Source: Eledone cirrhosa (lineage: Eukaryota). Taken from it: DNA of 64,000 nucleotides. The notes beneath the pieces are model-generated. The model was not told the DNA's origin, ran no database searches, and worked only from the letters and a program-made list of their open reading frames with translations. The stretch is from positions 41,602,001-41,666,000 of the forward strand of contig OZ024743.1 in assembly GCA_964016885.1 (NCBI GenBank), given 5' to 3'. Positions 1 to 64,000 of this stretch are shown here, one piece after another. Positions within the stretch are counted from its first letter, which is position 1. The number at the start of each line of letters is the position of its first letter. The position numbers and the translations under genes are program-made.

Positions 1-332
1 TTTCAGCGGTGGCTTGTGTCTCCGGGGAACCCTAATAGCGGGTTTATCCACCATTAGGGTGTCTCAGTATTATTGAAATTTGCTGAAATGTTGGGAATAA
101 GGATCATATCTTGTCATTTACCTATGGTTTAAATTTCATATCAATCGAAGGGAAAAAGTTTTCAGCGGGGGTTTTGTGTCCCCGGGGAACCGTTTAATTA
201 AAATGAAATATACTCACCGAAGTACCCTGGGAAATGTAGTTTTAGAATATATTTGGTTATGGGGGGTGTATCACTAAAACATAGGAGTAGTTCGTGAACA
301 AACAAACAAACAGACAAACAGACAGGAATACA

Positions 333-337
<5 letters not shown>
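1..337 (-). mobile_element. Non-autonomous Helitron/Helentron-like element, 5' part, cut by the window edge
   Basis: Internal direct repeat (tttcagcgg..tgtgtc.ccggggaacc at 1-31 and ~161-191), (CAAA/CAGA)n tract, and a terminus reading TATATAAAGTTG on the minus strand next to (TA)n. Confidence 0.5.
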
Positions 338-381
<44 letters not shown>

Positions 382-430
382 TAATAAAATAATGTATAAA
401 CAAAGAAACAGTTCCTTATATTAAAAAAAT

Positions 431-572
431 TCATCATTTTACGATCGTTTCTAGGATATATATGTGTTAGAGTTGGTATGCATATTCTATAGATCTATGT
501 ACAATATTTATACAAACTATCAGAGGGAATATACATACCTACACATATATATGCTGTCTTCAGAAATAATGA
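431..572 (-). ncRNA. Type I hammerhead ribozyme in the inverted pLTR
   Basis: Reverse-complement copy of 3809-3950 with intact CUGAAGA...GAAAC-GAUC-GUA core. Confidence 0.8.
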
Positions 573-1740
573 TATTTGTTTATTGAAAAAAACAAAGATT
601 CAATAACATAGGTCTGTTTGGGAACAGGTTTTGAATTGACCAATAGAGAGATAGTGAGGGTCAAGATAGTAATATAGTAGTAGAAGAACCTTAAATTATG
701 GGTAGAGGAAGGTAGATTTCAGTTTTGGATGGAAAAGAATATTATGAATGAAGGATTATTTTAGGGAAGAAATAGGTCTTATGCTGACCTCAGAAATAAT
801 TTTATTTGTTCATTGAATAAAACCAACAAAGATCTAATATATTCTGTCTGTTTGGTAAGAGGTTTAGAATTAACCAATAGAAAGTAAATAATTGGTCAAA
901 TGGTAAAATAGTAGTAATTGAAGCTTATTTTAGGGGTGAAAATAGGTCAGGTGGTCAGTAAAAGGTATACAAGCAGTTGCTGTTATAAAATAGTAATGCC
1001 AATACAAATATCTAAGGTGACTAAAGTTTTACGATAAGAATGTTAGTGAAAAAAATACATCTATGAAAAGAATATAAATTAATTTCATTGATGGGTATAT
1101 TTATATTGATAAAATTATACTAATACATATAGATATGATAAATAAGAGTTAGATGCAGTTGAAAAGTGCTGTTAAAGAAGAGGGGGAAATTAAAAGAATA
1201 TAAAAATAATATATATATACTTATAAACTTATATATATATATACATATATATACACATACACACACACATATGTACATATATATATATATATATACACAC
1301 ACATATATATATATATATATATACACATACATGCATATATACATACATACATATATATATATACACACATACACACTTACATATACATATAATTATTGGG
1401 GGGGGATTAAATTTATTAGTGAGAAATAATAAATATATATAGTTTTCAAGGAACATAGAGTCATAACCTGAAGTTAAAGCATTATATATGTTTACTTAAT
1501 GGTATCAGTTTTAGGAAATGATAGTTGTAAGAAGGAAAGCAAAGTTATGTAGTTCATCAATAGTAGAATATTAATTATAGGTTAACTAAATTAAAAATAG
1601 TTTATATATTAATTTCTAAAGTGTATATTAATTAGGTTTATAATGTTTAAAGCAGAATTATGTAGTTCATCAGTAGTAGAATATTAATTATAGGTTAACT
1701 AAATTAAAAATAGTTTATATATTAATTTCTAAAGTGTATA

Positions 1741-1920
1741 TTAATTTGGTTTATAATATTTAAAGGTTTTTCTCAGTTTATGATTACACGATATTATTAA
1801 TTCCTGTCGCTTATGTAATAGGATATCCTTAGATTTCATTATTTCAAAAAGTTCTTGGGAACATAATCTACATTCATATCTACTATTTTGATAAGGGGTG
1901 GCCCTTTTGAGCACACTCCA
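1741..1920 (-). pseudogene. PLE GIY-YIG C-terminal fragment, inverted
   Basis: WSVLKRATPYQNSRYECRLCSQELFEI...CNHKLRKTF matches the ORF ends of the other PLE copies in the window. Confidence 0.85.
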
Positions 1921-3303
1921 GAATGAATACTGGACCAGAAACACATATAGTAATCTATTCGATATTACTATGGGCTCAAGCGATTCTGCCCAAATTACTG
2001 ATCTTGTGGGCCTCTTTCTTCTTATTAACATAAATGCTTCCTTTCCCCACCTTAACGGTGGTTTATATCGTGACGACTGTCTTCTTCTTTCCAATAACCT
2101 TAGCCTCTCAGAGATAGAAAAAAATAAAAAGCTAATTAGAACTTTCCTTAAAGACTATTATAGTCTAGATATTACATAAGAAAACACAAGTAAAGTAGTT
2201 AATTTCCTAGATATAACATTAGACTTATCTACGGGTATCTACCAACCTTACCATAAACCCAACCAAAATTTACACTACATACACTCACAATCTAATCACC
2301 CTAAATCTATCCTTAAAAACCTTGCATATAATATATCACTTAGAATTTCTAACCTTTCGTCTAACCAAGATGTATTGATAAAAATGCGACCTTTTATAAC
2401 GAAGCTCTAGCTAGAAGTGGCCACAAAAATAGATTAGTATATTAACCTTCTACCAATAACACTACAAACATACAACCTAATATTACCAACAAACACCAAA
2501 TGAAACATACACACCTAAATGCCACTCACACTATACCCCAAAACACCAACATAAAACCAAATTTCTCTAACTCTTCTAATATACAGTATAGTAACTCTCA
2601 AAAAACTACTCATCCTACAACTCTAATAAATGTTAATAATAAAACTCCTAATAAACAAGCTAAAACACCTAAATCAATAAATCTAACTAAAAATGTGTGT
2701 GGTGAGGTCATTAACAATAATTCTCTTAATAAACATCAGGATGCATCCTATAAAAACAATAAACAACATCGAAACCGTAATAGACGAGTTACTTGGTATA
2801 ATGCTCCATTTAATTTACAAATTAAGGATAATATACCTAAAAAATTCTTTAATATCCTAGAGAAAAACTTCCCGCCACACCACAAATACCATCAAATCTT
2901 AAATAGATCAACGGTTAAATTCTCCTACTCAACAACCAAAAACATAAAATAAAATATAAGTGCCTATAATGCATATAAATGTAAAAAAACCATCAGTATA
3001 CTACCAGTACATCAAACTAACCATAATATCTCCTCAGATACAGGATTCACGAAAAGTTGTAACTGTAGAAACAACGCAAACTGTCCATTAAAAGGAAATT
3101 GCCTTGTTAATAACATAGTATATAAATGTAAAGTTAACACTAAGGACTCAATTTATTCATATATAGGAGCTACTTCTAACAAATTTAAGGTAAGATTTAA
3201 TACCCACAAACATAGTTTTAAAAATGCCGCACTAGCTAATACAACATCTCTAGCTGAAATAATTAATAGTTATAGAAAGAGGAATATAGATTATGAAATT
3301 AAT
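1921..3303 (+). pseudogene. PLE RT and GIY-YIG fragment with stops and frameshifts
   Basis: FDITMGSSDSAQITDLVG, GGLYRDDCL, VNFLDITLDL, WYNAPFN, CNCRNNANCPLKGNC, IVYKC...YIGAT. Confidence 0.9.
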
Positions 3304-3808
3304 TTATATTCTTTTCATAGATGTATTTTTTTCACTAACATTCTTATCGTAAAACTTTAGTCACCTTAGATATTTGTATTGGCATTACTATTTTATAACA
3401 GCAACTGCTTGTATACCTTTTACTGACCACCTGACCTATTTTCACCCCTAAAATAAGCTTCAATTACTACTATTTTACCATTTGGCCAATTATTAACTCT
3501 CTATTGGTTAATTCTAAACCTCTTACCAAACAGGCAGAATATATTAGATCTTTGTTGGTTTTATTCAATGAACAAATAAAATTATTTCTGAGGTCAGCAT
3601 AAGACCTATTTTTTCCCTAAAATAATCCTTCATTCACAATATTCTTTTCCATCCAAAACTGAAATCTACCTTCCTCTACCCATAATTTAAGGTTCTTCTA
3701 CTACTATATTACTATTTTGACCCTCACTATCTCTCTATTGGTCAATTCAAAACCTGTTCCCAAACAGACCTATGTTATTGAATCTTTGTTTTTTTCAATA
3801 AGCAAATA

Positions 3809-3950
3809 TCATTATTTCTGAAGACAGCATATATATGTGTAGGTATGTATATTCCCTCTGATAGTTAGTATAAATATTGTACATAGATCTATAGAATATG
3901 CATACCAACTCTAACACATATATATCCTAGAAACGATCGTAAAATGATGA
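3809..3950 (+). ncRNA. Type I hammerhead ribozyme with extended stem II
   Basis: Stem I tcattattt/aaatgatga; core CTGAAGA 3818-3824; stem II 3825-3929 (atatatatgtgt/acacatatatat and ggtatgtatattc/gaatatgcatacc); GAAAC-GATC-GTA with a palindromic stem III loop. Confidence 0.85.
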
Positions 3951-4660
3951 ATTTTTTTAATATAAGGAACTGTTTCTTTGTTTATTCATTATTTTATTAA
4001 TTTATCTTGACTCTGTTTTCCGTTTATTTTTCACCGAAAGTAGTTTTTGAATGCATCTTCTCTTTTCATGATATCCGGATTACATTGAGTTCTTCATACG
4101 GATTGGACACTACCGTAAACTGTTGGTAGATTTATCTACATATATATATATATATATATATATATACTAGTCTCGTCAATATATATATATATAATTGCGT
4201 TAATATATATACATATATACATATGTATATAAATATGGGTAATATTAGATGTTAAACATCATCCAATTACAAGTATGAGAGTAGCTCAATGTAACATAAT
4301 AAATATAATACAGAGCCGAAATACTGTGCTGCGGTACAACACGTACAATTCGATTTGTTTTGAGGCAATCACAGAGCACTCAGTAAATATGTTTTCTGTT
4401 TTCAATCATAGAAAACACCACATAGTTATTTGAACAGCCAATCATATCGATACTAGTACATAATTCGTCGAGTACCTCTTGACACATCGCTAAGTTACGG
4501 GATATAAACAAACTGGTGGTCTGTTTAAAAGTAATAGACTAAACCATGTAGTTGCGAAGCGCGAACGTCTTCAGCTTACAGTCATGCCTGTATTCTCAGT
4601 CACACACACATACACCCCCACATACATATGGAGACACACACACGGACACACACACGCACG

Positions 4661-4694
<34 letters not shown>

Positions 4695-4735
4695 TACACA
4701 CACACAGATACACACACACGGCACACACACACACG

Positions 4736-4768
<33 letters not shown>

Positions 4769-5164
4769 GCACACACACATACTTATACAAGCTCACATAA
4801 AAAAGCAACCTTATATTTAAAACCGTATGCATAATTTCGCTCATTGTGAAATATTGTGGTACAGAGAATCTCGTATGGTATATCTATACTTGAGTGTTAA
4901 TGAACCGCTATAGTGCATTATGAGTTACATCCTATTGTCTTCTGAGAAATACTATATTCAGTTTAAAAGACAAATGTAAAATGTGATGGAGACGAAAAAC
5001 AATCATACAAACAACAACAAAAAAAAGAAAACATTAAATATTCTCAAAGAAAGCCTAAATACGTCAATAATAGAATGTCAGAATGAGTTAAATGTTGATG
5101 TATTTAATTCTATTTCAATGAAAAACATGTTTAGCAGGCTTTTCATGACAACACTTTTACCTTA

Positions 5165-5265
<101 letters not shown>

Positions 5266-5604
5266 TATGTTTGTATGTATTGTGTGTGTGCATACATATA
5301 TAACTTTCTATAGAATGTATCCTCAGTACATATGCCAGTAGCTAGGTTAGTGTGTTCTTTACATAGATGTTGTTCTGCAGCTAAAGGTACATGCAAAATA
5401 ACATTCCTGAAGCAGTGAAGTAGGAGTTTGATTTCATTTATACTTTTTCCTATATATTATCATTTTTAGACTTTCTTACAAATAGTCGCATATTTAAACA
5501 CAAACACACACACGCACAAACACACACACGCACAAACACACAAACACACACACATACACACACGCGCACACACACACATACACACACACAAATATATATA
5601 TATG

Positions 5605-5684
<80 letters not shown>

Positions 5685-6429
5685 GATATTACATATACAC
5701 ATACATAATACTATAATTAGGTTAAGACTATACATATAAAATATATATATTGATTATGTTACTCACCAAAGAATTATTATTGAACATTAAACCCACATCA
5801 CAATTTATACAAATTTAAATAATATACATTTTTTTATGTTTCTAAAAATAGATCAAACACACGCACACACACACACACACATACACACACACACACACAC
5901 ACATACATACACACATGCGCACGCACACATACATACACCCCCCCCCCACATATATATATATATATATATATAAACATTTTAACAAAATCAATTGTGTATC
6001 GTGGGAGGAAAGGTGGTTTCAGTCAGGTTGGTAAGAAACGAAATAAATCAAGTACAACTCCAGCTTGCCAAACAAATACTCCAACATTTTTTCTACTACC
6101 TCCATTCGAATATACAATAGAAAATGGGGTAAGTAAAGCTGCTAAAAATAGCCTACGAAATTGTCTTTTGTGTGTTGTTGATGTGGATTGCATCAGCTGA
6201 ATGTATTCGTTCTGGCGGGATGCAATCAATTTTGTTGGATAAATACAACCTATGTCATAGTAATTACCTGATCCGTTGAAGAAGAATGATTTTAAAGGGA
6301 CATAATCTACTATCGTCTGCCTCATCTACTTCTCCTTCGCCAAACTCATGATTGATATTGCTTTCATTATTTTTACTAGCACAACCTTTTCCCCATATAC
6401 TTCCTTATAACAGGCATTATTATTATAAT

Positions 6430-6605
6430 TACTACTGAGAGTGGTGGATGGCAGTATCTGTAGAGGGTCTGACGCCATGCTTTGCAGCAAAGAGTTACGG
6501 CCGAGGTTAACTTTGCCTTTCATCCTTACGGGGTCGATAAAATAAAGTACCAGTAATGCACTGGAATAATTTCTGGCCTCGTGCCAACAGTAGAAACAAT
6601 TATTA
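6430..6605 (+). mobile_element. SINE, family A (octopus-type), internally deleted
   Basis: Core gccgaggttaactttgcctttcatccttacggggtcgataaaataaagtaccag shared with many copies in the window; (ATT)n tail. Confidence 0.85.
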
Positions 6606-8457
6606 TAATTATTATATTCTACGTAGGTGTGTGTCACCTCTACTTCAACTAGTACATTTGGAAGATTTTATTTAATTGTTTTCATTGTTAACATTATTTT
6701 CGTCGACGAAGAGAATATCATTTATATTGTTGTTGTTGTGAAAAGCGGTATTCTTCCCGTTGTAGTTGGGTTTGCTAAATTTCCTCGTGTGACTTGTGCT
6801 ATTACTGTTGTCGATGTCATAGCTACATTTGCTTTTTTGTGCTATTATTTCGTAGGCTCCATCTAATTTTTAAATATGATTTTATCTCTTTCGGATAGGC
6901 ATTCGAATATGTTTTTATGTTTTCTATGTTGCGTATTTCGATGGTAGCTTGGGGGTCGAAACTTCTGAGACACGTTGTGTCCGTTCCCATATCGTGTTAT
7001 CATTTCTTAGCTGAATCTGTAAGACATCCACCATATTTATGACATCCACCATATTTATTTCGTTGTTAATATTTCTGTTTGACAGTCTGTTGTTTACGTT
7101 TTATTTGATTTAACCACATTAACATTTTATTGAAAAGCTTCTTGGATTTTCAAGTGAGGTATATGAATTTTTGTTGTATAAATGTTATGACTGCTGTTTC
7201 TTTTCTATTAGCGTGGTCACAATATATATAGGCATATAAATGCATACACACACATATACACACATGTATACACATTCATACCACACACATACATCTGCAC
7301 ACACGCATACAGCCACCTCCATCCATACAGGGAGTTAAGCTAACTATAAACTGCACAATTAAATACCCGAAACACAGGCTATGTGGTTTAAATACAGAGC
7401 TCTGGCAGAAACGTGAAATAGTGTGGTACAAATCCTACAATTGCATTACTCTAATGTCATAGCCGCCATATATCTGATCCACTGGAACTTGGCAATTGAA
7501 GTCAACATGAACATCAACAATACCCTAAGAACGATAATGAAAAATAAATATATCGAGACACGCACAATACTTCATCTACGGCATGCATTTCTCCGCATAT
7601 AATTAACCAAAGTAACATACCAAGTTTCTACATAGAGAAGGGCAACATTGAAAACAATCATGGGAATCGATGAATGGTGAATGCCGTCTTTATAGGAGTG
7701 AGTTTTGGATTGAAAATTAAAAGATAACGAGGAAAGTGGATAACTTATGGTATGACAACATGTACCAGCGTTCGATGTTTGGCGATACTACTACCACAGG
7801 TGCATTAGTTTATAACTGCAGAAGGATTTAAGACGAATTAAAACTTGAAATAAATATAGTAAAAATACCAGGTATCCCAATTCAATGCCTAATGAGCAGA
7901 ACTTGCCATCTTAAGAAGTCTGTGTACAGATAGAAACTGACTATTCCGTCATGTATACTCATAGATATATAGCAAATCTAGAGATGTGTTTTGCAACATA
8001 GGATGTTCAGAGGGAGGTTGCAGGAATGTTATCATAACGTTACCTAGAGGAAACTACATGTAGTGTAGGAGAAAAAAGAAGAAGAACTTGCTCGATTTCA
8101 AAGAAAAGAAATGCTAAAGTAAAAATTGATATACATTTCTATCTACATTTAGATGAATGAAGAAAGCTACCGAAATAGCGTAAGCTAAAACCACCATCAA
8201 TAGAAAGCAAGAACGGAAAAGTAACAACACCATGAAAGGGCAATGAAATATATATAACTATTTGGTTGTTAAACCAATGAATGAATGGATTAGTTACTTG
8301 ATTAATAGTAATACACCGAAAGGAAATGCAAGTGGTTGTTGTGTATTATTGACAGTAGATGCGTCCCATGATATAACATATTATTTCACTTGTTCGAGTC
8401 TCTGTCTATATAACGTTGCCCCAGTATGATCTCCGTCTAATGACGGACAACTCTACA

Positions 8458-8655
8458 ATAATTGTTTCTACTTTTGGCACAAGGTCAGCAATTTACCAGT
8501 GCATTACTGGTACATTATTTTATCGACCCCGTAAGGATGAAAGGTAAAGTTAACCTCGGCCGGATTTGAACTCAGACAATAAAGGGCCGTAACTCTTTGC
8601 TGCAAAGTATGGCGTCCGACCCTCTACCGCTACTGCCAATCCACCGCCCTCTACA
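8458..8655 (-). mobile_element. SINE family A
   Basis: Reverse complement of the family core; B-box-like GAGTTCAAATCC. Confidence 0.85.
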
Positions 8656-8918
8656 ATAATAAATGATTCTCATTTGTGTATCTGTGTATGAATATATATA
8701 TATTTGTTTTGTAGGAATATGTACTGCGAGTGTTTGTGTGATATGTGTGTTGATACTATGTATGTGTGAGTGTGTCCTTCTGTGCGTTTTTGCGTATAAG
8801 TAGGTGTGTTTATGCAATTGTGCATGATTGTGCGTGCGTTTCTTGGTATTTTGTTTCAGATTACGAACAGCAAAAAATATGATAAAATATGAAATGTAAA
8901 GAAAAATAAATAAGTTAA

Positions 8919-8940
8919 GGATGATGATGATGAAGACGAT

Positions 8941-9008
<68 letters not shown>

Positions 9009-9110
9009 AGAAGAAGAAGAAGAAGAAGAAGAAGAAGAAGAAGAAGAAGAAGAAGAAGAAGAAGAAGAAGAAGAAGAAGAAGAAGAAGAAGAAGAAGAAG
9101 AAGAAGAAGA
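8919..9110. repeat. Compound trinucleotide microsatellite (GAT)n(GGC)n(GAC)n(GAA)n
   Basis: Directly visible. Confidence 0.95.
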
Positions 9111-10314
9111 TCATATCTAGGCAGATTAAATAAAAGTGAAGGATAAAGTAGTAAAAAAGCAAACAAAAATAATAAAGAATGAAAGCAAGGATAACATTTT
9201 CAGAATTCTGAAGGAGGAATAGAAGTAGAAGACGCAGCAGAAAAGAGAAAAGAATAGAAAACAGAAGAGAATTGGATGAGATGAGAGGCAGAAGAGTGAA
9301 ATTTTAAGAATGATATATAAGAAAATATTTTTGAATCCAAATCTATCAGTATCTGTAGATGAACAGAAAGTAAAAAAAAAAATCGTTTTTCATGTCATCA
9401 AATGGTTGACAGTTGAACTGATGTTAGCTGTTGAGTGGGGCTTTAGCTGTTTTATACATCTTGATTAAATTTAGTTCTAAGAGATCATCTGTCAACGAGC
9501 ATCACTTCTTTTGTCGGTAGCAGACGTCGGGCGTTTGATATTCTGTATATGTAATCCTAGCAAATACACTTCAATTATATTATTGGTCGTGGTGATATTG
9601 ATAGTGGTTGATGTGATATTAGTATAGGTCATGTCGGCGTACTTGCTGTGTGATTCACTTAGCCGCCAGTGAATTTCAAACCACGTGCTCTTTAAAATAT
9701 AATTACATGTAGTGTAAAAAAAAAGATTCTATTTCAAATGTGAAAATAACAATTTGTGGTTTGTAATAGTATTCATGTATAAAAGTCAAAATGACAATGG
9801 ATTAATATTAAAAACATTGCCGACAAATACACAGTGCATGTTTCTCCGTGATACCTTTGCTTATTTCTTGACTGTAAGAGGAACTACTAAAAATCTTCCT
9901 GTATATCTAATTATCTATATCTCAACTTTATGCTATGCAAATATGCATAAATACCTGATTTCAAAACATTTTCTATTTGGTTACAAAATGCTGTTAAATA
10001 TTTTAATTTGTACTATAGTGTACCGCGATTAAAATCAAATAAGTTCGGCAAATACATAAACTATAGTTGTTGGATAGAATATATGGAGTTATTTATTCCT
10101 CTTTTTTGTGTGCACTGAGTGTAAATCTCCTTAATGTGGTGAGCTATTTTATGTATCTTTTTTAAATGTAACACATATATGTAATTTGGCAACGAACATG
10201 ATTTCTTTTGTAGGTAGTAGATGCTTGTGGCTTGATATTCTGATTATATTCGATCAAATCCATTTCTGTAATTGGTGTAATGTTCATGGTGGTAAAGCTG
10301 AGTGCTCAACAATT

Positions 10315-10502
10315 ATATTTGTTTCTACTTTTGGCACAAGGCCAGCAATTATCCAGTACATTACTGGTACTTTATTTTCTCGGCCCTGTAAAGATGAAAG
10401 GCAAAGTTAACCTCGGCGGGATTTGAACTCAGACCATAAATGGACGTAACTATAATGGAAAGCATGGCGTCCGACTCTCTATTGATACTACCAATCCACC
10501 GA
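10315..10502 (-). mobile_element. SINE family A
   Basis: Family core, reverse complement. Confidence 0.85.
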
Positions 10503-10703
10503 CAGCACGCGTACCTGCAATGTTGCCCATAATTCACCATACGCTTCAGTATAATGTTAATTAATATACAGCAGTTATTTGGTTCATTCGTTACACGGTC
10601 CGAGAAGAAAACAAACTTTGCATTATTTGTTCCAGCTTTCTGCACACTGAAGTCAAATCTCGCCAACGTGAACTGTGCCTTTCACCATTTTTAGTCTGGA
10701 AAA

Positions 10704-10876
10704 CAATTGTTTCTATTTTTGGCACAATGCCAGCAATTATCCCAGTGCATTAGTTGTACTTTATTTGATCGACCCCACAAGGAGGAAAGGCAAAGTTAAC
10801 CTCGGCGGGATTTGATCTCAGGCCGTAAAGGGACGTAACTATGTTGGAAAGCATGGCATCCGACCCTCTACCGATA
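10704..10876 (-). mobile_element. SINE family A
   Basis: Family core, reverse complement. Confidence 0.85.
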
Positions 10877-13049
10877 AATGTACTAAAACCACGATCGATT
10901 CGTCCTAGTCACGTTCTAATTCACAACACCTTCTTTCTATAAGAAATGGGCTGTGTTCCACTCCGGAGAGGAGAGGGTTCACCAGATTTCAATATTCAAG
11001 ACATGTAAGATGTCATAATACAGCATCCTTACAAGGCCACAAGAAGTTCAGGGATAATAATGCTGATGATGGTGGGAGCAGAAACGTGAATATCTTAGGA
11101 TTGTAATGATTCTAGCAGAGATTATGGTGGTACTTAGGCAAAATGTTTAGTGTGTCGGAAAGAATGGTAGATTCAAATGCTAACATTCTTGCTTCAACTC
11201 TTCACCCGTTATAAACATTGTCTTTAATCCTTCCGTTTTCGAAAAATAGAGTAGCATTCTATTGACGTGAGAGATGATTTATAGTTGTTACCGCTCTGCG
11301 TCACTTTTTTTTTCAATTTTTGATTTTAGTTAGTTCTGCCCTTGGCCGACATCTATATTCTATCATATCTTACGTATATATATTTGAAAAGATCGGTTGT
11401 ATAAATTCGATAATATTGATGTGTGTAAATATTCTTCTGGTCTGGAATATATTGATCATTACATAGACCATAAAGAAGCAACGTTGGGAAGCGATGAAAA
11501 CGTAAACACAAACATACGTAGATGCACTCTCATTTAGAAACATATATGACAGTCTGCGACATCATTTTTACCTGACACATTTTAACCTCAAGGTATTAGG
11601 CACACTGGTGCAATAGAAAATGGCGCTTATCTAAGATGCCAAGCTGCGTTACACAACCAGAAAACATATTGTTGCGAAAAGAATATCGTATACAACCATT
11701 CCTGCAATAATAGATACATAGCCAGCTGTGTGAGTGAGTGTGCGCATATGCGTGTGTATTTGTACATATGTGTGTATGTGCCTGATTTTGCTTAGTGTGG
11801 TATAGATACAGCAGGCAAACATTTGTTTATTTCCTAATTAAAACAATTTACATGAACACAACAACCTCCCTATCAAATATGCCCCTCCCCCCTCCTCCCA
11901 CTAGCCATATCTATCATCTATCATTACGATTACTGAAGGCCAAACAAAATTATTGAGATTTAAATGAGGAAACTGTCCGGAAATATGTTACATCCGGTTC
12001 ACAGTTAATGTCAAACTAACCATGAAAATAATTATAAAATATGTTTTTTTTCCGCCTCCTCTTTATTGTTTTATAAATGCTTTAATCATTTTTTTTTGTA
12101 TAAAAAAAAAAATTGAAATAAAAAACGAGAAAAAACTAATTTTCTTTCTACATGTAAAAAATATATTTTCTCTATTTGAAGGAGAGTGTGCAGTTATTTC
12201 AAGTAAGTCGAATGATTGAGCAATAGTGGTGTTGATGAATCAGCTCTTTTATAGACTAGGGTTAAACCACGGCCGAAGCTGAAACAAATTCAATGAGAGT
12301 TCTAGTGTTTCGTGAATTATATGGAGCTTGTAGGTCTTTATCTCCTTCACTCTGATAACTCTTTCCAAAGTGCAACAATTAACCTTGCACAAATGTGCAG
12401 TACGTATGCTAAATATGATTTTTTGTACGTTATATTCACTATGAGTTTCATAATGGTCATAACTTGTCTCATGCACCCACTTCTCAAATGCATATCTGAC
12501 CTACTCATTCGGGGATTAATCAAGGCTTTCCCTGCCCGTCAGAGGGTAAAATATCGAAATATCGGTCAATCAACGATAAGTTTGTGTCCGAATCTGCAGC
12601 AATGGAGACTTCTGGAAATATTGGGCCCCGGCTACTCACCACTATCAACGAGGAGTTAGCTACATACAGGAGTTGGAATGGCCATTCCAAAGGTGTCTCT
12701 CTCACCATTTGTCCGCTGTTACCACAAGGCGGCCTGCACATGTGATTCCACACACAATAGAACGTTCCCCTATCAGGACCGGGCCCGCATCACTGTTACC
12801 TGTGAGATACATTTCTTAATGTCACCCAGCTTAATTGTTATTTACTAACAGTTCATGAGTCACCAAATGACACCTTTATTTCTTGGTCCTCACTCACCCC
12901 CCGCCTCCTGAAAAAATTGGAATAATATGAAATATCACTGACAATTCCATTCTAAACAATGAAATGTCAACTGTGGAAATGTCCTGCTTTAATAAGAAAC
13001 AGCAACCAAATATAAAATATCAGTACGACATTTCATAGATACTATCGAC

Positions 13050-13248
13050 AGTCAACTTTCGTCAAATCGGACCGAGGAAACATTGTTTCCATTGGTCTTT
13101 CCAATTGCTAATACGATCTATCGGTCGCAACTCCAGGTAGAAGGAGCAACTTGAAATAAAGTGTCTTGCCAAAGAACAAAACGCATCGCCCGAACTCACA
13201 TCCTCGCGATTGCGAATCCAATTCTCTAACCACTCGGCCACACGCTTT
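13050..13248 (-). mobile_element. SINE family B (tRNA-derived head)
   Basis: Close match to 51045-51255; minus strand begins gcgtgtggccgagtggttagagaattgg (A-box-like). Confidence 0.8.
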
Positions 13249-14591
13249 AAGATACTATTTATATACTATTAATATGTTATTTTGTCTAGGTTCTCTGACA
13301 TTATGCTCTACCGGCTACTTCACTATCTTGAAAGGCTTGTAATGTCTAAGGCAGAAATGACATCAACGGCAATACACAAACGAATAATATATTATATTTA
13401 TCTTGAATTATAACTAGAATTGGTAGATTGTTTTATTTAGTAACCCATATGAAGAATTTGTAGTTGAAATAAAGAAAGCTATTGCGTATTTATCTGAGAG
13501 TTTTAATCAACACCACACAGTGATAACTGACTCAATTACGTTTGCTCACGCTACTTACGTTTCACACCATTCTGAGCCTCCAAAGGGAAATACATTTCAA
13601 TTCAAGGAAACAATTATTATTTTAAAACATATATATTTTAACACTTACTGTACCTAAAACACAAAACAGGCTTCTTCGTGAACATTAATAATATACAATA
13701 TTTCTCATTGACCAATGCATTTTTCCTAGGGTAGACATTTACTTCTAGGAAATATCATACATATTACAAATTTTATTCAATAAAATAACCGGGACAAAGC
13801 CAAGAGGTAAACCTATCGACCAACAGATAACGAGAATATTTCGAACATTCAATAATGTAATCTGACATAAATCATGTCTAATTGATTTGAAGGTTTGACG
13901 TTTGATAATAGGTCTAATCAATCAGAGATGACATGCAACGAGAATTGCATTAACTCTTTCTATGCGTCATCTTAATCATCATCAGATGTTAAAAAGAACA
14001 AAAGGATTGCTACATTTGGGTTGCAACCTAACGGAGAGAGGCTGAGGAGGATTACCTGACGGAAATTGTTAAAAAGGGAACTGAAAATAAAATGGTTAAA
14101 ATTTGAAACTAGTTAAGATAAAAGCACTGATCTGAAGGTGAGGGAAGAATGCTCTAGTGATCTGAGAGGAATCCAAATACGTCATGGCGATGAGTATGAT
14201 GATGAGGTTGATAATGACAGCTAAGACAATGATGATGAGGATGCTGTTGTTAATTAATTCTGCTTTAGCTTTTTAATAGCCCTTCATCAATTATGCCAAC
14301 ACACAGTTGTCTAGTTATAGAGTTAAATTTATTTAGTCAGATGCACGAATATATCTGACACTTTCAACTTTTAACACTTCAATATTATTAATCTCGTCAC
14401 AAATAGGGAAATTTTCTTTATTCTAAAGGTGCAAAGTTCATGACTTCCCCGAGGAAAAACAACTGAGTAAAAACAAATTGATTTCACGGGGAATTAGAGC
14501 TTGCATGAATAATATTATATTTTCTGAACACCAAAATATCCTACACCAGTAGCGCCAGAACATTTCGTCTTTATATAGATTTACTTAAGAG

Positions 14592-14918
<327 letters not shown>

Positions 14919-15606
14919 TCTATTTGGAATTTCTTTTCGCATTTGTTTATATTTCCAGAGAAACATAAACAAATATATATTAGTGATAGGTCTAACCAGG
15001 TCTTCCCGCAAACTATGAGATAATATTACCATTTATAAAATGGCAATGGAATTAATGACAAAGGAAATATGAATTACATGTGCTAATATCTTTGAGCCAG
15101 ATTGAACTGTGTGTCTAGGAAAGATTACTACCAAGCATCTACGAAGCCTGATCGAACTAGAGACCGTTTGACTGCAAAAGCATTTCGTAATAACCCAGCA
15201 CTGGTGCACTTCATTTTATAAAATGAACTTCTCAATTATGATGCACTCGTTAACCATGAATGATATTTACAGTTACGGGAGGTTTTTCTATATTTAGCAG
15301 ACGAGAACACGAAAGAAAATGGCATAATAACTGTAAAGACTTTCTACAGACACAAATAGATTTACAAAGATTTATTGAGTCTAAAAACCTTATCTGGTGT
15401 TGGTTATAGATTTAAAGATTTCCTGTAATGAGAAAATGAGCATAAGTCATCGAAATGTAGACAGTAAAATGTCTTATCAAATTACTCTTCAACAAAGCAT
15501 ACGTATACACTATATATATAATACCCATATACACACAGACATACAGAGACACACAGACAAATACACACACACACACACACATACACACACACACACACAC
15601 ACACAT

Positions 15607-15692
<86 letters not shown>

Positions 15693-15741
15693 TATAAAAA
15701 ATATTAACAAAATGAAGACGTTCACATAATCAAGATATATG

Positions 15742-15801
15742 TTTTATTATATATATTTCGGAGGTACTGTGCTTTTTTCAGTACGTCCTCGTCAGATAAA
15801 A
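15742..15801 (-). ncRNA. Type I hammerhead ribozyme, intact core
   Basis: ttttat CTGACGA ggacgtactg-aaaaaagca-cagtacctcc GAAA TATATA TA ataaaa; 6 bp stem I, minimal palindromic stem III, AUA triplet. Confidence 0.85.
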
Positions 15802-17551
15802 TACATGAATTGATATGACATACCTGAACTCCCTTGATGGTTCAATTCCAGTATTGGCAGTGATTTATTACAACAAATCTCAATATTTATATACCACAAA
15901 TAATAACATGATAAACTTAAATATGATGAAGAAGAAGATGTGGAGCGAGATATAGGTATAACGAGGGAGTGAGTATGAGAAAATGCAAGAAGAAATAAAT
16001 AAAAACATACATACATAAATATTTAAATGCGTAAATATCCGTGTTAGAGAAGAAAAAGAAAGAGAGAGAGATAGATATAAGAGAAGACAGAAGAAAGAAA
16101 AGAAGAGAGAAGAAGGAGAGACAGAGAGAAAAGAGAAAAGGAAAGACGTTACTGCAAAAAGGAAAGAAAGAAAGAAGGGAGAAAGAGACATAATGCGTAA
16201 CCGTTGATTTCAAATATTAAGTCAAATAGAAGCGACCAATTATATACCATAAAATTAATAAAAAAAATGAATTATTTGGAACTTGTCTGGAAAGACATTT
16301 CAAACATTATACAAATTTAGAAAACAATACTGACTAAGAAAGAAAAAAATATTGACTATTATTAATAATTCTTGAAATATTATTATTATCATTATATATG
16401 TTTTGCCTTACCTTAAAACTGGTATATCGTTTTTATAGAGTAAAGTAATTATATGATGTGACTCAGTATCCTAAGTTCGGATTTAGAATGGACATTGTAT
16501 AACTAGAAACTTCTGAATTTGCGGTTTGAAATATCTTTTGGCTTTCAAAGCACTTAGATAATACGAATGATCACATAAGTTGTACGGATTAACTTCCTTT
16601 CTTTATATTCTTCGTAAATAATTTTCGTTCTATCCAAATGGATGAATAATGTATATTTAATATGATTTATACAGTTTAATAATATACGAAAAATCCTTAA
16701 AGGGAAACTACATATATTAAGATGTAGTTACAGAAGTAAACTCGAAATAATATTACTTTTAAGAGTAAATATAACTACTTATTAATCCTGTAAGTAAATG
16801 TCAACTAAAGAATCGAAGTGTTTTTATAATGAAAAAAGAATAATTCAGATCATAATTCTAGATATTGTATAAAATACATATACTGATGCTGATATGCGCA
16901 TAAGTTGTGGTAAATATCCTTATACATACTTTATAGATAAAATATTTTTTAATTTTGTACAAAATATTTAATATATATATTAATTAAACTATGCTTCTGA
17001 TTATTATAGAAAATATTTTTATATGCTTAATTATATGCTTAATTTTGATATAATATATTAGTATAATTAGCTTAAATATAACCAAATAAAAAAGATATTA
17101 AAAAAAAAAGTTCATGGTATTTAATTGGTCGCTTCTATTTGACTTAATATTTGAAAACAACGGTCACGCATCATGTCTCTTTCTTCCTTCTTTCTTTCTT
17201 TCTTTTCTTTCTCTCTCTCCTTCTTCTCTCTTCTCTCTTATCTTCTTTCTTCCCTCTTCTTCTTTCTTCTCATCTATCTCTCACTCTCTCTTTCTTTTTC
17301 TTCTCTAACACGGATATTTACGCATTAAATATTTATGTATGTATGTTTTTATTTATTTCTTCTTGCATTTTCTCATACTCACTCCCTCGTTATACCTATA
17401 TCTCGCTCCACATCTTCTTCTTCATCATATTTAAGTTTATTATGTTATTATTTGTGGTATATAAATATTGAGATTTGTTGTAATAAATCACTGCCAATAC
17501 TGGAATTGAACCATCAAGACAGTTCAGGTATGTCACACATCAATTCATGTA

Positions 17552-17615
17552 TTTTATCTGAGTAGCACGTACTGAAAAAACAACACAGTACCTCCGAAAA
17601 ATATATATAATAAAA
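17552..17615 (+). ncRNA. Decayed hammerhead copy
   Basis: Inverted partner of 15742-15801; core mutated to CTGAGTA. Confidence 0.6.
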
Positions 17616-17756
17616 CATATATTTTGATTATGTGAACGTCTTCATTTATTAATATTTTGAATAATATTAATAACTCTAGAAAAGCTCACTGTAGAATGCT
17701 TTCAATCTATTGTAAAACTATATTCATAGTGTAATCAATGAATCATATTAATCTTT

Positions 17757-17872
<116 letters not shown>

Positions 17873-17912
17873 GCGTGCGTGTGTGTGTCTATAAAATAAT
17901 ATATATATATAA

Positions 17913-18187
17913 ACTAGTATATCGTTTCTTTGTCAGTGTTGAACAAAAGGGCAACGATGGTTGCTTAACATTGTACGGCTTAATTCGGGATGTTTGTTTA
18001 CAAACAAACCGAGCATATAATAAATGTTCGGTAAATCCATACGTACATATATATATATGTGTGCATGTATGTATATATATACATACTTCTGTACGTCTGT
18101 ATACATATATGTATGTACGTGTACATACTTATATTTAAGTAACAGCCGTACTAAGAGTGAGAAATGAAATTTCGTTTCATTTTTTCC

Positions 18188-18192
<5 letters not shown>
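17913..18192 (-). mobile_element. Non-autonomous Helitron
   Basis: Minus-strand 3' end is a subterminal hairpin (atcgtttc-tttg...caaa-gcaacgat) followed by CTAG; several related copies; in (TA)n. Confidence 0.7.
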
Positions 18193-18233
<41 letters not shown>

Positions 18234-18765
18234 TTTTACGTGTGTGTAACATTCCATTTTCTCGGGATTATATATGCATATATATATATATTGCTCCCTC
18301 GTTCTCTCTGTTTCTCTTACTTTCTTTCGTCCCCTCTGTCAGTTAACACTTTCTCTCGACTGACCTCTTCCTCGCACTTCCACTCACTCACTCTCTGTTT
18401 CTACCCTTCCTACTTCCTCCCGTTCGCTAGGAGTCGGATTTTCCTTCTTTCTCACATCTCACTCACAGGTCTGTTTGCTACACGCTCATGAATTCACCCA
18501 GTTTATACTGATCGAATAACCATGTTGCTTGTTTTTCTTCCCATCTTCGGTTAGCTTTGCCTTCGTGTTGTTTACTTGTCTCACTCGCTTTACGCGTTTT
18601 ACTTGTCCGAATAACTTATTTTAGTTATTGCTCGCACCAACGAGAGGTATATGATTTTTAATGCGATGAAATACCTATGATCGTTGGCAAATCACTGATG
18701 AGGGACTAATTTTATAATATATAATCCATGTGCAACCATGCAGGCAGTATTCTTCTCCCCATATT

Positions 18766-18839
<74 letters not shown>

Positions 18840-19314
18840 CCATCGTATTTAAAATTTCTGCTGTCATTGTTTGATATCGTTTTCGACTTCATCTGCTACA
18901 GAGTTCTTGACTATCGATTCCACCCACACTTCAAATTCTATCACCTCTTCCTCCTAGATTACCCTTTCTCCTCTCAATCTCTAAAATACTCATGTCACAT
19001 TTGTTCATTATCTTAACCTAAACTGTCTCTTAATATTTCATTCTTTTAATCCTAATCTCATGTGAGTGCGTTTGTCATTATTTACTAGTTAATCTGCACT
19101 TCACTGCTGAGCAGATATATACGATATTATGTTGCCAAAACCTGAAATAGAGATTTGGCGATGAGAGATAAAGAAAGTGAAAGACATAGAGACTGAGAGA
19201 CAGAGAAAATGAGAGAATTATTCATAATGTTAGTTAGAAACAGACTGTAGTAGAAATTTATATAGCAATTTCATAAATCAGATGTATTATATACACGATG
19301 TGATACACTGTCCC

Positions 19315-19414
19315 TCTACAAGACTAGAAAGCTAGAAATATTTCATTCGAAAGAAATCATCATGAAATCTTTGCTGATAATTTCATTCGAATGAAACAGG
19401 TCTAGTCCTGTCGA
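19315..19414. ncRNA. Palindromic double-hammerhead mini-element, copy A (decayed)
   Basis: Plus arm: ctttg CTGATAA tttc-attc-gaat GAAAC AGG-tctagt-CCT GTC gaaag; degenerate mirror on the minus strand. Confidence 0.65.
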
Positions 19415-19892
19415 AAGCATTTCTGTATTAAACATGATGTTTACACTCTAATAATGTAATGAATATCTAACTTACTCTGGTTTCCCCGATAATTACAACT
19501 CTAACATTCTTCCTTTCTCGCTAAGACTTGAGGTCGATCAGACGCACTTCATCTTTCTTACTCTCTCAAGCCTGTCCCAACGCAAACACTATGTGAACGA
19601 AGATATTTATTTCTCCGTTACAAGTCTCCTATCACCGCGGTAATCTCATTAATTCGTCGAAACTGCTGGAGGTTGAGATCCATTGAATATATTCTAATAT
19701 TTGTGACCTGTTTTATGCAATCTCTTTTCCTCCATCCTATCTTCTCTTCCTTCCTTGGCGCCAACTCACATCGAGCTTCTAATCTCTGTCATCAAAGTAA
19801 TATTTCACCTAACGCCGCTTCGACGGTATTTTGTTGTTCAGACAGCTTCCATACGCCGGGTTTTTCTATTTTCCTGAATATATATATATATA

Positions 19893-19952
19893 TGAGTTAG
19901 GATATAGCTGTCGAAATGGCCTGAGCTCAGCCGTCGGTGTCCTGATTTTTTT

Positions 19953-20020
<68 letters not shown>

Positions 20021-20079
20021 AAAAAAATCAGGACACCGACGGCTGAGCTCAGGCCATTTCGACAGCTAAATCCGAACTC

Positions 20080-20080
<1 letters not shown>
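19893..20080. repeat. Palindrome of a 5'-truncated hammerhead around a (CA)n(TA)n(TG)n centre
   Basis: Arms are near-perfect reverse complements; each reads TGAG...C GAAA TGGC-ctgagctca-GCCGTC ggt. Confidence 0.75.
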
Positions 20081-21065
<985 letters not shown>

Positions 21066-21236
21066 TAAGAATATTTTCGAAACAGCGAGTCGGTTTGAAA
21101 TTATTAGAAATGTAAGCTATAGCCGTATTTGGACTAAAGAAATTAAAGAAATTATGTAGCCTCATAGTGGGGTTAAGAGCCCTCGGAAAAATAGAAAAAG
21201 ATTAATATTGACGTACATCTCAAGAATCTATCTAAC

Positions 21237-21307
<71 letters not shown>

Positions 21308-21744
21308 GGACATCTCAAGGATCTATCTAACAAATTCCACTCGCAAGAAAATGATCAAACCAAGACTAGTATAGAAAACCTTGCCTAAGTTGCCAGACAT
21401 TTGAACTCCATACGAATGTAAGTGGTTGACTGAAATTACTTCTTACGGGTACTATTTGACCGTATTGCATTTCGTTTAGGAATTACACTAAAAATTCCGA
21501 TGACTGCAGAATGACAAGAGGTCTTCACCTTTCGAATGGAAAGTGCACGATGAGAGATGATTCATTTGAATATATTTGGTATTTGATAAGCAGTAAAGTG
21601 AAGCATTTCTATTGGAAAGCTTCAATCCATCATTGTTGATTAGAACAGGTATATTTGTTACAGTGCAATTCTCACAATGATATTTGCTTAAAATTGAATC
21701 TGTTATTTTTATAAATATATATATACATTTATATATATATATAT

Positions 21745-22075
21745 AAGTATGCATGCATGTATACGTACATACATATATGTATACAGACGTACGGTAGTAT
21801 GTATATATATATACATACATGCACACATATATATATGCACGTATCGGTTTAATTCGGGCTGTTTGTTTGTTTACAAACAAACAAAGCGAGCATTATAATA
21901 AATGTTCGGTAAACCGATACGTGCATATATATATGTGTGCATGTATATATATATATACATACTACTGTACGTCTGTATACATATATGTATGTACGTATAC
22001 ATACATACTTACATTTAAGTAAGTGCTGTACCAAGAGTGGGAAATTAAATTTCGTTTCATTCTATTCCATTTATC
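21745..22075 (-). mobile_element. Non-autonomous Helitron copy with a short inverted duplication at its left end
   Basis: Matches 17980-18190; 21755-21845 is inverted relative to 21915-22005. Confidence 0.6.
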
Positions 22076-22224
22076 GTTTTCGGTGTGCCCGGCCGACTGA
22101 ACTCACTCGATATGCAAATTAGGCTGCTCAGCCGATAATATGCATAAGGAAAGTATATACTTTCAGACGTTCAACCATCTGGCAGGAAGGTATACGATGC
22201 TGACGTTAGCTAATAAGCTTGAAA

Positions 22225-22515
22225 CTAGTACATCGTTCCTGTGTCAGTGTTGAACAAAAAGGGGACGTGCCTAAACATTGTACGGAGAATTCGGGCTGCT
22301 TGTTTGTTTATAAATAAACACACCGAGCATTATAATAAATGTTCAGTAAACTGATACATGCATATATATATGTGTGCATGTATTTATATATACACATACT
22401 ACTGTACGTCTGTATACATGTATGTATGTAGGTATACATACATGCACACTTACATTTAAGTAAGTGCCGTACTAAGTGTGAGAAATGAAATTTCGTTTCA
22501 TTCTATTCCATTTAT
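22225..22515 (-). mobile_element. Non-autonomous Helitron
   Basis: CTAG terminus at 22225, same family as 17913-18192. Confidence 0.7.
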
Positions 22516-22633
22516 ATATGTATACATTTATATATATACATATATATATATACATATATATACATATATATACATATATATATACATATACATACATACA
22601 TATATATACATATATATACATATATATATACAT

Positions 22634-22707
<74 letters not shown>

Positions 22708-22714
22708 TAAAATA

Positions 22715-22790
22715 ACAGATTAAAGTTTAAGCAAAGAATCGCTGCTTTCACCCTTAACGGGATCTTCTGAAACTAACAAAGTCAATCTGT
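22715..22790 (-). ncRNA. Hammerhead-like motif with variant core CAGAAGA (also 20228-20303 -, 20884-20959 +, 24852-24927 +)
   Basis: Stem I agttt/aaact plus acagatt/aatctgt; CAGAAGA; stem II ccc-gttaa-ggg; GAA; stem III AGCAG/TTGCT; lies at the pLTR end just before AATAAA. Confidence 0.6.
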
Positions 22791-23699
22791 AAACGCAGAA
22801 GTGGATATTTCAAAAAACGTTGCAACCGGAGGAAGACAGGAAGACGATACTTTGGTTCGTGGTAACGTTCGCTGGCAAAGAACGGGAAAAAACGAATAAT
22901 ACGTCATTAATAGGAGCGGTGAAAAACAATTACGCGCAAAGACAGAACCACGTTTATGGTATAATAGAGGTCGTAGACTAATATTCTCTTAGGTGGTGCA
23001 TAGAGACGTTCTCTGGCAATGAACGAAAAAACGAAGATAATAAGTCAAATGTTGGGCGTGGAGAACAATAGCACGCAAAGACAAAATCACGTAAATGGTA
23101 AGCAGAAGTCGTAGACTAAAATTCTAACTAGGAGACCAAATGAATCTCCGCTACAGAGTAAAGAACAAAGTAAATAAATACAATACAGAAGTAAAGGAAC
23201 AAATAAATACATACACGCAAACAGATACGTACATACACAAGCATACGCAAAACCTTACCATAGGTATACAAAACCACGCACATATAAATATGTGTGTGTG
23301 TGTATGCTTGTGTACAAATAAATAAATAATTATATAAACGTATATAAGTAAATAAATACGTATATAACAAGCGCACACGCATACCTGCATATAAATACAC
23401 GAATGTTCGGAGACGTAAGTCAACTAAAACAAAAAGTACACATATACACACAAACACCATACGTACGAACCTGCATACTCACGCAGACGCAAAACTCCCG
23501 TATACACATAGCCAAACCCTAAATACCAAAATATGTAAAAATGATACGCCATAACAGTCAAATATACGTACGAGAAGGTATACATACCTTCACAAAACAT
23601 ACGGGTAATATATACTTACCTATGCAAATAAGTAAAGGAATAAACAAACATATACTTAGCTCCCACATCAAGACGTAAAATATCCACGTATAGATCGTG

Positions 23700-24725
23700 C
23701 TATCCGTTAGGGTATAACGTGGGGCTGTAATACAGGAAAGTGTTGTGCAATTTATGTTTACAGGCCGAAATTGCCTCAGATATTTTGTTTAAGATGTGGT
23801 CTGTGGCGTAGAGTATTTCCAGGGCCTCAGCGGCGCAGAGGTCACATGGTCTTTTATTTCCGTTATACGATCTAGCCCTAGCTAGGATCTCCCAGTGTAA
23901 CTTATATTGGGTGTGGTTGTCTTTTAGACTCCAGATATAAGCTGAAAGTGACGTCATATTCCTTCTGAGAGGGTAACGAAAAGAATGGGTATGCAAGTAA
24001 AGACGCTGCTTGAAACTATTGGCGGTTAACCCTATGCAGGCCCTACGGGACGTGGGTGTTACAACCTTACATTTGTAGACAATGTTACTAGAGAGGCATT
24101 TCCCGGATAGGGGGCAATCTGCCCGATTCCTACAATTACAGTTAGTACTAACTACAGGGTTGCACGTGTTCCTACGGCTAGGTAGTTTAGCTAAATTTGA
24201 AGCTGTGATGTTATGTGCAAGGTTAGGAGTCGTAGAGTAAGAAATTTTAATAGTATTTCTATTAAAATTTTTTTACTATATTTATGTGTAGGGGGAAAAT
24301 GCTTCGTAATAAGGGAAAGAAAGATATTAGCTAGTGGTGTGGCCACCTCCATATTATATGGTGGGTTAAACCAACAAATGCGACGGGATCTATTTCTTCT
24401 AGGTCTATTTTCGTACTCAGTATATGCTACCTAATTGACAAATCCACTTTGAGCAAGGGCTTCATTGTAATAAGTGGAATGGTCGTTGAAAATACGCTCG
24501 TTGGTGGAAAGACGGGAAAGCCTCAACGAAACGTTTCTTACCAGGTTCTTGGTTATGCTGGCAGGATGGTTGTAATGCTTACTTATGTAATTAAGCGTAT
24601 CATTCGGCTTTCTATACGGGTAATACAACCCATTCAATAAATTGAGGGTAACGTCGAGGTAATTAACGACCGAGAGATTGGCCTCAACCTGTATAGAGAG
24701 GTTGAAGCCTTTAAAGAAGGCTGTG
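23700..24725 (-). pseudogene. PLE RT/GIY-YIG fragment
   Basis: VVNYLDVTLNL, YPYRKPND..YIS..NHP, WFNPPY, CNCRNRADCPLSGKC, WEILARA..Y..CDLC..E, CKHK. Confidence 0.9.
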
Positions 24726-25036
24726 AGTATTATTATGACGTATTATTCGTTTTTTCCCGTTCTTTGCCAGCGAACGTTACCACGAACCAAAGTATCGTCT
24801 TCCTGTCTTCCTCCGGTTGCAACGTTTTTTGAAATATCCAGTTCTGCGTTTACAGATTGACTTTGTTAGTTTCAGAAGATCCCGTTAAGGGTGAAAGCAG
24901 CGATTCTTTGCTTAAACTTTAATCTGTTATTTTAATAAATATTTGCTCTACGGTTCTTATATATTTGATATATATTTTCCCTATCGAGCCCTCTTTGGAT
25001 TTTAGTCTTCAATTTTATTATTATTACTATTATTAT

Positions 25037-25173
<137 letters not shown>

Positions 25174-25339
25174 CATATACATATATATACATATAAATAC
25201 GCTCATATATATATATATATATATAAATATATATATATGTATAAATATATATACACACACACATATATATATTAATATTATATTTTGAGTCTCAGTCATT
25301 GATGTTATTTAACTGGAAAGTTTGTTGAAATGAATATCA

Positions 25340-25600
25340 AACCGCTACCTGCAGCCTCGGATATTCAGGACGTATCGGAGTGTAATTGCTGTTCCCAACA
25401 ATGTCTTTTGAAGTGTTCCAAAAAGCGGAGCTGGACTAATTTATTTAACCATCCTTGGAAACTCTTTGAAATAGTACCTAGTGCACCTATGACAATCGGG
25501 ACGACTCTGACTTCATGGCATTTCCAAATCCTTTTTACATCCAACTTTAAGTCCTGGAATCGGTTAATTTTCCTCCTCTCCTTTTCTTGCACTCTTAGCA
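25340..25600 (-). pseudogene. 3' fragment of an RLE-type (R4/R2-like) non-LTR retrotransposon
   Basis: EKERRKINRFQDLKLDVKRIWK..VRVVPIVIGALGTI resembles the C-terminus of restriction-like endonuclease LINEs. Confidence 0.8.
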
Positions 25601-25825
25601 TAAAAGAGCTATGGAAATATTTCAAAGACAATATCTAAATAAACCCTATTTCGACATCTTAAGGAAATGTATTCATCCAATGAATTGTTTTCTGTAATTT
25701 TACAATGTATGAGCTAGTCTGTATATTTATATATTTACTTCAAAGATTCTCTTTATCTTTTCTCCAGTCGTTTTAAAAATATTCTATCATTATATTACTC
25801 ATTTTACAGTAAAATGAGTAATATA

Positions 25826-26030
25826 ATTGTTTCTACTTTTGGCACCAGGCCAGCAATCACCCAGTGCATTACTGGTACTTTATTTTATAAACCCCGTAAG
25901 GATGAAACCCATTCTGAGTTCAAATCCCGCCGAGGTTAAGTTTGCCTTTCATCCTTACGAGGTCGATAAAATAAAGTACCAGTAATGCACTGGATAATTG
26001 CTGGCCTTGTGCAAACAGTAGAACCAACTA
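25826..26030. mobile_element. Two partial family A SINEs fused as a fold-back
   Basis: 25826-25907 is the reverse complement of ~25947-26030. Confidence 0.85.
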
Positions 26031-26727
26031 TATTACTCATTTTACTCTTTCTTTATATAGCATATATCAACTATACCTTTACCGGCTTAATTCATTTGAC
26101 AATGGTCACGATAGAACACAGGTTTGATGTCGTTTAGGCAATCATATCGACTTCAGAATGGATTTCTCATGAGTTTGTATGCATTTGTTTTCAAATATAC
26201 ATATATATATATATATATGCATGTATTGCTTAGAAAACGTAAGCGAAACACAAAACTAGGAAAATCCACACTCTGCGGCTATTTGCTGTGGGTCACTGAT
26301 ATTTCGACGAATTAATGACAGTACATCTGACCACTGTGCGTTAATAACTAAGAGGAACAGTTATTAAGGAAGAAAAAAAACAAAAAAAAAACAGAGATGA
26401 TAGTGGAGAGAACGACAGAAAAAGAAAAGAAATTAGATAAAACAAAACAAAACATACCAATAGAGAGGGGCAAAGTCGAGACAGATGTACATATAAGTTT
26501 CAGTAACCAATGGGTGAGAGGGAGAAATAAAAAAGGAGAACGAACGTAAGCACCGAATCCGTATTAACGGCACGAGAGAGATGTAAGTGAAAAATAACTG
26601 ATCTTAGCGATAACAGGTGCAAAGAGGGAGGCACAAAGGTAAACGGAAAAGCGAGGGGGGAGTGGTAAGGGAGTAGAGAGAGGAGGAGAAAGGAGATATA
26701 TAGTAAGAGAGAAAGAGAATGAGTGGG

Positions 26728-26864
<137 letters not shown>

Positions 26865-27857
26865 TGTTAGTGAGGAAATCAGATGCATAACTGTCCTGAA
26901 AATATATATCAAACAATAAACAATTAGGAGATAATAGACAGAAGTATACCTATTTTTTCTGGAAAATCCCGACTGCAGTTTCGCCGAGCGGTTTTCAACT
27001 GCTGCTTTATAAAAATGCATCATCGTCTTGAGGTTAATACAGCTTATCAAGAGACCACTCAAGAAAACCGATTGTTTCCTTGACGCGTTTATAGCAAGTG
27101 AAAAATATCTCTAGAGGCGGAGGAAGTAATTAACGGGTTATTCAATGGTAAAAAAATGACTTTTTTTTTGTAGTAAGCGAGAATATTTCGGGAGAAATTA
27201 TCACATGATACACTGGTCACAGACGGGTAGTAAGATGGAAAAAGAGTGAATAACGCATTTGATAGAAAAAGCATTTCGTAGACTCCTGTGTAAACTCGAC
27301 CATAGGGGAGGTTGGGACAATATAATAATGAAATACACACACATATTCATATGTATATGTGTATCTGTGGTGTCCACCTTAACAAGTTTTAATCCAATAA
27401 TTAGTGCTACTTATCAAATTAAAAATTAAAGGAAATAATCGACAAAAACATACCTATTTTTACTTCAAAGTCCTGACTGCAGTTTCAGCAATTTGTGTGC
27501 GACCTGGTAAATTATAAAAATGCATCAAGATTGTCAAGCTAATGCGGCATGTATATATATATATATATATATGTATAAGGTTTCTGACTCATAAGTGGTT
27601 ATCAAGACTACATATCACTACGCTTTTGCTGAAGCTATCGAACCGGTATTCATATAAAATTCCAATTATGTTAATGAGCTGCTAAAAATAATTTGTGTAC
27701 AGAGCGGTCGCAGGCCCACCATCAATTAAAAATTTGTATTGGTGGTGGGAAATGACGATAACACAGGAAAGGTCTTCAAAATAATTTTAAATAAACATAC
27801 AGTATATTGTTAAATATACAATACGCACATTTATTTGTGTATCACAATTTCAGAACA

Positions 27858-27894
<37 letters not shown>

Positions 27895-28241
27895 CAATCG
27901 TTGATGCGTCTCGAAAGCAACTGGTTCTCGAATGTGTCAATTTATATATTTGCTTACGTTCTGTTTGTGTGTATGAAGATCTGTTAGTTTGGTAGTTATT
28001 GAGAAACATATTCAGCTGCGAAATTAGGAGATGAATATTTCTAATGCAGTTATTCCATCTGTGAACCACCGCTATATAAAATGGAGAAGAGCGAGTTTGT
28101 CTTGCATTTAATTTTAAATTATTTTATTTCATTTAACACATTGTCCATAGACGCTTGGCAGTTACTTGAATGTTACACATGAAATGTTGCCTCTCTCATA
28201 AAGTGCGGCATAATGACAACGCAATAAAAAAGATATATATA

Positions 28242-28334
<93 letters not shown>

Positions 28335-29514
28335 TTGTATTTGAAATAACGATATTTATCAAATGTTACATTATAATGAATATTCAAAAGCCTTATCTAT
28401 AATTTAGGTAGAGCACGTCTGATAATGTTTCTCAATTACCATAACAATACGAGATTGGAATCTCTTGCAAAGGACTTGATAGCAGTAAGCAGGTCAATCA
28501 CATACAATTTAGTCCATTGTCATGAAACAGCAAACAATGATTCTGTTCTCTTGAATTGGCTATAACTATGACTATAACTATATTTTTCTTGAATTCAACA
28601 TATAATTACATCCCAGGAAAATAACTTTTGCATAGGCAATATAAATTCACTTAAATTGTTCACTTATTTGAGAAAACAATTAACACAATTCAAATTGTGT
28701 TGCAAGTGTTGTATTTATATTTTCAAGTGTGTTATTAAAACATCATTTAATACCAAATATAAAAGCTAAATTCTATATCTACATAAGTGTAATTCGCCAA
28801 GTACTGTATAATTCGAGCCTTCTTTAATATCGTTGAGGGGTTAAATAGTTGGTTTCGTAACAATCAGGTTCCGGATTCAGTTGATCTTCAGCATATATTT
28901 CATGCTCCTGCCGCGTTTTTTACCAATGCGTTTTGAGTGAAATGCAGAATCCCGCTCTTTGCATGTTTGGATGCATTTACGTTTGTGTGTATGTAACGCT
29001 GTGGTTCGACAAGAAGTAGATCGACAAAATACGTACCAGTCATAACAGAAATATTTATTGGGCACGATGTGATCGACTAAATCAAGGCGTGGCACCAGTC
29101 TAAACAATATAATAAAGAATGTAATGAGAAATATACCAAAAATTATTTAATAAATCACGCACTTGGTTCATTTTGCGAAAATGACTTCCTTTTTATTTTA
29201 GTGGTTTTACATGAATGACATTATTTTTTATTTCTTTTCTTTGGCTGTATTTTGTATTCACATATTATACTATCTTGCTAAGAATTACTGAGTGTATAGC
29301 GTCTGATGAAACGAAATAATCTGTATATTTATAAAAGACTAAAAGGATTCAGTTGCTCAAATAAATACTGTACATTCAAAATTGTAATGCCAATTAAGCT
29401 TAGTACAAATATGTATCACCAACTAACTTACCATGTGACTAGACGCTCACATGTTTCTTTCAATGGCTTGTCCAGCAGAGGAAGGACACCAGCTGTGACT
29501 CTTTCCAGGAAGTC

Positions 29515-30132
29515 ACAATGAGAATAAAAGAGGAGAAACTTATTTTTAGACTGGAGAAATAACAGAAATGCTTTCAACAACGTCGACTGTGTTAAACAGC
29601 ATCAGATGGCCGGTCAGTTGCCATTGTTAAACAGAATGTCAGATTAAGGCTACCACCTAAAAACAGGTATTGTCCTTCTGAAGAACATCCACACCGTCTC
29701 TGATTACCAAATTTACTGTCAATATGTAATCGAATGAGGATTTAAGATAAAATGGTCTTGCCATAATTCCGCTATTGTAAAATCAACTGTGAAATCATAT
29801 AACCGCGAAATAAATGCTCTATGGTTAATACATTTGTTTCGCGGTTATATGATTTCACAGTCGATTTTACAATAGCGGAATTATGGCAAGACCATTTCAT
29901 CTTAAATCCTCATTCGATTACATATTGACAGTAAATTTGGTAACCAGAGACGGTGTGGATGTTCTTCAGAAGGACAATACCTGTTTTTAGGTGGTAGCCT
30001 TAATCTGACATTCTGTTTAACAATGGCAACTGACCGGCCATCTGATGCTTTTTAACACAGTTGACGTTGTTGAAAGCATTTCTGTTATTTCTCCAGTCTA
30101 AAAATAAGTTTCTCCTCTTTTATTCTCATTGT
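29515..30132. repeat. Near-perfect fold-back inverted repeat, 302 bp arms and 14 nt loop
   Basis: 29515-29816 versus 29831-30132; about 6 mismatches counted by eye. Confidence 0.95.
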
Positions 30133-31468
30133 ATTGAAAACACAACTTGATCTATCACCCGCTTACTATTTCATCTCTTTCTTTATTTCTTTCCCCTCGT
30201 TTCTGCCTTCCTCCATCTCTTTATCATTAGTCCAGTTTCCCTATAACAATAAATATTTATTCGCTTCACTCTTACCTACTTGAGTTGTAACTTGAAGTGC
30301 GGAAATCACTTCTATGTAGTATAAATCCTTAAGCGTTTAGGTGCTTAAAATTTAATTTTTAGCAATAAGCTGAAAGATTGAAAGAGTGAACGAAAATTAA
30401 TCTTAGACAATATATACTTTAGAGTCCTGCCACTGTAATATATGAATCATACGTTGCTAATAGATTGATAAAAATCATTGAATAAAAAGGGAAATAAAAA
30501 CTTACTGCATTCAACGAGGATTTCAGCTTATATATAATTACTTAATTAAGCTAACGTTTTACGGAGGCAAATATACAAATTAATTATTAAAATGTTTACT
30601 TATTCATTATTTTACTTACAATGTTACGAGAAATTAGCGGTGTGGCAAGAGTGTAAAACGAAATGATTTCTGGTTCTCTCAACTTGCTATTCATATCCTC
30701 AGGGAGATGATCTCCTTTTCTCCTTCCTCCTTTGAATACAGGGTGGTTAATTGGCAATAATGTTACAGCTTTGAGATTTCTTACGATTCAATTACTGTTC
30801 CTTTGTTTTCGGGTTTAAATTCCGTTGTGGCCAACTTGACATGAAACTAGCCTTTAACCCAGTTTAGCACTACTATCTGGTAATTGGGGGAATTTATCAG
30901 AGTTCATATAGTTGTAAATATTTGGATTAAGCCAACAATTTTGGGAATAACTTCTACTTTTCTCCCCACAATTATTGAAGGAAAGAAGTATATTGAGCAT
31001 CACTGTACCATCTGTGTGTGTAGAGATGTCCTTGACACAGATTAGTCAAATGAGGTGTATCTAATTGAAAATGCCAACGGCATCCTACACTATATTCCTC
31101 TGAATCTCCCTGAGAATTATGTTTAAAGTACACATATCTAAGGAATATTCAGACACTAATTGTTCTGCATATATTTACACCTGACGTGCGAGATATTAAA
31201 TGCACAAGTAACTTTAGAGAAATAATTACTGTCAAGGATATATGTAAGGTCATAACCCTAAAACTTATTAAAAAGTTAACTTCTTACTAATATGAGAAAT
31301 GCATTGTGTGTATTCATGTTGTAAATTCATGAATTAACTACGGGGATATGGCCCCAACTAGTTGGCTGCAATAGGTAAAAGAGCAAAGGTGTATAAATAT
31401 ACAAGCACACGTAGCATTTTTATTATGGGTGATTATTTCTTTCTAGAAATACAAGAGATAATTGAACT

Positions 31469-31547
31469 ATCTTCTTCTTCTTCTTCTTCTTCTTCTTCTT
31501 CTTCTTCTTCTTCTTCTTCTTCTTCTTCTTCTTCTTCTTCTTCTTCT
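31469..31547. repeat. (TTC)n microsatellite
   Basis: Directly visible. Confidence 0.95.
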
Positions 31548-34039
31548 ACCTGAGAGGCTCGTGGGTACAGCGTCCTTAATGTTCTACTCGTTTGATGACT
31601 TAATATGTGCAAAGGAAAACATCGTGTATTTCCTGTTAGAATAAGGATTGAATGAGAAGCTCTTAATATATGTTGCCTTTTTTATATTTCGAGGTCTGCT
31701 GCTTATTACATTTTTTACAAATATGAAATTTTTGAATAATCATCTCCAGGATTTCATATACCTGCCGATGCGTGGGTTTTTCTTTTTCAGTTCATGTCCC
31801 TGTAACTCGAGAGTTGTGTATGGTAATGTTATTTCCTTGCAAGCTGTTGTTTGATAATATTACATCGATTCCAGTACTTGATTGGAATTTTATTTCATTG
31901 AACCAACATTGATAAAAGGCACTATTGCATCGGGAAAATTTGAATTCGGAACATAAAACACCGTACGTAAATATTGTTAAAGAACTACTTCACTACATAA
32001 CCAGTCTGACATTTATAGAAATATCAGCTACATCTCAGTCATGTCCCACTTGTCTTAAACAAGGGAAGGGCAGTCGAGTAACGTAATTCTATATATATTA
32101 CTTATTATGAATGTATTTGATCGAAAAGCTGTTAGATCACAAATGCTTAGGTGATAAAGTATAACCATAATCCATCTATAAACCCATTGACTTCCGATTC
32201 CTGGCTTTGCATTTATATCTGGCGGAATGTCACCTTCACCACGCTTTATAAAAAGCCGGCACTTTTAAATCTGGAGAGCTCATCTCTTTTCCAGGTCTGA
32301 ACACAATCACTATTTTCTAGAAATGGAAAGTGCGAGAGATTGATAGAGAGGTAGTGTGAAAGAGATATTGAGGAAGAATCGATTCCAGTTCACGATTGAT
32401 ACTTATTTTATCGCCACCTCATGGAAATTTTCTTTCCAAACATCTTTGAGATATTTTAACACGAAAACAATAAAAACCGTATTGTTTAATGTTATTTAAT
32501 ATTATTTTATATGGAAAAGTGTCTATTAAATCTAGAAATGGATACTGATTAAGTTTTTAATTTTCCTTCCTGTTCGATTGCGTAAAATGCTCACTCCAAC
32601 GTCACATTTCACATAACTAAACGCATTAAGAATCCTGCCAACTAATCTCTATTGATCTGCTATAAATACACATTGTAAATGCTCCTCTATTAACAATAAC
32701 TATGGCTTTATTTTCCTCATTGGAAAACGTTTTGAATTCTTAATAAAAAGGGAATGAAAAAAATAACCAAAAAGAAATACAAAACAAAAGCCAAATAACT
32801 CAACAGAAATACACAAAAAGCATTAGCTAATTCACATTTGTTCGTAAAGAAATAAATAGAGTTATAATAAATGCAGTATAAAAGACAGAAAATAACTAAA
32901 TGTGTAGCTGCATTTCTACCGATAGTAAACATATAAGATTAAGACTGCACTAAGCAAGGAAATAAAATAATCCTGTAATAACGTTTCACAAACGAAAGCA
33001 TTCTTGTCATGTTACATGTAAAAAAAGCGTCTCGTGAGAGTCAACAAAGCGTCCATTTTTCTCTTAAATACATCAATAAATACATATATGTGATTTCAGT
33101 TGAGGTGATCTTGCAAAATTTATTACAAAAAACTCTATTGTATGTGGAACACGATTTTATACATCAGGCCTGCTTTATGTGAAAATTGACTCTTTGCATG
33201 ATAAAAACAAACAACCATATAAATAAAAGTAAAATAATGTAAATACATTTACAGAATTTTAGCAGTAGCATCTCCTCCCGGTTTGGGGATAATCGTTTCA
33301 AGTTTAGCTTTCGAACCATTAACATAAATTGAAAAATCTTTTATAAAGTCAATATTTGTTACTACAACATGAGAGATGCGAGAAGTGTGCGATGATGGGA
33401 CCAGAGAATAAGCGTAGATGGGGAAAATAAACGTAAATATTGTTCAGTATATTATTCGCTGTTATGAAGTAAAATTGTTGCAAGAATTGCAATTGCCTCT
33501 CGGTGTCGATAAAATGACATATACTGACGTCAGCATGGTATTTTGCCCTTTTTCTTTCTTCTCCTCTTCCCTCCTTTCTCTGCTTCTTTCTTTCTTTCTT
33601 GCTTTCTTTCTTTCTTTCTTTCCTTTTTACACTTTCACTCTCTTTATATCTCAGTCTGTTCCCCTCCCCTGTCGCCATCTCTTATTCACTGTTAAATGAC
33701 ATAAAATGGTCAATATGTGTTTGGTTATCACAACAATTGTTGGAAAATGTCACATGATCTCCTGAAAATCTGAAATGTTGTGCATACTCACGTAAAGCTT
33801 TTTTCAATTCTCATATACAAGAAAAGCATGAAGGTCACAACGTGTAGTGGTACTGTCTTCGAGAATTCAACCTCGTATCTACTCTCTACCGAGCTGATTG
33901 TAACATCAAACGTAGCTTATATAAATACATTACTGGCTTTAACTACAGTTTTGTTCATATGGTCATGTCACATGAGGATGAGTGGAACGATAGCAATCAC
34001 GTAACCACCATAAATCATATAGTACATACTGTATATTAT

Positions 34040-34435
34040 ATTGGCAGTATCGGTAGAGGGTCGGACGCCATGCTTTGACGCATAGAGTTACGGCCCTTGC
34101 TATTCTGAGTTCAAATCTCGCCGAGGTTAACTTTGCCTTTCATCCTTACGGGGTCGATAAAATAAAGTACCAGTAATGCACTGGTGAATTGCTGGCCTTG
34201 TGCCAAAAGTAGAAACAATTATATATTTATAACATACTCATTATGATATATAATTGTTTCTAAGTCTGGCACAAGGCCAGCAATTCACTAGTGCATTACT
34301 GGTACTTTATTTTATCGACCCGGTAAGGATGAAAGACAAAGTTAACTTCGACGGGATTTGAACTCAGAATGGCAAGCACCATAACTCTATGCGTCAAAGC
34401 ATGTCGTCAAACTCTCTACCGATACTGCCAATCCA
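34040..34435. mobile_element. Tail-to-tail inverted pair of family A SINEs
   Basis: 34040-34222 (+) and 34250-34435 (-), about 30 bp apart. Confidence 0.9.
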
Positions 34436-36144
34436 TATGATATATTATATATAATACATAGTTTATACAATGTATATAATGTTACTTCTTATCGGAGATA
34501 ATTCCACCACTTTGAAATATTGTTAAGACGCCATTGGCTGGATTTGAACTTAGACAATACTGTGAATAGACCAAATATGTTACGTTAGTTAATGCGACGC
34601 TATTTAGAGTGTGAACATATTCACAACGAGTCCCTTTATTCATCCATCAGTGGCTGTCTTTTGACAGCACACATTACATGAACCATTTAACATTACATCA
34701 AATATAATAATTCTTTGAGCATTGAACTCCTCATCAAAGTGACTAATTACTTGTTATCAAAGATTTCAATCTGATAATAGAAATAACACGACTATCTTGT
34801 AAATTAGTACAATATGATACAGTCTACAATAAAAGAGCTGAATTGAAGAAATACCGATCAGCAAGTAACTGGAACTTACTGCGTTTTTAATCATTTGAAC
34901 TTAGTCACGTGTGATTGAAGGGGCATGGTCCTGTTTTTGATATTTTCCACGCGATCATGTGTTCGGTTACTGGAGCGAACGGTACATTTTGTTCTTGTAC
35001 AAGACGCTTTATTTAACGCTGCTTTCACGAGAGAACTAAGCCCCCTTATCATTACAGCATTCACAAAATATTCTATTACATGCATCCAAGTAGAAGGCCG
35101 GATGCATGTTCATAGTTGTGAGATGTAACTTCCATTGTTTTCCTGGATAACATTCTAGCCATTACCATAATATTGTTAAATCATAATTCTTTTATCTCGG
35201 ACGATAGTATACAACACATTTTACACGTTTAAAAAAGTATAGTGTTATTTGAATATGATTCATGTGATATATCTCCTCTGCTAAAAACGACACTATATAG
35301 CATTTAATCAGGCGCTCCTGTATATTAGTCACTCTGTCACGGGTCAGACCTGACAACGACATTTCAGAATATAATCAAGTGCAAGTCATCTTAGTAAAAT
35401 TATTTTGAAATAGAATCATATTGACAAATAGCTTCTCAGCATAAATTAGTATATGAAAACTGTATGGAAACCCATTGAAGGTGTAGTCTCAGTTGTTGGG
35501 CATTAAACTCAGAAACTAATTCGGTTTAAATCCAGCATCTTGTATGGAAGTCATTTTACTGGAGTCTACTCATGTCCATCATTCGAGTCAGTTCTCGACT
35601 CACGGCCGTCCTCTAAAATCGTTTATAGGCACACACCTACCTCTGCTAACTAAGCAATTACTTATTATTAATAGCAGTAGCGTTTTCCTACACTGGTGCA
35701 AATTAAATGACATTGTAATGAGAAGGTTTGAATCAATCGATTATATACACCCAAGTACTTGACACGGACATTTTCCATCAGTCCTGGAAACAAAATTCTA
35801 TTTAGATGGGATTTGAACTCGGAATATAAGCGGCCGTAAATACACACCTAAGCTATACGTGTAATGATTCAACAAGAATGGCAATGCACTACTCTCAGTA
35901 CAACATGTAATATTATGTAGATAAATCATTCATGAGATACGACTGTTAACATTTGAGTAGCAGGAGCCGTGTACGATTCTAATTTCCAAGATGAAGTTGT
36001 TTTATGTTGGATAAAAGTATATTTTCTGTTAATTGTACTATTATAGGAGCACAAAGTTTTTGATTTCGCAGAGTAGTAAGAGTTTTACATCAACAACCTA
36101 CTCTCTGATTTATGTTTTATTTGAGGTGATATTTCTCCTTCCAG

Positions 36145-36230
36145 CTAAACCATCCTCAATGTTCAGCTGGATCAACGGAGGGATTTTCTAAATCATCCTT
36201 AAGTCTTCTAATGACAGCATTGTCACTTAG
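36145..36230 (+). other. Candidate isolated internal exon, 86 nt
   Basis: Acceptor tttctccttccAG and donor AG|GTAAGA; one open frame LNHPQCSAGSTEGFSKSSLSLLMTALSL; no recognisable homology. Confidence 0.3.
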
Positions 36231-37439
36231 GTAAGATGTTTAGCGAAACCATGTCTTACACGATTTCGAATGATGGTTATTTTTAGGTAAAAGAGAAAAT
36301 CAAAAGAAAAGCATAGTAAAATATATTCAGAAAGACATTACAAATCACTTAAAATGTTTGTATAGAAATCAATGCTTTATATCTCGAAACGAATGACTGC
36401 ATATGGAAAACAAGCAATCAAATATAATTATTCAACATTAAGCCTACGATATGCTTTAAGAGCACGTTTATTGAACTATTCAAGCTAGTGCAAGCAATCT
36501 TCTCTTCAAACAATACTGCACTGGCATTCCTAGTCATGGGTGTATGAGCTAGGCTAATTACAATTGAATATATTTATTTGTGTCAGCAATTTTCCAAGTA
36601 ACAACATATTACCGGCTTTGGTTTTCTAACTATTAGATAGTATATATGTGACGAATTGGTAGAGTTAAGTCATTAGAGGTACTGTGCGGTATTGCTCTTT
36701 ATGATGTGAGTTCAAGACCCAACAACGCCGAGGTTATCTTTCATCATTTCAATGTAGATGCATAACGCAGCTTTCCTATACTCGGGTTGATTACTCTTAT
36801 TCTCTCCCTCATTCTCTGGTTGAAATCGGCTGTGATAAAAGCTAGGGACGGATGTATGACACTGAGTTTAAAGATAGCCAAGTTATGCTGGTTGTCATAA
36901 CGAAGCATTTGCAATTAAGACTTAAATGACCAGTGACCAGTGATTATGGATTACATACCTATAGTCATGAATCACTAAACAACTATTCCAGTTTGAACTC
37001 ATTTATACGTAATGGAAAACATAAACAAATTGGTAAGGCGTACAACAAACACATTCCATATAACTTTAAATACATTGGTAAAACTTTGTAGGAATATAGG
37101 TAGATATTTTACTGGTCATGGATTTTGCATCTATGACTGACTGATCATGTGTCTGCTTCTTCAAGGTATGCTTCTAGGCACGGTGCTACTGCAAAATCCA
37201 TGTATGGACCTCTCCCATTCCCTCCAAAACCTATACTGACCAAAGAAAGACAAGAAATTATATATCTAGGGATCAGTGTCCTCATACCTCACTATCTTTC
37301 CAGCTGAGTTTATTCGATCAATAGGAAATAAAGTAACTTTATTCAGAGGGTAATTAAACATGACATACTGTGACATAGCTAACGATACGTAACACAAATA
37401 CTTATGTTTCGGCTGAGAGGTCACGAGCAATGTGGGATA

Positions 37440-37625
37440 GATTGTAGTATCGGTGGAGAGTCGGACGCCCATGCTTTGCAGCAAAGAGTTACGGCCCTTT
37501 ATGGTCTGAGTTCAAATCCCGCCGAGGTTAACTTTGCCTTTCATCCTTACGGGGTCGATGAAATAAAGTACCAGTAATACACTGGAATAATTGCTGGCTT
37601 TGTGCCAAAAGTAGAAACAATTATT
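37440..37625 (+). mobile_element. SINE family A, near full length
   Basis: B-box-like GAGTTCAAATCCC and family core. Confidence 0.9.
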
Positions 37626-38078
37626 GCTTAAGGATACAAAGTGCTACTCGGTTATGGAATCGAACATACGACTGATCGTTTTCACATAACCTTAAACAAT
37701 AAATCAGTAAACCAAGTATCATCACTAGAACAGATTGGTATAACATACCTACACCTAATATACAAATACGTTCATTCGATCTCAATTTTGCAGTGAGATT
37801 CTGTATAAAATGCAAACCATACATGCATTCCTATATCCATTCGGACATACACAGTTTGATTTACGAATCACGGGAAAAGTCGAAAATACAAACGTACTGT
37901 CGGTACAATACCCCTGAAATGCCTGCGTGGAATTAAAACAGAGACGCGAGTTTGAATTCCTCGCGACCAATTCTCTCAAATTTTTTCCGACACTAGGGTT
38001 AATTAACCAGTTGTTTCAGCAATCATTTAAATATATCACGTATTATTGCAGTTACCATCATTAGGGAAACTATATTTT

Positions 38079-38130
<52 letters not shown>

Positions 38131-38218
38131 CACTAAAATATGTGTGTGTTTTGGTATTTGGCCTTACAGAGTTTCGATGAAAATAATCAATACTTGGCGG
38201 AAGTAAGTATGACTGAGA

Positions 38219-38268
<50 letters not shown>

Positions 38269-39019
38269 ATATGTGTGGCTGTGTCCGTGCGTGTGTATTT
38301 ATCTATTTATATATTACATATATGTTGATACAGTCATGCGAATTATATGAGAGTGTGTTTCAATCTTAGCGTATGTGTGTGTGAGAGAGACGATGATAAA
38401 AATCTAAAGATTCTATATATATATATTTCCTCTATTATTTTTGAACTAGTCATTAATATGCTATTTCTAGCGTTGGTTTTAATAAGTCTCATCTTATACT
38501 GAAAAATATACATGGATAATGAAATATCGCATCGTGCTGATTTAATGCCAGGCAATTATACCATACAGTCATTTGAGAAAATACATTAAAATATTCATAA
38601 GTCGTTGTGGAAGCTTTCACACAATGATACAAGTCAACATATACATAAACATATATAGATTCGCATTGGAATATAAATGTAAATCCAATTCTTATAAGTT
38701 GAGATCTCTCTCGAACGAATTTCTTTTATTTCATGAACCTCGGAAAGATGCAAGAGTATTTGGACATGATTCTAATGATTTCAGAAATCTGAGAAGAGTT
38801 ACATCTGATTGTGTGAATCTCAGTATATGCCTGGTAGTGAGTGTGTCTGACTCAGAGCTTAGGGAGTGTGGCTTACGCTTACTCATGGTACGTATTAACG
38901 TTGAGCATGACGTTCATTTTACATTTTTCCTATAATTAAAAGAGCCAATTATATAACAGTGTTAAGCTGAACATGGAATTTACAACAAGAAATGTGTCGC
39001 AGATGCACAAATGTAGTAG

Positions 39020-39252
39020 ACCAGAAGTCACACATGCATACCAGCCTCCCCATTCCACGTCAACGATGTTGTCCAAGGGAAAAGTTAAGGCCGATAGAGG
39101 TTGGCACTGGTTACGTCACATTTCAGTTCTACAGCTGAATAAAATGGAGCAACGCGAAATAAAGAGTCTTGATCAAGAACGCACTGCCCCGAATTCACTA
39201 GCTCTCGATTGTAAACCCGACGTTTGAAAGACTTAGACATGCGCTACACACA
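39020..39252 (-). mobile_element. Diverged SINE related to family B
   Basis: Shares ggagcaacgcgaaataaagagtcttg with 13050-13248. Confidence 0.55.
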
Positions 39253-39285
39253 CTTAAATATATACACATACATTAGCGATACATG

Positions 39286-39366
<81 letters not shown>

Positions 39367-39963
39367 ATATATATATGTATGCATATATGTTTGTATGTAT
39401 GTATGTCATGTCCCATGGTCGGGTCGTTGCCGACTAAACTGGCAACCCCACCAAGGTTTTTTGGTGAGGAGGGTGACTTTGGACATCCTGCAGGACTAAA
39501 AACAAAACTTGTCATAGGGAAAAGGAGCTCTTAAGAGTCAATGGCCATCCAAAATCACCGCGAGATATGATACCTTGGCCTTTGTCAAGGCAGAATTCTA
39601 GGAGAAGGGAAACTCTGATATAACACCTGCAAACCTGATGGTATCCAATGATGTTGACCTGTTCTACTTTTTGGTAAATATCATCTTGGTTAGGAGAGTG
39701 GGACTGGTCAGTGCAGTGCCTTTGCTCACTATAAAAGCTTGACGGCAAGGCATTGCTTTATATCTGGAGATCTCTTTGCACTTGTCGTCACATGGTACCA
39801 TGGGCCCAGCACTATGTGTCAATAATTGTCACAAGTGTAGTGTTTGTACCAGTGTTTTCAAGTCGCTGGCTGGACTAAAAATCACACTCGTTCAGCGCAT
39901 CGGTAGGATTTCTCCTACATGGATATAAAGTAGTAGCCGTACTCGAAAACGAGTTGGCAGCCA

Positions 39964-40657
<694 letters not shown>

Positions 40658-40659
40658 AA

Positions 40660-42664
40660 TACCAGTGGGATTATCATTACGGCCGATAAAACATCCAACG
40701 TGTACACCCTAGATGTAAACACCTATAATAACCTCATCCGTACTGAACTACACAAGAAGTACAAAAAAAACAAGTAAATCTACTCTTGTACATATTAACA
40801 ATGAGGCACACAAAATATTTAAGAACCTGGGTATAGATGACAGGACAGAACCAATAACCCCAGCGACCCCATCCTTTAATTTAAAGGACCACAAAGTCAA
40901 TTTCTATGCAAACCCCCAGATTAGACTAATATGCCCATCGAAATCGGATATAGATAGAGTAAGTAAATATATATTAGAAAGAGTAATCCCCCAGTTAAAA
41001 CGGATAACTGGCATAAAACTCTGGGCAAATACTGAGGAGGCGGTATGTTGGTTTAATAATATCAAGGATAGGGATGAATCAAAATTTATCCAATTTGACA
41101 TAAACGACTACTATTCCTCCATATCACCCGATACCCTACATAAGACCCTACTGTTTGCCGGAGAGAATTCTGACCTAACCGACGCGGAAATAGGCATCAT
41201 CCTTGAGGCCAGAAAGACCATAATTAAGTTCGATGATAGCTACTGGGTGCGCAAAGATAGACCATCTTCCTTTGATATCACGATGGGCTCAAACGGTTCT
41301 GCCGAAGTTACAGACGTAGTGGGCATCTTCATCGCTGAAGCACTAGAGAAAAAATTCCGCAATCTACAAGGGGGTATCTACCGCGACGATGCGCTCCTTT
41401 TAGCTAAACACCTAAACAACCAGAAAATAGAAAGATTACGTAAGCAAGTTAGCGAATTTTTAAACAGTCTAGGTTTTAGCATTACTTTTGAGTACAACCT
41501 GACTGAAAGAAATTTCTTGGATGTAACATTTAATCTAGAGACGGGGGAAATCCGCCCATTCCATAAATCTAATGAAAATATTATGTATGTTAACCATAAA
41601 TCTAATCATCCACCCTCGGTTATACGGTCTATCCCTCGGGCCATCTCCCTTAGAATATCACGCCTGTCATCTACCCCCAGGTCTTTAGTGAGCACGCTTA
41701 CTACTATAACAACGCACTTAAGGCGGCTGGGTACCAAGACAAAATAGAGTATATAGATCCAGCACACTAATATAGAAATAAGGGCTCACAACGCACTAGC
41801 ATAAATAATAATATAGGTACGATACACAACATACACTTTCCGCATAGGCATAGTCGAAATAGAAGTACACAACCCAACCAAGCTAGAAAGCGGTATCGTA
41901 ACTACCTTTGGTACAACCCAATATACAATGCCTCAACATCTAAAATTTCCTCACTTTTCTTCAATTTAATCAAAACACATTTTCCTCCTACACATCGATA
42001 CGCTAAGATACTAAATCTAAGGTCTATTAAGCTTTCATATTCTACAGCACCCAATCTCGATCTAATTATTAAAAAACTTAACTCCAAACGATTAGTCAGC
42101 ACATCCACACGAAGCACCCCAAACTACATTAACACTTCCTCAAACTCTCAACCACTGAATGTAAACCCTCCTGCAGCAGACACACATATAAACCTAAGGC
42201 AATCTGTACAAGATAATAATACTACAGGAGCTGATAAGTGCAACTGCAACCTACCTGATCGTTGCCCTCTGAATAACAAATGCATGGAATCTAATATGGT
42301 GTATCAATGCACCGTTGAATCGGATAACCGAAGATGGCACTATATCGCCTCTACCACTTTTAAATCTCGTTGGTACCAACACCGTAGTTCGATGAAGAAC
42401 ATTAAATACCGTTCCGTAACTACCTTAGCCAATACAATTTGGCAGTTGCGCCAAAGTAACCTGCAATACACTTTGAAATGGACAAAACTCTCTAGTGCTT
42501 CCGCATATCGTGCAGGCCAGCCTTACTGCCGATTATGCAATATGGAGCTATTTTACATACTAAAATCCAATTATACTCTTCTCAACAACAGAACGGAAAG
42601 GACTCTATATTGCAATCACAGACTCAAGGCTACGTTCTCGAAATACAAACCTGGCTTGATTTGA
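40660..42664 (+). pseudogene. PLE RT-GIY-YIG polyprotein, frameshifted
   Basis: [85 protein letters not shown]. Confidence 0.92.
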
Positions 42665-43049
42665 TCCTGCGACTTCTGCTTTCCTCTATCTTCCTTCTAC
42701 CTCCTCTATCTATCCCCATGGATTATTGCTATGCCTTCTATTAACCACATCTCCCCTATTCAACATCTCCTCCTACATACTTTACAAGTCACTCGGCCTA
42801 ATCTCCCCTGCCTCCATCTATCATAGATCGTAAACCTATCAACGTCTACCATCTCTCTAGCACACACACACAGTTGGACTAGTCCATATCTAGACTTCAT
42901 TATCATATTTTATCCTCCCCTCTGTTTTACCTCAACAACTATGAAAAACCCCCCTATCTCTCTCGTCTTTGTCACATCCTCCTTCTTCTCTACTTCAACT
43001 TCACATGAATTCCTATGAAAACCTGAACATTCTGGTGCGGTAAACATAA

Positions 43050-43164
43050 TCTCTGATGATATGGGATCGATTGTGCATTGGATGTCGAATGCTCTACTAA
43101 CTATATAATATTATAGATGCAGCGAGATCTAGGCAAATTGATGTCTATTGAAACGTACGTTAGA
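43050..43164 (+). ncRNA. Type I hammerhead ribozyme with extended stem II
   Basis: tct CTGATGA [90 nt; atggg-atcgatt pairs with aattgat-g-tctat] GAAAC GTAC GTT aga; AATAAA at 43169. Confidence 0.75.
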
Positions 43165-43210
43165 ACCGAATAAATCTCTTTTACTGCATCTTTCTGTTCT
43201 TTTTAATTCT

Positions 43211-44180
<970 letters not shown>

Positions 44181-44241
44181 ATACACGCGGGAAACTATGA
44201 AATCGGAGAAAGACCGTTAAAACATGTTTATTTAAAACAGC

Positions 44242-44279
44242 GCCAATGTACGTTTCGCACAGTTGGGCTTCTCAAGGGC
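44242..44279 (-). ncRNA. Decayed minimal hammerhead in the pLTR of copy 4
   Basis: gccc TTGAGAA gcccaactgtgc GAAAC GTAC ATT ggc, then AATAAA; differs from a canonical core mainly by C>T and G>A transitions. Confidence 0.45.
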
Positions 44280-45670
44280 ATAAATAATCGAAAGTGTTCC
44301 TTAGATTGCTCGGAAAGAGTTGTTGGGGTTAAATCCACGTCAAGGTTGATTGTTCGCAAACATAGCTTGTTTTGATTTTGTAGCAGGTCAAGCGAGGAAA
44401 CTCTGGCCGGTGTTAGGGCAGTCTTTCCCGGAAAAATGTGTTTATCCGCTACGAGATTACAACCTTACCATTGTTGATACGCATGTAATCAACGCTTATT
44501 TTGAAAGTTATCTTTTGCCGCATCTGTTTGTGTGAGTCGTTTAAGGCTGGGTCAGATATGCAAGGCGTGTTTCCTGGGTGTTATTTTGCAGCGCCTGCCC
44601 GCCGGGGTGTTAAGCTTGTTGCAGGGAGATCCGGTGCACGGTTTCACTCCTCATCCTTAACCCATCTGAAGAAGGATTTTTTAAGCGATGTGTAAAAATT
44701 ATCGCTGTTTCAGCTCTGCTATTGATGAGCTCGTGGGGTGCAGTTATGATGTGGAAGAGCTCCATTGGGAAAAGATCGCATTTCCTCTTGAAGTTGTACG
44801 GTGCAGCCCTGCCGACAATATCCCAGTGCATGGAGAAGCTGATGTTTAAGTCCTTTAGTGATGTGATGTAATCCGCGAGCGAAGTGGAGTGTCTTAGTTT
44901 TTTTTTATTTGTGAAAGAGTGGAGATGTGTTCGAAACCTAATTTTGAACGGGACGGAGGTAGTCCCTATATAATGTTTAACGCTATTGTGGCTAGTTATA
45001 GTGCATCTATATATAACCCTATCAGTCAAGCAGTATCCTCTAAGGGGGCAGCGTCCTCTGTCGCGGCAGTTGCAATTTCTGTCGCGGTTCCGTCTATTTC
45101 CCACGGTAAGGCTATCATTGTTGCTGCCTACGTTGTTACCCACGCTACCGCAGCTCTCGTTAACACCATTACAACCCACAGCACGCGGGGTGGTGCGATT
45201 GTTATTCTGAACGTCATGTCCTGCATATTCCCCAGTCATTTCGTGGTTATGCTGGTTGCGTCTGAGGATGCCGTTGCCAACACTATTGGATGCTGCCAGG
45301 GAGTTGTTAAGGCCGATATAGTTATTGTCAGGTGTAGGTGCGTCTGAGTGGAGGTGCTGTGTCTTGGTGATCTTACTGTGGTTCGTTGTTCCTATGATGT
45401 CTGCTAGGTTAGGAATAGTAGAGAAGGATATTTTTATATTGTTCCTATTAAGAATGTTTCTATACCTATGGTTGGGCGGGAAGTTCTTTTCTAAGGCTTC
45501 GAAGAACATCCGGGGCATGTTGGAGGCTACACTCCGAGAGTACGGGGGCTGGAACCATAGGATGTTACGGTGGCGATTACGTGTCCTTGTACATTTGCTA
45601 CGGGTGGTTTCATCTAGGTGACCGCTCTTATGTGTGTTAGTTCGCAGTCGCTTGTTCGGAACCCAAAGAG

Positions 45671-47934
45671 ATGTATGGCTTCAAAACATACCGAAACCCA
45701 ACGCGCAAAACCTTTCTGGACTCCTTTGAAGAGGACCTGCTGAAAATGATCAAAAACGTTAAGTTCAGAAAGAAACACCAATGCAGCAATCAATTCTTAA
45801 CGTCCCTTGATACACTAATAACTAAGTTCAAGAATGACCCTCACCTGTTCGTCACCTCCGACAAAATCAAAAAGCTGTACAAGATGGACGCGAGTAAGTA
45901 TAAAAAATTATTATATAAGGAACTACACAAAGACTACAAAAAGACACCCTCTAGTACCCTAAATTACATAAATAGAGTAGGGAAGTATATAGTCACCAGC
46001 TTAGAAATAGAAAAAGTACACTAACCCATACGTCCCTCTGACGCCTAAATTCTCTCTTAAGGATCACAAATATGACTTTAATGAAAGACCCTCTATTAGA
46101 CTAATATGCGCCTCTACATCAGATATACGTAAGATTAGTAAAGTGATCCTCGACAGAGTACTACTAGAGCTTAATAGAAAGGCAAGGAACTAACCTGGTC
46201 GGGATATACCGCCTACATAAGCTTAGGGAAGAGATACCGGCCCTACAAGGAGGTATATATATGGACGACGCCCTGTTTACCGTTAGGAACCATAGCCCCC
46301 GTAGGATAGAGAATCTTAACAAACATATACACAGGTTCTTCAGGTCATACGGCCTATCCGTAACTATGGACCTCAACCACTAGGTTGTCAACTTCCTGGA
46401 CGTGACCCTGGAGTTGAGTACAGGTTTATACAAACCATACTATAAGCCTGGAGAGTGCCTCTCTTATATTAATTATGCCTCCAACCACCCTAAGCAGACT
46501 CTCAACTCCATAGTCTATAGTATCTCACATAGAATCTCGAGACTATCCGCCAATGAGGATATCTTCAACCAAGCGGCAGATTACTACAATAGGGCCTTGA
46601 TAAGCGCCGGCTTTAACCGAGGCATTTCCTACATCCCCAACGCTAGCTCTAGAACCCCCCCCCTCATAAAACGAACGTTATAGTAAGCCATACTTATAAC
46701 CGACACGCGGCGACCTCGTTGAAGTCGGATATAATAGAATAGATAACCGCACTAAAGACCACGACCCCGGCGACGGTGACCACTGTAGATTACTCGAACT
46801 ATTCCCCCATTACAAAACCAACAAAGGCGACGGTCTACTACCAACGCCTTCCAACCAACATCTTCCCTTACATAAACATGAAAGAGGTAGGAAGAGTGCA
46901 CCCGAGCATAAAGTGAAAGGCGCACCGAACGGGCGACTGCGCGCTAACACATATAAGAGCGGTCATCTAGATGGAACCACCCGTAGCAAACGTACAAGGA
47001 CACCTAATCGCCACCGTAACGTCCTATGGTTTTACCCCCCTACTCTCGGAGTGTGGCCTCCAACATACCCCGGATGTTCTTCGAAGCCTTAGAGAAGAAC
47101 TTCCCGCCCAACCATAGGTATAGAAACATTCTTAATAGGAACAATATAAAAATATCCTTCTCTACTACTCCTAACCTAGCAGACATCATAGGAACAACGA
47201 ACCACAGTAAGATCACCAAGACACAGCACCTCGACAGACGCACCTACACCTGACAATAAATATATCGGCCTTAACATCTCCCTGGCAGCATCCAATAGTG
47301 TTGGCAACGGCATCCGCAGACGCAACCAGCATAACCGCCAAAGGACTGGGGAATATGCAGGACATGACGTGCGGAATAACAATCGTACCAGCCTGCGTGC
47401 TGTGGGTTGTAATGGTGCTAACGACAGCTGCGGTAGCGTGGGTAACAACGTAGGCAGCAACAATGATAGCCTTACCGTGGGAAACAGACGGAACCTCGAC
47501 AGAAATTGCAACTGCCGCGACAGAGGACGCTGCACCCTTAGAGGATAGTGTTTGACTGATAGGGTTATATATAGATGCACTATAACTAACCACAATAGCG
47601 TTAAACATTATATAGGGTCTACCTCCGTCCCGTTCAAAATTAGGTTTCGAAAACATCTCCACTCTTTCACAAATAAAAAACTAAGACACTCCACTTCGCT
47701 CGCGGATTACATCACATCACTAAAGGACTTAAGCATCAACTTCTCCACGCACTGAGATATTGTCGGCAGGGCTGCACGTTCCAAATTCATGAGGGAATGT
47801 GATATTTGCCTCATGGAGCTCTACCACATCATAACTGCACCCCACGAGCTCATAAACAGCAGAGGTGAAACAGCGATGAGTTGTACACATCGCTTAAAAA
47901 TATCCTTCTTCAGATGGGTTAAGGATGAGGAGTG
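45671..47934 (+). pseudogene. PLE RT-GIY-YIG, with internal deletion of the RT centre and multiple stops
   Basis: YGFKTYRNP, SDK, LKDHK, RLICASTSD, then a jump to LVGIY..GGIYMDDAL. Confidence 0.85.
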
Positions 47935-48005
47935 AAACTGTGCACCGGATCTCCTTGCAACAAGTCTTAACACCCCGGCAGGAAGGTGCTGCAACGCAAC
48001 CATAG

Positions 48006-48086
48006 ACTCCCAGATGACGTAAGGATTTCTCTATGGTTGCGTCGGTAACTATATTTATTCCCTTACAGAAACTAATTAGTTGGAGT
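48006..48086 (+). ncRNA. Type I hammerhead, core CAGATGA
   Basis: actcc CAGATGA c-gtaagg...ccttac-a GAAAC TAATTA GTT ggagt. Confidence 0.75.
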
Positions 48087-48532
48087 GAACATTTTAGTAA
48101 GTAAGTTAATTTTAAAATTTTCTTATTTTACGTCTTTCATATAATTGTTCTGCATCCCCTTGCATAGAACCGCAAAGGTACTAAGACATAACATATATAT
48201 TTGCTAGCATAGGTATACATATGTATACATATGTTGGTAGATATACTAATTCTTTATATTAATCTCCAAATTATTTGTTGAGCAAAACTTGCCGAAATTA
48301 CTGCTATAGTTCATGGTAGTAGTTAGGCTCGTGTCTTATTAACACTCCACTCCTTACTCATTAACCTCAGTGTCACGTGATTGATTCTTTAGAATTTGCC
48401 ACTGACAAAGTAGGCAGTGAATTTTTTCAGTGTCCTGGAATCTAGTCCCCGCTCGCTTTTTTCCATCCACTGAATTATTTTTATATGAGTTCCTAGTGTC
48501 CACGCATTGCCTGGGAACTTAGCTGAGAATAG

Positions 48533-48614
48533 ACTCCCTGATAACGTAAGGATTTCTCTATGGTTGCGTTGCGTAACTATATTTATTCCCTTACAGAAAC
48601 TAATTAGTTGGAGT
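48533..48614 (+). ncRNA. Type I hammerhead, core CTGATAA
   Basis: Same fold as 48006-48086; the consensus of the two copies gives CTGATGA. Confidence 0.75.
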
Positions 48615-48775
48615 GAAACTTGTAATAAGTTAATTTTAAAATTTTCTTATTTTACGTCTTTCATATAATTGTTCTGCATCCCCTTGCTTAGAACCACAAA
48701 GGTACTAAGATATAACATATATATTTGCTAGCATAGGTATACATCTGTATACATATGTTGGTAGATATACTAATT

Positions 48776-48907
<132 letters not shown>

Positions 48908-49025
48908 ATATATGTATGTATACATATATGAAGTGAATCCTTTATAAAACAATTATAAGTAGTACGCACGAATGCACACATCTTCACAAAAGCACACATC
49001 AAATACAAACAAAAATGTGCTCATG

Positions 49026-49104
<79 letters not shown>

Positions 49105-49173
49105 GTATGTATGTATGTATGTATATATATATATATATGTATGTATATATATATATATGTATGTATGTATGTA

Positions 49174-49207
<34 letters not shown>

Positions 49208-49247
49208 CATGTATATATATATATGTATGTATGTATATATATGTATG

Positions 49248-49296
<49 letters not shown>

Positions 49297-49299
49297 GTA

Positions 49300-49404
49300 T
49301 TATGAAAATAAACCAAAGAAGCCTTCAATACGTCAAAAGTCGAAACATTGTTGGCTAATAAAGGCTTTTGATGTATTGAAGGCTTCTTTGGTTTATTTTC
49401 ATAA
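49300..49404. repeat. Hairpin with 42 bp arms and a hammerhead 3' half in the loop
   Basis: Arms 49300-49341 and 49363-49404; loop GAAAC ATT GTT GGC T AATAAA. Confidence 0.8.
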
Positions 49405-49553
49405 TTTTTGGGCTCTGTTTAATTACATTGAACTATACCTTTACTGTCATTTCTATAATACGAAGAGGGTGTTTAACTCCAACACACTCTAGTATTTTAA
49501 TTCTTATATATATATGTATGTATGTATATATATATATATATATGTATATATTA

Positions 49554-49659
<106 letters not shown>

Positions 49660-49712
49660 CGGCGATGAATTAGTTTAGCGAGGTTTTTTATATGAAATCG
49701 TGTCTCGAAACA

Positions 49713-50765
49713 AATATTGTTATACTTGGGGAGCGTCATATTTGTGTAATATTGCCAGAATTAATAACAGATCACACTCACTGTTTGGTTGGTTTTCGCT
49801 TCTTGCTGTCTTTTACATCTGTAATCTAACTTACTCGGTCCTCAATGTTGTCATTGAGTGGCCGACGGTCAAAAATAATACAGATACAATATAGACACAA
49901 ACACATATATATAGTTTACATAAATCTTTCTTTGCACATCTGCAACATCGTCAGTGGTGTTATATTTTCCTCCTGTTGTGTTGTATGTCTACGCCATTTT
50001 TTATTCAGTCTGTCTATATATTTATTTATTTATTTGCTTGTTTGTTTATTTCATTTTGTCTTCTTTGCGCATGCGTTTGCGTGTGTGTATAGTGTTATGT
50101 TTGCTGTGTGATGTGTGACTAGTGTGAGTTTATGTGCTTGTTATTATTGTGCTTGTGTATGTATTTATTTATCTTATTTTATTTACTTATTTATACTTCT
50201 CTTAGGTCAGTGTTGTTTGTTTGGGTGTTGTTGTTAATCCACTCATTCTTTCTGTTTAGCTTTGGTCTTCTAATTTCTATTTCACTGGCCTCTCTGATTT
50301 GCCTATCTGCTGGGTCATTTCTATGTCTAGGTATTATGCTAATTTCTATGTTGTCTATGTTACCGTCATGTTTTTGTCTAGCATGTTCGTATATACACAC
50401 ACGCAAACGCATGCGCAAAGAAGACAAAATGAAATAAACGAACAAGCAAATAAATAAATAAATATATAGACAGACTGAATAAAAAATGGCGTAGACATAC
50501 AACACAACAGGAGGAAAATATAACACCACTGACGATGTTGCAGATGTGCAAAGAAAGATTTATGTAAACTATATATATATGTTTGTGTCTATATTGTATC
50601 TGTATTATTTTTGACCGTCGGCCACTCAATGGCAACATTGAGGACCGAGTAAGTTAGATTACAGATATAAAAGACAGCAAGAAGCGAAAACCAACCAAAC
50701 AGTGAGTGTGATCTGTTATTAATTCTGGCAATATTACACAAATATGACCCTCCTCAAGTATAACA

Positions 50766-50768
<3 letters not shown>
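49713..50768. mobile_element. Inverted-repeat element (~375 bp arms), probably non-autonomous; third copy at 52745-53105
   Basis: 49713-50090 versus 50392-50768; (TA)n on both flanks. Confidence 0.8.
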
Positions 50769-50846
<78 letters not shown>

Positions 50847-51044
50847 CATATATATATATATCCATATATATATATATACATACAAACATATATATATATG
50901 TATATATATATGTATAAATAAATATATATATATATATACATATGTATATATATATATATATATACATATATATATACATATATATATATGATTGTATGTA
51001 TATATATATATGGATATATATATATATATATATGTATAGGAACG

Positions 51045-51255
51045 ATCGACTTTCGTCAAATCGGACCGAGGGAACAATGTTTCCGTTGGTCTTTCCAATT
51101 GCTAATACTATCTATCGGTCGCAACTCCAGGTAGAAGGAGCAACGTGAAATAAAGTGTCTTGCTCAAGGACATAACGCATCGCCTGGTCCACGAATCGAA
51201 CTCACAACCTTACGATTGCAAATCCAATTCTCTAACCATTCAGCCACACGCCTTC
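51045..51255 (-). mobile_element. SINE family B
   Basis: Matches 13050-13248; B-box-like GAGTTCGATTC. Confidence 0.8.
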
Positions 51256-51260
51256 ACAAA

Positions 51261-51306
<46 letters not shown>

Positions 51307-51326
51307 AATATATGTATATATATATT

Positions 51327-51387
<61 letters not shown>

Positions 51388-51435
51388 ATATATGTATATA
51401 TATACATACATATATATATATATATATGTATATAT

Positions 51436-51506
<71 letters not shown>

Positions 51507-51936
51507 TATAAACATGAGCACATTTTTGTTTGTATTTGATGTGTGCTTTTGTGAAGATATGTGTGCATTCGTGCGTACTAGTTATAATTGTTTTATAAAA
51601 GATTCACTTTTCCATTTGCAATAGAAGACGTTGAACGTAAGGAAAACACTGGGTAATTACAAGAAAACAAAATGTTCAACTTGTCAATTATAGAAGGCTT
51701 AATGTCAACCGTAACGAAAACCAATACACACTCAAACTCACGCATATGCACACACATAGACACATGTATATATATATAAAGTGTGTATATCTGTAAAGTC
51801 CTGTGTATGCGATACACATTCCATTTAATTCTTTTTATGTAATGCAACAAAGCGGCTTATAATCTTGAAAACGTCATCTAACCGGTTTGGTCACTAAAGA
51901 TTTTATGACCTCCTAAAGGAAGAAAACAAAACAAAT

Positions 51937-51998
<62 letters not shown>

Positions 51999-52710
51999 GC
52001 AATAATACTACTACTAGCAATAATAATGGTTTCATTTATTGGCCAAAAGGACCGATATATAGGGGACGATAGAGCAGACAGGGACATATAAAACGTTTAA
52101 AAATATAAATAACAATAACAAAATAACAACAGAAATACAACAATGATACAATAATACAACAATTCCCCAATAGAGGGATAACCACATAGGGTTGACTCAG
52201 GTATCCCACCAATCCTCAACCACGCGACGCCTCGAGTTCACCCGGGAAGAGCACACCTCTCCTCCTCGAATTAACAAGCCAAAAGGCGCATACTCCGACT
52301 ATGCCCATTCTCACGGATCATTCGCGCCGTATTCATCCAACTTCTTCAAATGTACTAGGGGAGCAATTCTCTCTGCACACTAACCTTTCTAACCTAGTGA
52401 AACTTGAACAAGTTAATGAAGGATTCGTTGTAAAAAAGTGTTTGGTTTCAATTCTTTCAACCTGGTCCATCACGCAACCTTTTTCGCTACTGCACCAGAC
52501 ACGAGAAAAGTGCCTGCTCTTCCTGGCTAAAAGAAGCCGGTGGATCGAGTTTCACTAAGCACTCGGCCAATAGTCGGATCCGTTCTACATGCGACAACAA
52601 CTGTTCGACATAACTTCACACGTCGGTAATACACAGACACGGGATGAGTGCTTCCAGAACAGTATCGTCGCTCTGTGTGCATCTCGAGCAGGTCCTTTTG
52701 ACTGCCAATA
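51937..52710 (-). pseudogene. 3' fragment of an L1/Tx1-like LINE with (TAG)n tail
   Basis: Minus-strand translation TCSRCTQSDDTVLEALIPC resembles a decayed zf-RVT knuckle; followed by a pyrimidine-rich 3' UTR, AATAAA and (TAG)n at 51937-52020. Confidence 0.65.
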
Positions 52711-53118
52711 CACAGTCACCCAAACAAGAACACACATCAAACAAAACACTATGCGCAAACGCATGCGCAGAGAAGATAAACAAAATAAACAAATAAATAA
52801 ATAAATAAACAGACTAAATAAAGATGGCCTAAACATACAATGCAACGGGAGGAAACATAATAGCAACACTGACGATGTTGCAGATGTGCAACGAAAGAAA
52901 TTTGATAGACTATATATGTGTGTTTGTGTCTATATTGTATCTGTATTTTTTACCGCTGGTCAGTCAATGGCAACATTGAGGACCGAATAAATTAAATTAA
53001 CCGATATAAAAGACACAGAGGCGAAAACCAAATAAACAGTGAGTGTGTTCTGTTATTAATTCTGGCAATATTACACAAATATGACCCTCCCCAAGTATAG
53101 CAATATATATATATAGTA

Positions 53119-53230
53119 GAAATTGTTTCTATAGGACTAGGACAGTTTCATTTGAAGGGAATCATCAGGACAACACTTTCCTGGTGATTATCTTTGAATG
53201 AAACATTTCTTGTCTTGTAAGAGCCATTTC
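53119..53230. ncRNA. Palindromic double-hammerhead mini-element, copy B (decayed)
   Basis: Minus arm gtc CTGATGA ttcc-cttc-aaat GAAAC tgtcctagtcct ATA gaaac; plus arm ttc CTGGTGA...GAAAC...GTA. Confidence 0.6.
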
Positions 53231-53308
53231 AAAATTAAATCTTGTATATATTCTTCTATGTATTTAGAAACTTACTGCGGTTGCCCATAATGGAATCCGG
53301 CACTCTCT

Positions 53309-53347
<39 letters not shown>

Positions 53348-53368
53348 TTTTATGGAACCCGGGTATCA

Positions 53369-53552
<184 letters not shown>

Positions 53553-53634
53553 AGTATGTTTTTGAATCGTTGCGCGAGTTTGAAATTAGAAATTATAACC
53601 TTTCACCGTATATTAGACTAAAGACATTTCTAGC

Positions 53635-53699
<65 letters not shown>

Positions 53700-53826
53700 A
53701 CTCTTCCCCCACACTACAAGACAATACACTGCTTATCACTATAAATGGTAACTCAGTGAAATTCGCAGATTACTACTACGAACCCTAAGTTCACCCACCA
53801 CATAGACTTCGTCTGTCCCTTCTCTA

Positions 53827-53934
<108 letters not shown>

Positions 53935-53986
53935 TAAAGAATGAATAATAACAGTTAGACATCATAAAAAGGTAATTTATTCCGTG

Positions 53987-54098
53987 TGCTTACAAATGTT
54001 TCCACGGTGGTTATACATCCTAGTTATGCTATGTGCAAATTTACAACTATTTGCAGAACTCAAATATCAAATGCTGTGACCACTGTATCCTCAGAGCA
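53987..54098 (-). ncRNA. Type I hammerhead ribozyme in the inverted pLTR
   Basis: Reverse complement of 57629-57740, core intact. Confidence 0.85.
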
Positions 54099-54808
54099 GA
54101 ATGGTTAAAATGTACAATGTAAATACCCTTAAGTGGAGTTATTGGAGAAGATAGAGTAGAAAACGAAGAGAGAAAAGTAGGGGAGAGGGAGAGAGAGAGA
54201 AATATATGCAGGGGTTGGAGAAATAGGAGAGAGTGGTTTGTAGATATCTTAATCAAAATGTTATGGTAGGGGTTTTATTATACTGGTTACTTTTAGAGAG
54301 ATGCGTTGATAGTCAAGGTCGGAATTATTTATTGCCCCAGAGGGCAGGTTCATAGATGTGGAGAGGGAGGGAGGTAGGCCTAAGGCGAGAGAAAGAGAGG
54401 GAGTGGAATGAATGTAGAGAGAGAGAGATAGAGAAGGGACAGACGAAGTCTATGTGGTGGGTGAACTTAGGGTTCGTAGTAGTAATCTGCGAATTTCACT
54501 GAGTAACCATTTATAGTGATAAGCAGTGTATTGTCTTGTAGTATGGGGGAAGATTAGATGGTTAGCTAGAAAGCGATGTTATAGTTAGGGTTCGAATGTT
54601 AAGTTATTTTATACTGAGAGATAAACACTCCGGTATACAGAAGGATCAGGAACTAAGTTTCTTCAACAATTCTTCCATAACTCGTAGAGTAACCTCTCAC
54701 CGTACGTCAACCATTGTAGTAATTAACCATTACTACATCTAGGATAATCCTATATCTAATAATCGCCTCCTACACAGTTGGGCAACCACACCGACACACG
54801 GTATTAAT

Positions 54809-57133
54809 ATGGAAAGGTATCACATAGGTATGTCACTTAAAAACATACCTATACCTAACAAAAGGGAATATATTCTTAGTATGATTCAACGCAATAATGA
54901 CATCATTCAACGTGTACGATGGAAAGCTCTCCATTTCGATAAGGGACGCGCCAGTCACTCGTCTGAATAATATGGTTTTAAATCATTTAAAAACCCACCC
55001 ACAAACCCCCATCTCGATGCTTTCGAACAGGATTTAATGAAAACGACCATGAACATTCAGTTTAACAAACAGAAATAATGAGCTGCAGAGCAACATGAAA
55101 GCACTACTCCGCAGACTGCAAAATACCAATGGAATTGTTGTGAAAGCTGACAAGACCTCTAACGTGTATACTATGGATATCGATACGTACAATAACTTCA
55201 TACGCAACGAACTACATAAAACATATAGAAAAACAAATGAAACTACGCAGCAAATATTAACAACGAGGCATACAAAGTGGTGAAGAATCTCAAGATAGAC
55301 GATAGAACCGAGCCGATTATACCCACAACCCCCACCTTCAACCTGAAGGACCATAAGGTAAATTGTTACTCTAACCCTAAGATTAGACTTATATGCCCTT
55401 CTAAATCAGACATAGGAAAAATTAGCAAACATATACTTGACAGAGTAATAACTCAAGTGAAAAAGAAAATTGAAATTAAATTATGGGGCAACACTAGCGA
55501 TTCGCTGGTTTAATAACGTTAAGAATATGAATAAATCTAAGTTTATACAATTTGACTTAGACGAATACTACTCTTCAATCTCACCAAGCACTTTACGTAA
55601 GGCCCTATCGTTTGCTAAAGTCAATTGCGACCTAACGGAGGACGAAATTAATATTATTCTCGAGGCTAGAAAAACTATTATTAAGTTTGATAACTGCTAC
55701 TGGGAACGTAAGGACAGACCCACAAACTTCGACATTACCATGGGTTCCAACGACTCAGCGGAGGTCACGGATCTTGTGGGAATTTACATAGCCCACATAC
55801 TACATAGTAAATTTAGTAATCTACAGCGGGGGAGGGGTATATACAGAGATGACGGGCTCTTATTAGTTAATAACTTGAATAACCAAAATCTTGAAAGGCT
55901 ACGGAAAAATATTAGAAAATCTTTTAGTGAACTGGGTCTAAAAATAATATACGAATACAATCTTAAAGTAGTAAACTTTCTGGACGTAACTCTTAATTTA
56001 AATACCGGACAGATACAACCCTTCCACAAGATGAATGAGAACCTTACGTATAACAACTTTAACTCAAATCACCCACTCTCCATGATCAAATCGGTTCCCC
56101 GGAGTATTTCTCTTAGAATCTCTCGCCTATCATCTAACTCTGATATTTTTAGTGAACACGCTGAATACTATAATAATGCATTAAGCAATGCCGACCACAG
56201 GTATACAATAGAATACATTGATAGGAATCTCCATAACACACATAGCCCTACACGAAATCAAGGAATACGTAACCGGGGGACTAAAATACAAGCGCACGCA
56301 CACAGTACCACCAGACATACTAATAATAGAAAATCACCACCAAATAAATCACGTTGTAGAAAGTATATCTGGTATAATCCTATTTTTAATGCCTCGATTA
56401 GTACAAAACTATCTCTTTCATTCTTTAAGTTAATCAACAAACATTTCCCTAGTTCCCATAAAAACAGTAAAATTCTGAACTCTAAAACTATTAGACTATC
56501 ATACTCCACGGCACCAAACCTTGAAGCATACATAAAAAACTTAACTTAAAGCAATTAAACAACACTACAAAACAAAATATTTTGGTAACAGAGGGGCAGA
56601 ACGTAATATCTGCCTCCCAACCACTAAATGGGAGACGGGTATTACACAACCCACCTGTACTGCTATCACAACCTATCCATGGTATACCCGCTACCCACAA
56701 CAAAGAATGTAACTGCCATCTACCTGAAAGATGTCCATTGAACAATGAATGCCTAAAGTCCAACATTGTTTACCAATGCACGGTTGAATCGAACGACCAG
56801 AAATGGTATTATATCGGATCTACCACCACCTCGTTTAAATATCGCTGGTACCGTCATCGATTCTCAATCAAACATCCTGATCACCGTTTTGTGACCACGC
56901 TCGCCAACAAGACCTGGCAACTTCGTGAACACAACCAACAGTTCACCTTGAAATGGGTTATACTTTCCAGCGCAAGTGCATACCGGAGTGGATTGAAGTA
57001 CTGTAGGTTATGTAACCTTGAACTCTTTTACATATTAAAATCCAAAAACAAACGACTTAACGATAGAATCGAACGAGCATTATACTGCAACCACAAACTA
57101 AAAGCTAAATTCTCTCAGTGTAAAATAACTTAA
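54809..57133 (+). pseudogene. PLE RT-GIY-YIG polyprotein, full length but disrupted by a few frameshifts and stops
   Basis: MERYHIGMSLKNIPIP..RVRWKA, ADKTSN, FIQFDLDEYYSSI, FDITMGSNDSAEVTDLVG, GIYRDDGL, CNCHLPERCPLNNEC, IVYQC..YYIG, CRLC, CNH. Confidence 0.95.
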
Positions 57134-57628
57134 CATTCGAACCCGTAACTATAACATCGCTTTCTAGCTAACCACCTTCTCTTCCCCCACACTACAAGAC
57201 AATACACTGCTTATCACTATAAATGGTAACTCAGTGCAATTCGCAGATTACTACTACGAACCCTAAGTTTACCCACCACATAGACTTCGTCTGTCCCTTC
57301 TCTATCTCTCTCTCTCTACATCCATTCCACTCTCTCTCTCTCTCGCCTTAGGCCTACCGCCCTCCCTCTCCACATCTATGAACCTGCCCTCTGGGGCAAT
57401 AAATAATTCCGACCTAGACTATCAACGCATCTCTCTAAAAGTAACCAGTATAATAAAACCCCTACCATAACATTTTGATTAAGATATCTACAAACCACTC
57501 TCTCCTATTTCTCCAACCCCTGCATACCTTTCTCTCTCCCTCTCCTCTACTTTTCTCTCTTCGTTTTCTACTCTATCTTCCCCAATAACCCCACTTAAGG
57601 GTATTTACATTGTACATTTTAACCATTC

Positions 57629-57740
57629 TGCTCTGAGGATACAGTGGTCACAGCATTTGATATTTGAGTTCTGCAAATAGTTGTAAATTTGCACATAGCA
57701 TAACTAGGCTGTATTACCACCGTGGAAACATTTGTAAGCA
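57629..57740 (+). ncRNA. Type I hammerhead ribozyme with extended stem II, intact core
   Basis: tgct CTGAGGA tacagtggt...accaccgtg GAAAC ATTT GTA agca; stem II region 85 nt; AATAAA a few nt downstream. Confidence 0.85.
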
Positions 57741-57932
57741 CACGGAATAAATTACCTTTTTATGATGTCTACCTGTTATTATTCATTCTTTATATACACT
57801 CCGGAATACAGAAGGATCAGGAACTAAGTTTCTTCAACAATTCTTCCATAACTCGTAGAGTAACCTCTCTCCGTACGTCAACCATATCCAGTATAGTAAT
57901 TAACCATTACTACATCTAGGATAATCCTATAC

Positions 57933-57980
<48 letters not shown>

Positions 57981-60900
57981 CTAGCAGCTGAATCCGGTTG
58001 CATTCAGGGCTACTCGGGGCCACTTTTTATTAAGTTAATAAGTTGAGGGGCGACGTCAAGAGAGTGGTTTGACAGAGAGACGTTAGGTGTAGTAGGGTTC
58101 AAAGATGTTATTGCAGGGCTTCTTTGTAGACAACGTTCCTGGTGTTGCCCAGGTTACCACAAATGAAGAGATCGCGTGGACTGCCGACGCGGGACCATCC
58201 GCGTATAGTTGATCATGGATAAATACCTGCTCTGTTAGATTTAGGACAACCACTTGCAGCGATTGTCCTTGGGCTTTGTTAATGCTCATTGCAAAGCAGA
58301 GTTTTATGGGAAACTGCCATCGCGTAAATTCAAGGCCTGGTCAGAGGGAACTAAGACTCACAGGGGTAATTAACCTGGTCACGCCAGCAGCGGGTCCGCT
58401 CAAAATGGTTGTCTCCAGAATTTGAGTCCTTATATTTTAATGATAAACGCGTTCGGTTGCATAGTTCTGGTGCATCCAGGTTTCTCAGCAGCATAACTGG
58501 CACACCGACTTTCAGTTTCAGATCATGAGGAGGAAGTCCTGGGTGGAGTCGACTGTTGAGGAATTCAATTGGGTAGATGAAGGCGTCGTCCGCGTATTTA
58601 TTGGTGTCAATCGACTTGAAGGAAACTTCATTTCCGGGAATCTGATCGAGTAGTTTTTGGTTCATCACGTCAACAGTGGCATTGAGTGTGCCAAAATAGC
58701 TCTCCTTTCAGCCAGGTGTAATCATGGAATCTTGATTCGAGGTCTGGAAATACAGATGACATTAATTCGTCAATGTTTGACACAAAGTTCCCATAAGGCA
58801 AAAGGATATGCTCTTTATCCACTCCAAGTGTAGTTCCATTACCAACTTCCAGTAGATGTTTTGAGAAATCGATGGAGTCTGCGTCACCATGCACATGCAC
58901 TCTCATGTTGGTAGTCATATGTAGTTTGTGGACATACTGCCATACGTAGGACGACTTGATGCATGCGTTCACTTCCTCAGCTCTAGTGCCTCTAGTGATA
59001 ACAGGAACAGTCTGTCGGAAATCGCCAGCCAGCAGTATGGTCGCTCCACCCATGACGCGTGAATTCCGACGCAAGTCCTTGAGAGTTCGATCCAGAGCGT
59101 CAAAGGCCGCCTTGTGACTCATGATAGCCTCGTCTCATATGATCAGGCAGCACTCATAAAGAAGATGTGCTTTAGGGTCGCCACGATCTATTCTACATGT
59201 AGGATTCTCCTTCTTTGCAATGTCCAAAGCAATTTGAATGCGGAGTGTGCAGTACGACCGTCATGTAACAGTGTCGCCGCAATACCACTGGAGGCGACCG
59301 CTAAAGCAACCCGCTTGTCTTTTCGTAGCTTCGCAACCAAAAGGTTGATGACAAAAGTTTTTCCTGTTCCGCCAGGAGCATCCAGGAAAAACAGCCGTCC
59401 CTCATTTGATTTGACACTGGAGAGAATTCTGTCATATGCCCGTCTCTGGTCATGCAAAAGTCCGGGTTACTGATGTGTCATATCGCTGAGCTACCTGATG
59501 TGTCATATCGTCGATGTTGTAATATAACTCACGCATGAACTCTACATCTAAAGCACTGTGAGTGTTTCGAGGTTGTGGCAAACCGAAATCAGATACACCG
59601 CCAACTCAAAGAGCTTTAAGATGGTTGTCCATGTCGATGAGGGCCTCATTGTACACCGCATCGGTGAAAGCAAAGCCAGCCGCTGGATCTTCTGCTCGTA
59701 GTCTACGGAGGATGTCCTCTGAAATGTTGTCCTTATGCGTTTAACAAAGCTTAAGGGGATCACTTATGCCGCAGAACATTAGCATTATGCAAAACAGAAG
59801 TCTCATTTCTCGAGGCATCTTACATTCAGCAACCTCAGGTTGGGTTCATCCTCGAGTAGCCGGCGCTTCACTCACGCGTCCCTGTAACTGGAACAAATGT
59901 GGCCATCGTAAAGTCTTAGGTCGGCGAATGACTTCGGCCCTTTGATTTGATGCAGCAACATTCGCAGGAAAAAGCATTCTTTTTGCTTCGGATGAACATT
60001 GTACACGCGTCCGATGGCATTACTTCTGAAGACACCTACCCGATCTTCAACTTTTTGCCCTTGTCGCCGCCGATGCCATTTTTTGTTCGACCAAGTGAAG
60101 TAGGTAGGTACATCGACGTAAACAAGGGTAACTGCAAACGTATCGACAGAACATAGCTTTAAAAATGCTGTAAGCGTCGTCTCAGGTGGCTGTTCGGCAG
60201 GAGCCGATTAGGTTTCCTCAGTTAAATGAACGCGTTGACCATTCTCTAAGTGAACATCCAAGTTAACAACTGTTGGAGAGCACCGGTGAATTTCAAACCC
60301 TAAAATAGGCCAAGCCGCCATATATGAGGAAATGTATCTTCCCATGATGAATTGAGTAATTTTGTCTTTTGATTCTTCGCCATCACTGAGGCCAACCACT
60401 GCAATGTCGCCGTCATTGTTGATGTATTTTCAGATGTATTTAATGATTTTAACAGATGTGCAGGACTCCACATTGATGTGAGCATTACAAATGTTAGCAA
60501 GCAAAGGGCTGTAAGGCACCACCCAGCTGTTGTCAATGTCGTATTCTCTCCCTTTCTTCTTAATCCTAGCCGAAAGGACGCCAAAATCAGGAGCTCGCCG
60601 CTGATAGATGGGGTAGCCGTCAACCCCAGTGCAAGGTTCCCTGGTGAAGGCTCTGGGGTAATGTTTGGTGCACTTGTTCCCCTCCATGCATGAATTTTGG
60701 CTGTTAAGGGCACCACATGATTCATGTATCATATTAGCCAGCGCAATGTTGTAAAGCTGCAAATCAATGTGGGGATCGGGCAACTCTGCACATATATCGC
60801 GATCAATGTCCGTAGGTCTATTCGTTCTTTGCACCAAATAAGAATATGTCCGTGTGGAAGACCCCGCTTCTGCCATTCCACAGTATACATCCAAGCATTG

Positions 60901-63177
60901 AGTTGTCCGTAGATGACCTTATATTTCAGCAAGCACTTTAGTTTCTTCAACTTTCCGTGGAAGACTCTGGCTGTAATATCATGCCTATCACTCGTCACCT
61001 GGCCCGCGAATAAATTCTCCTTAATCTCCACCCAATTAGGATTACATGAGAAGGTAATAAAAAGATCCGGCCGCCTAAAGTTACGGACATACGCCATGTC
61101 ATTTCTGTGGCCGTTTATGCATGTACTGGGGTGAGCCACTAAAGCTTGATGGAACGATCGCCTGATGCCCAACATTGGTTGCGTCACCGTTACGCTGCAA
61201 AGCATCCTTAAGATGAGCGTATTGAACCCCTATTAGTTCTTTTTGATGGGTACGTATGTCCAGAAGACGTTCCGCTTCAATCTTTGCGTACATATCAACC
61301 AAGAACAGGTTTGTCACCTCTTTGAACCTAAGTAGTTGGTTGAATTGACCGTATCTGATCATGAGTAGGTGTGCATAAAAATCCATGCTGGAAACTTTCT
61401 TTGGTAAAGCAGCAAGACTTTTCTGATCAATTGTGGGAATTCCGAAGTTGTATCCGTCCTCGCCGTAAGGAAAAAGAAGAGGGTACTGCAAGCAATCGTA
61501 CGACCGATGGGTTTCTGCAACGAACGTCAGTCTGTTATTGCGATGCACCATGATTTTCGTCAATCATGATTGCTGCTACCTCGTTGGTAGTTGGAGCGTT
61601 GAAACATCCAGGATGCCCACCCGCAGGTCGCCTGTCAGCTCTGATGACCAATTTCATCTCATGTCTAGAGTCCAAAAGCTCCGAAGCACTCTTCAAGTCA
61701 CGGACGTACGGATGGGTTGCATGGAGCATAGTTTGAAGTTCCGCAACAATGATCCAGGCAACAGATGAATTGATCTTGCATCTGTGGGAAACTTCCTCAT
61801 CATTCCCGCCCATGAAGAATACCTGGGAGGGATGTAGGCCCCTCGCCTAGCTGTGGGTGAAGGCTTCCCATTAGGTGGTAACACTGACCTTGAATTTTGT
61901 AGGTGTAAAGTTTTTCTTTCTTTCTTTCTTCGTTGTTGTCACAATTGCTGGTGACACCGGTGTTGTTGCTGTTGTTGTTGTTCTTTTTGTTGTTTATGCC
62001 ATCCCTTACACCAAATGATGCCATAGCGAAACATGAATTGTATCTCCAAATGCTTTTGCGAAACTTCACTCCGTGGTCAGAGTTACAAGTGAGAAGATTT
62101 TACAGAAAATCAGGAGGATCAGCCAGCGCCTGAAGTTGAACTTTCCCCCGGAACAGCAAAGAACTGGATCCTCACCGACCCACTTCTTAGCCCCACAGGA
62201 CTGACATACCTTATCCGTTTTTCCAAGAGCCAAATCCAGGTGATTGATGTAATCATCAGAAGGATTGTAGTTAAAGCCAACATTTAAGCTAAAAGTGTCC
62301 CTTGTAGTTGCAGCATTTTCTTGACGTTTACACCGTACCTGCCAGCCTTTCTTCCCTCCGGAGTCTCGTTGAGACGTGAGCGTTGACGCCGAGTGCGCTG
62401 GTTAGAAAGACAGTCCTTCCTTGGCTCCGGAGTCTCGTTGAGAAGTGAGGTTTGGTTTCGAGTGCGCTGCTCAGAAAGACGGCCCTCCCCTCCCTCCGGA
62501 GTCTCGTCGAGACATGAGCGTTGGCGCTGATCGCGCTGGGCAGAAAGACGGGCCTCTCTGGCCCCCAGATTCTCCACACAGAATTACAGTTGGCGCTGAT
62601 TGCGTGCGCTGGGCAGTAAGACGAGCCTCCCTTGACTCCGGAGTCTCACCGAGACGTGAGCGTTAGCGCCGAATGCGCTGGGCAGTAAGACGGGCCTCCC
62701 TTGCATCTGATGACTCCTGGGGTTAAAAGAAAACTGAATGCTTTAACTCGGCCACTACTGTTTTACAACTTTTCAAAACAGAAATAATATTTTTATGGAC
62801 ATAAAAGAAGCAAAATAACAAAGGATATCGATAAAAAACGTACCTGCGCACGCACCTCCATTCTTCGCAATTTAAGAGCTTTATTTCGTTTAGAAGAAAA
62901 TACTGGTCGTTTTCGGTTAGGCATATCGTATAACGATACTATAGAAGCAATGTAACCACTGAGAGCACGTAGTCGTTTCAATACAAAGTTCCATTAAAAA
63001 AGGGAGGCATGAATGTAAAATGCTAAGCTAAAAGCGAAAAATTAATGTCATTGTTTACGTATAATGAATTGGAAATGCTTCACTAAGAGATGGATATGAA
63101 AGTATTTTAGGTTGAATAGTATAGGGAGGTGTGTAGGTTATATACATACATACACACGACGCTCAGCTTTATATAGG
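57981..63177 (-). mobile_element. Autonomous-type Helitron, decayed
   Basis: 3' hairpin followed by CTAG at 57981-57984 in (TA)n; probable 5' end reading CTATATAAAGCTGAG on the minus strand near 63177; Rep-helicase remnants. Confidence 0.92.
58108..62924 (-). pseudogene. Helitron Rep/PIF1 helicase (RepHel), many frameshifts
   Basis: Rep motifs PDLFITFSCNPNW, VEWQKRGLPHGHIL and IIKYI.KYI; helicase motifs FFLDAPGGTGKTF, LLAGDFRQ, VMLLRNL, INKAQGQSL; ends TRNVVYKEALQ*. Confidence 0.95.
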
Positions 63178-63695
63178 TATCGTGTGTATGTCAGTGTGTG
63201 TGTGTGCTATGCGAGCGACGAGAGATCAAAGATATATAACACGTTACTGAAAGTTAACTAAAGTTTGCTGGTCCCCCCCTCTCTCTCTCTCTGACTATCT
63301 AACATTTTAATTGTATCTCTCTCTGTCTAACCACCGGTCTCTGTCTGCTATTCTAACGGCCTATATCTCTCTGAAATGTTGTCATATAGGGAGTGAAGAG
63401 CGACATAGAGAGTAAAGAAGTTAAATTATAGAGAGGGAAAATGATCTATTATAGAGAGAGGGAAGAGCGAAGGAGAGAGTAAAGCTAAGAAACAATAGGG
63501 AGGTAAAATCGATAGAGAAAGACCGTTGTGGGGCCCTAGAGACAACATTCTTCAATTTAGAGAACACCAAGTAGACCTTCCGCTTCCTCGGCACCATTTA
63601 CATCAATGTGTAAATTTTCATGACAATTAAAGCATTGGTACTACCCTTTTGCCTGTATCCAGACATGACTCAGAAAATGTTCCCCCATTTTACAT

Positions 63696-63805
<110 letters not shown>

Positions 63806-63831
63806 ACACATATATATATATATATATATGC

Positions 63832-63949
63832 TTTAATATAGAAAAGCTTCTACAGGACTAGAACTGTTTCATTCGTGAGAAATCATAAGGAATGATGATT
63901 TCTCACAAATAAAACAGTTCTAGACCTGGAGAAGCTTTTCTATATTAAA
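63832..63949. ncRNA. Palindromic double-hammerhead mini-element, copy C
   Basis: Minus arm ttc CTTATGA tttc-tcac-gaat GAAAC AG-ttctagtc-CT GTA gaagc; mirrored, more decayed plus arm; next to (TA)n. Confidence 0.7.
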
Positions 63950-64000
63950 ACATTTATACTCTGCTATGTATTGAATATGTTACTGTGGTTACCCCCGATG

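Follow-up and report, generated by a model that had tools for sequence, protein, structure and literature searches.

The window analysed here is a stretch of 64,000 nucleotides from the genome of Eledone cirrhosa (assembly GCA_964016885.1, contig OZ024743.1, positions 41,602,001 to 41,666,000 of the forward strand). It contains three palindromes, at 19315-19414, 53119-53230 and 63832-63949, each made of two back-to-back arms that resemble hammerhead ribozymes on opposite strands; these positions and the arm consensus set out in a preliminary description of the sequence were both borne out. When folded, the three form long hairpins (z = -15.0, -4.9 and -8.3), and in no case did any of 200 shuffles reach equal stability. 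The palindrome had been taken as the full extent of the element, but a tail of approximately 70 nt common to all three copies lies beyond it, on one arm only. Positions within arms are counted throughout from the hammerhead cleavage site after the GUA triplet. The features, in window coordinates, are as follows.

19313..19363, minus strand: copy 1, inverted arm, a decayed hammerhead with C3>A and a duplication in loop III
19364..19373, no strand: copy 1, junction of 10 nt
19374..19490, plus strand: copy 1, forward arm (G8>A; GUC triplet at 19410-19412) and tail, of an older subfamily
53115..53168, minus strand: copy 2, inverted arm with the core CUGAUGA intact, stem III broken and an AUA triplet, ending in (TA)n
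53169..53180, no strand: copy 2, junction of 12 nt
53181..53301, plus strand: copy 2, forward arm (A6>G) and tail, with (CT)n(CA)n(TA)n beyond it
63700..63830, no strand: copy 3, (TA)n microsatellite target
63832..63889, minus strand: copy 3, inverted short-end arm, a decayed hammerhead with core CUUAUGA (G5>U) and about 19 nt beyond the cleavage site, up to the (TA)n target
63853-63851, minus strand: GUA triplet of the copy 3 inverted arm
63890..63891, no strand: copy 3, junction of 2 nt between the cores, both stem I 5' strands being mostly lost
63892..63950, plus strand: copy 3, forward arm, a decayed hammerhead (C3>A, G12>A and GUA>GGA, the triplet at 63928-63930) running to about +20
63951..64000, plus strand: copy 3, tail from +21 to about +90, present on this arm only and ending about 14 nt beyond the window

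The forward arm and tail are 85% identical to the nearest fetched copy in copy 1 and 80% in copy 2. Directly after the copy 3 tail, just past the end of the window, a second unit of another subfamily follows in direct orientation (L001:1685-1835). Among the 30 best of 2,449 candidates in the genome, the full unit is about 190 bp long and reads (TA)n, inverted arm, short junction, forward arm, tail, (TA)n. The inverted arm consists of the hammerhead and about 20 nt and is joined head-to-head to a forward arm of the hammerhead and about 90 nt, at a site that is usually (TA)n.

The arms had been described as complete type I hammerheads, which is true of intact relatives and not of the copies in the window. 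The type I three-stem fold is the minimum-energy structure of the intact natural arms L071 and L347, though not of L050; in the window no arm has an intact core, and 0 of 6 pass a strict core descriptor. Among all loci examined, 145 distinct arms retain the core (CUGANGA / GAAA / NUH), and 87 of these also keep all three stems in type I order. Single intact arms (L071, L347 and L050) are no more stable than shuffles of themselves (z from +0.2 to -1.2). Stem I, first proposed as a TTC/GAA stem of 3 bp, has 6 bp, and compensatory changes are present in it, two of the six pairs having changed on both sides between subfamilies. In an alignment of 12 hand-picked, related natural arms the covariation score was reached by 0 of 500 shuffles, stems II and III are nearly invariant, and loop II is variable. 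Stem III has 4 bp and a loop of 8 nt with a palindromic centre, and its homodimer is computed at -14.8 kcal/mol against -2.4 for the monomer. The G10.1-C11.1 pair that closes stem II is absent, with U.U in its place in 85 of the 87 intact arms, and judging by this base combination the ribozyme may cleave poorly. No hammerhead appeared among the 150 listed of 269 Rfam matches in the window, the listed matches being hairpin and miRNA noise, nor at E<=10 on the intact arm L071 or on L199, which carries a deletion in stem-loop III. The competition between hairpin and ribozyme that had been foreseen is steep in the calculated energies: the double-arm hairpin comes to -68 kcal/mol in copy 3 and -92 in a young copy versus -7 for the ribozyme fold, and in a double-arm RNA the hairpin would overwhelm the ribozyme.

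Other repeats in the window have related architectures. A second abundant family, with two window copies at 19878-20095, 103 arms in the loci examined and 36 in a 980-kb sample, has a GAAAC...GUC half of stem III with a palindromic loop and no CUGANGA core. It has the same back-to-back layout with one tail, shares a tail motif, and shows a 5' cliff 29-34 nt after a TATTTA box. Its two window copies stand tail-to-tail across a microsatellite, and in both a G precedes the start base. Microsatellites in the upstream flanks of L136 and L139 contain insertions of a third repeat that resembles a hammerhead, its stem III minimal and its loop palindromic. Further palindromes with 75-96% arm identity lie at 29515-30132, 34010-34466, 25808-26046, 21747-22012 and 49054-49658; a common short repeat is involved in two of them, and the genome seems rich in fold-back insertions. 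Broken open reading frames (ORFs) of other families of Penelope-like elements (PLEs), belonging to the same protein group by tblastn, are present at 40652-42628, 54797-57103, 23754-24727, 1925-3315 and 44586-47994, the last with an inverted repeat of about 1 kb within it. None of these matches the parent of the palindromes at the DNA level.

That parent was located elsewhere in the genome, and the origin of the arms in the pLTR of a PLE, suspected in the preliminary description, is thereby established. Walking upstream from a randomly drawn copy with longer arms (L050) led through about 480 bp of non-coding sequence into a microsatellite tract, and upstream walking reached an inverted ORF at 3 of 30 loci. 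In 10-kb stretches around the ORF end, the order of the parent is pLTR, ORF, UTR, microsatellite, pLTR, where the pLTR consists of 3' UTR, TATA box, hammerhead and tail and is followed by an ORF for reverse transcriptase (RT) and GIY-YIG. The ribozyme unit stands directly before the ORF in L193 with L192, L194, L199 and L200, and the ORF end, UTR and unit follow one another in the same orientation in L191, L196, L201, L202, L208 and L210. Palindrome arms carry subfamily variants of the non-palindromic parent pLTRs. Of 88 tails, 68 run into TA repeats, 12 into CA and 8 into other sequence. In L193, L194 and L200 a stop codon spans the ribozyme cleavage site at the 5' end of the ORF, and the frame opens just after that site and stays open for about 45 codons before the first ATG. 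The microsatellite of the 3' UTR leaves a gap of 2.7-7.8 kb between the UTR's two unique parts and gathers other insertions (L191, L196, L201, L208 and L192), so the element carries its own target.

Translations of seven parent copies show an RT plus a GIY-YIG domain at the C-terminus, and as the ORF is broken in all seven, an active source was not found. Homologues are mostly about 720-750 amino acids long, many of them with PF26215 and the top match with GIY-YIG PF01541; a bivalve, a brittle star and a sea anemone are the sources of the few that are named. No match was obtained when three N-terminal/RT fragments of the ORF were scanned directly against Pfam, or one fragment against PDB, and a search of the genome for the GIY-YIG family yielded 30 loci of which none was linked to the parent family except by one weak match. 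The parent has the RWR, DKT, C-N-C-x5-C, CDLC and CMH motifs of the Hydra clade and, judged by eye, no CCHH; similar motifs are present in 99-119 of 120 homologues. By these motifs and its target, the parent would be a Hydra-like PLE.

The high copy number surmised from three copies in 64 kb was upheld by a sample of 98 arbitrary 10-kb stretches (980 kb), in which a reversed-sequence control gave 0 matches. The sample held 22 loci, which extrapolates to approximately 67,000 in the 3.0-Gb assembly (95% range 42,000-102,000). Eight of the 22 are head-to-head (about 24,000 genome-wide), and in four of these eight both arms start near -44. The other 14 are not head-to-head; solo short-end copies account for 6 of the 22, and direct doublets are rare (1 of 22; L217 and L001 are examples). 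The palindromes vary continuously in length, from about 120 bp up to kilobases, and keep the same pair of 3' ends throughout. An ordinary MITE or another DNA transposon with long inverted repeats was also considered. Such an element would also be short, AT-rich and palindromic with a TA target, but the terminal inverted repeat named beforehand as its signature is absent, since in none of 6 copies checked do the unit's two ends form an inverted repeat. Moreover, the unit serves an RT-encoding element as its pLTR, a parentage that refutes this explanation, and the majority of random copies are not palindromic.

The 3' ends of the arms are bimodal, gathering at about +15-25 and about +90, with 95 of 261 at +9 to +27 and 117 beyond +75, 43 lying between and 6 earlier. 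Of 88 head-to-head pairs, 80 carry the tail on one arm only, 5 on neither and 3 on both. Among 54 short palindromes there are 37 different spacers, mostly of 5-8 nt, and equivalent junctions recur in each subfamily. In 69 of 76 pairs the two arms are of one subfamily, against a mean of 24.5 and a maximum of 38 in shuffles, and a variant at +7 is concordant between arms in 35 of 37. A search for chimeras of two RNAs found the 7 discordant pairs to be mostly neighbouring separate insertions or near-ties. The identity of arms within a copy, at 0.941, is scarcely different from the 0.936 found between copies of a subfamily. Taken together, the variety of spacers, the concordance of arms and their identity indicate that each palindrome was formed at insertion from one source and decayed later.

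These observations bear on the suggestion that the palindromes are a minimal, non-autonomous element, almost pure ribozyme on both strands, transcribed and mobilised as a unit by a PLE in the manner of retrozymes or viroids. Its very high copy number would suit such an element, as would the recurrence of some spacers (in 7, 4 and 4 copies). In public contigs the -44 to +90 segment also has a summed depth of about 4-9e5 versus about 1-5e3 for the ORF, values that are not a copy number and come from one sample, possibly the source, whose contigs cannot show transcript starts. (Opposite-strand joints at 1585-1589 in those contigs were left out, as they lie near mismatches or indels of the reference copy.) An element multiplying as a double unit is nevertheless hard to reconcile with 37 spacers in 54 copies and equivalent junctions arising separately in each subfamily, with arms no more alike within a copy than between copies, with the continuum of arm lengths and the parental variants in the arms, or with short inserts that have no TATA box and units that have no promoter inside them. 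A hairpin that so far outweighs the ribozyme fold is a further obstacle. We regard this explanation as very improbable, and the parallel with the plus and minus hammerheads of viroid-like RNAs holds only as an analogy. The palindromes of the window are real, yet they are no separate element: they are pLTR-only insertion products of a Hydra-like PLE, and dead in the window.

The position of the 5' ends was determined on copies selected with tail-only queries from three subfamilies, to avoid selection for palindromes. Dropping the 3 query sources from 90 loci left 87 copies, of which 7 without an alignment on the ribozyme side were left out, giving 80 alignable copies. An adjacent inverted ribozyme arm was found in 45 of the 87, and both arms start at -46 to -36 in 18. 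Starts fall at -45 to -36 in 36 of the 80 copies, with the mode at -44 (11 copies); 24 lie between -35 and -1, 1 at +3, and 19 further upstream. The per-base stopping rate at -45 to -36 is about nine times that of either flank (p<1e-11); for two subfamilies, whose upstream references are sparse, the starts are blurred by 2-3 nt. Repeated truncation and inversion with breaks right at the hammerhead, the other possibility raised in the preliminary description, was the correct alternative, although the breaks do not occur where the ribozyme would cut: they occur at -44, the first base of stem I, and 0 of the 80 tail-selected copies start at +1, the cleavage site.

Of 86 parent-type arms examined, 67 could be scored, and 59 of these, from diverged subfamilies, have a [T/C]ATAAATA box whose first base lies 29-30 nt upstream of -44; a distance of about 30 nt from TATA box to start is the textbook spacing. 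At -45, 62 of 63 parent-type arms have a C, whereas 11 of 20 free junctions have a G (p=3e-5 against a background of 0.148), 3 of the 11 being explicable by a neighbouring repeat or the partner arm (L290, L354 and L236). Of 22 junctions that adjoin the partner core, 17 also have a G at -45, which by construction belongs to the partner arm as well. Full-length L1 inserts are described as bearing an extra G derived from the cap (PMC11702581), and the Penelope element of D. virilis as having a TATA-less internal promoter (PMC2377424). Given the TATA box 29-30 nt upstream and the non-genomic G, we infer that -44 likely marks the capped transcription start of the element mRNA, a prediction from genomic sequence. 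The pile-up of 5' ends at the first base of stem I, away from the cleavage site and accompanied by a TATA box and a G, is the new observation of this study.

The ribozyme fold itself, or stem I re-forming in the cDNA, might have halted synthesis at -44 in place of an RNA 5' end. That -44 is exactly where stem I begins fits this explanation, and one subfamily has a self-complementary run of four bases at that point, from which perfect centres result (7 of 54). We rejected an explanation in which the self-complementary AGCT is by itself what sets the junction, since in the AGAT subfamily the pile-up has the same position. The pile-up persists in a subfamily whose stem I is not self-complementary, and the second family, without a hammerhead core, has the same cliff after a TATA-like box, albeit with a weaker G signal (6 of 14 free junctions). 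A block caused by folding would also leave the conserved TATA box and the non-genomic G unexplained, and we consider it improbable.

The likeliest of the alternatives concerns how the two arms were joined. A cDNA primed at a single target end could, on reaching the 5' end of the mRNA, snap back with a loop of 3-5 nt and copy itself, to be captured by the other target end at the TA-like positions +15-20. Self-priming is the published reading of head-to-head junctions in PLEs (PMC3846280), the commonest spacers of 5-7 nt match a snap-back of 1-2 bp with such a loop, the sequence around the short end is TA-rich, like the target, and the concordance of arms described above fits one cDNA snapping back equally well. 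However, a snap-back primed at the tail should leave the full 5' end on the tail arm. Among 54 short palindromes, a set to which a copy 3 query contributed 30 loci, a complete stem I strand is found three times as often on the short-end arm alone (25) as on the tail arm alone (8), with 10 having it on both arms and 11 on neither. Of 45 pairs, 6 have a short-end arm that extends 5' by at least 8 nt more than its partner and 9 the reverse; in L210 the lead of the short-end arm amounts to kilobases. Four copies (L345, L348, L137 and L313) have arms that abut without overlapping, the tail arm starting within about 5 nt of the inverted arm's end, as in twin priming by L1, and solo short-end inserts exist as well. 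Later trimming at palindrome centres could mimic some of the arm asymmetries; together with the abutting arms and solo inserts, these asymmetries favour two priming events over a tail-primed snap-back, which we judge unlikely.

The reading that we prefer, with a probability of roughly 0.6, is that the palindromes are short insertions of the pLTR end of a PLE, each formed separately, that arise through twin priming close to the mRNA's 5' end. If the mRNA starts at -44, the hammerhead would occupy its front, on the first 44-50 nt or so, and both RT start sites would lie near the cap, only about 60 and 135 nt from it. The PLE protein would nick both strands of a (TA)n target; one target end would then prime at about +20 and the other at about +90, on the same uncleaved RNA. 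Should the cDNA begun at +90 halt on meeting the first primer, the product would be an inversion of the L1 kind that contains a single ribozyme. Should it instead displace the first cDNA and likewise run towards the cap, two cDNA 3' ends would be left to join through 1-4 nt of microhomology, often a C copied from the cap, and the outcome would be two back-to-back ribozymes with a tail on one side. In published in vitro work on an anole PLE, both target strands were extended from two internal start sites, which delimit the tail, on RNA that had not been processed (PMC11167929). Since palindromic products have no promoter and would fold into hairpins, they are likely dead-end by-products that record how the PLE inserts.

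A broader version of twin priming is more tentative, and we would put it a little short of even odds: the commonest product of the parent PLE may be a pair of cDNAs akin to strong-stop DNA, with a dimeric RT-endonuclease priming both strands near the cap and the two fusing head-to-head. If so, the head-to-head palindromes of PLEs would be explained without an antisense template, and hammerhead cleavage at the front of the mRNA would act as a self-decapping switch and not as a processor of unit-length RNA. The function of PLE hammerheads is termed unclear in a study of the group (PMC8557442). Opposite-strand PLE hammerheads and head-to-head junctions are already in print. Within the literature covered, which included few subscription papers, none was found that ties the palindromic junctions of PLEs to a transcription start, a cap or twin priming. 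What deserves attention is the proposed geometry, a ribozyme at the cap with two priming sites just downstream, which makes testable predictions. The tens of thousands of natural insertions form a base-level record suggesting that the template is sense, capped and uncleaved. In genomes such as this one, screens for ribozymes or viroid-like sequences would meet about 24,000 pairs of plus and minus hammerheads that are insertion debris.

Among known systems, the parent most resembles the C-terminal EN+ PLEs of the Hydra clade as portrayed by Craig et al. (2021, PMC8557442). Like them it has an RT followed by a C-terminal GIY-YIG, the RW(R/K) and DKT motifs, a CxCx5C linker, and CxxC and CxH around the E and N of the EN domain. 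It also shares their canonical pLTR hammerhead, (TA)n target, tail at one end and adjacent inverted 5'-truncated copy; such inverted copies and one-sided tails are reported there as standard PLE features. It differs in its 3' UTR microsatellite of kilobases, which takes the unit beyond the described '<3 kb', in a tail of about 70 nt as opposed to 30-40, and in the number of loci, most of which are pLTR-only inserts of 60-200 bp.

Close opposite-strand pairs were reported for the dual minimal hammerheads of Cervera and De la Pena (2014, PMC4209133), where they are ascribed to truncated PLEs, and a palindromic loop III that permits dimers is described there for metazoan PLEs. Their pairs stand about 100-700 bp apart, in contrast to the 5-8 nt between most cores here, and the 4-bp stem III, 8-nt loop and U.U in place of G10.1-C11.1 are also distinct. 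In PMC3846280, head-to-head junction palindromes are ascribed to self-priming on an antisense template, and TATA/Inr elements are noted in one pLTR; the TATA box of the present parent likewise sets it apart from the TATA-less Penelope of D. virilis (PMC2377424). Non-LTR retrozymes (bioRxiv 10.64898/2026.07.22.740005) are, like the inserts studied here, non-coding derivatives of PLE pLTRs with a type I hammerhead, but they are described as head-to-tail tandem arrays, unlike these dispersed single or head-to-head inserts.

With regard to mechanism, the Poseidon element PAc of Anolis (Frangieh et al. 2024, PMC11167929) is similar in its two internal RT start sites bracketing the tail, extension of both strands, AT-rich target, uncleaved RNA template and hammerhead at the border of pLTR and ORF. 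It belongs to a different clade, and the likely start codon here lies about 135 nt past the cleavage site and not inside the ribozyme. The 5' inversions produced by twin priming in L1, as presented in PMC11702581, share two primed target ends, abutting arms in some copies and the extra G. Unlike in L1, both primings here would take place inside the mRNA, at set positions close to its 5' end, and the two arms frequently overlap in full as far as the 5' end, with a palindrome as the outcome.
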